Assembly: GCA_964016885.1 (NCBI GenBank) | Contig: OZ024742.1 | Span: 23,064,001 to 23,128,000, forward strand | DNA from: Eledone cirrhosa | Taxonomy: Eukaryota | DNA length: 64,000 nt | Direction of reading: 5' to 3' | Part shown: positions 1-64,000 of the stretch, piece by piece | How the letters are laid out: every line of letters starts with the position of its first letter | Numbering within the stretch: position 1 is the first letter of the stretch | Position numbers and translations under genes: made by a program | Notes under the pieces: model-generated | Seen by the model: the letters and a program-made list of their open reading frames with translations, nothing else | The model's database searches: none | Told to the model about the DNA's origin: nothing

Positions 1-300
1 ATGCTTTGTGGTATTCGTTTCGGCTATCTGCCCTCTCAGTTCAAATCCCAACGAGAGGTCAACCTTACTTTTCAGCTATTCGAGGTCGATAAAAATGTAC
101 CAGTCAAGTATTGGGACCGATTTTTCCTCTATATATCCTTTTCTCATATCCATTCTCTTACTCTCTATCCTTTTCTGGAAGAAATCTGCTGGATTCAGAC
201 CTGCTTAGGAAATGGGCTTTGCCAGGTTTAAAAAATGCTCTAGAAACGCAAAATGCCCTATGAATTCCCCAGGAATTATGGGATCGTGTTTGCATAACTG
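1..300 (+). mobile_element. Decayed tRNA-derived SINE, long-tailed subfamily (runs off the window start)
   Basis: B-box-like AGTTCAAATCC, central GAGGTCGATAAAAATGTACCAG and tail TCTGGAAGAAATCTGCTG are shared with copies at 20920 and 61415. Confidence 0.6.
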
Positions 301-742
301 CCCCAGTATTATGTAATTGACGAGATATATATTTATTTCTTGCACTGAGATTAAATAGTCGTGTAAAAAAACCTCGAAGTGAATAATGTCTTATCCTGAG
401 TAAGATTTGTCTCATCAAGTATACGAAAAGTAGATATGAGATTCAGGAAAAGAATAACGTATGTTGTTTTATTATATACAAGAGTAGACTGAAAAGTTCA
501 TAAGTTGACTAGAAAGATGTGGTGGTAGAGTTACATGCATTAATTTCAAATTTTCTTCTTGTTAATAGTTGCATTGTTTCATTTCAGAGACTATGTAAAA
601 ACATAGCCATAATATTTGATAAGTTGATAATAAAAACTGTTTCTGTCAGAAAGAACTACAATAATTTGGCCATTGTGTTCACGTGCCTGTTTTACGAGAA
701 AGACATATATTGCATTTGAAGCTTCCAATCAAATAGATAGTA

Positions 743-955
743 TACGAGGGAGTATTGAATAGTTCTTGACTTGATAGCTGCTACAGAGACCTGGTTGGAG
801 GCTCAACATTCCGACATATTTTTACAAGGTTTAGGAAAGCTGTGCGATAACTGTGTGAATCTTAGAAGGGAATATGTTGAATAAAATGATAATTAACTGA
901 TTCTCATGTACTTTCTTTTACACAAAGCCAAGACATTTTCAGCAACTCCTTGTAC
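743..955 (+). mobile_element. Mariner-derived internally deleted element
   Basis: Imperfect TIRs TACGAGGGAGTATTGAATAGTTCTTGAC / GCCAAGACATTTTCAGCAACTCCTTGTA with TA ends. Internal LCDNCVNLRREYVE* resembles a mariner transposase C-terminus. Confidence 0.55.
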
Positions 956-1441
956 GTTACCAGAACTTTGACATGGAGTTTAATTCCAAAACATGAATGC
1001 AAAACAAACTTCTTGGAAAATGATAAACGTCGCAGAAAATAAACAATATATAATATATACCGCAGTAACAAGTTGGTTTGAAGACGTCTTGAAATCAATT
1101 TTGAGTGGAAAGTAATTATAGAGAATATTTAATTAATCTGAAGCTTTCTCTCGAATACTTTTGTCAAGAACTCGAGTAAAATATTGGAATATTGGGGGAA
1201 ACAAATCAACAAATAATAATAGAATTCAAAAACACAGTAATAACAGCATAAATAATTCTTAAATACAAATTCGTCGTGTTAATATTTAATTTCCCTGGAG
1301 GCCAATAAAAATATCGTTTTATAGCAAAAGGAAACAAAAAACACAATACAAAAATGATACAATATGAATAGAATACAAATGAAAAGATAGAAAGGTTGAT
1401 TTAGGAAAATAGACAGCTAGCTAAAAAGGTAGATACATAGA

Positions 1442-1446
<5 letters not shown>

Positions 1447-1497
<51 letters not shown>

Positions 1498-1500
1498 TAA

Positions 1501-1588
<88 letters not shown>

Positions 1589-1590
1589 TG
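1447..1590. repeat. Compound (TA)n(CA)n(TA)n(GA)n microsatellite
   Basis: Directly visible. Confidence 0.95.
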
Positions 1591-2389
1591 AGAGAGGGGG
1601 AGCAAGAGAATAAGTGTGATAAAGAGTGCTTAGGCAAACGCTACATAATAAATTATAGTTTTGTAAGAACTGTTGTCACTTGAGATATGGCTGGTGCTCT
1701 GGTCATTCTTTTACAATCCAATTTGCTAAAATGTTGTTTAAAATAATGTTTGGTCGCTGACTAATAAAAAAAATGTATGTCGACGCCATTAAAATATTGT
1801 TTTCTCAATGAGAAAAAACAATAAAGGGAAAACAATAGTATTTCTTATGAACAATTTGCAAGTTCAAATACCAAATTATATAGGATATTCTTGTTTGATG
1901 CAAAGCATTAACCCTTGAAATAAACTTTAGTTTCTCAAATATATGTTTATAAATTATTCATGAGAAATCATATTGCAAAGAAGCATGTCAACTACAGTAT
2001 GTAATAAAACTACATGCATAGAACACATTCAAATAAACACAGATCTTTATATTTTGCAGCTATAATCCCATGTCGCTTTCTATTTACATTGGTTATTAAA
2101 TGTGTAGGCTACAGTGATGATGAGGCTTACTTTATGGAGGTGTGAAGTGAATATCGTTGTGTAGAAGAATATCAAATTAATACAGTGATAAAGGAAACTA
2201 TGTTATACATATCATAAATAGGTGTACATTTGTCAGGATACCGGATTATGAAAGCACAAGACAATATATACGTTTGCGTTTCCAAGTGTTCAGCCATACA
2301 TTTTTAATTTGAAACTTTGTTGGACCGTGTTGCTGTTTGATAGCCAATGTGTATTGACTGTCGTAGAGTGATTCCTTTAGGGGAAGTGA

Positions 2390-3300
2390 TTGCTTAAGGA
2401 TGAGGGTTTGAGAGTGAATTATTAGCCGAGGAAGATTGTCTCAATAAGTTTGCTAGTATTTTCTCCAAATCCCGCTTCCATTGCTTTAATCTAATTTCTA
2501 AGGTGATAATATGTGAAACTCCGTCGTCCTGGACAGCGATCATATGAGGTCCATAACTGAATTGGGTAACCGAGTTCAAGGTTTAGGCCAAGACTCCAGA
2601 TAGAATATTGGTTCTTGCCGTTAATATTGTCTTGAGAAATACTGATCTGTGTGATTTCCAGCAATTCTATACAGGTCATCTTTCATCCCACGTGACATAG
2701 TGTAGATAATATGAATACGAATCTGTATCTGGTGATAGCTCGATCACTTTGGATAGAACCAAAATCTTCGATGGAGATCAGTATTGACCTGTGAAGCTAT
2801 ACGCGTTACTGCATATTTGGGTTCAGCTTTAAGAGTTTGAATCATTAACATGTTTAAAGATAACTGCCAGCCAGCGTATATTACTAGATTGAAGCTGTCG
2901 TCCTACGCCTCCCAATCTGTTTCTTGTCGAGTCTCCAGGGGAATACGGTTGTATGCATTTGGTTTGTCTTTCCTAGAAATGGGACGCACGGAAGTTTTCC
3001 TTGAAAGGTACTAGTGGATCCATACATCACCTCTATTGTAATTTACCAGTTGACAGGCGTGCCGTTTTACGGTTTAGACCTAGGTAGTAGGCTGCATTGT
3101 ATTCTTTTGCTTTTTTGTGGAAATGGCATCTTCTACAGGCCACATGTCCGATGTTAATTGTTGTTGCGATGACCCTTGGGTATGGGATGGGGATACGGTA
3201 CCTGCATATGTACTTTGATGCTGAGCAGGTGCGGCCCTGTAAGAAACAATATTCGAAATTAACGCCTGGTGCCTGAAATGTTTTCAGGTGCAACAAATCA
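2390..3300 (-). pseudogene. Possible highly decayed LINE remnant
   Basis: IGHVACRRC (zinc-knuckle-like) precedes GPHMIAVQD (AP-endonuclease PDIIALQE-like) on the minus strand. Weak similarity only. Confidence 0.3.
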
Positions 3301-3761
3301 TCTAGTTGTTGCTCAATACAGCCTGTTGAATGGGAAACCTTTGTATTCTAAAAAGGTTAAATGTGCGCATGAGAAATGACATATTATGGGAGATTTTGGA
3401 CCTCGACGAATAGGAACTGAGTCGATGTTTCTGGAGTTACTTTAGCATGTAGATTGTGGAAAATATAAAGAAACTAGTGCATCCTGACAAGGCTAAGCCT
3501 GGTGAAGTTTGTGAAAGAGTACATGTACATGCAGAGACACACTGTCAGTTGGAGCTTCCATTGATGCATACAGGTTGATGAAACCCTTCTGGAAATGTTA
3601 GATAGTTTTCTCGCTGTGAATGGGATTAAAATATTTCTAGCGTTTTGATTAATACAAATATAAAATTCTAAAATTCTTCGACAATATTTTCACCAATATC
3701 AAGGAAAGTGTGGTATTTTCTAATAATTGTTACTTATATCTAATGAGATTTTGTAAATAAT

Positions 3762-3937
3762 TGTTTCTACTTTAGGCACAAGGCCAGCAATTACCCAGTG
3801 CATTACAGGTACTTTATTTTATCGACCCCGTAAGGATGAAAGGCAAAGTAAACCTCGGCGGGATTTGAACTCATATCGTAAAGGGACGTAACTATGCTTG
3901 GAAAGCATGGCGTCCGACCCTCTATCGAGACTGCCAA
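3762..3937 (-). mobile_element. tRNA-derived SINE (young subfamily)
   Basis: Minus strand reads GAGTTCAAATCCCGCCGAGG..CCTTTCATCCTTACGGGGTCGATAAAATAAAGTACC. TSD TTTGTAAATAAT at 3750 and 3938. Confidence 0.85.
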
Positions 3938-5604
3938 TTTGTAAATAATGGAGTCTAAATCATACAACTAAATAATAGAACCCCAACAGGAAACTAAAAT
4001 CTTTGTAAATACTGAGACGTGCTACAAAAATGGAAACATTGTTACTTTATGTTAAGTAATAATTCTTGAGGGTTTTTTTTCTTTAAATGCACAGACGAAA
4101 ACACTTAGGCAAAAAAAAAATGCACTTGAATTATTACTCAACCTAATACAAAACATTCACAAAGGAAGAAATATTGGCAAAAATAGATGATTTATTAGCG
4201 ATAGTGGCCCCCCATACATACACACAAGTTTAATTGAGGGAAAGCAATGTCAAATAACGAATTACTCTTTTAGTCAAACCGCAACGTCGGCTATCTGATG
4301 AGAAGAATTCTTGTCCATTCTCATATTAAGATTCTTCCATACTCTTCCTAATTGTCATTATTTTTTGTCAAGAACTTTGGGGATATTTCTTACTCATCCA
4401 ATTAATCACGTTTTTGTCATCTCAAACACTCCCAACAGTTGCCTAAACTGTGGTACAAGAATGCATGCTTCATTCAGTCTCATATTCTTTAATTAAAATA
4501 CAGTCTAATGTAGCAGAAAATATGATTCTTTGAAGTAAATATAAGCAACTTTCCTCTTGATATTATTTTGACAATATTCTTCAAATGTATATGTCATTCA
4601 CGCTTACCAATTTCAAATTAATCCTTTCATTGTGCTAATGAGTATTGTATTTGTTAACCAGATCTAATTATTTGATAACTGATATTATATGAAATTGAAT
4701 TAAAATGCAATACATGTTAATTAGGTAACAGCAGCGTTGAAAGGAATATATATTGTAAATAAACTTTGATGTTTTAGGAAAAAGAATCCCCAAAGACGTT
4801 CATGTGTTTTGTTAAAAGAATAGAACGTTTTCATTTCTCAGGAGTTTTATATATTTGATATAAATGAAATCTTATTTCGGTATTATATGAAGATTTTTTG
4901 GAGTATGCCTCTAAATATTTATCTTTCGTTATGCTAATATATTAAGAGAGCATATTATCCCATCGTTAAATATATAACATTGGTTATTTGACATTAAGGT
5001 ATGCTTGATGTAGCTAACAATGGGGCAAGAACAATATCAAGACGAAGAACAATAACAATAAACAGCTACAACAATAACAATAACGATAGCATCCGCAAGA
5101 ACAACATCAATAACAGCATCAGCCCAATCCACATCAAAATAACAACATCAGTAGCAACATCGCCAAAATCAATCACATAAACAGCAACGACAACAGCCAC
5201 ATTCAAGAAACTATATATAATATATATATATATAACCCTTAGCATACATGTTTCAAGAAAGAAAGCACATAATTTAAGAAAACCTGATCAATACACGAGG
5301 TAGAGTGCACACGTTTTAAGTTAATTAAGTAATGTCCCTTACATGATTATGTAAATTTCTTTTCCTCTCAAGGAATCTGTTTTACACTCACAGGTTCGTA
5401 TCTGACTATAGACGAGCCCGTAACTCCATGCTTTTAAAGATGGCGGAACCCATCACTCCACAGGTCTGAACGCGACTGCTGATTTCCACCAGAGAAATAG
5501 AGGGAAAGTGAGAAGGAGAGAGAAAGATAAATAGGGAGAAAGCTAGCTAGAGAGAATAGAGAATGGGAAATAGAGTAAAGAGGAAATATTGACTTGAACA
5601 GCTA

Positions 5605-5730
5605 CTTTATTTATCGACCTCCTAAAGATGGTTGCCAAAGTTGGCCTCGGTGGGATTTCAACTCAGAGAGCTGGAACGAATACCGCGAAACATTCTGATG
5701 TGTATAGATACGTTCTAACAACTCAGCTAA
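5605..5730 (-). mobile_element. Old SINE fragment
   Basis: TACTTTATTTATCGACC..CCTCGGTGGGATTTCAACTC matches the SINE core. Confidence 0.6.
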
Positions 5731-6492
5731 GCTGAAACGTTCATCGGCTGACCAAGATACTCTCATGGAATTATCAAATGAGGTATATTTATATAGTGCC
5801 TCCCCACTATACAGTGATGTCCATGACTTGACCACTAAACCAGTGGTAGCGCATACATGTTAAGTGTATGAATCTTTGTTTACACTATATATATATGTAT
5901 GTGTTTAAGTGTGTATGTGTGCGTTTGTTTGTGTGTGTATATAAATGGTATCTATACAATTCAGTATAATAGATCAAAGCCCATGCACACAGCCAGATGT
6001 CTAGAGTTTAATGTCTTCTATAATAGGCAGTTATATTCATTTACTACTGGCTCTTCATATTCAGCAGCTGTTTGTGTTTCATTAATTTACCAACTGCCAT
6101 TCGTTAATACAACAAACATTATATGCTAAAGTTTCGTTACTATACAAACGAAACACGATAGATTGATATGAACTATGAATATAAGAGAGGCCATCATTTC
6201 CATACCAATTAAACATTGAATGAGAATAGAGATTAAACAAATATAAAACCAGCAGAGTAAGAAGCCTCTAGGTGGTCAATATATTTGCTAGAAATAATAC
6301 CTATTTATCCTTGAAATTGACCCTATTCTTGACATACAACATTATATAATGTAAATTTAAATACAATATAGTTATGCAAAATTGGATGATAACTCTGTTT
6401 GAACGATTATAAGCCAGTCAAGTCAGGGTTGATCTGGGGAACAATAGTAATAAATTGACATACAGAAATGACAACAGTATCAAATGAAAAAT

Positions 6493-6845
6493 TTACATCA
6501 AACTTTATTGGACGATATTAATTTAAATAGGAACCTTAAAAAATTAGGGCTTTTTTTCATAGAAGGGGGACGGTTTTGAATGTGTTGATATCATAAGGGT
6601 TAAATAGAACTTTATAGAAGTTAAGGGTTGAAGAAAACTCGCTTGAGCGGGATTTCTTCTATGAAGACCGTCTACTGTGCAGCTCCCCTGAGAGATTCTT
6701 ACCACTATTTACACCAATAGCAGATGTAAACATTACGTCAAATTATGTTGGAAGATATTAATTTAATCAGGAACCTTTAAATAAATGAATGTTTCTTTTC
6801 GGGGAAGCAGGGGTGGTTTAGAATGTATTGATAGCAAGAGGGTTA
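6493..6845. repeat. Diverged ~110-bp direct duplication
   Basis: TTACATCAAACTTTATTGGACGATATTAATTTAAATAGGAACCTT (~6493) vs TTACGTCAAATTATGTTGGAAGATATTAATTTAATCAGGAACCTT (~6733). Confidence 0.7.
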
Positions 6846-7149
6846 CATAATCACGTGTTAAGAAACGTATATTGTTTCTAGGTAGTTTACAGAAGTACAT
6901 CAATTACGAATAAGCTTGTATGAATTGATAGGTGGCATAATTAAAGTCAATTTATCTCATCTGGTCGTCCTCCGTGGAGAAATGTACTCTTATCTCTCTT
7001 AGAACTGTCTCTCTCCCCTCTCTCTCTCGTTCTCTCTCTCTCCCTTATCACCCCCTTCCTCGTCTTCTTATTTCTACTTCACTTTCTTTTCCTCCTACGC
7101 CTCCTTCTCTATTTCATCCTCTCCCTCCTCCTCCCCGCAATAACACTGG

Positions 7150-7150
<1 letters not shown>

Positions 7151-7218
<68 letters not shown>

Positions 7219-7238
7219 CATCAACACCAAGACCACCA
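7151..7238. repeat. (TAC)n microsatellite after a CT-rich tract
   Basis: Directly visible. Confidence 0.95.
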
Positions 7239-7849
7239 CCGATCTCGATCTGTCTCTCTAGTCATTTGTCCATATGCCATAAGACAAAAAGTTTTTCTAG
7301 TTGTATCATCTTGAAATCTAAACTATAATAAAGTAAGGAGTGCGGGACTGCGTACGGTTTATAATTTGTTATCCCATTAGTAAAATAAGTTGGATTACTT
7401 TGAATAAATAATGAATGAATATTACATAATGTATCTACTAATTTTCCTAGCTGTTAAATATATTTTATTGTTTATTTAATGATTCACTTCTTTACAATTT
7501 TCAAATGTCAACACTTCCGGTTAGCGATCGCTTAAACAAACATTCATATATTTCCGTCACCAATTTTCTCCTAATGCAGATTATATATAATATCGTCTTT
7601 TTTAATGTATTATGGATTACGTTACTGATTACATAAGAGTGTAACGCAGTCTTCGTTCAATTTCTGTGGATATTGTCAATTACGATTTTATTTGATGTAT
7701 CATATCGACATGTATATATATTTGCGTATATACACAGTACACATGCTAGCAGAAAAACCACCCAAAGGATGGTTTTTCTGCTAGGACTTTGTAATGGAAA
7801 TACCAGTATGGCTAAACAGAGAATTTAGCTCATATTCTAACTAATTCAG

Positions 7850-8605
7850 GTTGTACATTTATGGTTCCATACCTCCAGAGGGAGTCGTAGTGTTGCCGTG
7901 TGTCAATATAGGCATATTGTAAAGCTGGTGGAGTCCATCTCATCGCCATATCTGAATACAGCAGATTTTTTCCAGAAAAGGAGAGAAAGTGAGAGAATTG
8001 GAGGGAGAAAATCATTGTGTATCATCACGGTCTCATACCTCCTGAGGGACTCCACGTTGTGCCATATTGACATACGGCGTTTCTAGGGGCATATTGTAAA
8101 CCTGGCGCAAGCCATCTCTTCTCCAGCACTGAATACTGAAGATTTATTCCAGAGAAGGATAAAAAGTGAAAACATTGATGTAGGAAAGAGATAGAGGAAG
8201 AATCGACTCCAGTACTTGAGTGGTACATTTGTTATTGATCTCGAATGGATGAAAGGCAATGTGAAGGCGCATGGCATTGGGCTTGCAATCGAACGGTTGT
8301 GAGTTCAATTCTCGGACCGGGTGATGTGTTGTTTCCTTGGGAAAGACACTTTATTTCACGTTGTTCCAGTTTACTCAGCTGTAGAAATGAGATGATAGGA
8401 CTGGGGTCCCTACCATTAAATTACCCAAGACACATCCAACGAGATATACCTTGGAGGAGGCCAGCTAAACCTGCATAGATGTGAGCTGTCACACACACAC
8501 ACAATGTTGACCCGGGCGGGATTTGCACTCAGAGAGAGAAATACGAAACGAATACTACGAGGTATTCTCTCCAATCTACTAACGACTCTGCAAATACGTC
8601 GCCGT
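7850..8605 (-). mobile_element. Long-tailed SINE copies with a nested plus-strand SINE (~8262-8502)
   Basis: The minus-strand SINE is split at GAAAGGCAATGT..CAATGTTGACCCGGGCGGGATTTG (CAATGT duplicated). The insert has the B-box-like GAGTTCAATTCTC and a (CA)n tail. Confidence 0.65.
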
Positions 8606-9049
8606 CATCATACATCACTTATTGCTATATTTTCGATTATCCAATTTGATTTTAGTCGATTATTATAAGAAAATTCTCAATAAATATTTCCTCTACATAT
8701 CAACTTGATCAGAACATGACAAAACCGGTTTTATCAGAAATCTTCCTTACACTTCTAAATAAAGGTTACAACATTCGGTTCAATACGTGAAAATGCATAA
8801 AAAAGAGTGTTGAAATTTCGTAAAGATTTTGATGAGTTGCTGCATTTAAGTCAAACGAAATTCTATATAAAAACTTCATCTAACAATTTATGCTATTATC
8901 TGAAGCAGCATGTATAAAACATATATAACATTTGTTTGATAAGATATGTATAAATCTGAAATACCACATTATATGCACTCGTTGTAAGGTTATAGCAGAA
9001 TGTCTTTTCTTTATATAACACAATGTTTTAAATGTCCATGATGCACACG

Positions 9050-9097
<48 letters not shown>

Positions 9098-9669
9098 CAA
9101 TAATAATGAGTTCAAATCTCAGGCGATCATTTACAATGAAATAGCTCGAAGAAAGAGTATTTATGAGCCGTGTAATATAGGTTAACATAAATCAATATAT
9201 TTGATAAACGCAAATATCCTCATATTTATGTTTGTATTGTAAATGACCAAGTTAGCTAGATAGAAATATACTAATAATAATATTACAGTTTGCCTATCAT
9301 GACTTAAGATAATACATCATAAATCAACAAAAACAAATTGTATTGGCAATGGCCGTAGTGCTTGGACAAATTTAAATTTCAAAATCAAACCTGTTCCGTA
9401 GACAGGTTTAAACCTTAAAATCCAAATATGTTTCGAATAATGAAAAAGTGGAAGAAAATACCGCATTTTGATCTCCTCAGCAAGCACTATAAAAATTGGT
9501 ATGTTCCACTTCAAAATATTTAGGAAGACTGTTTAGCGCACGAGGTAACCTCATGCGGTTATCCAGTGTCTAGCTAGCCACATACTCGTGCTGCTAGAAA
9601 TAACAGCCGTTTGTATGGGGCTAAATTCAGCTCAACTAAGGAGCAGTGAAAAATCAATAATAATGAGTT

Positions 9670-9700
<31 letters not shown>

Positions 9701-9704
<4 letters not shown>

Positions 9705-9776
9705 GTGGTTACACAACAGTTAGTTCACCATACCGGGAAACAATTGTTTCAACTTCGCGGATCTTCAGCTCGGGAT
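9701..9776 (-). ncRNA. Degenerate minimal hammerhead-like insert in (TA)n
   Basis: Minus strand CTGAAGA TCCGCGAAGTT GAAA CAATTG TT has a palindromic stem III. Stems I and II are poor. Confidence 0.4.
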
Positions 9777-9839
9777 GTGTATGTTTATATATATATATAT
9801 GTAATATACATACAATATATGTATATATAAATCTATATA

Positions 9840-9894
<55 letters not shown>

Positions 9895-9896
<2 letters not shown>

Positions 9897-10036
9897 CGAA
9901 GGAAATGTGGTAAGGAACCAGGTGGACCATAACGCACCAAAGTACTCAATACTTGAGGTAGTAGAGTGGGTAATAGGAACCAGTAAGACCCCGACAGCTG
10001 AGCTCAAGCCGTTTCGACGGCTAATTCTGGCTCTAG
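9895..10036 (-). mobile_element. Family B short element (3' half of a hammerhead plus tail)
   Basis: Minus strand GAAA CGGC TTGAGCTCA GCTG TC GGGGTC. Homologous to 31363, 34759, 35424 and 51811. Confidence 0.8.
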
Positions 10037-10261
10037 CAAACAGCACGGACACTCTATCTCAAAATTATTTTTGAAAAGCATTTAGAAATGCGCAACACGT
10101 AAAAACTTAAAAACTTAAAACCACAACTGAATACTAACCCATACAATCACTAATACTCTTTTATTCCTAATTAAACCATTTTACAACTGTGAACAATTTG
10201 TCAGCATTTTCTATTCCGTTTACCAATATATAATAACTTGTGTGTTACACCTCTATTCTTT

Positions 10262-10305
<44 letters not shown>

Positions 10306-10307
<2 letters not shown>

Positions 10308-12540
10308 TTGAATAGGTTTGATATGTTTCGGCCAATATTGGCCCAGGCCATGTCTAACTTAATAACACCACTTGGCGAAGTCTTACAAATCAGTATTTGG
10401 GCACCATGGCCCACTCGAGCAGAGAGTTATTGTTTACGCAGGTATATACGTGTGTAGGAGGCTTATCCGGGATTTCTTGAAAGAATTTATCCAAAGACTT
10501 CTTGAACTTGCTGGCGTCTGTCTCTGCTTTGATGTGTTTTGGTGTAATGTTAAAGTGTGCAGAGGTCAATTGAGGTGAAATAATTATGCCGTATTGTTGT
10601 TATGTGATGCGAGTGGGATTTTTGTCGTGGGCGGATAGCACGGGGCCCAAGCGTTGGGTGTACACTAAATGTGATGCCAACATCATTTGGGCTAAGCTGA
10701 TGGAATATTTTCCAAATCATACAGATAATGTATCGCTCACGGCGACGTTGAAGAGAATAAAGTTTGAGCTTTTCTAATCGACCCCAAAAGTCAAGGCCTG
10801 TCATACCAACTATCTTTTTTGTAATTGACCTTTCGGGTGCTTCAACTTTCATGATACTTTGTTTCGTGTGGGGTGACCACAGTGGACAACAGTATTCAAG
10901 GTGGGGTCGGGCAAAAGTGGAGAAGAGAAGGACAACACTGTGGATATCTCGCGACTGGAAAGTTCTGAAGATCCAGGAACACATTCTGCGGGTCATATCA
11001 ACTTTGCTGTTTACATTAGTGGCCCAGCTTATATTGTTGTCCACAATTACTCCCAGGTCTCTGATGTTTTTGGAAGCCACGAGAGTTTCACCCGAAGGAA
11101 GAGAGTATGGTAGTTTCAGGGCATCCTCTTTTTCGAAGTGGATTAATTCAAATTTATCCTCATTCAACTGCATATTATTCATCTCTGCCCATTGGATAAC
11201 AGCCAGTAGGTCTAACTGAAGGTAAGTCCGGTCACCCACCTCATTGATGACCCTTTGGAGCTTGGAATCATCTGCGAAGATTCTGATGTTGCTGTGTTTG
11301 ATGATGTCAGTAATGTCATTAATGTAGATGATGAAAAGAAGTGGGCCCAACACAGTGCCTTGTGGGACGCCACTGCGGACTTTGGCAGGGATTGATTCTA
11401 CTCCTTCGACTACATGCTGGGTTCAGCCTGTCAGGAAACATTTGATCCACTGTAGTAACCTTCTAGAGACACCAACTTCGGATAGTTTTTTCAGTAGAAT
11501 CTTATGATCAACCCTGTCGAAGGCCTTGCTGAAATCAAGGTAGATGACATCAGTGTTGGAGCCCTCTCCCAAAGCTCTCAGAACATGGTCAAAGTGAAAG
11601 TGATGCAAGAGCTGCGTTACGCAGTCCCTTCCATTACGGAATCCATGTTGGTTGGAGTTCAGCAGGCCGTTGCTTTCAAGAAAGTGGGTTATTCGTGATC
11701 TCACCACCCTCTCAAATACCTTGATTATATGAGAGGTGAGTGAGATCGGACGGTAGTTCACTGCAAGGGACTTATTTCCCTTTTTGAAGACTGGGACAAC
11801 GGACTGGGACAGAAGGTTTTCAGGAATATAGCCAGTGTCCAGTGAGTTTCTCCACAGATTAACACGAGGAGTTGCAAGTTGGTGTCGACACACCTTCAGG
11901 ACACAAGCAGGGAACCTGTCGGGGTCTACTGCTGAATTGTGTTTAATTTCATTTATTGCCGCTAAGACATCAGGGGCGCGAAACGTTATGTCTGATATAG
12001 TGTGTTGGGGGTTAATATCACTGATACGGCCGCGATCGACCATATCAGGGTTGCTGAAAACAGAGCAGTATTGTTTCTGCAGTATCTCGCCCATGGTTTT
12101 GGCATTGTCCTGGAGTGTGCCATTTTCATCAACTAGGGGGCCAACAGTGGAGACGGTGACCTTGTGTTTTTTAGCGAATGAGAAGAACACATTGGGGTTG
12201 TGTTTGATTTTCTCAATGGCCAACCTCTCTTCAGCTATTCTCTGGTTATTGATGATGGTCATCATGTATTGCTGCGGGTTATATTTTTTTTACTCCAGCA
12301 GCGTGATAACCATTGAATGTTTGCGTTGCTGTTGGCAGTATCTTAGTGTGTTAATTTTTTTGTTTGTTCTTTTTATTTTTCTGATAATTGTTTTTCTGTT
12401 TTGGGGGATACTGCACTTGGTTTTGTTCACAGGTTTTGGTGGGGTGTATTTTGTACATATATTTTTGACAGTGTCTACCAAGATCTGCCAAGATGTTTTG
12501 ATGTTGGTGGAAGTGTGTGCGTGTGTAAAAGACCTGCCGA
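10306..12540 (-). mobile_element. CR1-type LINE, 5'-truncated, frameshifted ORF2 reverse transcriptase
   Basis: ORFs 11423-12265 and 10550-11353 contain NYRPISLTS, YLDFSKAFDRVDH, LGPLLFIIYIND, FADD, RDLGV, RPHLEYCCPLWSPH and LYSLQRRRER. The 3' end has a short tandem tail. Confidence 0.92.
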
Positions 12541-12565
12541 CATGTGATATACATATATATATATA

Positions 12566-12680
12566 TAAATGAGATGAGCGGAACAAGCAAGCATTAAACA
12601 ATCTTTTAAATAAATAAAAATACCATTTAAATAACCACCTGTTCAAAATGCTGCCCGTGGGTATATTAATCTCATTTTAC
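12566..12680. repeat. ~115-bp (TA)n-flanked repeat, also at 13468-13580 and inverted at 13686-13770
   Basis: ATAAATGAGATGAGCGGAACAAGCAAGCATTAAACAATC occurs three times. Confidence 0.85.
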
Positions 12681-12688
12681 ATATATAC

Positions 12689-12726
<38 letters not shown>

Positions 12727-13050
12727 GTATATATGTAAAATGAGATTAATATATATATATATAATATACATAAAATATATATATATATATATATATAAAT
12801 GAGAGGTATAGAGATTGTTTTAGCGAGAAGCTAACAGCATTCTATAACATATATGCGACTATAACGTCAAGATGGGAAAAGTAGTTAACGTAAGATTTAG
12901 GAAAAATAATTTAAACTCATCTCAAAAGAGAATCAGGATACAAATTCATCCACAGAATTTAGTGCAATCCAGGGAAAAATCAATAGACCTTTAACTCATG
13001 ATAAAATAAAGTTCAAAACACTTATCCTTCAATTTGGAATAACATCAAAT

Positions 13051-13131
13051 GCTCTGTATAGTCTTAAAAGACTATTTCATGAAAACTTTCAGTGGAGATG
13101 GTCACGGTTGGATTTAATTCATCAGCAGAGC
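13051..13131 (-). ncRNA. Type I hammerhead ribozyme motif with a large stem II insert, within an element of ~12797-13395
   Basis: Minus strand GCTCTG CTGATGA AT[36 nt]AT GAAA TAGTCT TTTA AGACTA TA CAGAGC: 6-bp stem I, 7-bp stem III, AUA site. Confidence 0.75.
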
Positions 13132-13579
13132 TCAGCCGAAAACCAGGGCTCTCAAAGTATTATAATCCGAAATAGGGAATTCTAAAACTGGCTAGTTCGC
13201 CAACATGTGTAGTTATGAAAAAGCCCATGGGGAAAAACGGGGCTAGTGACGTCAGGATGTAAGTGAATGTTTATTTACAAGAAATAGCAGTCAAATACAT
13301 TCTGAAAAAAACTCTACAAAAGGAGTTCAGCAAAAATAGCAATAATTATCACAGTTTTTATGAAAAAAACCGGGATTAGTCACAGATAGTTTAAGCAACA
13401 TCATTTGGGCTTAGCCGATGGAATATTTTCCACATCATACCTATATATATACATATATATATATATATAAATGAGATGAGCGGAACAAGCAAGCATTAAA
13501 CAATCTTTTAAATAAATTAAAATACGATTTAAATAATCACCTGTTCAAAATGGTGCTTGTGAGCATATTAATCTCATTT

Positions 13580-13688
<109 letters not shown>

Positions 13689-13765
13689 TTTGAACAGGTG
13701 ATTATTTAAATCGTATTTTAATTTATTTAAAAGATTGTTTAATGCTTGCTTGTTCCGCTCATCTC

Positions 13766-13854
<89 letters not shown>

Positions 13855-13855
13855 G

Positions 13856-14271
13856 GTATGATGTGGAAAATATTCCATCGGCTAAGCCCAAATGATGTTG
13901 GCATCACCTTTAGTGTACACCCAAGGCTTAGGCCCCGTGCTATCCGTCCACGACAAACATCGCACTCGCATCTCATAACAACAATACCGCACAATTATTT
14001 CACCTCAATTGGCCCCTACACTCTTTAACATTACACCGAAACACATCAAAGCAGAGACAGACCCCATCAAGTTAAAGAAGTCTATGGATAAATTCCTTCA
14101 AGAAATCCCGGATAAGCCTCCTACACCCGGATATGCCTGCGTAAACAATAACTCTCTTCTCCATTGGGCCATGGTGCCCAAACACTGATTTGTAAGACTT
14201 CGCCAGGTGGTGCTATTAAGTTAGTCATGGCCTGGGCCAATACTGGCCGAAACCTATCAAAGTTATCAAAG

Positions 14272-14272
<1 letters not shown>
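13856..14272 (+). mobile_element. 3' fragment of the same CR1-type LINE, opposite orientation
   Basis: WKIFHRLSPNDVGITFSVHP matches the C-terminus of the 10550-11353 ORF. Ends in TATCAAAGT repeats. Confidence 0.9.
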
Positions 14273-14326
<54 letters not shown>

Positions 14327-14332
14327 GAGAGA

Positions 14333-14406
<74 letters not shown>

Positions 14407-14709
14407 TACTAAAACGGTTGTGTCCAATCCGTACGTAGAACTCAATGTAATCCAAATATCATGAAAAGAGAAGATGCATTCAAAACTTTTCGATGAAAAT
14501 CACAGGAAAACAGAGTCAAGATAAATTATTTCTGATGACAGCATATATATGTGAAGGTATGTATATTTCCTCTGATAGTTTGTCATTTTTTTACATAGAT
14601 CTATATGATATACATACCAACACAGATATATATCCTTGAAACAATCGTAAAATGATCAATTTTTTAATATAAGGAACTTGTTCTTTGTTTTTATTCATTG
14701 TTTTTATTA

Positions 14710-14742
<33 letters not shown>

Positions 14743-14749
<7 letters not shown>

Positions 14750-15071
14750 TAAAATAACAGATTAAAGTTTAAGCAAAGAATCGCTGCTTTCACCTTTAAC
14801 GTTCAATCTGCCTGGGAACGTTTCAACGAACCAAAGTATCGTCTTCATGTCTTCCTCCGGCTGCAACGTTTTTTTGAAATCTTCACCACTTCTGCATTCA
14901 CAGATTGACTTTGTTAGTTTCAGAAGATCCCGTTAAGGGAGAAAGCAGCGATTTTTTGCTTAAATTTTAATCTGTTCTTTTAAAAAATATTTGCTCTACG
15001 GTTCTATATATTTAATATATATTTATCCTTATCGAGCCCTCTTTGGATTTTAGTCTTCAAATTTATTATTA

Positions 15072-15076
<5 letters not shown>
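14743..15076 (+). mobile_element. Family G fold-back element with a variant hammerhead (14916-14966)
   Basis: A ~58-bp inverted arm, then AGTTT CAGAAGA TCCC GTTAA GGGA GAAA GCA..TGC TT AAATT. (TA)n on both sides. Confidence 0.75.
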
Positions 15077-15129
<53 letters not shown>

Positions 15130-15310
15130 TATGTGCCGATGATTGTATAACCATAGTCTCAATGTGTTTGGCCTTTAACGTATGTTGTAACTCTGGTTTA
15201 TCTGAATCATTGAGCGCTTTCCACACATCTCGGATGTTGTTTTTCGTTAATACCTAAGCCGAAATATGATTCTCGCTAATTTATATTTATATATATATAT
15301 ATATATATAC

Positions 15311-15366
<56 letters not shown>

Positions 15367-15399
15367 TGATATATATATATATATGATTTATTTATGTTC

Positions 15400-17095
15400 A
15401 TACAGGGAACATACACATATAATACTACATATATACATGCATGTATAGATACATATATAATACATACACACAAAATACTACATATATACATGCATGTATA
15501 AATACATATATAATACATACACACAAAATACTACATATATACATGCATGTATAAATACATATATAATACATACACACAAAATACGTACATGCATATATAT
15601 ATATATATACATGCATACAAAACTACAGACACAGACATTTGCATACATACATACATACACACTTACATACATTCATACATACTTGCACACTTACATACAG
15701 TCGTACAAACATACACACATACATACAGTCATACATACATGCACACATACATACAGTCATACATACATGCACACATACATGGTGGCTGCCAACTCGTTTT
15801 CGCGTACGGCCACTACTTTATAACCATGTAGGAGAACCCCTACCGATGCGCTGAACGAGTGTGACTTTTTAGTCCAGCCAACGACTTGAAAACTCTGGTA
15901 CAAACACTACAATTGTGACAATTATTGACACATAGTGCTGGGCCCATGGTACCATGTGACGACAAGTGCAGAGAGATTTCCAGATATAAAGCAATGCCTG
16001 TGCCGTGAAGCTTTTATAGTGAGCAAAGGCACTGCACAAAGCCAGTCCCACTCTCTTAACCTAGATGATATTTACCAAAAAGAAGAACCATTCAACATCA
16101 TTGGATACCATCAGGGTTGCATGTGTTATATCAGAGTTTTCCTTCTCCTAGAATTCTGCCTTGACAAAGGCTAAGGGTTCATCTCTCCCGGTGATTTTGG
16201 ATGGCCATTGACTCTTAAGAGCTCCTTTGCCCTTTGACAGGTTTTGTTTTTAGTCCTGCAGAATGTCCAAAGTCACCCTCCTCACCAAGAAACCTTGGTG
16301 GGGTTGCCAGTTTAGTCGCCAACGACCCGACCATGAGACAGGTTGTACTGGGATACATGTTACCAGTAGCACCAACTGGTGACCTGACATAAATATATAT
16401 ATACATACATACATACATACAGTCATACATACACACATACATACAGTCATACATACATACAGTCATACATACATACATACATGCATACATACATACATAC
16501 ATACATACATACACACACACATACATACAGTCATACATACATACATACATACACACATACATACAGTCATACATACATACAGACATACAATCATACATAC
16601 ATACAGTCATACATACATACATACAGCCATACATACATACAGTCATACATACATACATATATACATACAGTCATACATGCATACACACATACATACAGCC
16701 ATACATACATACACACATACATACAGTCATATATACATACATACAGTCATACATACATACAGTCATACATACATACACACATACATACAGTCATACATAC
16801 ATACACACATACATACAGTCATACATACACACATAATACAGTCATACATACATACACACATACATAGTCATACATACATACACACATACATACAGTCATA
16901 CATACATACACACTTACATACAGTCATACATACATACACACTTACATACAGTCATACATACATACAGTCATACGTACATACACACTTACATGCAGTCATA
17001 CATACATACACACATACATACATACACACATACATACAGTCATACATACATACACACATACATACAGTCATACATACATACACACATACATATAT
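15400..17095. repeat. Degenerate (CATA)n/CAGT satellite-like tract interrupted at 15781-16390
   Basis: Directly visible. Confidence 0.9.
15781..16390 (-). mobile_element. Probable 5' region of an RTE-like non-LTR element
   Basis: GC-richer insert containing TCTAGGAGAAGGAAAACTCTG and GTCGTTGGCGACTAA, motifs I recall from RTE-type 5' UTRs. Confidence 0.4.
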
Positions 17096-17391
17096 ATAAA
17101 TTGTTGCTCTTGGTCCTCAATCGGTTTTGAGATGCGTTTTCCAATTTGGGGAACAAAGAAACAACCTGCTTCTGAAATGTATGTGCAATTAACTGAGCAC
17201 CCCATAGCCATGTACAATTAATGTAGTTCTCAGGGAGATTCAATCTAACAATGCTTGTCACATGGCTAGCTGTTTGAATTACATGTACAACTGAATATTG
17301 CCAGCTTAGCGAATTAGAAACCTTTTGTAATAGAAAGTGAGTTGCTCCCTGATACAACTTGCCACCGATAATTGAAATTATGATCTTTTTC

Positions 17392-17500
17392 TCAGGGAGA
17401 GATTTAATAGGGGCCAGAGGGGTCAATTTCCCCTGGCCCTCTCCAGTGGGTGCCATATCAGCGACAGCCGTAGCAATTTATTTGTGCCCTCAGCTGGGCT
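17392..17500 (+). repeat. CAGGG-ended interspersed repeat (MITE-like); related segments at 23009-23345 and 56750-56880
   Basis: Shared CCGTAGCAATTTATTTGTG.CCT segment and CAGGG(G/C/A)..GATTT starts. Confidence 0.55.
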
Positions 17501-19160
17501 TTTAATTTTTAGGATGGTTAGAAATTTAGAATTTAATACCTGTATGTATAACTTTTCAATTCCAATTCCATTCACCAAACTCACTGTGATATGTAAAATT
17601 GTGGGTTTTGTCGTGTTTTCTAATATTTCATGTGTGATCAAGTAGCCCCCCCCCCCCCCCCCACCCCCCCCAAAAAAAAACTGAAGAGCCCGTTTCCCCC
17701 CAAGGCTAAATAATGCAAAATGGATGGTAAGATGAAGGCAACGAAAAAGCTTGTAATCCTTTATGTTGCTGTGTAATCTCCCCAGTTATCATTTATCTGT
17801 TTTTTCGTATTGCCCTTCTTGTTATTTAGCTGCAGATCAAACAAGGCTATATACAAACTCATTCATGTTTTGACCAACTTGCGATTTTCTATATCAGCAT
17901 CAAGTTATATTGTTAAACTGTCCTTCCTGATTCTCGACTGTAAACTATTGTTGTAGGAATTTTGGCTACTATTTCTAATATTCAAGTTTTGACTTCCTTA
18001 TCATTCGCTGTATCTCAAACTGCACTCTTCAATCTGTCCCTCATAATTTTAGAGGGTATCACCTGACTGCTATGTCTAGTGTAAATAAAACTACCACAAA
18101 GCAGCGATCACTTCGGCACGTTTTGTGATTTGTATGTGCTACGGTTTAGTGTGCTATTCTGTGTCAATGTGTGAACATTCACAGCTAGATCAATTGGGCA
18201 GTTGAGGAATAAGTGAGTTTGGAAAGGATGGTAGTGAGAAAATTTACACCAGCCTCCCATAACGCGACCGAAAATTCTATCGATTCAGCAAACAAACTGA
18301 ATAATATATGGAATTATACAATATCACGTTGGCTGGAGATGTATGCCAAATCAAACATATTTGCCTGATATGACCGTATTAGTGAAATATAGCTCAGTTT
18401 TACGTCATGTCACAGCCAGTTCAGTTTTCCTTATTAACGGGATATATTTATAAAATATGTATAAATATCTTGTTCTAAGGAAACTTTTCATCGCATTCTA
18501 GTGTGGCTTCCTTCCTTCTTTCTATTTAATATTTCAAGCTAGCTTAGCAATATCTATTGAATGCAAAGTAATAATTCATGTTTCATTCCCGAAAAGGATA
18601 GTTTTTTTTTCAATTTCTTTCTTAATTATATATTCTATTCAATATGAAACAATATATTCAAAATTAATTATATTTCTTTAGGCTAGGAAGAAAGATAATG
18701 TGTTCTTAAGAAATTTTTAGAAAAATAGTTAAGAAGATATAAACTATTTAAAAGTAGTAGAAATAACGAATACTGTATTATATTCAACAGACAATATGTA
18801 TTTCAGGTTAACGAAGCAGAATCAGAATATATTTTCTAATATTTAATAAGGCGTTGATGATGTTACGGTGTAGTATAATTATACAAAGTACACACAACAT
18901 AAATATCAGCTTTACGCTAAAATGAACAATCAGAAACTTTGGTAAATTCTTTATTATGCAGAGTAAAGGAGAGTAATGGCCACTAGAGAGTTAATATTTG
19001 TTTGTGTTCTGGCTGGCATTTTACACAGTAGCTATACATAATACGGTACATTGGCAGATATGTTAGTGTGGTATGTGAATTCAGATACTGTTGAGAATAA
19101 CTTTGAATTTTCAAACATTCGGGGTTGATAAATAAAGTACCAGTTCTGTACTAAAGTGGA

Positions 19161-19209
19161 TTGTTGTTGTTGCTGTTGTTGTTGTTGTAGTTGTTGTTGT
19201 TGTTGGTGG

Positions 19210-19246
<37 letters not shown>

Positions 19247-19317
19247 CTTCTTCTTCTTCTTCTTCTTCTTCTTCTTCTTCTTCTTCTTCTCCTCCTCCTC
19301 CTCCTCCTCCTCCTCCC
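19161..19317. repeat. Compound (TTG)n(TTC)n(CTC)n microsatellite
   Basis: Directly visible. Confidence 0.95.
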
Positions 19318-20919
19318 TGATTGTTTTCTTTTTTTCTGTTTTGTCTTCTCTTCATTTACACTCTTTCTCACCTTCGTCTCTCTCACCAGCTCCATCTTCT
19401 ATCGTATTGTCTTTCACAGGCCCACACTTTGTCTTAATCCCTACCTCTCTGTGGCTACAGCTGGAAAGTCACCAGTATTGTCAGTTTTAAAATACTCAAG
19501 ACACAATTGCATTGTGAATTAATCGCTAAACATTAATCCACGCGTCTTCATGAACACACACATACACATGTATATATGTGTGTGTATGTTGGGGGTTCTG
19601 TGTGTGTACCATAGGTAGAAGGCACAGCTATCTATACAGTCGTTTCATGAGCAGGATGTACATTTAATTAAACAACGGGAAAATTTCACATGGAAACTGT
19701 CGGAGGTTCATACTATTCCATAAATATTGAAGTGGATACTTACTGAAACCGAACAAATTACATTTGCCTAGACAATATGTCAATGGGATCAAACAACTTT
19801 TACAATCTTTTTCCATAGTTCTGTTTTTAACTTACAAAACATGGCTAAACATTTGACTTAATTTTCCCTTTATGACAATGTGATTTGCTGTTCGATCCCA
19901 CTACACAGCCTCTAAAGGAACTGTATTCTACTATAGACTCACTTCAATCTAAAACTTATGAGATATATTGAAGGGATAGAAACTGTAATGAATTCCATCT
20001 CACTGAACCTTTTGAGTATAGTGAGAGGGTTTTAGATCTGTTTAACACCACCATTCTGTTTCAAATATTTGAAAGTTCTACAGTCTTTCGATAATGGAAT
20101 ATTTTCTGTTGCTTTCGCTCTAGTGAAACCAGCTAATTGTTGTAATCCCTTCATTCTTCCATCCACAAATCTCAGAGGCCATACATAGATAAATAAGTAA
20201 TAATGATGACATTTTCAACCCCCGAATAAGCTATATAAAACCTGATATCGCAACATCTATTTATAATTTCGATTTATTGTGGAGAAAGATTTAATTGAAA
20301 AGAGAGTACCATATATCAAGGAAACTCTAGTAAATCTCACTACTTCACTCCCGTTCATTAAAACAAGTTACTATTACCAGTAACTATTAACAGTTACAAA
20401 TATATTTATAACAGTTTATTACGTAAGTTACAAAACTTCATTTGGATAGAAAATAAGTGCGGAACTCTGAATCCTATTTCACCGTCAAGAAAATTAATTA
20501 CCAATGTCAGTGCCCCAGCATGGTCTCAGCCTGTCGGCTGGAACTCCTAATGGAGTTCAGAGGAGATGATTGGCAGAACATTTAGAACGTTGGCGAAGAT
20601 GCTTTAGGATATTTCTTCTGGTTCCCTTTTTTCTGAGTTCGAATCCTACTGTAGTTTACAAAAATGGTATATTCTGTCCGTCAACCTTTTAACACTTCAC
20701 ATGCTCCTAGGATTCATTTAGCGGAAGTTACTCTCGTACATGCATTCAGGCAAAATTCCCGGTTTAAAAATACATTCTTCCTTGTAACACCTCCCACCAG
20801 CTTAAGAATTCCTAGAAATAGCCACATGTACTGCCTTTCCCCCACTGATTAAAATGTAAAAGAAAGAAAAAAACTCAATTTGGTGATTATTAAATGTTTA
20901 TTAATTTCTATTTTATTCA

Positions 20920-21250
20920 TTGGCAGAGTCGTTAGAATGTCGGATTAAATGTTTTTCAAATATTCGCTACGGGTCATTTCTCACCGAGATCAACTTGTCC
21001 TTTCTTGGTTTCAAGGTAGATAAAAAGTACCAGTCAAGTACTGGGGCCGATTCTTCCTCTATATCTCTTTTTCAATTCATCCTTCTAATTTGCTATATTT
21101 CTCTGGAAGAAATCTGCTGCGTTTAGACCTGGAGAGGGATGTGGGCCGCTAGGGTTATAAAATGCCCAAGAAACGCCGTATATTAATGCGGTGCCCCTCC
21201 GACAGCATCAGGATTTACGGGACCTTAACATATCATACCACCTCGTGGCA
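20920..21250 (+). mobile_element. Long-tailed SINE
   Basis: A-box-like TGGCAGAGTCG, core GATAAAAAGTACCAG and the same tail as 1-300. Confidence 0.65.
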
Positions 21251-22789
21251 GTTAACATTAAACTTATCTATATGCGCCTGTGTCTGAGCATGTGAAGCTA
21301 TCTATACTTCTATGTTTGTGAATGCATACTTGCAATTAGTAGAGGGGTTACATACGCTGTTCTATACATTATGCATCGGGTTTGAAATTATCTGAAAATA
21401 TTGTTCTGGAGAGAGATGGGCTCCGCCGTATGTCACTACGGCGCCGGTACATATTTAACAGAAGTTACAGGATCATACCATACCATATTTCATTTATAGA
21501 TGATCATTGAAAGTGAAACGGATCTCTTGATATGGATCCATTGGTTTCCTATTATATAAAATCGCTTGTCGTAAACTAAACAAATTTAGCAACATATTTC
21601 GGCTATGATTTATATGTTAATGTTTGACACGCCAATACGAAGGTTTAGAAAGATATTTCTTAGGAAACTTCTTAAAAAATCATAAAATATTCGTTTGTTT
21701 GTTTTTTTGTAAATCATAGTTATATTTTTTACATTCACAATAATGTTTTTGTTAAATTTATTGCAAATGACTTACACAATTCTGTTTCCGTTGAAATAAT
21801 TTCAATAAATTAACAACTATACGAAGATATATCCCAACATAGCGATGGTTTTTCAACAAATTATGTCCAACATAATATTTTAGATAAATTTCCCGTTATT
21901 GGTTTGTTTTGCTCCTGAACTATTGAACAACGCGAGGAAAGATGGCGGGTGAATATATATAAAAAGAAATTATTATTCGAATAATGATAAAAATGTGTTA
22001 TGAATCATGTGACACCTGGCCAGTCTCCTCTTTATTTCATTGATCGCTATTTACCTGTCTGTTTATAGCCCATGCTGATTTATATCTCAATTTTCTACGA
22101 GAAATACCAATGATTTAAATGCCCTATATAGCATAGGTTGGCAAATTTACAAGCTTCATTGTTTAGAGAAAGTATACAAACGAGAGCCCTTAGCCTTTAT
22201 TGCTAGTAACATAGCAAAATATAAATATTGAATATTATATTTCATTTTAGATATAAATTGATGTGACGTCTGAGAGGAAAATATTTTGTAAATTGTAGTT
22301 GTGCACGTCAATTGTTAAATAATTCTTTGTACTTCTGTCTTGAAAATCTATAGTTCGCAGGTGAAAGTGTAAAATGGCAATTTTGGAGAATTTTATTTGA
22401 AAATGATTGAATTTGACCTCCAAAAATTAAAGGTGAAGCCCAAATGTTATAATAGTTTATCATGAGTAGCACTACACCGACATCGAAGACTGCAGATTTT
22501 AATTAACTTTTTCTGATAGTCATTGATATTGAGGACAATAACAGCTGTAGTTACCATTCATGCTTTTATTAAACAGTAGTTAAGCATCATAGGGTAAATT
22601 GATAACGTTTTTTCATGCCACAGTATAACAATAAGGCAAATGAAAGGTAACAATTGTCTCTATCAAATGTTTGTGACATATATGGTAGTCCAGGTCACCA
22701 ATTTATGTATATTAGTGATTATAATGAGACTGTCGCCATCGTATAAACAACAGTAACACTAGTTTTAATACAAACATTTCTATGTAGTC

Positions 22790-23490
22790 GACGCTACATG
22801 GCCCAAAGTTTAAGAAGTTCGCTTTGAAATTATTAGGTTCCGGGTTCGATCTCACTGCTTGGTATCTTTGGCAGTATCATTTAGAATAGTCTCGGGTCGT
22901 CCCATGTCCTGTGAGGGGAAACTATGTAGACAGATACTGTTTGGAAGTTCGTTGCATGAACTGTACCTGTACTTCAAAGGGCCAGCCTTTTCAGAAACTG
23001 TCTCACACTCAGGGCCAGATTTAGACTTAGCGGGTCTGGGGCACTTCAGATTTGCGGGGCCACCTCATACACAACATTTCAGAATACACAGAAAGCACTA
23101 AATTTTATTTATGAAAGTCAGCTTGGTGCAAGTAATTGGAATTGAAAACATATAAATACAGGTATTAAGGAAATTTGATGAATTTTGCCACAGTAAGGAC
23201 ATTAAATATTTTTTCTTAAAAATATAATTCTCGTGAAAGAGATAGAACTAAAAATCCCAACAGAGGGCACAAATAAATTGCTACGGTTATTACTGATTGG
23301 CCTAAAACCATTGCCCCCTTTGTCACCCACCGCCAGTAAATTCTTCCTTGGTCACCTTGTCTCACTGGGAATCACGTTGAGGTTACATTTGGAATGCTCA
23401 GCCACTTATACGTTAATTTCATAAACAGTCTCTTTCATTGATCAGGAAATGGAATACTATTTGTGAAAATCGATGGAAGTTCATCGATCG
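22790..23490 (+). mobile_element. tRNA-derived SINE interrupted by the CAGGG repeat
   Basis: TGGCCCAAAGT and GGTTCGATCTC are A/B-box-like. A diverged ~50-bp duplication (22712/23518) flanks it. Confidence 0.5.
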
Positions 23491-23674
23491 ATCGATTGAT
23501 TCTCAATTTATATATGGTAGTGATTATAATGAAACATCAGCCACCGTATAAATAACAGCAATACTAGCTATTTTTATGCTGACAGTCTTATGTAAAACAC
23601 ATACACCACTAAATTCAATTACTCCGATACACTATCTGTTCTAAAAAAGATACTATTAACATACTTAATATAAT

Positions 23675-23861
23675 TGTTTTTACATTTGGCACAAGGCCAG
23701 CAATTACCCAGTCTATTACTGGTACTTTATTTTATCGACCCCGAAAGGATGAAAGGCAAAGTTAACCTCGGCGGGATATGAACTCAGAATGGCAAGGACC
23801 GTAACTCTATGCGTCAAAGCATGACGTCCGACCCTCTACCGTTACTCCCAATCCACCGCCC
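23675..23861 (-). mobile_element. tRNA-derived SINE (young)
   Basis: Same family as 3762. 19-bp TSD TTAACATACTTAATATAAT. Confidence 0.88.
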
Positions 23862-24343
23862 TTAACATACTTAATATAATGAGTATCCAACTCTAATTAG
23901 AAATACTTATACATCGTGGAATGGAAAATGTTATCTCAATAACTGATGCTCTTTTTATCAATTTGGCAATCAGTTTCGTTAGAAAGTTTGAGATGTATAA
24001 CTGTTTTATCCGTGACCACCACCACTTATTCTTCTAGCCTATCCTCCACTGGGAGCTCTCTGAAATTCACGATTATTTCGTTGGCATGTAATGGAGCATT
24101 TTATTGTTCTGCCTGGCGTAGGTATGGAGTTGTAAGTCTCGACAGAACCGTGAGGAAGGGGTGTAACCTAGTGACCTAGTCTGTTGTGCACTTGTTTTTA
24201 ACAAGGCAGAGTCCATCTGGTGTTGAGGTGTGAATGTAGTCGAATTCTTCGAGAGCGGAGAATGATAGTGAACGTGAGACAGAGACATAGAATAATCAAC
24301 CCCAGTTCTGGAAGTATATTTTTATATCCACTTTGAAATAATT

Positions 24344-24529
24344 GTTTCTACTTTTGGCACAAGGCCAGCAATTACTCAGTGCATTACTGGTACTTTATTT
24401 TATCGACCCCGTAAGGATGAAACGCAAAGTTAATCTCGACGGGATTTGAACTCAGACCTTAAAGGGATGTAACTATGCTAGAAAGCATGGCGGCCAACCC
24501 TCTACCGATACTGCCAAATACGGTGCCCT
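24344..24529 (-). mobile_element. tRNA-derived SINE (young)
   Basis: Same family. TSD TCCAC(T/C)TTGAAATAAT. Confidence 0.88.
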
Positions 24530-24951
24530 TCCACCTTGAAATAATAAAAGATAATTTATCTCGGCAAGTTATGAACACAGAGCGCCGAAATCCGAAAGGA
24601 AAAGCGCAAATTCTAATTTGAGCTTTACATACGGGTTACATACGCTGTTAATAATTATTCTATCCACCTTTCTTACAATTTTGCCAATTCTCGCCTGTTA
24701 GCTGTGGTGTATCAACGTTCTATCTTGGTAAACATTCAGATTATTCTTAATCCTACGGAATGCTGAAATAGCAGTGGATCTATGAATACACATGATTAAT
24801 CAAATGTTTAGCTAAACCAAAGAGATAGCAGATCGAAGAAGCACTTTGAAATTGGAAATCCGTGGCTACTTAGAATTAAAACTCATTAATCTCCAACCAC
24901 ATACAAAAGCCCTAGATAATGCACATCAAATATATACCTTCAATTAATGTT

Positions 24952-25750
24952 GGTTTCTAATTTTGGCACAACGTAAGTCAATTTGGGTAAGAGCAATTTT
25001 GATTAAATTGACTGAAACTTTATTTTATCGACACCACTAGATGGAAAGACGAAGTTGACATCGTCTGGATTTGAACCTAGAATATACAAAGCCAGAGCAA
25101 ATAACACAATGGCATTTTATTTGACGCTCTACCAATTCTGCCAATTCACCACCCTACATCTCCAATTAATGTTTAGAACTATTTCAATAAATATATAATT
25201 TTAATTTTAACTCTGTTATTCATAAGCTTTTTTCTCTTAGTTTCCTTATTGTGATAATATTACCTCCTATGACATTCTGAATTGAAGTTCCGCCTCTTTT
25301 CGCTTTGCCTTTCCTCCTAACGGGGTCGAGAAAATAATATAACAATAACTCATTGGACTCGATTTAATTGACTTACCCCTCCCTCATAATGGGTGGCCTT
25401 GTGCCTCAATCAAAACCCACTATTTAGGGCCGTGGATCGGCAGCATTCACAGGGCATCGGACAACATGCGTTGTGGCATATAGCTACGTCCATTTATGTT
25501 CTGAATACAAATCGCGCCGATGTTAGCTTTACCTTTCATCATTAAAAGATCGATAAACTAAAATACCAGAAATGCACTCGGGTAGATTTAATCCACTATT
25601 TTTCTCTACCAACATTGTGCCTAAATCAGAAATCATTATTATCTTCATAATAATTCTAGGCAATTTAGAGCGTTATATAAGTACTTAGAGCAATTTGTTC
25701 TGGCGATATGCATTATGAGTTCAAATCCTGCGAAGATCAATTTTTCACCT
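24952..25750. mobile_element. Cluster of older SINE copies in both orientations
   Basis: TTTATTTTATCGAC, GGGGTCGAG, CCTTTCATC..GATCGATAAA and GAGTTCAAATCC motifs. TSD CAATTAATGTT around the first copy. Confidence 0.6.
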
Positions 25751-25901
25751 CCCATCTCTCACCCCTGTGTTAAAATCATTCTTAATATTCATTTTATTGT
25801 TTATCTATTTTTCTTATACATGGAGCTTGTCAGTATCAGACCCCGTATTCCATGGCAGTGTGGACTGAGAATAAAGTTAGCTTCTTTTGCTATGCACAAA
25901 G

Positions 25902-26216
25902 AAAGAATTTGGCATATATAAATAAAGAATTTGGTATATATAAATAAAGAATTTGGTATATATAAATAAAGAATTTGGTATATATAAATAAAGAATTAGG
26001 TATATACAAATAAAGAATTAGGTATATACAAATAAAGTATTTGGCATATATAAATAAAGAATTTGGTATCTACAAATAAAGAATTTGGTATATACAAATA
26101 AAGAATTTGGTATATACAATTAAAGAATTTGGTATATATAAATAAGGAATTTGGTATATACAATTAAAGAATTTAGTATATACAAACAAATAATTTGGTA
26201 TATAGAAATAAAGAAT
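25902..26216. repeat. 22-bp minisatellite, about 14 units
   Basis: Unit AAAGAATTTGGTATATATAAAT, head to tail with no spacers. Confidence 0.95.
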
Positions 26217-26572
26217 CACATATGAAAGAAGCATACATAGAATGTAATGAAGTAACATTTTATGAGAGTTAAATGGATGTGGTGGGTGGTGGGTGACAGA
26301 CGTTGGAACAACAATTGCGAAATGAAAATATTATTGATCTAAAGAATAATATATTTATTTCCAACAATTTGCTTAAATCGAAATGAAGACCTAATATTGA
26401 CTGCAGATAAAACAATGATTATTTTAATGTAGAGAATTTATAAATATGTGTGTGTATGCATGTGTATCATTAGACGAAGATATATATACTTATGTATGTA
26501 CATGTTCACGCACAAAAACACATATACAAAATATATATGCAATTATAATGCATACAAACACGCACACACACG

Positions 26573-26614
<42 letters not shown>

Positions 26615-26650
26615 AAAGTTCTATTTAAATTGTTGGGATACAACAAGCAA

Positions 26651-26721
<71 letters not shown>

Positions 26722-28639
26722 GATGCATATAAGTGGATATGACCGTAGATATACATTTTTGTGTATATGTGTATATGTGCGAGAGGAAGAAATGTAGGCG
26801 GGGTGTGGAAATGTTACTATGCGTATACATTAATGCCAACTTATATATACGCATATATGATAGAATAGGCTTGCAAATTCAAAGACTCTTGGCTCTTTGA
26901 AAATTCAATCTTTCAGAATTTTCTTAAGCAAACATAGTAAAGAAAATTGTATTCGAGGAATTGTGGAGGTCTTGACCAGAATACATTCTTGATTGAACAG
27001 AGGGGGAAAAGAAAATTGAAATTTTCTCTGTCAAGCTCTGAGGATTAGATCGAAAATCATATACAACTGGCTTAATAGAGTCCACTGCTTAAATATCAAA
27101 TCTCCGCTTTAACTGAGGTTAATCCAGTTGATAGAAAATACTACTTAGCAGAAGACCCGACCGTCTGATTGAAATATTGTTTTCTTCTTCTATATCGTGT
27201 TCTTCTTGCACGTCTTATATTTGCGTAAAGTAAATTAAAGGAACTTGCAGGTTTTTGTGATGTGCGAGAATATCTCATGATTCGACGAGAATCAAGAAAA
27301 CCATTCATGAACTTGAGGACAAATCGATTATTCAAACAATGCATCGTATTTTTCCGATATCTATCTCTGAACGTAATCAGTCCGGTCGTGTGTTACGGAA
27401 ACATATAGGACGAACATTGAATGACGTCACCAGATGAGTGTATCAGTAAGATGTGATGTATTGATCAAGTTAGACAAGGCAGCTGTAGTTGTCTTATCGT
27501 CATAACAGACTAAATGATTATTATTTAGATGTGTTATTGCATGTAGAAGAACGATACCAGTCAGACCAATTTAAGCAGAAATATATAGCAAAGTCAAAAT
27601 TGCATAAGAAAGCCTCACCTCAGACGATACCCATTTCTGATCTTCTACAAACTATATTTGTGCCCCTCTGTAGAATTTATCACATATATTGTATGTAGTA
27701 GCTATTGAAATAATACTTTATATAAATTCCATGCACCACAATATGGGCTTTCTACCTGATAAGCAGCCATTTACCCATCAATAGATTATCTACAAGAACC
27801 AGGATATTGTTATATATGTATCTCGTCTATTGCTTTTGCTCTTCTCACCTCGTCTATCAATTCTAGAGCAAATGATGGAAACACAGCGGGGATGTAATTT
27901 CTCAGATACGGACATCTATACGGACGCTATTATGTTTAAAATAAAACAAAATCATTGTATCACTGTATCATTGTTCTAGATAGTTCTAAGAGAAAATGTG
28001 TTGGCTATTGAGGCCGCTGTTTATCTTGGTCTCATTGGTGTTAAGCGGCTGAGATAGAACACTCAATTTCAGTCACGTGTCATGGGTCTATCTGCGGCTA
28101 TGATATAGCCCTTGGCAGTGCGGTCACAGTTTGGAAATATTCGGGGTGAGCTACTTATAAACGTCGCATTGCTAACATATCGACTGCTGGATAATTAGGT
28201 TTCAAATTCGTCGAAAAACGTGTTTGAAAACGGCAAGATAATCATACTTCACCTTTATGTTTAAATATCTGGCAAAGTGAGTCGGATATTATACGGAGAT
28301 ATGGCGTTCTTGTTAGAATAAGTAAGTGCCTCCATTCTAGACGCATATTGTAAAATGAGGATGGAATATGATTATCTTGCCCTTCTCAAGCAGATTTCCT
28401 TGCGCATCTTAAAGCTGTAACTCCACCAGTGAAAATGTTAGCCAATGTGGCGTTTATCAGTACCTCAGCCCAACACCTCCCACTCCGTGACATCATAGCC
28501 AGGTATCTTTTACAATAACCTAGAATAGTCCTATGACACGTTATTGAAATTAAGTCTTCAACTCTCACTCGATTGACATCAATGGAACTAGGATTATCTG
28601 TAGCCTCATGCGCCTCAAGGATTCGAACAGGCATTAGCA

Positions 28640-29050
28640 TCGATGAGCAACACGGGTCATGTCGGAAAAACCGTCGCCGACTGATCCGGCGGGATCCCCA
28701 AGTGGGACCAGCCAAGCTCATGGATATTATCCAACTATCTTGCTCTTGGTCTACCCCTGGGTCTCATGCTGGTTTGTTATGCTCGTAAAATCTGCTCAGC
28801 GATTCTTTCCTGATACATTCTAACCAGATGCCCATAGTATCTGAGCTGTGATATTTCAATTCGGAGACGTAGAGCCCCTACCTGGAGTGACTTTCTGATC
28901 TCTGAGCTATGCACTCTATCGAGTAACGTTACTCGAAAGACCCTTTGTAGGAACCCCATTTCGGTCGCTTGTATTCGCGATCGTATAATTTCGGGCATTA
29001 CCCAATATTCCTAACCATATGTAAGAGTTGGAACCAGCACCGAATTGAAG
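28640..29050 (-). pseudogene. RTE-clade LINE C-terminal fragment
   Basis: IQATEMGFLQRV..LLDRVHSSEIRKSL..QLRYYGHLVRM. Confidence 0.8.
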
Positions 29051-29224
29051 TTCGTGAGTTGACCTTTACAACTACCTCCTTACATTCAATAATCTTTAAA
29101 GTGAATCTGATATTGTACAGAAACATTGCATTCTTAGAATAATAATGGTAAACTTTTCATAACTTTCTATTCTTAACATAAGGCAGTTCACGCTATAATT
29201 ATATGCGTGGTTATTGTTTTTGAG

Positions 29225-29400
29225 AATGCCGTCGTTATTTTAAAACGGTGCAAAGCGCACAAAGTTGATGGTAGCCGTGGGGTGGGTAGGCAAAGGAAGA
29301 CTTGGGATGAGGTAATAAAAGCTGACCTTGCACAATTACACCTCACCAAGGCAATGGCACAGGACCGCAACCTCTCGTGCTATACAGTATTACAAAAACC
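29225..29400 (+). pseudogene. RTE-clade LINE 3' fragment
   Basis: VDGSRGVGRQRKTWDEVIKADL..AMAQDRN. Confidence 0.75.
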
Positions 29401-29758
29401 GACCCTCTATTATTCTCGGACTGAGACTCATACCTAATAGGCTACACCTTCCTCAACCTTCTCCCACGTCATACCCCTCCCTTTAGAAACAATTATTATT
29501 AAATGTAGCAAGAAAAAGTCGAAACAATAATTACAACTCTCAACTCCCCAGACTATAGTATCTAGATTCCCAACATAGATATAGCACTCGCTATTATGAA
29601 CGCCAGCATTTTATAAATGTGGTAAATGTTGTTATACAACATTGGCGGTGTAATGTATCTTTCATTAAACATTGGTGCTTTTAGAGAAGTGAAAATATTT
29701 AATACATTCTTGGTGCTCTAACCTGTATGGTATTTACAGAGAGAGAGAGAGAGAGAGG

Positions 29759-29865
<107 letters not shown>

Positions 29866-30683
29866 GCGCTTGTGGCAAATTTCAGGTGTCCCGGTATATT
29901 TCTGTCGTAAGTCAGGCAAATTCCGTTGGTTCAATGAAGGAATTGAAACAAAGTTTCTTACATATTGTGATGACATTTTAACCTACTGCGCTACGGTATT
30001 CCATATAGAATATAATAATATTCTCCTTGTCACATTGTCATCATAGTTTTCGTTGCAACACTCTCTGTAACTTGCTCACAGTGACAACGTTAGTTTAATG
30101 AATTGAATAGTCATATATTTCTGTTTTGTTTTCCTGCTGTTGTTGCTCTTGTAGTTATTGTTGATGTTATTGTTATTATGACTTTTTCTTATTTGAAATA
30201 TTAACTTTGTAATCATATCACGCTTTAATTTTAAATATATCTGCGATGAAACAATATTTAACTCAACGAACTTGTTTCGCATTTTATTTGCACAGTGTGA
30301 TTAAAATATTTCGCCTTTCACAAACTATCATACATCGTGACAATATCGAATATTTTTCATAGATTTTATAAATAATTCTAAATTTCGTGATGTTCAATTT
30401 CTTTGAATAGAGAATCGAAATGAAAATCAGAAATTTATCAATTGGTCGTGGTAAAAATACACAAACAAAACATACTTTTGTAACAGATCTCATTCAACAC
30501 ATAGATATATCTGATTTAAGTTATTAAATCGAGAAAGAAGAATGAAGTAAATGTCTGGAAAAGTGACACAAAGAGACCAACGCAATAGCCATTCATATAT
30601 ATATATATATGAATGGCTATTGCGTTGCGTTGGTCTGTTTGTGTCCCTTTTCCTTATATATATATATATATAAGAAAGAGAGA

Positions 30684-30748
<65 letters not shown>

Positions 30749-30918
30749 GCTTTCTCATTATCTTACACTTGACCACCAACTAAATATGTTTCTTTTCTGG
30801 ACATACGTGACTTATTAAAAAGTGTCTACACACATTTCGTGTGTTTGTGTTTGTGTACACACACACGCACACACACTCACACACACATGCACACACACTC
30901 ACTGACACAGACACACAC

Positions 30919-30964
<46 letters not shown>

Positions 30965-30975
<11 letters not shown>

Positions 30976-31337
30976 ATGGTTGCAATTAAATGTGTCCGTA
31001 GTATGCCGTTTGAGCACTCGATGCTCGCGCAGAGCGAAGTATATATATTATAGATAACGAGGAATCAGTAATGCATCAAAACACAATTTATTAACATTAC
31101 GTATGTTTCTCCGCCAATCAGCTCATGGCAGGATCTGTTACAGATCGAACCCGACTCTGCATTCGCAAGTTTCTCAGATATGATAGAATGCTTTGAACAG
31201 GCAACACATATCTGAGGACCTTGCGAATGCAGAGACGGGTTCGATCTGTAACAGATCCTGCCATGAGCTGATCGACGGAGAAACATACGTAATGTTAATA
31301 AATTGTGTTTTGATGCATTACTGATTCCTCGTTATCT
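30965..31337. mobile_element. Family I fold-back element with ~125-bp arms and an extended-stem-II hammerhead-like motif
   Basis: Arms ~31053-31180 and ~31207-31337. Plus arm reads ATAT CTGAGGA [61 nt] GAAA CATACG TA ATGT. The tail at 30965-31050 is homologous to 50475-50555. Confidence 0.7.
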
Positions 31338-31362
31338 ATAATATATATATATATATATATAT

Positions 31363-31502
31363 AGAAAAAAGTATGACCCCGTCGAAACGGCTTGAGCTCT
31401 GGCGTCGGGGTCATAGTTTTTACTATTTCCCACTCTACTACCCGAAGTATTGAGTACTCTGGTGTGTTATGGTCCATCTGGTTCCTTAGCACAATTCCTT
31501 TG

Positions 31503-31505
<3 letters not shown>
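31363..31505 (+). mobile_element. Family B element with a short inverted arm
   Basis: GAAAAAAGTATGACCCCG / CGGGGTCATAGTTTTT. (TA)n flanks. Confidence 0.8.
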
Positions 31506-31580
<75 letters not shown>

Positions 31581-31582
<2 letters not shown>

Positions 31583-31850
31583 ATAATAATAAATTTGAAG
31601 ACTAAAATTCAAAGAGCCCTCGATAAGGATAAATATATATCAAATATATAAGAACCGTACAGCAAATATTTATTAAATTTACAGATTAAAGTTTAAGCAA
31701 AGAATCGCTACTTTCACCCTTAACGGGATCTTCTGAAACTATCAAAGTCAATCTGTGAAGGCAGAAGTGAATATTTCAAAAAAACGTTGCAACCGGAGGA
31801 AGACAGGAAGACGATACTTTGGTTCGTGGAAACGTTCCCTGGCAAAGAAC
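31581..31850 (-). mobile_element. Family G element, hammerhead variant at 31690-31740
   Basis: Reverse complement of 14800-15076. Stem I AGTTT/AAACT is perfect. Confidence 0.8.
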
Positions 31851-31949
31851 GGGAAAAAACGAATATAATACGTCATTTTTTGGAGCGGTAAAAAACAATT
31901 ACACGCAAAGAGAAAACCACGTTTATGGTATAAAAGAAGTCATAGACAT

Positions 31950-32225
31950 CTAAGTATTGAGCAATATAATTTGTTTGCGATGAATGAATGGTATTTAACC
32001 AATGTATTGGTACGCGATGGGGCCCACCCACAGCCCCGACGGACAGAATGGAGAAGGCGTTTCCCCGGAGGACGGCAAGGGAGACGCGCTGGAAAGGCCA
32101 CTCCAAATCGCGGGGCTCACACCTACTATTAGTTGGTTCATAGAGACGTTCTCTAGCAATGAACGGAAAAAAACGAAGATAATACGTCATATGTGGAGCG
32201 GGGAGAACAATTGCATGCAAAGACC
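31950..32225 (-). pseudogene. 3' fragment of a restriction-like-endonuclease non-LTR element (CRE-like)
   Basis: FQRVSLAVLRGNAFSIL resembles the QRxSxAxQRGNA C-terminal motif. Confidence 0.55.
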
Positions 32226-32379
32226 AAACCAAATATATATATATTAAGGTGTTCGTTCTAACGTAGCTGTATACCTATAAGTATGAGTATATTTTGTATA
32301 TCTAGCTATGTACGGTATGTTTATGAATAAACATTTTCAAAGTATTCAGATATGGATTTTACAAATTGATGAAATAGTA

Positions 32380-32900
32380 CCGTCTAGCGCATTCCAGCAG
32401 AAGCAAGGGTGGGTAACTCATGACGCGACCATCGTATTTTTATTTCTATTTTCCGGCCAAGTCTGGATTCCCTTGAAAGAGTATGGATGTCCGAACACAT
32501 TTGTTAGAATTATTGATCTCACTGTAGAAAATTACGAAGAGTAGAATCTAATTTGGTGGCATACTTTCAGAAGATTTGCTGTGGGTGGAAAATTATGTAA
32601 AGTAATATGGTTTCGATGCTCCAACACTTTTCGTTATTTAATTTGTAGCAATGTTGTCATCTGATTTCACTTAGTCTGAAGATATTATTTATATTTATTT
32701 TCACACTACTAGAAAGCTCTTTAATCTCATTATGATGAACTTTAAGTGGTTGACCTTTATATAACTCTATTGGTGATCTCCATTACGATGATGGCTGTCA
32801 CTTGGTGTCTCACAATCAGCCCAGTGTACAGAACCAAATCAATACGTTTGACGCTGCTTTTGACATTTTTGGATTAACAATTAATGGTAAGAAAAAGGTA
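32380..32900 (+). pseudogene. Decayed RTE/BovB-like RT fragment
   Basis: WIPLKEYGCPNTFVRII and a downstream YDDGCHLVSH (ADD-like) motif. Confidence 0.5.
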
Positions 32901-33074
32901 ATATTGTAACGATTCATTAGATTACAACAGCAGCATTGTTAACAAAAACACAATATAGACGCAGAAATTACACCTCGCATTCAATAGTAGCAGATTGGGT
33001 TTTAAAGGGGATCGTATATAGGAACTACTATATATTAAGATTAGCACAAAATATTTGTCTATTCGTCGGAAACG

Positions 33075-33105
<31 letters not shown>

Positions 33106-33180
33106 TCATATACACACACATATATATACACACACACACATACGCACACACACTCACGCACACACATACGCAGCCCCGCC

Positions 33181-33677
<497 letters not shown>

Positions 33678-33751
33678 TATATATAAATATATATATATAT
33701 ATATTTATTAAAATAACAGATTTGGATTTTAGTCTTCAAATTTATTATTAT

Positions 33752-33795
<44 letters not shown>

Positions 33796-34758
33796 AACTG
33801 GCTAGTACTTAGTACTACCCTCCATATTTATAAGTGTATATAAAACATGTATAAGTATAAATATTATTAACATTACTATATATATATATATATATATATA
33901 AGAATATTTCTGATCAATACACAATAATATTGACAATATATATATATATATATTACTGTGTACGTATATATATATATATATATATATTTGCGTATATATT
34001 TATGCATATATATAAATATTCATATACATATGCATATATAAATTATATTTACCATTTTATGTGAATTTATGTATGTGACTAATAATTCAAACGCGTGTGT
34101 ATATGTTCAATATAATATATATGTGTGTCAGTGAGTACGTATAAGTGTATATGTGTATTGTGTGTGTGTATACGCATTTGTGTGTATGTACGAATGTGTG
34201 TGTGAATATATGTTTGTGTGTGTATGAATGTGTATAAATGTATATATAAATATATTTTACGCTTTAGATTGCCCACGTGATCTAATGCTTGAATATTTCA
34301 TTACATTTGTGCATTAAGTACTTTGTGAAAGGTAGTTTTCTTCAAAGAATTCCACGTTTGACACTATTACTACCTTCATTTTTTTTTTCAATTTACTCCA
34401 GTAATCTATATACTTCTAATTTGCAAAATAAATGACTATAGTGCTACCAATAAAGAAAGCAATAGTCACACATAAACATACACACAGGAAACAAACTAAA
34501 ATTGAAATAAAATAGAAATGAATACCATTAACCGGAAGATATTTTCGTAAAGAAATGTCGAATTTTACTTTAATAGATTCTATACATCTAAAGGATTTAA
34601 GAGAAGATGTGAAACGCGCTTCGAGGCTCTATAACCTCCACTCATCATTGAAATAAAATATATTGCTTTGAATTACTCTAAATAGAATAAGACGCTTAAT
34701 TTAAAATGAGAATTGCTTTAAAGTGGATCGTTATAACTCCGTATATATATATATATAT

Positions 34759-35063
<305 letters not shown>

Positions 35064-35213
35064 GTATATATAAATGTATATATGTCTATATATATATGTA
35101 TATCTATATCTATATATGCGTCATGTATGTACGTATTTCTCTCTGTATCCATATGCAATCATAAGCTATATATCCCTCTTTACTTTATATATATAATCTA
35201 TACATCCCGCTTT

Positions 35214-35258
<45 letters not shown>

Positions 35259-35390
35259 TATATATATAATCACACACACACATATATATATATATATATA
35301 AAGAGGGATATATACCTTATGATTGCATATGGATACAGATAGAAATACGTACATACAAACATACATACATTACACACAGACACACACGTA

Positions 35391-35423
<33 letters not shown>

Positions 35424-35425
<2 letters not shown>

Positions 35426-35581
35426 GAAAAAGTATGACCCCGACGGCAGAAATAGCCATCGAAACGGCTTGACCTCTGCCGTCGGAGTCATACTTTTTTC
35501 CTATTTCCCACTCTACTACCCTAATTATTGAGTACTCTGGTGCATTATGGTCCATCTGGTTCCTTACCACAATTCCTTTGT

Positions 35582-35583
<2 letters not shown>
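35424..35583 (+). mobile_element. Family B element with a short inverted arm
   Basis: Homologous to 31363. (TA)n flanks. Confidence 0.8.
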
Positions 35584-35612
<29 letters not shown>

Positions 35613-35839
35613 CTCTCTCTCTCACTATATATATATATATAAATCGTTTGAGAGAGTAATAGTTTAATTGATACATAGATATATTGATAGAGTGACATAG
35701 GTAGATAATTACATGTATATGTAATATTGCGCAAATTCAGCTTTCTTCTCATCTCCCGCACCAATAACCATTCAATTATTCCACATGATTATAAAACTTC
35801 TTACTCCTGTTCTTAGATTCTAATTACCATACAACTAAT

Positions 35840-36470
35840 TTCATCCCATTTCATTTCTTCTTCTCTCTCTCTCTTTCTTTTTCTTATTCTCTACTTACCC
35901 TACTTTCTCTCACTCTTTCTCTCCCACCTCTTTCTTTCTTTCTCTCTCTCACTTTCTATCTTTCCCCGTTCTCTCCCTCTTTCTCTTTCTCACGTTCCCC
36001 CTTCTCTCTCTCATTTGTTTCTCTTTCTCTCCTTCCCCCTCCCATCTCTCTCTATCTTTCTATCTTTCCCCTTCCCTCCCTCTTTCACTTCTTCCCCTAC
36101 TCTCTCTCTATTTCTCTTTCTCTCCTTCTCTCTCTCTCTCTCTCTTTGTCTCATCCTCCCTTCTCTCCCTCTTTCTCTTTCTCTCCTACCCTCTTTTCTC
36201 TCATTTTTTCTCTTTCTCACCTTCCCCCTACTCTATCTCTCTCTTTCTCCCCTTCCCCCTACTCTCTCTCTTTCTCCCCTTCCCCTACTCCCCCTCTCTT
36301 TCTCCCCTTCCCCTACTCTCTGTCTCTTTCTCCCCTTCTCCTACTCTCTCTTTCTTTCTCACCTTCCCCCTTCTCTCTCTCTCGTTCTCCCTTCTCCCTT
36401 CTCTCTCTGTCTCTCTTTTCTTTCTTACTCCCCCCCCCCTTCTCTGCTCCTTCTATTTACCTCATTTCTC
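35840..36470. repeat. Long polypyrimidine low-complexity tract
   Basis: About 630 bp, almost entirely C/T. Confidence 0.9.
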
Positions 36471-37544
36471 TAGTATTTTGCACTTTCTAATAAACTTAAA
36501 TACATTAATCAGTCATGTTCGTCGTAAAATTTCGAAACTTTCTCATTGAAAATAAATTTAAATATTTCTCACACGAGTACCTATCAATTGCAGCCAATCT
36601 TGACTTGAAGAAATTTCTCTTTTTTTTTTGTTTCAAAAGAAGATCTAAAGAGAATGGCAGTTTGGCATCACCGCCACTTTCGTCACTTTTTCCTGGTATG
36701 AAAATTACTTTAGGGTATTTCATGTCAATTATTCATAGACTTTCAAGTAAGTCTAAATAAGCTTTGTTTGTACCCAGATCATTTTTTTTTCAGTAATGGC
36801 CGCACGCAACTTCAATAACATAAAATATATTGTATTTCATGAATTATTTTTTTTATCTATATTTTATTCTGTGATTTTCTTACAATTCTATATACCAATC
36901 TTTTTGTCCTCGTGTTTCTTTTCGTTTGTGAATTGTTGCAATATTTTTCCTCTCCTTTTTTTCATTCCATTGACTGTCACTTACATATTTCTTCCATCCT
37001 ATCAATGTCTACGAACTGAGATTAGTCTATTCATGTTCTTTATGATTGTGCATATTATCATTTGTCTTTTCAATCTAGTACATTCGCCCCACAGAACCAC
37101 AGAATAGTGCATAGAGAATATTTTCACAAAAGTTCTATTTACGGACGAGATGTTGATATAGATTCTTTACTTTCTATTGTTGTTGTGGCAGTTGTCATTA
37201 TTATTATTATAATTATTATCGTTATTATCATTATTAATATTATTATTACTATTATTATCGGTGTTGTTGTTGGTGATATTTTTGATGTTGTTACAATTAG
37301 GATTTTTAATAACCGGCAAATTAGACCACACACATACTCACAATCACACCTATATATATATATATATATATATATACATACATCCACACACAAACCCCAT
37401 ATATATATATATTTCTAGGCATATGTAATACACATGATGCTGTTTCTTGACAATAAATAGAAATAGATTTTGCCATGAAAATATTCTCCACATTCCAAAT
37501 AGTTACAATGGAGCTATGTAGGTTTGTATGCAATTAGTGTAGTG

Positions 37545-37556
37545 GTAGTAGCAGCT

Positions 37557-37645
<89 letters not shown>
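37545..37645. repeat. (CAG)n(TAG)n microsatellite
   Basis: Directly visible. Confidence 0.95.
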
Positions 37646-38205
37646 TATTAAAATAAATATGCAGTAATGTTAATCGAGATTTCATTAATGAATTGTACAA
37701 CACATGACTTCATCAGTAGGAATGATAAATATACCCACTATACTTAGTACATACTAGCACATCGTAAATTTATGAACTGTGTGGTTGTGTCATAAGAGCG
37801 ACTGCTTCAGATTATCTTAGTTTTGGGGTTCACAGAGAAGCATGGCTCCTTTGAGAGTGTCTTCTATAATAATTATTCTCTTAAGGGATCCGACGAAAAT
37901 GGTGAATATTGGAGAGAGATTTTCTCTGCCGCCGTGTGGACAATGGATGGTAAATCCGAAATATAAGGACCAATAAGCTAACATTATCTCGCTTTCTTTT
38001 CCTTTTTGACTTTTTCTTCGTTTTCTCCATGTTTTTTTCCCAAGTTTTATACCTCAATATATATATAACGTCATCTGCACTTTAGTTGGTTTCTATACGT
38101 CCAAACGGAAAGAATATTTTTCTACTAATTCAAATGTTAAACTAATATATTTCTTCATTGCACTGTCTTGTTTGCATAGTTGTTTCTGTTTACTTTCTGT
38201 TTACT

Positions 38206-39220
<1,015 letters not shown>

Positions 39221-39339
39221 AAACGACCTCCTCCTATTGGCCCCTATACCTCCTTCCCACCCTACCCCCACCCCTCCCCAACCTGAAATACAGCCACTAT
39301 GGTTATGTGAGTACCTCTTACCTATCTACATTTTCTGCC

Positions 39340-41170
<1,831 letters not shown>

Positions 41171-41611
41171 AATGTGTCTGTTGATTTTTGAAATATAGTT
41201 GAATAGTTTAAGAGAAATTTGAAGATAATTGTAAGATATGCACTCAATATTTTGAACTTGTCTACAGAATTCTCCTAACCATTGTCACTTAGTAGAACCT
41301 TAAAGAATTTAGCTTTTAAAGAATCTCCCTTTCCTTTAAATACATCAACCATGACTGACCCCCACTGATCTTATAGACACCTGTTAGATTAAGAGAAACT
41401 ATATAATAAGGAGTGGCATGTCATCCTGAACCTGTTTATAGAATTCTTTCTGCCTTTGTTACTCTAAAAATAAAAATAAACTATAGCTTTGTAGAATTAG
41501 CTTTTAATGAATTCCCTTTTCTATCAACCAATGACCTACACCCATCCCACTCCCCACCCTCTCCTACCACTTGTAGAGACCTATAAATTCCATACTTATT
41601 TTTTGATACCC

Positions 41612-41662
41612 AGATTCCTGATGATTTTTAAAGAATGAAACAGTTCTAGTCCTGTAGAATCT
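41612..41662 (+). ncRNA. Type I hammerhead motif, family A (element ends ~41745)
   Basis: AGATTC CTGATGA TTTTTAAAGAAT GAAA CAG TTCTAGTC CTG TA GAATCT. Confidence 0.75.
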
Positions 41663-41745
41663 CATCTATATTAAAACTTGTATACTCTGCAATGTATTGA
41701 ATACCTTACTTACTGTGGTTACCTCCGATTCAACCCGGAATAACG

Positions 41746-42428
<683 letters not shown>

Positions 42429-42580
42429 ATACTTTGGGAGGGTCATGTTGCCAATAAGAAACACACGCACCAGTTGCTTTCACTTCAATTTATTATTATA
42501 ATAAATTTATAATAAATTTATAAATTTATAAATTTCTGGTTGGTTGGTTGGTTCCACAACCAGATAGTTGTTTCTATATT

Positions 42581-42623
42581 GTCATAGTTCTTTCGTCACA
42601 CACTCTGTGACCTCTTCAGTGAC
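42581..42623 (-). ncRNA. Minimal hammerhead in the Penelope pLTR
   Basis: GTCA CTGAAGA G GTCACA GAGTG TGTGAC GAAA GAAC TA TGAC. Confidence 0.75.
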
Positions 42624-42824
42624 TGGGGATTCCTTTCTTTGTTTCTGTGCCTCTCCTTTGTTCTGTCCTACGCCATTTTGTTTCTGTGTGTGTGTTGTGT
42701 GCTCAGTCTGCGCATGCGCCACATCCGGGTGTCTGTGTGTGTTTATGTTCATTTATTTATTTGTTTATTTACATGTTACTGGTTGGTTGTTTGTTCTATG
42801 TGTGTGTGTGTTTTCATTTTGTCC

Positions 42825-43883
42825 TTAATTGTAAGTTGTGATGTTGCTGTTCCACTCATATTTTCTATTTAATTTTGGTTGTAATTCTTTTATGTTTATT
42901 GCCTCTGTAATTTTTCTAAACATTGCGTCTTTTCTGTGTGTAGATTCTATTTTTATTTCTATGTTCTCTAATTTACCCTTGTGTTCTATTTTAGCATGTT
43001 GGTAGAGTACAAATGATTCTTTACTATCTTGAAGGTCTCGCCAGTGTTCATTTATCCGTACCCCTACACTACGAGCTGTCTTACCTTTGTACACTATATT
43101 TTTGTCTCTACATTGTCCTTCAGTACATCTTATGCTATACACTACATTTCTAGTTTTACAGTTAATATGGGGGCTTATTTTACAGGTTATACATTTCTTA
43201 TCTATACATGAGGGTCTTTGAAAAGGGTATGTCTTGCTAATAAGTGTTTTTACGGAGGTACCTGGTCTTTCTACTATCTTAATAGTGAGTTTATGTTTAT
43301 TTAGGGCCCTTCTAAATGTGTAAGCTAATTCACCTCTGGGGGATGTATCGATGAACATTACACTCTGGTATTTATTGCTATCATACCATGAGTTTATTCT
43401 ATTAGCCTTGTTCCTAGTTCTTTCTATTCTATTCCAAAATTTGCTCCTATACAAGGGGCAGGTCCCATTTATGTCATTATTTACCATTTTTTCCCATTTG
43501 GTTCTGGCTCCTCTATACACTCTGATTTTATCTCTCTGATTGTAGCCAGAGAACTGCATACGGTGGATGAAGTGTTGTATGTGTCTATCTAGTTCTTCGG
43601 GGTTGCACATGCGGGACACGTTTCTCATCACCCGTACCAAATCCGCAATCAGTATGTTGATTTTGGTATGGTCCGAAACGGCCGAGTTTCGGTGGATCAG
43701 ATGTTTGGAAGTCATTGGTTTGGCATAATGGGAATGGAGGATTTGTTTTTTGTTATTAATGGTATCTAACCAGAGCTCTGTGTCTAGTACAGGTAATCGA
43801 TGGTTGGGGTGTTTACTTGGGTAGTCTATAGTAACTCTAATGCTCTGGTGGATGGAGTTAGCTATTTGCTGGATGCTTTCCAT
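42825..43883 (-). pseudogene. Penelope RT thumb, Cys-rich linker and GIY-YIG endonuclease (YIG mutated to YKG)
   Basis: LPVLDTELW..HYAKP, CIDKKCITC..CKTRNVVYSIRC..YKGKTARSVGVRINEH. Confidence 0.88.
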
Positions 43884-44436
43884 TGAGTTTTTCCTCTAGT
43901 TCCTGACTGTTCTCTAGTGTGGGTGTCTTAACTACGATGTTTATATCATCGATGTAACGGGAGTACATTATCAGGGTTAAGGGGTCTTCTAATTGTTCTT
44001 TAAGCTTAAGTTTAAGTCTACTGTCCCACCATACCATGAATAAGTTAGCTATGTCGCCTGCAATGCTAACACCAATGGCTGCTCCTTCCTCTTGGGCATA
44101 TGTTTTTCCATTAAATTTGAACATATGTTCCTTAAGGGTTAGTTTTATGCTGGCCCCTACCGCATGTGCAATCATTTTCTTCAGTTCATCGTGGTTTTCG
44201 GGTGTCCGTATGACTCTGGTCCACCCGTTCCATCTATCTGTGTGGGTTTTCTTTGCCATTGAGGTAATGGTAGGTGGTCTGCCTCTTGCTGGTCTTGTAG
44301 GGCCCAGGTTGCTAAGGTTATATGTGCCTAGGTAATTATTACTATAGGTAAGTTTAAGTAGGAGTCCCAGCTCACTGGTATCAATCCCACGGAACTCAAC
44401 ATTGCTCTCACTGATCATTTCTACGCATTTCTCCAC
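43858..44436 (-). pseudogene. Penelope RT core fragment, frameshifted relative to the downstream ORF
   Basis: YAQEEGAAIGVSIAGDIANLFM and YSRYIDDI. Confidence 0.88.
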
Positions 44437-44554
44437 AGCAAAATCCCACTAGAGAACAGTCAGGAACTAGAGAAAAACACAATGGAAAGCATCCAGCAAA
44501 TAGCTAACTCCATCCACCAGAGCATTAGAGTTACTATAAACCAAATGGGAAAAA

Positions 44555-45217
44555 ATGGTAAATAATGACATAAATGGGACCTGCCCCTTGTATAGGAGAA
44601 CATTTTGGATTAGAATAGAAAGAACTAGGAACAAGGCTAATAGAATAAACTCATGGTATGATAGCAATAAATACCAGAGTGTAATGTTCATCGATACAAC
44701 CTCTGGAGGTGAATTAGCTTACAAATTTAGAAGGGACCTAAATAAACATAAACTCACTATTAAGATAGTAGAAAGACCTGGTACCTCCGTAAAAACACTT
44801 ATTAGCAAGACATACCCTTTTCAAAGACCCTCATGTATAGATAAGAAATGTATAACCTGTAAAATAAGCCCCCATATTAACTGTAAAACTAGAAATGTAG
44901 TGTATAGCATAAGATGTACTGAAGGACAATGTAGAGACAAAAATATAGTGTACATAGGTGAGACAGCTCGTAGTGTAGGGGTACGGATAAATGAACACTG
45001 GCGAGACCTTCAAGATAGTAAAGAATCATCTGTACTCTACCAACATGCTAAAATAGAACACAAGGGTAAATTAGAGAACATAGAATTAAAAATAGAATCT
45101 ACACACAGAAAAGACGCAATGTTTAGACAAATTACAGAGGCAATAAACATAAAAGAATTACAACCAAAATTAAATAGAAAATATGAGTGGAACAGCAACA
45201 TCACAACTTACAATTAA
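44555..45217 (+). pseudogene. Inverted duplicate of the GIY-YIG domain (VVY-YIG intact)
   Basis: NVVYSIRC..YIGETARSVGVRINEH..RQITEAINI..PKLN. Confidence 0.88.
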
Positions 45218-45418
45218 GGACAAAATGAAAACACACACACACATAGAACAAAAAACCAACCAGTAACATGTAAATAAACAAATAAATAAATGAACATAAA
45301 CACACACAGACACACGGATGTTGCGCATGCACAGATTGAGCACACAACACACACACAGAAACAAAGTGGCGTAGGACAGAACAAAGGAGAGGCACAGAAA
45401 CAAAGAAAGGAATCCCCA

Positions 45419-45461
45419 GTCACTGAAGAGGTCACAGAGTGTGTGACGAAAGAACTATGAC
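45419..45461 (+). ncRNA. Minimal hammerhead in the Penelope pLTR (second arm)
   Basis: Same motif as 42581-42623. Confidence 0.75.
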
Positions 45462-45694
45462 AATATATAAACAATTATCTGGTTGTGGAACCAACCAACC
45501 AGAAATTTATAAATTTATAAATTTATTATAAATTTATTATAATAATAAATTGAAGTGAAGGCAGCTGGTGCGTGTGTTTCTTATTGGCAACATGACCCTC
45601 CCAAAGTATAACAATATCCGTTTCAACACACGATTTCAGATAAAGAATCTTGCTAAACAAATTCAGAAACGAAATATATATATATATATATATA

Positions 45695-46016
45695 TTAGAA
45701 AGTGAGGTTTTTTTTACAAAATGAAAAATAACCGTGGTGTCCTACACGAGTGGAAGTATAAAGAAAAAGGGATGAAATCGAAAATGCAACTGAAGTCTTA
45801 TTTTTTAAAAAAATATATATATTTATTTGGTTCCTTTACCGGTTTCGCAGTTCTTCTGCTTTTCAAAAGATGTGAGAAAAACCACAGACCCTCCATCTCA
45901 ACTCACCTTTTGAAAAGCAGAAGAACTGCGAAACCGGTAAAGGAACCAAATAAATATATATATTTTTTTTTTAAATAAGACTTCAGTTGCATTTTCGATT
46001 TCATCCCTTTTTCTTT
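45695..46016. mobile_element. Family D fold-back element with U3-A8 hammerheads (45833-45870 minus, 45906-45943 plus)
   Basis: CCTT TTGAAAA GCAG AAGAA CTGC GAAA CCGG TA AAGG. Arms are ~110 bp. Confidence 0.8.
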
Positions 46017-46035
46017 ATATATATATATATATATA

Positions 46036-46821
46036 GAAAAATACTGCAGGTAGCACATGGATAACATGTAATAAAATGAGTCCCTCATCTGTGATTTGCC
46101 GACGATCATAGGTATTTCATTGCATTAAAAATCATATACCTCACGTCGGTGCAATAATAACCAAAATGAGTTATTAGGACAATTGAAACGCGTAAAGCGA
46201 GTGAGACAGGAGAACAACAAAGAGTATAGCTAACCGTAGGGGAAAGAAACAAGCTTCAAAATTATTATGTTTAGCATAAGCTAGGTGAATATATGGCGCT
46301 TTAGAAAAAAGACCTGACACGAACGATGGCCATGTGAGAAGAGAGAAAAATAGCCTTCGTGGTGTACAGGATGAAATGAAGAGAGGAGAAACAGTGAGTG
46401 AGTGAAAGTGTGAGGAAGAGTTAACTGACATGACAGAGGGGGCGAAAGAAGGTAGGAGAAACAGAGAGAATGGGGGAGCAGTAAGAGAGAGAGAGAAAAA
46501 AACACAGAATCGCAGTTTGGGTAAATATATGTAATAAAATATAGAGAAAAATACTGCAGGTAGCACATGGATAACATGTAATAACATGAGTCCCTCATCA
46601 GTGATTTGCCGACGATCATGAATATTTCATTGCATTAAAAATCATATACCTCACATCGGTGCAATAATAACCAAAATAAGTTATTAGGACAATTGAAACG
46701 CGTAAAGCGAGTGAGATAGGAGAACAACAAAGAGTATAGCTAACCGTAGGGGAAAGAAACAAGCTTCAAAATTATTCTGTTTAGCATAAGCTAGGTGAAT
46801 ATATGAGCGCTTTAGAAAAAA
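46036..46821 (-). mobile_element. Partial tandem element (period 510 bp) carrying the permuted hammerhead-like RNA twice
   Basis: 46036-46310 is repeated at 46546-46821. Motif at 46080-46180 and 46590-46690. Confidence 0.8.
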
Positions 46822-46825
46822 TATG

Positions 46826-46863
<38 letters not shown>

Positions 46864-46865
46864 TC

Positions 46866-46906
<41 letters not shown>

Positions 46907-46937
46907 ATACATATATCTATATATATATATACATATA

Positions 46938-46973
<36 letters not shown>

Positions 46974-46997
46974 CATATATCTATATATATACATATA

Positions 46998-47043
<46 letters not shown>

Positions 47044-47093
47044 CATATATCTATATATATATATACATATATCTATATATATATATACATATA

Positions 47094-47129
<36 letters not shown>

Positions 47130-47267
47130 CATATATCTATATATATATATACATATATCTATATATATATATACATATATCTATATATATATATACATAT
47201 ATCTATATATATATATACATATATCTATATATATATATACATATATCTATATATATATATACATATA

Positions 47268-47346
<79 letters not shown>

Positions 47347-47398
47347 ATATATATATATATATATATATACATATATATATACATACATATATATATAT

Positions 47399-47632
<234 letters not shown>

Positions 47633-47684
47633 TATATACATACATACATATATATATACATACATACATACATACATACATACA

Positions 47685-47718
<34 letters not shown>

Positions 47719-47740
47719 CATATATACATATATACATACA

Positions 47741-47844
<104 letters not shown>

Positions 47845-47904
47845 CTTATACATACGCACATAGATATATATATATATAAATATATAAATATATAAATATA
47901 TATA

Positions 47905-48559
47905 TGAATGTATATATAGTGTATTTTGCAATACACTGTATGCTTAATTAAAAGCATTTTGAAGTCCATACGCTATTGTTTTAAAGTATTGACAATGTCA
48001 CTTACTTAAATTTTCAGCAAACAGGGGACATAAGCTGACAAAGCTCTGTTTCGTACTCGTTGGTACTTATCAAAGCTCACTACTCTTCCTGTTTGCTGAA
48101 AATTTAAGTAAGTGACATTGTCACTATTTTAAAACAATAGCGTATGGTCTTCAAAATGTTTTTAAAGAACCCTACAATGTATTGCAAAATACACTATATA
48201 TACATTCATATATATATCGCTATTTCAGAGCACCAATTCTAATTTTCAATTTCTGCTGGACCGCTGACCGCTCTGTACAACCAGTTCCTGATTGTTACTG
48301 GAATTCTATAAGAATACAATACACATAATTTTCAGCAAACAGGAGTAGTGAGCTTTGATAAATACCAACGAGTACGAAACAGAGCTCTGTCAGTTTATTT
48401 TCCCTGTTTGATGAAAATTTAAATAAGTGACATTGTCACTATTTTAAAACAATAATGTATGATCTTCAAAATGCTTTTAATTAAGCATATAGTGTGTTGC
48501 AAAATACACTATATATACATTCATATATATATCGCTATTTCAGAGCACCAATTCTAATA
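47905..48559 (+). mobile_element. Family C retrozyme-like element: inverted arm plus partial tandem (~315 bp), U3-A8 hammerheads
   Basis: HHR at 48031-48078 (minus) and 48350-48396 (plus). 48088-48243 is repeated at 48403-48559. Confidence 0.8.
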
Positions 48560-48568
48560 TATATATAT

Positions 48569-48763
48569 AGTTTTAATATAGAAGAGATTCTACAGGACTA
48601 GAACTGTTTCATTCATTAGAAATCATCAGGAATCTCCTGATGATTTCTAATGAATGAAACAGTTCTAGTCCTGTAGAATCTCTTCTATATTAAAACTTTT
48701 ATACTCTGCTATGTATTGAGTACCTTACTTACTGTGGTTACCTCCGATTCAAGCCGGAATAAC

Positions 48764-48764
<1 letters not shown>
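48569..48764 (+). mobile_element. Family A element with head-to-head hammerheads
   Basis: Near-perfect palindrome centred ~48633. The minus-strand HHR at 48584-48636 has a 7-bp stem I GAGATTC/GAATCTC. Confidence 0.85.
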
Positions 48765-48861
<97 letters not shown>

Positions 48862-50051
48862 CTCAAGCTATATGGATAAACCCCGGTTATGGTCTCCACA
48901 ACGCCCTCCACCCTGTAGGTCCCCTATACCCCGTACTAATGACTAATGGGCAACAACACCCAGCCATAGTTTGTGGTCCCTACGGTGGATTGTCCACCGG
49001 ATCCTCTACTGGTTGGGATTCAACAAAACCACGTTTATTGAACCTGAGGATCACCCCCCCCCCCGCCCACGGGAGTGGCCCACACAGGAAGAACAATTAT
49101 CTATAGCTACTAACCCTATACGCATGAATGCATGCCCACAACTGTGCGTTGTGTGTGTATACTGGGATTACGTGAATGTACACACTTATGTGAACGCAAT
49201 GAAATAATAATACCCCAGCTTGCATTTGAAAAATGTTCGAGTGTATGCTTAAGAGTATATTTGTATATGCTCTCTTATATGAGTGCACATGTGTATATAG
49301 ATATACACATGTATCCAGAGGTATACAAATGTGGGTGGGTGCTTGCACCTATATATGTCTGTACTAAGGGTTTCGCCTAAGCTCCAAAGCCCCTAAGCTA
49401 TTGCTGTGAAGATATATATCACACTCTACATTTGTCTAGTCTAAACATGTCTTTTCCAAAACCCACTTTACTTTTCTTTAAAAATAACACCCATCTCGTT
49501 TTATATCTGCCATATACTTGGATTTGGTGTCCTCTGTTGTATATATATATATGCACTTGTGCGTACATACATATATATACACACCTGTTTGGATTTGTGT
49601 GTGTAGATGTGTGTGTGTGTCTGTGGGGGTAGGTTTGAGTGTATGTACAAGTCAACCAACGTAAGTTTTTTTATATGTAAACTTTATAGTATTTGACTAT
49701 AACCATCATTTTCAGTAGTACCACCCCACATAAATTCCACAATTTAAGAATGACCTGTAGTATCGAATTTCATACTATAGAACTCAATTGAATATATATC
49801 TGACCAGGAATGCTTTTTGTAAAAATCAGTCATATGGAACTATTGTCATCTTGCCTGACGGTTTGAACTTTACAACACCACCTGCCTCTTTGAGGTCAAA
49901 TACCAACCCTACAAGCATCTTCAAACTGACCAATGAGAATTAAGATTTTTCCTGCTGATACATTAAATTATCTCTAACAAGCTCATATGTCCCAAGGCTC
50001 TAAAATCATCAACACCATAAACACAGAGCTGGCATATCTAAGAAATGACTA

Positions 50052-50107
50052 ACTGCCTGATGAGGTCATAGCCATTCAATGGCTATCATCGAAATATATA
50101 TAGCAGT
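50052..50107 (+). ncRNA. Type I hammerhead, family E, near the end of a probable ~1.3-kb insert (48860-50151)
   Basis: ACTGC CTGATGA GGTC ATAGCCAT TCA ATGGCTAT CATC GAAA TATATA TA GCAGT followed by AATAAA. Confidence 0.85.
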
Positions 50108-50175
50108 AAATAAAGGATTATGAGTTCATGCAATTGACTTATATTTCGTCACTATATATATATATATGTATGTAT

Positions 50176-50549
50176 ATCACATAAGAAACGGAGAATCAGT
50201 GGTTTGACGAATAAGATTTATTAGACATATTACAATCGTTTCTCTGGCGACCACCACGAGGCATTACGATGCAATGATCAAACCTCACTCTGAAATCGCA
50301 AGATCCTCGTAAACTCTGCTTCGTAGAATCGAAACCTATCCTAGGATCTTGCAATTTCAGTGTCAGGTTTCCTCATTGCATCGATCGTGCCTCGAGCTGG
50401 TCGCCAGAGTAACGATTGTAATATGTCTAATAAATCTTAATCGTCGCACCACTGATTCTCCGTTTCTTTTGTGATATTACACTCTGCTCTGTAAGAACAT
50501 CGAGTGCTCAAACGGCCTACCCGTTACGGACGCTTTCAGCATCGCACAC

Positions 50550-50555
<6 letters not shown>
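50176..50555 (+). mobile_element. Family I-related fold-back element, degenerate extended-stem-II hammerhead
   Basis: Arms ~50176-50309 and ~50343-50476 are diverged. The tail is shared with 30965-31050. Confidence 0.7.
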
Positions 50556-50586
<31 letters not shown>

Positions 50587-50592
<6 letters not shown>

Positions 50593-51030
50593 AAGTTAAA
50601 TAAAGTTAAATAAAAGTCAAATGATTAAAATTTAGCTTCGTTTATTACTGCTATATATATTTCAGTGACAGCCATCTTTGGCTGTGACCTCTTCAGGTAG
50701 TTTGAATTAGTATGGTATAGACAAGTACATATGTTGTTTAGGTGTATGATATTGTCAATACTCTGATATGCCCAGTTCCTTGTTGGGTTGTTAATTCACT
50801 GGGGAACTGGAGTCATATGACTAATTCAAACAACCTGAAGAGGTCACAGCCAAAGATGGCTGTCACTGAAATATATATAGCAGTAATAAACGAAGCTAAA
50901 TTTTAATCATTTGACTTTTATTTAACTTTATTTTACACTACTCCGGAGTAACCAAACCAACCTGCGCACTTCGTCGAGTGCTCCAGCCTGCATACTGAGG
51001 TGTTGGTATACAACCAATATAAACTCAAAA
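50587..51030 (+). mobile_element. Family E fold-back element with two hammerheads (~50647-50702 minus, ~50830-50884 plus)
   Basis: ~115-bp arms. CTGAAGA GGTC ACAGCCA AAGA TGGCTGT CACT GAAA TATATA TA GCAGT. Confidence 0.82.
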
Positions 51031-51765
51031 TCTCTCTCTCTCTCTCTCTATATATATACACCTATGTATGCAAGTATATTGCAAAATTAAACAAAACGAA
51101 CAACAGAAGAGACTAATCTACATGAAAGGATAGATGGTAACTAAGTGTATCTACGTGGATTTGTTATTATAGGAAGCCATATGGTGGTAGTGGACTAGAA
51201 TTCTCTCAAAGACCCTCTTTATCAAGAGAGAAATACGTCCTACCCATGTTCATATTTACACTTACTCTCATAATCACACTACTGCTAACCACCAATACCA
51301 ACAGCAACGCCGCCATCATCACAGCACATTCAATGGGCGAGTATATCTTATTCGCTTGTGTTAGGTTTTATATATTTCTAGAAATATCTCCGCAAAACTA
51401 ATCAATTAATGAGGGATACAGCACTACTTCCTGGAGTTCTGAATAATTTATTTTGTATTTATAACACTTGCTAGTTCGAATAAACATACGGTTTATATAT
51501 ATATATATATACATAAATACATAAACGGAGAAAGCTTTTAGCGATACTCCGGCCAAATTCTAATTCACTCAACAAACATTAGGAAATGCCGGAGTATATT
51601 CCCAATTAAACGCTCGGGGTGCTAACTATATTGCATTATGCGATTCTCTGCCTAAATTTTAATCTGTTATTTTAATAAATATTTGTTCTAGGGTTCTTAT
51701 ATAATTGATATATATTTATCCTTATCGAGCCCTCTTTGGATATTAGTCTTCACATTTATTATTAT

Positions 51766-51810
<45 letters not shown>

Positions 51811-51814
<4 letters not shown>

Positions 51815-51927
51815 AACCAGTAAGACCCCAGGGGTCTTACTGGTTCCTATTACCCACTCTACTACCTCAAGTATTGAGTACTTTGGTGCGTTATGGTCCA
51901 CCTGGTTCCTTACCACATTTGCTTCGT

Positions 51928-51929
<2 letters not shown>
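51811..51929 (+). mobile_element. Family B element folded back at the predicted cleavage site; a family G 3' fragment precedes it (51640-51770)
   Basis: TAGGAACCAGTAAGACCCC A GGGGTCTTACTGGTTCCTA. Confidence 0.85.
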
Positions 51930-52000
<71 letters not shown>

Positions 52001-52003
<3 letters not shown>

Positions 52004-52893
52004 AATAATGGAGCTGCGGCGCTGCAAATGGGTTACATATGAAAAAGTTTGTTCTCATCAGTGGCCATCCAACCGTCGTAGGCATTTCGTCGCATTAAAG
52101 GCCATATACCTCAGGTTGGTGCGAGCAACGGCTAAAAAAAGTCGTTGGGACACGTAAATAAAGGGGATGCTAGGGTAAACAAACAAAATGGTTTAAGCAG
52201 CAGAAAGTGATGAAGAAGGAAACAATTCCCAGATTTCTATGAATATAAATTCGGTGGAATCGTTAACGAGAGAATAAAGACCATCAAACCTGGTTGAAAT
52301 GTGAGCAAGGAAGGAATTTCGCACAGGTCTAACGGAAGGAAGAAGGAGTCTGGTCTGCGAATTCGGTAAACATAAGTTCTGTGAAGTCGCAAACTCTCTC
52401 TGTTAGCCTCTTCCTCACCTTTCACTCACTCACTCTCTGACCCCACCTCTCCTCCTCCCCTTTCTTCCCGTTTGACCTGTCCGTAATCCTTTTCTCGCGG
52501 GCACCCAGCCAAGCCGGTATGAATTTTTTTTCTCTCTCTCTCGTTTGCGACTTCACAGACCTTATGTTTACCGAATTCGCAGACTAGACCCCTTCTGCCT
52601 CCCGTTAGACCTGTGCGAAATTCCTTCCTTGCTCACATTTCAACCAGGTTTGATGGTCTTTATTCTCTCGTTCACGATTCCACCGAATTTATATTCATAG
52701 CAATCTGGGAATTGTTTCCTTCTTCATCACTTTCTGCTGCTTAAACCATTTTGTTTGTTTACCTTAGCGTCCCCTTTATTTACGTGTCCCAACGACTTTT
52801 TTTTAGCCGTTGCTCGCACCAACCTGAGGTATATGGCCTTTAATGCGACGAAATGCCTACGACGGTTGGATGGCCACTGATGAGGACAAACTT

Positions 52894-52900
<7 letters not shown>
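52001..52900 (-). mobile_element. Fold-back element with ~355-bp arms carrying the permuted hammerhead-like RNA
   Basis: Arms ~52037-52393 and ~52543-52900. Motif at 52051-52151 (minus) and 52786-52887 (plus). Confidence 0.82.
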
Positions 52901-52953
<53 letters not shown>

Positions 52954-53140
52954 AAAATGTTAGAGTTTCCTTGAAGCATTGTATATAATATATAATATTG
53001 AAAGAGATAGAAGGCTGAACAATGCAAAATGGTCTATAAGATGAGGTAACGAAAAGTAAAAGTTACCCTGTAATCTTTGTTTTGTTTTATTTTGAATATA
53101 TATATATATATATAATATATGTGTGTGTATATATATATAT

Positions 53141-54060
<920 letters not shown>

Positions 54061-54101
54061 AAAAAAAAATGTATATATATAGAGAGAGAGAGAGGGAGAT
54101 G

Positions 54102-54153
54102 GCTTCTACAGGACTAGAACTATTTCATTCAAAAGAAATCATCTGGATTGAAT
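54102..54153 (-). ncRNA. Degenerate family A hammerhead
   Basis: Minus strand CAGATGA TTTCTTTTGAAT GAAA TAG TTCTAGTC CTG TA GAAGC. Confidence 0.6.
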
Positions 54154-54576
54154 CCGGGATACACATATGTAACGAAAGAAATAGTTTGCTCCAGGTTTGA
54201 AATCATGATTTATGTCATGCAAACACTCACAAACATATTTATATGTATATACACGCCTCTGCAGAATGCTCGTAACAAGTCAATACATAATTAAAGACCA
54301 CATACGTTTAACTTCATCATTTTTCTTAATATATATATACATACATACATACATACATATATATATATAGAGAGAGAGAGAAAGCGAAAGAGAGTGAGAG
54401 GGATAGAAAGAGAGAGAGACATATACATTTATATATATATATATATATATACACACACATATACTTATACATATATTTGTGTGCGAGCGCGCGCGTGTGT
54501 GTTTGTGTATGCGTGTGTATGTTTGTGTGAATTTGCGCGCACGTGTGTGTATGCATATGTGTGTCTTCGTGTGTGC

Positions 54577-54608
<32 letters not shown>

Positions 54609-54641
54609 CTTTGTTCTGCGTTTTTTTGTTGTTGTTTTGGG

Positions 54642-54713
<72 letters not shown>

Positions 54714-55218
54714 CGTGCTTAGCGTAGAACATGATATCAAACCTGGAGCAAACACTTTCTTTCATAAGAGCCCATAACACTCAGAAAATCGGAAAACGTT
54801 CTCTTGTAGAAATTCTTACTCTCATACATGAGGGTGTCTTTAAGGAAGAAGAACATTCTTCAGAGAATATTCCATCAAAGAGTCTCAAGATGGATGACTT
54901 TTAGAACACCTTTGGCACAGATCTAATGGTGGAATATCAAAGCTTCCAAAGATATGAAAGAATGTTTCTCTCACGGTACAGAGATTATATCGAAAACATA
55001 ATCCTTAAATGGTTCTCTTAAGAGAGGTTATACACATAGAACTACACAACAAATGCGCAGCACATGTATACACAGCTTTAAGAGACTTGCATGTGTTAAA
55101 TGTAGATGTATGTATGCTTGCATGTATGAATATATCTATGTATGAATGCTTGTATGAATGAATCTATGTATACATGTAGGTATATATATAACTATGTATG
55201 TTATATATATACTGTATA

Positions 55219-55306
<88 letters not shown>

Positions 55307-55477
55307 GGCGGTGTATGTTATTTATATATATTTTTTATCCATATATTACTAGTTTCTAGCTTTTATTCGCACATGTTCTATTATAACTTTATCTTATACC
55401 TCACGCTCACTTTCTTGTATGTGTGACTATATATATATATACATATACATACATACATACACACACACGCATACACG

Positions 55478-55521
<44 letters not shown>

Positions 55522-55762
55522 CATACATGCATACATATATATATACATACATATATATATATATACATATATATATATTTATATGTGTATATAAATGTAT
55601 ACATATAGATATATACATATAGATATATATATGTGTATAAATATAAATATACATATATATATATATATTTATATATATGTATATATAATATATATATATA
55701 TGTGTGTGTGTGTGTATGTATAAATATATATATATGTATCTATAAACATATATATATGTGTA

Positions 55763-55831
<69 letters not shown>

Positions 55832-57499
55832 GAAGTGCCTGTGTGGGTATATATGGATGTAGACGGACTGCGGAATAGAGAGAATAAAAAGACATTGATG
55901 GGGGGGGGGAGATTAAGATGGAGAGAGAGTTAGAGAGGGAGAGACGCAGATCAATATCCTTACCACGCACACACACACAGATATGTATGTGTGTTGGTAT
56001 ATATACATAGGCATGTGTGTGTGTGTGTATATATATATTTATATATGTAGTCGTCAAGTATGAAATTTGTAGAAAAAACTGTTGACCATTTGCCTCACTA
56101 CAAATTTCATATTTGACGATGCAATATATATATATTTAATATATATATGAGTGCGTGCGCGCGTGTGTGTGTGTGTGTGTATAAGTCGTGTGTGAATGTA
56201 TATGTGTGCGTATGTCTATGTGTCTGTGTATGTCTGTGTATACATGTACGTATCTATACTTCACAGACAGAAACACGTGTACATATATAAAGATATAGCT
56301 AAATAGATTGCCCAGATACATGTATAGGTGTATATAAACTGTAGGTGTGTGAGGTAGTGTGTGTATGTAAAAATATATTCATGTCCTTTGCTGTTTCTTT
56401 TATTCTATAAAGACTACTTCTTAATCTAATGGTTAATAACATTCCTTTACTGTGTGGATTGGCAGTATTAGTAGAGCGACAGACTCCAAGCTTTGCAGCA
56501 TAGAGCTATGGCCCTTTATGTTCTAAGTTCAAAACTGGGGCTAATTGCTGGCCTTGTGCCAAAAGTAGAAATAACTATCGTTACGTCTCAGGTTTGAATC
56601 TATGTCATCTTGGAGAAATATAAGTTATCCACGCTACGGCACTGAGGGAAGTTAGTTAAATACAAACTGTATGTACGTTTGTGTATTGGACTTTACTTGC
56701 AAATTATGACGTCTGCATAGTCACATTCTTTGCTATGCTCATACTGCCAGCAGGGGCGGATTTATTGGGTGGATGTGGGGACAATTGCACCATGCCACCT
56801 CCAGGGGGAGCTACACCAGCGACAACCGTAGCAATTTATTTGTGACCTGAGCTGGGACTTCTAGTTTTGGATGGTCAGAATTTTTGAGGTCTAAATCCAA
56901 TTCTGGCTGCCATGTATTAGATTAGGGTTACACATATGTTTGGATTACTCACCCACTTACACATAAATTCGGTTAAGCCTACATCTAGAACACACACATT
57001 GAACTCGATGGAGACCAATCTAATTTGTGAGTATATCTGTGTATGTCAAATTCTATATCTAAATATGCGCGTACACACACAAACACCCCTAACACACATA
57101 CACACACGCATAGATGCGTGTTTGTGTGATATTACAGAATGTTTAGGTATTCAGAATGTGATATTACAGAATGCTCTAGGTATTCTACAAACCTAACGGC
57201 CTGGACTTGTAGTTTATTTATCGAGCGATATTTAAAGAAAAGCAATGTTGAACGTGGCAAGATTTTATCTCATAATACTGAGAGCGAAAAGAAAGTTGGC
57301 AAATATTTTAACGAACACTGTGACAACTTTGCTAACTCATCATGTATTGCAAATCTATAATATCTAAAATGAATATAAGATACAAGATGTGTATATAGTT
57401 TATATAAAGGATTCAGGGATCCAGAGATAGAGATAGATATATATATATAGAGAGAGAGAGAGTAGGAGAGGGGAAGGCGATGTGGATATATATACAGAG

Positions 57500-57500
57500 G

Positions 57501-57561
<61 letters not shown>

Positions 57562-57574
57562 GGAGAGAGAGAAG

Positions 57575-57620
<46 letters not shown>

Positions 57621-57654
57621 GCTAGATAGATATATAGATAAATAGATAGATAGC

Positions 57655-57725
<71 letters not shown>
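57500..57725. repeat. (GA)n and (GATA)n microsatellites
   Basis: Directly visible. Confidence 0.95.
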
Positions 57726-57728
<3 letters not shown>

Positions 57729-57729
57729 T

Positions 57730-58105
57730 ATTTCTTTTATTTGCCACTAGGGCATCAAAAGTGGGACAAGTACAAAGGGGGGAGTTTACACAAAAAGGCG
57801 TCCTCAATAAGGAGGAGGCAATAACAAAATATAAAAATAAAATAAGATATAAAAAATAAAATTTTTAACAAAATCCTCAATAGAGAGGAGGCGCCTTGGG
57901 GGGTCGCACACACCCCCGAAAAAAGTGTGCAACCCTTCTCCTCAGGAGCACAGAGAAGGGGTGCTCCCTTGGTCTTTCATCTTCCTCACCTATATTCTGA
58001 TGTAGAGTGAAGGCCCATTCACACGGGCCATTCTCGCCACTTTCACCCATCTTTCATAGAAACGGCTGGGGTGCAGCACCTCTCTCTCCATCCTGATCCT
58101 TCTTA
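57730..58105 (-). mobile_element. Probable Tx1/L1-like LINE 3' end inserted in (GATA)n
   Basis: Minus frame RRIRMEREVLHPSRFYERW, a GC-rich UTR and an AATAAAAGAAA end. Confidence 0.45.
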
Positions 58106-58653
58106 TAGATAGATAAGTAGATAGATAGATAGACGGACGGATAGACAGAAATCAATCAATAACTTGCAAGCTACCAGGTAACTAGATAGATACATATGTA
58201 CCAAGATAGGCAGATATGCTATACAAACTCGATCGATGCTCTTCCGTTGTTTATCGGCTTTATTCAAAGATTGCCTACATCAAGAGATTTCTCTTTATTT
58301 CTGACACAGTGCAGGTGATTCTTCGGAATATTCAAACTACAACCGTTGTATGCTTTTAAATATCTCGTTCAATATGTCCGCTTTTTGTTTGAAGAATTTG
58401 GATCTGTTCAAAAATAGTTTGGAAATCTCAATCACTTCACAACATTGCCTAGATTACCGTCTGAAGCTAAGTAATATTTAGTAAATCTTAAAATGTTATT
58501 TAAACTTATCTAATGCTGTCTTTAATTGCATTTTCATTTTATTGCCGCAAACCAATTTTTAATAATCTATTTTATGTGTATATGCTTACCCTTAGGTGAA
58601 ACTCAGAGATTTTCATATTTCCGTATATGTGGTACTTAATATATTTCTCAGCA

Positions 58654-58738
<85 letters not shown>

Positions 58739-58779
58739 TATATATATATATAGAGAGAGAGATAGATAGATATAGATAT

Positions 58780-58837
<58 letters not shown>

Positions 58838-58999
58838 GGAATAGAATGAAGCGAAATTTCATTTCTCACTCTTAGTACGGCAGTTACTTAAATGTAAGTA
58901 TGTATGTATGTATACGTACATACATATATGTATATATATACATACTACTGGTACGTCTGTATACATATATGTATGTACGTATACATACATACTTACATT

Positions 59000-59108
<109 letters not shown>

Positions 59109-59159
59109 ACAGATATAGGTAATAGGTTTATATATGCATGCATTCATAATCTTTCGGAA

Positions 59160-60170
59160 ACGAACAAGCAGCTGGGAAGGATTTGGGAGATATGCTTAGC
59201 ATACTTCTAATGAAAAGCTGGATTACAAGAACATATCCGATTCAATATTACATACTGTAGGCATGATTAACATAGCAGCCAGGAGTATGTCACAATTTCA
59301 GGTAGTTGCATAATTATAGCAATAAGGATTGAATATATGATTTATGTCTTCAAATATACATTTATCTTCCAGTCATTAGCACTATGTATATGTATGTGTT
59401 ATGGGTTTCCGTTCTTTACGCACTCAGTCAGTCCTTTCACGATCATTTAGTGGAGGTAAACCCAGTGCAACATTGTGTTGCTTTGTCCAGCATCTGAAAG
59501 AATGCACTAATATGTTAATTCATTAAACGACTAGCCCTTTGCTGTCAAGGAAGCACCACATGGGAAGGCACACTCTATGACATAGAAGGTGCCTGGCAGA
59601 ACATGTTTCAACAATGTATCAAGTCCCCACAAATGATATTCAGCAATATTAATCCAATACCAGTGGTTATCATTCAATGTAGATTGGAGCACATCGAATG
59701 TCACTCACAAAACGAAATTCAGCCGGGCATGTTCCATTTTCCATAAGTTGCTCCACGTCATCTTACGTTGTCCCTTATCTCCCATGCTGCTCCAGTACAA
59801 TCATTTCCTAACACCGCCTACTTAGTCGCATGCTAAGTCTTTTCAATAGGTCGGATAAATTTGATTGCCTCTCGCCCTTTTTTGTTATTCTCATGAGATA
59901 ATCATTTGTTCTTGTGCATCGCAGTCGCAAACGTGTTTGCTGAACTATAGCTACACCACTTCAATTTCTAACGTGGTCTTTCTTTTCCTAACTACGTTTT
60001 CTATGTACATTCAAGCAACAATCTGGGTTTGGCTGTAAGATATCGGGAAATTCAGATTCCCGTACTTCTATATAATAGCGTATTTGTGCTGCTGCATGGA
60101 TGTTAAAATCAGTTGGAGTTTAGGTGTAGTTCTTTGCAGCTCAGACATTTATAAAGTCTCGTGCAAGACT
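59160..60170 (-). pseudogene. Possible highly decayed LINE remnant
   Basis: Weak GERQ and ICGDL motifs on the minus strand. Confidence 0.3.
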
Positions 60171-60516
60171 CATCTATTCGTGTAGAAAACTGCAAATATT
60201 CCATTCTTATCATTTACACACACGCACACACACACACTCTCTCTCTCTCTCTTACACTCACACACACTCACGTACACTTACACACGCACACCAGCACACA
60301 CACAAACTCACATATGTATATATAGTCTGAGGTGCTGAGACAGGAGTGACAACAAATCAGAGGAGTACGCTATAGTTTAGGAAAAGCAGAGCGGGTATAG
60401 AGGAAGGTAAAATATAACGATAACGATGCCTAGCGATTTCCGCTTGCAGAATACGAGCCGAAACTGCTAGGCATCGCCCTAGGATTTATATATTTATATA
60501 TACATACGTACATACG

Positions 60517-60547
<31 letters not shown>

Positions 60548-60548
<1 letters not shown>

Positions 60549-60680
60549 CTTCCTGATGATTTCTCACGAATGAAACAGTTCTAGTCTTGTAGAAGCTTTT
60601 CTATATTAAATATGTATACTCTGCTTTGTATTGAGTACATTACTTACTGTGGTTACCCCCGATTGAACCGGGGATAAACT
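60548..60680 (+). mobile_element. Family A element, hammerhead 60548-60596; a family G fragment follows (60698-60766, minus)
   Basis: GCTTC CTGATGA TTTC TCAC GAAT GAAA CAG TTCTAGTC TTG TA GAAGC. Confidence 0.82.
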
Positions 60681-60766
60681 TATATATATATATATATATT
60701 TATTAAAATAACAGATTAAAGTTTAAGCAAAGAATCGCTGCTTTCACCCTTAACGGGATCTTCTGA

Positions 60767-60948
<182 letters not shown>

Positions 60949-61060
60949 TTTATCGTAATACACACCATGATCGAACGTACATATATTTTTGCACACATTG
61001 CCAATGCAAACTCAATATAGATATATATTTCTGTGTTTGTATTTCTTAATATATACATAC

Positions 61061-61102
<42 letters not shown>

Positions 61103-61414
61103 GTATGTATGTTTGTGTGTGTGTTGTGTGTGCGGGTGTACAGATGTGGAAGAGATAGTGTGCTTATACTTAATTATCAAAATATCATTGTATAGATAAC
61201 GGTAGCGACATACCATTTTATATGTCCAGTCCTTTTATGTAGAGCGGGTTACCAATAACAAAGGTTTATGGCAAAGTCTTCAATAACTAGAGTCTTATCT
61301 TGATATAATGATAGCTGATGATATATTCTAACATAATCTTATAATCCGTTTATGCTTTCATATTTGACACGACAATAGAAAGGATTAAATTATCCAACCG
61401 ATAGAATAGTGCGA

Positions 61415-61950
61415 TAAGGCGGCAAATTGACAGAGTGGTTAGAAGGTCTGGTATAATACTTTTTACTTGTATTCCTTCCGGATCTCTGCTTTCTCAGTTC
61501 AAATCGTGCCGCGTGAAATTTGCCTTGCATTATTTCAGAGGGTCGGACGCCATGCTTTCCAGCATAGTTACGTCCCTTTACGATCTGAATTCAAATCCCG
61601 CCGAGGTTGACTTTGCCTTTCATCCTTACGGGGTCGATAAAATAAAGTACCAGTAATGCACTGGTTAATTGCTGGCCTTGTGCCTAAAGTAGAAACAATT
61701 ATTTCGAGGTTGATAAAAAAAGTACCTGCCATGTACTTGGGTCGCTACTTCCTCTATATCTCTTATCGCATCCTTGTTCACACTTTCTTTCCTTCTCTGG
61801 AAGAATTCTGCTGCAATCAGGTCTGGAGAAGGATGGGCTCTACCAGTCTTAAAATGGCCAAGACACGCCGTACGTCTATGTCAATACGGTGCAACTATGT
61901 CTACATCATGAGTTACAGGACCATACCATACCTGAATATTGTGGTAACTA
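61415..61950 (+). mobile_element. Long-tailed SINE with a nested young SINE (61537-61697)
   Basis: TSD ATTATTTC at 61529 and 61698. Confidence 0.8.
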
Positions 61951-62375
61951 TATAATGTTAAAATAATACGAAGATATCTACGATTAACTTATATATATAT
62001 ATATCCGCTCTAACTCTACCCATTTAATATCTGTAGGTGTATTCCTCGCTGCCGAGGATGGGTATACTGGTTGTTTGTGCAACGGAACAACATGTCCATG
62101 AACGACACAAGCATGTGGCTGGGAATTACATAGACACGTGTAAACTTCACGCATTCAATTCTCAAGCAGATTCACCGTAATGCAGAGTGTGGCGAGATTG
62201 GCCCTTTGAATTATAATTAAAACTAATGTTTGCCAGCTGCGTGAATGGGAGAAGATGAAATAAAGTGCCTTGTTAAAAAATATAGCACTGAGAATCGGAC
62301 GGACCTTAATATCGCGAGCCACAATGTCCCGCGGCTTCACTGCCTCTAAATGCTCATATATTACGGATATATTAT

Positions 62376-62411
<36 letters not shown>

Positions 62412-62443
62412 CACACACACACACACACATATATGTATATGTA

Positions 62444-62481
<38 letters not shown>

Positions 62482-62484
<3 letters not shown>

Positions 62485-62789
62485 AGAAAGTGAGGGGTTT
62501 TTACAAAATGAAAAATAACCGAGGTATCCTACACGAGTGAAAGTATAAAACAAAAGATGAAATCGAACATGCAACTGGAGTCTTTTTAAAAAAAAATATA
62601 TATATTTATTTGGATCCTTTACCGGTTTCGCAGTTCTTCTGCTTTTCAAAAGTAGAGTTAAGATGGAGGGTCTGTGGTTTTTCTCACATCAGAAGAACTG
62701 CGAAACCAGTAAAGGATCCAAATAAATATATATATTTTTTTAAAAATAAGACTCCAGTTGCATTTTCGATTTCATCTTTTTTTTTTTAT

Positions 62790-62790
<1 letters not shown>
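62482..62790 (-). mobile_element. Family D fold-back element, U3-A8 hammerhead 62616-62652
   Basis: Homolog of 45695-46016. Confidence 0.8.
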
Positions 62791-62823
<33 letters not shown>

Positions 62824-63028
62824 GAAGCAAAGAAAATTTCAAAGAAATGATAGATTTTCTGGTGGAAATTCAGGTGTACTCCGGGTTGGTATCCAGTTTC
62901 GAGGTGAAAATTCAATCAGAAAATCCAACGAATTATGTCAACATGTATGGACATATTATTTTTATCTAAAGACATTTTTTCCAATTCCATCGCGCCCGCC
63001 CCCTTAATCTATTTTATTTCTTATTCTT

Positions 63029-63064
63029 TCTTCTGTTGAAGGACTAGCATCGGAAACGTTAAGA
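63029..63064 (+). ncRNA. Degenerate minimal PLE-type hammerhead
   Basis: TCTT CTGTTGA A GGA CTAGCA TCG GAAA CG TT AAGA, within the (TA)n-bounded insert 62820-63157. Confidence 0.5.
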
Positions 63065-63300
63065 CCCTCTTCCTGCTATATCAAGGGTTAACCTAATATA
63101 TACCTTCAATATACTGTACCGATTGCGTTCTTATTTCTGTTTAACTTTTACATTAAATATATATATATATATATATAACATGTAGTTTCCCGAGTCGGGA
63201 ATTAGAAAAAGGTACTTAATTAATTGTTAGAGTATAGGCATTTTCATTATTTATATACCTGATGATATTATACGAAAGAAACAGATCTATTCCTGTAAAA

Positions 63301-63338
<38 letters not shown>

Positions 63339-63431
63339 ACGCACACACACACACACACACAACCACACACACATACGTACACACGCACACACACACACAC
63401 TCGCACGCACGCACGCACGCACGCACACACG

Positions 63432-63492
<61 letters not shown>

Positions 63493-63524
63493 ACACACAC
63501 ACACACATATATTAAATTAGCGAA

Positions 63525-63794
<270 letters not shown>

Positions 63795-64000
63795 AAGAGG
63801 GGGCGGGAGAGACTAAATCGGAAAATTCCCTATCAGTACCACTTAAATCTAATTTGATGAAATTATTTGCCCCATTCAGATGTTCTGAAGGACACCACTT
63901 ATTGGAAGTAAAGGTAATTCATTTGGCGTCAAAATACTTCGAGATTAGATAAAATGATGAAATGGTTTCTGGAGGTTTCGACATAACGTTTTGAATATAA

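Follow-up and report, generated by a model that had tools for sequence, protein, structure and literature searches.

A predicted hammerhead ribozyme variant of non-circular block order in a decayed Penelope-like repeat of Eledone cirrhosa

The repeat at 46036..46821 and its surroundings

The window analyzed here is a stretch of 64,000 nucleotides from Eledone cirrhosa (contig OZ024742.1), and all positions given below are positions of the window. On its minus strand, 46036..46821 contains 1.54 units of a repeat which we read as a non-autonomous Penelope-like element (PLE). It is truncated at its 5' end, at 46821, and abuts (TA)n with its 3' end, near 46036. The 3' unit (46036..46545, minus strand) is a complete unit of 510 bp, consisting of pyrimidine-rich 5' two thirds, a predicted ribozyme fold and a tail of about 45 nt. 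The 5'-truncated unit (46546..46821, minus strand) is the last 275 nt of the same unit, and the whole is a pseudo-LTR-like partial tandem. (TA)n borders the element on either side, as a (TA)n target at the 3' end (46017..46035) and as a TA-rich microsatellite at the 5' end (46822..47400), neither of which is assigned a strand. The 3' end of the element is also abutted by a MITE-like palindrome at 45757-46019 with 116-nt arms that are 97% complementary, and a sequence resembling this palindrome flanks copies of the repeat family in two further loci, L050 and L180.

When the window was compared with itself, 258 of 276 ungapped positions matched at an offset of 510, versus 78-83 at offsets of 508, 509, 511 and 512, and with one gap allowed 266 of 276 columns were identical (9 substitutions and 1 indel). 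The motifs CAGATGA (46091-46085) and CTGATGA (46601-46595), both on the minus strand, are exactly 510 nt apart, and a GAAA lies 5' of each of them, starting at 46118 in copy 1 and at 46628 in copy 2. The initial annotation had described 1.54 units of 510 bp with the motif in phase in both, one copy combining CAGATGA with a perfect stem III and the other CTGATGA with a stem III weakened by G-U pairs, and this description is accurate: stem III of copy 1 (GGTA/TACC) is entirely Watson-Crick, while that of copy 2 (GGTA/TATT) contains two G-U pairs, compared with a single one in the form most frequent in the family. Standard tools pass over the repeat. Tandem Repeats Finder, with a period limit of 500, is blind to a 510-bp period, Rfam gave no match in the whole window at the gathering score, and at E<=10 the region 42400-47000 yielded no hammerhead family, just microRNA-type noise and one unrelated weak match. 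Against shuffles the minus strand folds with z = -2.48 versus -0.67 for the plus strand. Reading the element on the plus strand was rejected, as folding there is no better than in shuffles and the scattered hammerhead-like words are not conserved in relatives. The longest ATG-started frame in the 510-bp unit read circularly has 112 codons; like retrozymes, the unit appears to be non-coding.

The predicted fold and its support

In copy 1 the predicted ribozyme fold occupies 46080..46180 on the minus strand. Read 5' to 3', it starts with the clamp strand GTCC (46180-46177), a hairpin (46176-46155) and the upstream strand of stem II (46155-46150). Then come the first strand of a helix that we call P0 (46149-46144, pairing with 46104-46099), the site block (46142-46129) and the GAAA block (46124-46111), followed by a strand of stem I (46097-46092), the core motif CAGAUGA in which U4 is changed to A (46091-46085), and the clamp partner GGAC (46083-46080). 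By analogy with hammerheads the cut is predicted 3' of the AUA triplet, between 46134 and 46135. Copy 2 has the same layout 510 nt away (46590..46690, minus strand), with an intact CUGAUGA (46601-46595), two G-U pairs in stem III, one extra G-U in P0 and a cut predicted in the same way at 46644..46645. Twister-like and HDV-like readings of the sequence were dropped once the hammerhead stems were seen to covary.

Each unit therefore contains the hammerhead blocks in the order site (AUA with strands of stems III and I), GAAA and CUGAUGA, in copy 1 at 46142-46129, 46124-46111 and 46097-46085 of the minus strand. This order, S, G, C within the unit, is non-circular and corresponds to type SGC, and not to the canonical types I, II and III with their circular orders CGS, GSC and SCG. 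The claim of the initial annotation that a permuted hammerhead is present once per unit is borne out in this form. Stem I has 5-8 bp with 3 compensatory pairs, stem III has 4 bp and an A-U pair, and stem II consists of pair 10.1-11.1 and 4-6 bp formed with the upstream strand, so that all three stems surround the core. Stems I and II are separated by a linker of 3-4 nt, in agreement with the linker of about 3 nt in type SGC. P0, a helix of 6 bp with 2 compensatory pairs, connects stems I and II at their far ends, and we infer that it equals the joining helix of the published type SGC.

The departure from type SGC lies in block C, where the stem II strand would be expected to follow CUGAnGA directly. 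The strand on the 3' side of CUGAUGA forms a single pair there with the strand that precedes GAAA, and depending on the subfamily this pair is G-U, A-U or G-C; a canonical stem II assembled across units would likewise have this single pair only. The remainder of stem II is formed by the strand before GAAA with a strand 30 nt upstream (46155-46150 in copy 1), GGAC on the 3' side of the core pairs with GTCC still further upstream, and the hairpin separates these two upstream strands. About 100 nt of a single unit suffice for the whole fold to close, and assembly across units is hence not needed. This goes against the proposal that tandem units are required to supply the core strands in canonical order, since the strand following CUGAUGA can form only one base pair with that preceding GAAA in any combination of units, and the covarying partner of stem II sits upstream within the same unit.

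In a kink-turn a 3-nt bulge is followed by tandem G-A and A-G pairs beside a canonical stem. A strand of this kind, a 3-nt bulge and then GA, is predicted between stem III and P0 of copy 1 (46106..46110, minus strand), facing the GA at 46141-46140, and from the alignment of relatives at 46620-46616 in copy 2. Measured against this general consensus the GA is present on the bulge strand in 13 of 14 aligned rows and on the opposite strand in all 14, the bend itself being only predicted. In three dimensions stem III and P0 would form a hairpin bent by the kink-turn, with the site block and the GAAA block, linked by 3-4 nt, in its loop. Stem I would arise by pairing with the downstream CUGAUGA block and stem II by pairing with the upstream strand, the strand after CUGAUGA-N would be clamped by the second upstream strand, and the hairpin between the two upstream strands would turn the base of stem II into a four-way junction.

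Covariation was examined in an alignment of 14 rows from approximately six related lineages, the same sequences from which the structure was derived. Of its 435 cells 94.0% are paired, and two-sided changes are seen in 10 of the 32 pairs: three in stem I, one in the upstream stem II, one at pair 10.1-11.1, two in P0 and three in the hairpin. Controls in which the strands were slid pair at 30-49%, a comparison that overstates the support, given that the structure was read from these rows, which are themselves related; for the same reason the pair figures are not probabilities. The clamp helix is 81% paired with zero compensatory changes, and stem III varies on one side only. In addition, one sub-lineage shows an extra compensatory change in P0, and the G-U of its stem III has become A-U; in copy L199 P0 and the clamp helix are each altered on both strands. 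A sequence-unrelated repeat at L034:8435-8560 has the identical scrambled layout with a GUC triplet. Nested folding recovered P0 and stem III in four of six copies, the exceptions being copy 2 of the window and the fourth subfamily.

A descriptor of the full fold, composed post hoc from knowledge of these sequences, matched three places in the window (46601, 52061 and 52877), and 46091 joins them only if U4 is relaxed. Shuffled windows gave 0.03 matches each (100 shuffles) and shuffled elements none in 5000, and across 269 loci there were 319 matches, 24 distinct ones among them lying outside the main pattern. The hammerhead core is present in the commonest form of all four subfamilies of the repeat, and among subfamily copies that had not been chosen by their core, CUGANGA, GAAA, UH and the A15.1-U16.1 pair are intact in 65 of 72; in copy 1 of the window the core is broken by the U4-to-A change. 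Within the subfamily the 11 core letters decay at 9/808 and the rest of the fold at 77/7151. The core thus decays as fast as the remaining fold, which indicates that inserted copies are not under selection.

The repeat family and the anatomy of its insertions

In the 3.0-Gb genome a 25-nt core pattern has 3008 exact matches, versus 0 for the reversed control, and the 510-bp unit gave 96 matches among the 40 scored of 3274 candidates, with copies 95-99% identical among those scored. The initial annotation had allowed that the tandem might be unique to this locus and had suggested a search for longer arrays elsewhere; the repeat is in fact present in thousands of copies, and arrays of 14 units, of 7.5 units and of more than 40 kb were found. 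Its retrozyme-like character, with tandem units and one ribozyme per unit, is evident in the family as well. Contigs from two sequencing runs, of unrecorded kind, contain the repeat. Diverged relatives near the first loci, 65-75% identical, define three further subfamilies, four in all, with 3490, 2145 and 1749 first-look candidates in sets that may overlap; the subfamilies differ by 25-35% and their units measure 510-617 bp. The fourth subfamily, that with 1749 candidates genome-wide, is represented in the window by a head-to-head inverted pair at 52000-52904 which is about 68% identical to the repeat over the core and has the fold at 52877 (plus strand) and 52061 (minus strand). This pair has compensatory changes in stem I, which is also GC-richer, and G-C at 10.1-11.1. 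The array of more than 40 kb (G000:C1:81546823-81589007, loci L238 and L239) contains recurring unit variants, which suggest higher-order amplification at the DNA level.

When the repeat is read in the direction that it has on the minus strand of the window, the 5' ends of its copies are ragged and their common 3' end passes into (TA)n. The 3' ends fall into two classes about 45 nt apart, with 24 copies ending 60-69 nt and 99 copies 100-129 nt past the predicted cut in the four subfamilies together; these counts refer to core copies with a TA run within 160 nt, in sets chosen by similarity in which a few loci may overlap. The spacing is slightly longer than the published optional PLE tail of 30-40 bp. 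In several copies an inverted 5' copy is present, which ends at the shorter of the two ends, about 45 nt before the normal one. Partial tandems, 5' truncation, inverted 5' copies and an optional tail are features of PLEs, and the (TA)n target preference is of the type seen in Naiads, for which partial tandems, truncation, inversions, a tail and (TA)n bias are all described in the available text of Craig et al. 2021 (PMC8557442). An origin of the Helitron type was discarded, since it is the 3' end that is fixed and the inverted copies are tail-less. A start of insertions at the cut site was likewise considered and dropped: 5' junctions coincide with the predicted cut in 40 of 3008 cases, compared with 5 of 694 for a control site rich in TA, a 1.9-fold excess that is not significant (p=0.25), and none of 30 loci taken in order of position starts there.

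Units of one dispersed element agree in 292 of 296 diagnostic comparisons, versus 61% between elements, as would be expected from one template per insertion. The units of arrays are equally homogeneous (95-100% concordance), and homogeneous arrays account for the agreement within elements even without a circle, so that a circular template and an uncut multimer both fit. In the life cycle that we propose, read-through transcripts of arrays would be cut once per unit and the products may be circularised. A PLE protein would nick (TA)n DNA and prime reverse transcription 60-70 or 100-125 nt 3' of the cut site, in keeping with the available account of a PLE tail which is explained in vitro by two internal starts of reverse transcription (PMC11167929). 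Reverse transcription would run back over more than one unit, on a circle or an uncut multimer, and would end at a variable point, which at 46036..46821 would have left 1.54 units.

Taken together, 46036..46821 is, in our judgement, likely to be one insertion of a 510-bp family with PLE anatomy, probably a non-coding parasite derived from a Naiad 3' end, whose SGC-order fold is predicted to form within the unit and is likely to be self-cleaving in intact members. Two published results count against self-cleavage as a requirement or a rule: a PLE hammerhead could be dispensed with for insertion in vitro (PMC11167929), and of nine Xenopus retrozyme dimers only one cleaved in a recent test (10.64898/2026.07.22.740005). 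The initial annotation had expected two cleavages to release a 510-nt monomer. Judged from the sequences, such a monomer is plausible for the family at large, as all 11 core letters are intact in 65 of 72 copies, and doubtful for this locus, where copy 1 no longer has U4 and the nested prediction for copy 2, with its additional wobbles, is a different fold. The copy has decayed since its insertion and is probably a weak or inactive ribozyme.

Relation to Naiads, retrozymes and type SGC hammerheads

Statements on the papers cited here refer to the parts of them that were available. Type-SGC hammerheads (HRIMA-1 and its variants; Eckert et al. 2023, PMC10085705) share with the 510-bp repeat the block order, the short linker between stems I and II, an extra helix and the full core. 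They differ in that the stem II strand is contiguous with CUGAnGA, a feature that was assumed to be required, whereas in the repeat an upstream strand forms stem II and a clamp helix, a hairpin and a predicted kink-turn are added (PMC10085705). The published examples come from metatranscriptomes only, with none reported in genomes of known organisms in the available text, and their cleavage was demonstrated; the repeat is an animal mobile element known from its sequence (PMC10085705). Of type CSG just two sequences, both metagenomic, were known to Eckert et al. (PMC10085705). Non-LTR retrozymes resemble the repeat in having short tandem units with one hammerhead each and no long ORF (Cervera and de la Pena 2020, PMC7229834; Li et al. 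2026, 10.64898/2026.07.22.740005), in ranging from monomers to long arrays and in their proposed mobilisation by PLEs (PMC7229834). They are, in contrast, defined by a type I hammerhead, which the repeat does not have, and their expression yields linear and circular monomers, while the repeat is known from DNA (PMC7229834). Its units of 510-617 bp exceed the retrozyme circles of 170-400 nt described in 2020 (PMC7229834) and lie within the 51-972 bp range given in a more recent preprint (10.64898/2026.07.22.740005).

Naiads were reported to be without canonical hammerheads (Craig et al. 2021, PMC8557442), and yet the supplement of that paper logs 'HHR_core' or 'HHR_half_core' in 17 of 54 Naiad entries. 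Examined by eye, at least 16 of the 54 published consensus sequences of the supplement (PMC8557442) end in an SGC-like or CSG layout. The layout of the 510-bp repeat was read in this way in Naiad_Obim, Ovul, Amil, Aacu, Anas and Bfor and in four unnamed entries, with a stem I of just 2 bp in Bfor, and a clean type CSG in Naiad-1, -2 and -3_Nbra (Nippostrongylus) and in three unnamed entries. For one core word matches 1-56 of 62 were surveyed, and matches 5-12 for three further words; the majority of these matches fall within ORFs by chance. Two octopus Naiad 3' ends share, by eye, the clamp, the U-rich hairpin and the kink-turn with the repeat, and pair 10.1-11.1 is mismatched in the entries from octopus and coral. 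Both Naiads and the repeat have partial tandems, 5' truncation, inverted 5' copies, a tail, (TA)n targets and, by eye, the same or a related scrambled 3' hammerhead, while the endonuclease-RT ORF of Naiads is absent from the repeat (PMC8557442). The available part of the Naiad paper does not describe the scrambled fold; it does describe non-autonomous Naiad partners for Chlamys (MRC1) and calls cephalopod Naiads 'remnants' (PMC8557442). We found no published description of the fold in the literature searched, which took in few subscription journals and consisted of text apart from figures and from the supplements of Eckert et al. and of bioRxiv preprints. From its sequence, we consider the fold to be a real hammerhead variant in an animal mobile element, unpublished as far as we could find, of which 46036..46821 is one decayed example.

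In the Eledone genome a degenerate pattern for Naiad RT found 5 matches, one of which was a true remnant, and its control found 3. A search for Naiad-type RT gave 152 matches among the 150 scored of 3274 candidates, in which this RT was seen only as broken remnants. Those at loci L206-L269 are old, about 70% mutually identical and nearly all interrupted by stops or frameshifts. No intact Naiad was found among the 150 candidates scored, a sample in which a distant intact Naiad may be missed. An exact 18-nt motif of an octopus Naiad end has 0 matches in the genome, the hammerhead fold was not found downstream of 39 Naiad remnant loci, and no Naiad RT lies beside the 510-bp repeat in about 200 loci. 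The 3' end of the repeat, which by eye resembles the published octopus ends, was not found beside Naiad remnants.

Several other explanations have to be weighed. That the repeat is an ordinary satellite or local duplication with hammerhead words present by chance is hardly credible, in spite of its large satellite-like arrays and the silence of Rfam on hammerheads, given the dispersal on many contigs with fixed 3' ends, the covariation and the failure of 5000 element shuffles to give the fold. It is very unlikely that the ribozyme needs multimers for its assembly, with neighbouring units supplying its strands in canonical circular order. Tandem arrays are common, the repetition of the strands would allow stems I and III to pair from one unit to the next, and PMC10085705 cites, by reference title, small PLE hammerheads with cleavage as dimers. 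On the other hand, the strand following CUGAUGA would still share one pair only with that preceding GAAA, and a single unit holds the covarying partner of stem II, P0 and the hairpin in a span of about 100 nt. Moreover, single truncated copies retain the whole fold, and autonomous Naiads end, by eye, in the same compact layout. More weight, though still improbable, has the possibility that the fold is real but does not cut, being a recognition signal for the PLE reverse transcriptase derived from a hammerhead. It would fit with the cut not setting the ends of the element, as 3' ends lie 60-125 nt downstream of it and the excess of 5' junctions there is not significant, with a core interrupted where Eckert et al. 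assumed this to be impossible (PMC10085705), and with the dispensability of a PLE hammerhead in vitro, where catalytic mutants still insert (PMC11167929). Against it, CUGANGA, GAAA and UH have been retained in subfamilies that differ by 25-35%, in a family unrelated to them and in the Naiads of a number of phyla, and the variation sits at positions that are free in hammerheads (N7, H17 and the first base of the triplet).

The helper of the young copies is a separate question, on which the fold and the anatomy of insertions do not depend. The window contains, at 42421-45617, a Penelope-like element with RT followed by GIY-YIG and a CxxxC-xxC linker, arranged as an inverted pair with arms 98% identical. 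It is possibly of Neptune type, and each arm has a minimal type I hammerhead, with CUGAAGA at 45423 (plus strand) and 42619 (minus strand). A canonical PLE with a C-terminal endonuclease, such as this one, could have mobilised the repeat instead of a Naiad, which we regard as unlikely but with a real chance of being correct. Repeat copies are 95-99% identical and yet only decayed Naiad RT was found, which fits with the 'remnants' of cephalopods (PMC8557442), and the near identity of the neighbor's arms, its RT-then-GIY-YIG order and its linker are in favor of such a helper. The resemblance, by eye, of the 3' region of the repeat to published octopus Naiad ends (PMC8557442) argues for a Naiad, as does the lack of any match between the repeat and this neighbor in a window-wide BLAST, and with 150 of 3274 candidates scored a distant intact Naiad may have been missed.

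The preferred reading, a Naiad-derived repeat whose fold would cut within the unit, can be extended to a broader model which we hold to be slightly more probable than its opposite. Naiads and their small parasites would carry an active and undescribed non-circular hammerhead, with the CUGAUGA block opened by a four-way junction and bent by a kink-turn, that makes circular RNAs serving as rolling templates; the 'missing' Naiad hammerhead would be such a fold, or type CSG in nematodes. If this is true, non-circularly permuted hammerheads, reported almost only from environmental sequence, would be present at thousands of sites in animal genomes, with a wiring which the defining SGC paper, as far as available, assumed to be impossible (PMC10085705). 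The notion that Naiads thrive without hammerheads, an argument used for the dispensability of PLE hammerheads, would be overturned, and retrozyme censuses would be undercounts, since standard descriptors and Rfam miss the fold.

The window contains further hammerhead-like and RT sequences. A short repeat CTGATGA ... GAAAC AGTTC TA, a minimal type I hammerhead-like sequence, occurs at 41618, 48637, 60553 and 63259 on the plus strand and at 48629 on the minus strand, and forms an inverted pair near 48630. A second family with CTGA(A/T)GA, a long stem II and GAAA TATA TA is found at 50057 and 50835 (plus strand) and 50696 (minus strand); it is also minimal and hammerhead-like, with a palindromic stem III, and includes an inverted pair. 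A broken LINE-type reverse transcriptase lies in consecutive frames at 10550-12676 on the minus strand.

Follow-up and report, generated by a model that had tools for sequence, protein, structure and literature searches.

The genome of the animal Eledone cirrhosa carries a non-circularly permuted hammerhead motif, its conserved blocks in the order S-G-C, that is likely to be a self-cleaving ribozyme folding in cis around a kink-turn and standing once in each unit of non-autonomous, non-coding, retrozyme-like tandem retroelements. As read from the DNA, the block order, the core, four covarying helices, a kink-turn consensus, tandem units, the copy number and fixed-AT 3′ ends are all evident, and the motif very probably represents a real ribozyme lineage. 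It was flagged in a 64,000-nt stretch of chromosomal DNA (the window), where the original prediction had described a new topology with cleavage strand, GAAA and CUGANGA in the order C-B-A. That order is confirmed by the sequence, but the claim of a new topology falls, because C-B-A is the published type SGC of Eckert et al. 2023 (PMC10085705), who divided the hammerhead into blocks C, G and S. What is new here, on sequence grounds, is this known block order in a different wiring and a different setting, that of animal chromosomal repeats.

The flagged locus and its neighbours in the window

The plus strand across the flagged element reads as originally given, with CUGAUGA at 52877 (Table 1). 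The 5′ hairpin that had been proposed is present, although not fully paired, with one A-C mismatch in the flagged copy. A closing helix is also present but is best drawn differently in this copy: the GUCC/GGAC pairing proposed before consumes G10.1, and we prefer UGUC/GACA because it leaves G10.1 free for C11.1. Stem III, thought to have 6 bp (AGGTAT/ATRCCT), has 5 bp instead; the sixth pair, A52827-U52858, occurs in 13 of 45 aligned copies and was rejected, its bases belonging to a kink-turn-like loop. The cut after 52833 stands as a prediction, by analogy to known hammerheads.

Two diverged family B copies on the minus strand, 510 bp apart, were confirmed where the original prediction had placed them, and their 71-nt core spacing is identical to that of the flagged copy. 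One of them (46080-46180) has A in place of U4; U4 belongs to the conserved hammerhead core, from which we judge the effect of the change, and this copy is probably inactive. We regard both as decayed members of their family, because they have changes of their own and the family's commonest form has an intact core. A fourth copy, absent from the original prediction, is nearly identical to the flagged copy and lies in the opposite arm of the same inverted insertion. The family A repeat that contains the flagged copy ends 68 nt past the predicted cut, running into (AT)n.

The window DNA is microsatellite-rich, with LINE-like and Penelope-like reverse transcriptase frames; broken LINE-like frames lie at 10550-12289 on the minus strand. 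A short, AT-rich palindromic repeat with inverted arms (45858-45978, about 62540-62700, and locus L287) resembles a small non-autonomous DNA element.

Table 1 Ribozyme copies, repeats and parts of the flagged element (window positions)
Feature	Position	Strand	Basis
Family B repeat flanked by (AT)n runs; roughly 1.6 tandem copies of the 510-bp unit	46016..46821	-	
Family B ribozyme copy, U4 to A	46080..46180	-	sequence
Family B ribozyme copy, intact core, weakened stem III (two G-U pairs)	46590..46690	-	
Family A repeat, minus arm of the inverted insertion that has 52394..52901 as plus arm; ends in (AT)n	51987..52393	-	
Fourth ribozyme copy, family A; one closing-helix change	52050..52152	-	sequence
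Family A repeat, plus arm of inverted insertion; 5′-truncated unit	52394..52901	+	sequence comparison
Flagged S-G-C hammerhead (family A), complete motif with both closing-helix arms	52785..52888	+	sequence and pairing
P0 closing helix, 5′ arm; partner 52885-52888	52785..52788	+	sequence
5′ hairpin, branch of four-way junction; absent in family D	52790..52812	+	folding
5′ splint strand c; partner 52844-52848, distal stem II position	52814..52818	+	covariation
Helix d, 5′ arm; partner 52864-52869; non-canonical arm of inferred kink-turn	52819..52824	+	covariation
Kink-turn positions 3n, 2n, 1n	52825..52827	+	subfamily conservation
Block S: stem III arm, U16.1 (52832), A17 (52833), stem I arm	52828..52838	+	alignment
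Predicted cut site	52833/52834	+	analogy to known hammerheads
Linker from stem I to stem II; final four bases UUAA	52839..52843	+	subfamily conservation
Block G: c′ arm, C11.1 (52849), GAAA (52850-52853), stem III arm	52844..52857	+	alignment
Kink-turn bulge L1-L3, then G1b, A2b, 3b	52858..52863	+	subfamily conservation
Block C: stem I arm, CUGAUGA (52877-52883), G10.1 (52884)	52872..52884	+	alignment

Copy number and families

The 3.0-Gb Eledone cirrhosa genome was searched with a pattern that specified only U-A, YGAAA and CUGANGAG at fixed spacing, the reversed pattern serving as control. The fixed-spacing pattern gave 6144 matches against 22 for the control, and a looser pattern 8589 against 99; the anchor of one family alone matched 4723 times. 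The element is therefore far above chance in the genome. This places the S-G-C order in the chromosomal DNA of an animal in thousands of copies, where a plausible job for such a hammerhead, as predicted here, would be the cutting of retrozyme multimers.

The loci analysed were the first listed places, mostly on contig C1, and are a sample of the whole set. They gave 131 distinct sites, reduced to 120 by dropping 11 with a microsatellite 5′ part, and these contained 88 distinct cores, 86 of which fall in nine subfamilies of at least two copies (A, B1, B1b, B2, C1-C3, D1 and D2). A further family, E, has a different spacing (195 pattern matches; control, 0). Families A and B were gathered by plain similarity as well as by patterns. 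What they have in common is the ribozyme (72% over 103 nt) and one 28-nt segment, the rest being short low-complexity matches; because the two families otherwise share almost no sequence, we conclude that selection has acted on the ribozyme motif. In a family B subfamily (L288-L290), the 3′ arm of helix d is one base longer in all three copies fetched.

Among viral and metagenome contigs, the fixed-spacing pattern found 4 and 112 loci, respectively. The best of the 113 that could be scored (out of 116) pairs at 14 of 22 positions, compared with at least 17 in 107 of the 120 genome copies. As this pairing is below that of nearly all Eledone cirrhosa copies, these loci look like chance, and no convincing relatives with the same spacing were found in viral or metagenome contigs.

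Core and covarying helices

We aligned, without gaps, the 45 natural copies closest to the subfamily majorities and scored 22 pairs, which comprise those of stems I and III and of helices c and d together with 10.1-11.1. The original prediction that the helices covary held in this larger alignment, for all four core helices and across nine subfamilies. Pairing was found in 89.6% of the 990 cells, compared with 67.9% after shuffling and 28-47% with slid partners. Stems I and III were each paired in 93% of cells, with double changes in four of five pairs each, and helix d in 90.4%, with double changes in five of six; helix c was the weakest (79.6% of cells, double changes in four of five pairs). 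Double changes were seen in 17 of the 22 pairs, although the count of such pairs was not above shuffle (139/500).

Because kinship inflates double-change counts, four disjoint pairs of subfamilies were compared. In these contrasts pairing was kept by 15 double and 3 single changes and broken by 2, with co-change P values of 0.0035, 0.1, 0.00088 and 0.00033. A column-pair screen in which G-U was freely allowed produced many false pairs; the stricter screen used in its place, with subfamily D2 left out, retained 13 of the 16 variable pairs that had been predicted, compared with 5 of 842 other column pairs.

The CUGANGA and GAAA cores are invariant in all nine subfamily majorities. They were fixed by the patterns for families C and D but are independent for families A and B, whose similarity collections agree at all core positions. 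The U16.1-A15.1 pair is U-A in 45 of 45 copies, both bases being pattern-fixed; this pair and 10.1-11.1 have no independent weight in families C and D because the patterns constrain them. With G barred by the pattern, each of the nine subfamilies has A or C at position 17; in family E, where the script left this base free, 18 well-paired sites have A in 13, C in 4, U in 1 and G in none. The linker reads UUAA in every one of the nine subfamilies, and the collecting patterns did not require it.

Stem II had been proposed to consist of one G-Y pair and a multiway junction with the 5′ strand, and the alignment supports this. The 10.1-11.1 pair is G-C in 18 and G-U in 27 of 45 copies (both bases pattern-constrained), G-U being the form in the commonest family, and is followed by a three- or four-way junction. 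The five bases 5′ of Y11.1 pair with the 5′ strand, and the next bases of that strand, without interruption, are the partner of the extra helix. Bases 3′ of G10.1 are, by eye, complementary to the far 5′ end, with letters that differ by family. Energy folding with the core masked did not recover the 4-bp closing helix in families A-C; energy does predict it in subfamily D2 and in all four copies of family E that were folded. The 5′ hairpin folds in seven of seven A-C representatives, and the junction is four-way in families A-C and E; family D lacks the hairpin. The ribozyme fold is not recovered by minimum-energy structure prediction, which gives the flagged copy z = -1.0. The single proximal pair of stem II, and a closing helix that is not energy-predicted in families A-C, both count against our main reading.

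A kink-turn consensus next to stem III

Where stem III joins helix d, the 3′ strand has three variable bases and then G-A, and the 5′ strand reads N-(G/U)-A. This matches the consensus of kink-turns, standard and Kt-23 type, which have a three-base bulge followed by G1b-A1n and A2b-G2n; where a base other than G stands at 2n, it is most often U (Huang and Lilley 2016, PMC5061560). In contrast to the kink-turns described there, the motif here extends stem III of a hammerhead, and its kinked structure is one that we infer. G1b, A2b and A1n are invariant in nine of nine subfamilies, none of them required by the patterns, and L1-L3 are variable; 2n is G in five subfamilies and U in four. No standard pair forms at 3b-3n in 36 of 45 copies, and C-G adjoins the bulge in the canonical helix in 31 of 45. 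The flagged copy has C at 3b, and kink-turns of this kind fold in Mg2+ alone (PMC5061560). The original prediction contained neither this signature nor the retrozyme-like tandem context with its thousands of copies, nor the further families. Families B and D1 have U-U at 3b-3n, which we take to be the box C/D kink-turn type that needs protein. We found no description of a hammerhead combined with a kink-turn in a literature search that covered few subscription journals.

A repeat derived from a box C/D snoRNA was considered and rejected: in those RNAs boxes C and D lie close to the 5′ and 3′ ends, respectively, the order here is reversed, N7 varies, and no snoRNA match reached the gathering score at five loci.

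Both strands of stem III run into helix d, and the far end of helix d is tied to stems I and II through linkers of 0, 2 and 5 bases. By a crude triangle, which is not a model, the end of helix d would lie about 42 Å from the core if straight and about 19 Å away with a 50-degree kink. Family E keeps the block order and the splint, and all four helices are kept in 18 of 30 sites, with the kink-turn bulge strand in 0 of 30. Mostly, it has about eight bases on the 5′ side versus one to three on the 3′ side between the scored 5-bp helix d and stem III; as paired here, family E has a one-sided bulge where families A-D have the kink-turn. That two different bends occupy one place argues for folding in one molecule. 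The kink-turn and the one-sided bulge would be a natural pair of designs for closing a scrambled ribozyme fold. Family E (L296-L325) is an older S-G-C family with a long closing helix.

The same ribozyme might instead build its active site between two copies, in adjacent units or in two molecules, with the hairpin loop of one docking into the open junction of the other. The copies do stand in tandem, amphibian retrozyme hammerheads cut efficiently only as dimers (PMC7229834), and Eckert et al. note an apparent difficulty in reconciling some SGC connections with the crystal structure (PMC10085705). We consider assembly of this sort unlikely, however, as the conserved bend (kink-turn in families A-D, one-sided bulge in family E) is needed in cis and not obviously in a dimer, and published constructs with one SGC ribozyme cut during transcription (PMC10085705).

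In the cis fold that we favour, helix d and stem III would form one long hairpin, bent at the kink-turn, and the bend would return the base of the hairpin to the outer ends of stems I and II. The hairpin loop would pair with the 3′ strand (stem I and G10.1-Y11.1) and with the 5′ splint (helix c), and the closing helix would tie both ends, giving a closed three-armed fold within one molecule. Cleavage after position 17 (52833) would then cut multimeric transcripts into unit-length RNA, which would circularise, and a Penelope-like reverse transcriptase/GIY-YIG protein would copy the circles into (AT)n sites, priming 65-125 nt past the cut.

Tandem units and insertion ends

The ribozyme occurs once per non-coding tandem unit of 500-620 bp, and the repeats end in (AT)n. 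Copies are spaced by 610-624 bp in family A and about 495-537 bp in family B, with unit GC contents of 45% and 38%. No ordinary-order core (CUGANGA before GAAA) was present on either strand of the family A and B monomers. The longest ATG frames have 123 and 116 codons and are not related between the two families; in the monomers (L016 and L045) these sense frames start inside the ribozyme, 20-26 nt past the predicted cut. A coding role for such short, low-complexity frames found no support, and they are probably incidental.

In family A, 25 of 29 3′ ends fall at +68, +115 or +118, and in family B 15 of 24 at +102 or +123, mostly running into (AT)n in both. Genomic 5′ ends are scattered, with no pile-up at the cut (+1 in 1 of 49 for family A and 0 of 40 for family B). 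Insertion junctions judged by eye at 13 distinct loci, among the matches listed, lay upstream of the site in two, at the site in two and downstream in nine, a split that AT microhomology and short-copy bias explain as well as cleavage does. Segments are longer than one unit in 17 of 49 cases (family A) and 22 of 40 (family B), so templates were read through at the cut site; such templates fit circles and uncut multimers equally. Because priming 65-125 nt past the cut would give linear cut units short copies only, the template of these longer segments was circular or uncut.

Penelope-type insertion is marked by AT-rich targets and internal priming (Frangieh et al. 2024, PMC11167929) and by 5′ truncation and inverted arms (Craig et al. 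2021, PMC8557442). The (AT)n 3′ ends, scattered 5′ ends and inverted arms seen here read as marks of this type of insertion.

These insertion patterns also bear on whether the fold, though real and under selection, lacks catalytic activity or has lost it, and serves as a docking structure for the Penelope protein or for a kink-turn-binding protein. Priming sites 65-125 nt past the motif would suit such a role, as would insertions that mostly read through the site, 5′ ends that do not mark the cut, and the minimal stem II. We nevertheless think it unlikely: the invariant columns cover every hammerhead core position (partly pattern-fixed, with the A and B similarity collections in agreement), the helices correspond exactly to stems I and III and no other conserved helix conflicts with them, and position 17 avoids G where it was left free, in family E.

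Penelope-like elements

The window holds a Penelope-like element at 42541-45501, with reverse transcriptase and GIY-YIG frames and 963-nt inverted arms. At its end is a type I hammerhead of ordinary, minimal form, whose stem III has two pairs (plus strand, 45419-45461), and a mirror copy of this hammerhead lies on the minus strand near 42580-42625.

It is conceivable that the S-G-C repeats are detached pLTRs of an autonomous Penelope-like family that uses the same ribozyme, and hence by-products, not self-contained retrozymes. Animal retrozymes have been proposed to derive from pLTRs (bioRxiv 10.64898/2026.07.22.740005), and nematode Naiad consensus 3′ ends have, by eye, non-circular hammerheads (PMC8557442). 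In a single case, moreover, a family E unit adjoins a 5′-truncated Penelope-like ORF without an (AT)n spacer (L328, minus strand, about 1490-2861; L301), a junction that may have arisen by template switch. Against this origin, to which we give little credence, the three Penelope-like coding families examined carry ordinary-order hammerheads; the Penelope-like family of the L328 junction has one on the sense strand in 12 of 30 loci, and the sole S-G-C unit in those 30 loci is the junction itself. Nor was an autonomous element with an S-G-C ribozyme found among the Penelope-like families examined, and three Penelope protein queries against the 1.5-kb flanks of 209 loci gave no ORF starting directly after the motif.

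A Penelope ORF beside L013 was considered as an autonomous partner; Naiad-like at first sight, it has a C-terminal GIY-YIG-like domain and an ordinary-order hammerhead, and was not linked. Positions 1-3700 of L328 hold a tandem repeat of about 428 bp with CUGACGA and then GAAA in most units. Loci L326 and L327, 470 kb apart on contig C2, are identical over 3.5 kb and inverted, through a recent duplication or an assembly duplicate.

Relation to known hammerheads and retrozymes

Type SGC ribozymes cleave in vitro at the predicted site, at 0.007-0.19 per minute; a core mutant loses cleavage, and four stems were rescued (PMC10085705). As reported there, SGC RNAs come only from metatranscriptomes, and among all the RNAs of that study one weak GCS candidate lies in the genome of a known organism. 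The published type (HRIMA-1, type-SGC variant) and the element here have in common the S-G-C order, a complete core, a short linker between stems I and II, and an extra helix immediately 5′ of the second (3′) stem I arm. In the published form, however, the RNA starts at stem III, stem II, which lies between blocks G and C, has 5-6 bp, and the extra helix (the stem I-II interaction) pairs with the strand 3′ of stem II, whereas here its partner lies 5′ of block S. The element here further differs in being genomic DNA in thousands of copies, with one proximal stem II pair, a distal stem II and extra helix built from the 5′ strand, a closing helix and the kink-turn signature. A re-coded version of the published SGC descriptor, which asks for at least two further stem II pairs between G and C, fits none of the 155 distinct sites; once those stem II pairs are no longer required and 11.1 and N7 are relaxed, it fits 81 of them. 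Because the wiring differs and the descriptor fits none of the sites, the element is type SGC by order yet lies outside the published families. Our literature search, with few subscription journals covered, found SGC, CSG or other non-circular hammerheads in Eckert et al. and in papers that, from the text available, seem just to cite it (for example, PMC13725137), and nothing on an S-G-C motif in the literature on cephalopod hammerheads.

As the original prediction anticipated, models of types I-III miss the element: the best 150 of 317 Rfam rows include no hammerhead, and none reached the gathering score at five loci. The type I hammerhead is the defining feature of the non-LTR retrozymes described so far, and type I descriptors were used to find them (PMC7229834; bioRxiv 10.64898/2026.07.22.740005). 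Type I-III descriptors and the published SGC descriptor undercount retrozymes and Penelope ribozymes.

The S-G-C repeats resemble the non-LTR retrozymes of animals (Cervera and de la Pena 2020, PMC7229834; Li, Clavereau and Pollet 2026, bioRxiv 10.64898/2026.07.22.740005) in being non-coding tandem units with one hammerhead each, and in their GC content below 50%, thousands of copies and co-resident Penelope-like elements. The published retrozymes carry a type I hammerhead, whereas the S-G-C units are without any ordinary-order core; circular RNA has been shown for the former and is predicted for the latter. In a related study, one of nine predicted retrozyme dimers cleaved in vitro (bioRxiv 10.64898/2026.07.22.740005). 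The terminal-repeat hammerheads of Penelope-like elements (PMC8557442, PMC11167929) resemble the present ones in their (TA)n targets, 5′ truncation and inverted 5′ arms, and in internal priming downstream of the ribozyme (PMC11167929); those described are of ordinary order and on coding elements, whereas the S-G-C motif here is on non-coding units.

A broader proposal, which we advance tentatively and on balance doubt, combines two claims: that the ribozyme is a closed three-armed cage formed in cis, in which the kink-turn replaces the loop-loop contact and may let a protein of the 15.5K/L7Ae family switch cleavage on; and that non-circular hammerheads are widespread and overlooked in animal Penelope-type elements (S-G-C here, C-S-G in nematode Naiads).

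Craig et al. described Naiad elements as being without canonical hammerheads, some of them marked as core or half-core only (PMC8557442). Within File S5 of that work, read by eye, S-G-C was not seen in the Naiad passages that, by file order, may be cephalopod. The consensus 3′ ends of six nematode Naiads in the same file appear, also by eye, to carry complete type-CSG hammerheads; these six had been marked as core, half-core or not at all by the authors. This C-S-G observation bears on why Naiads seemed to lack hammerheads.
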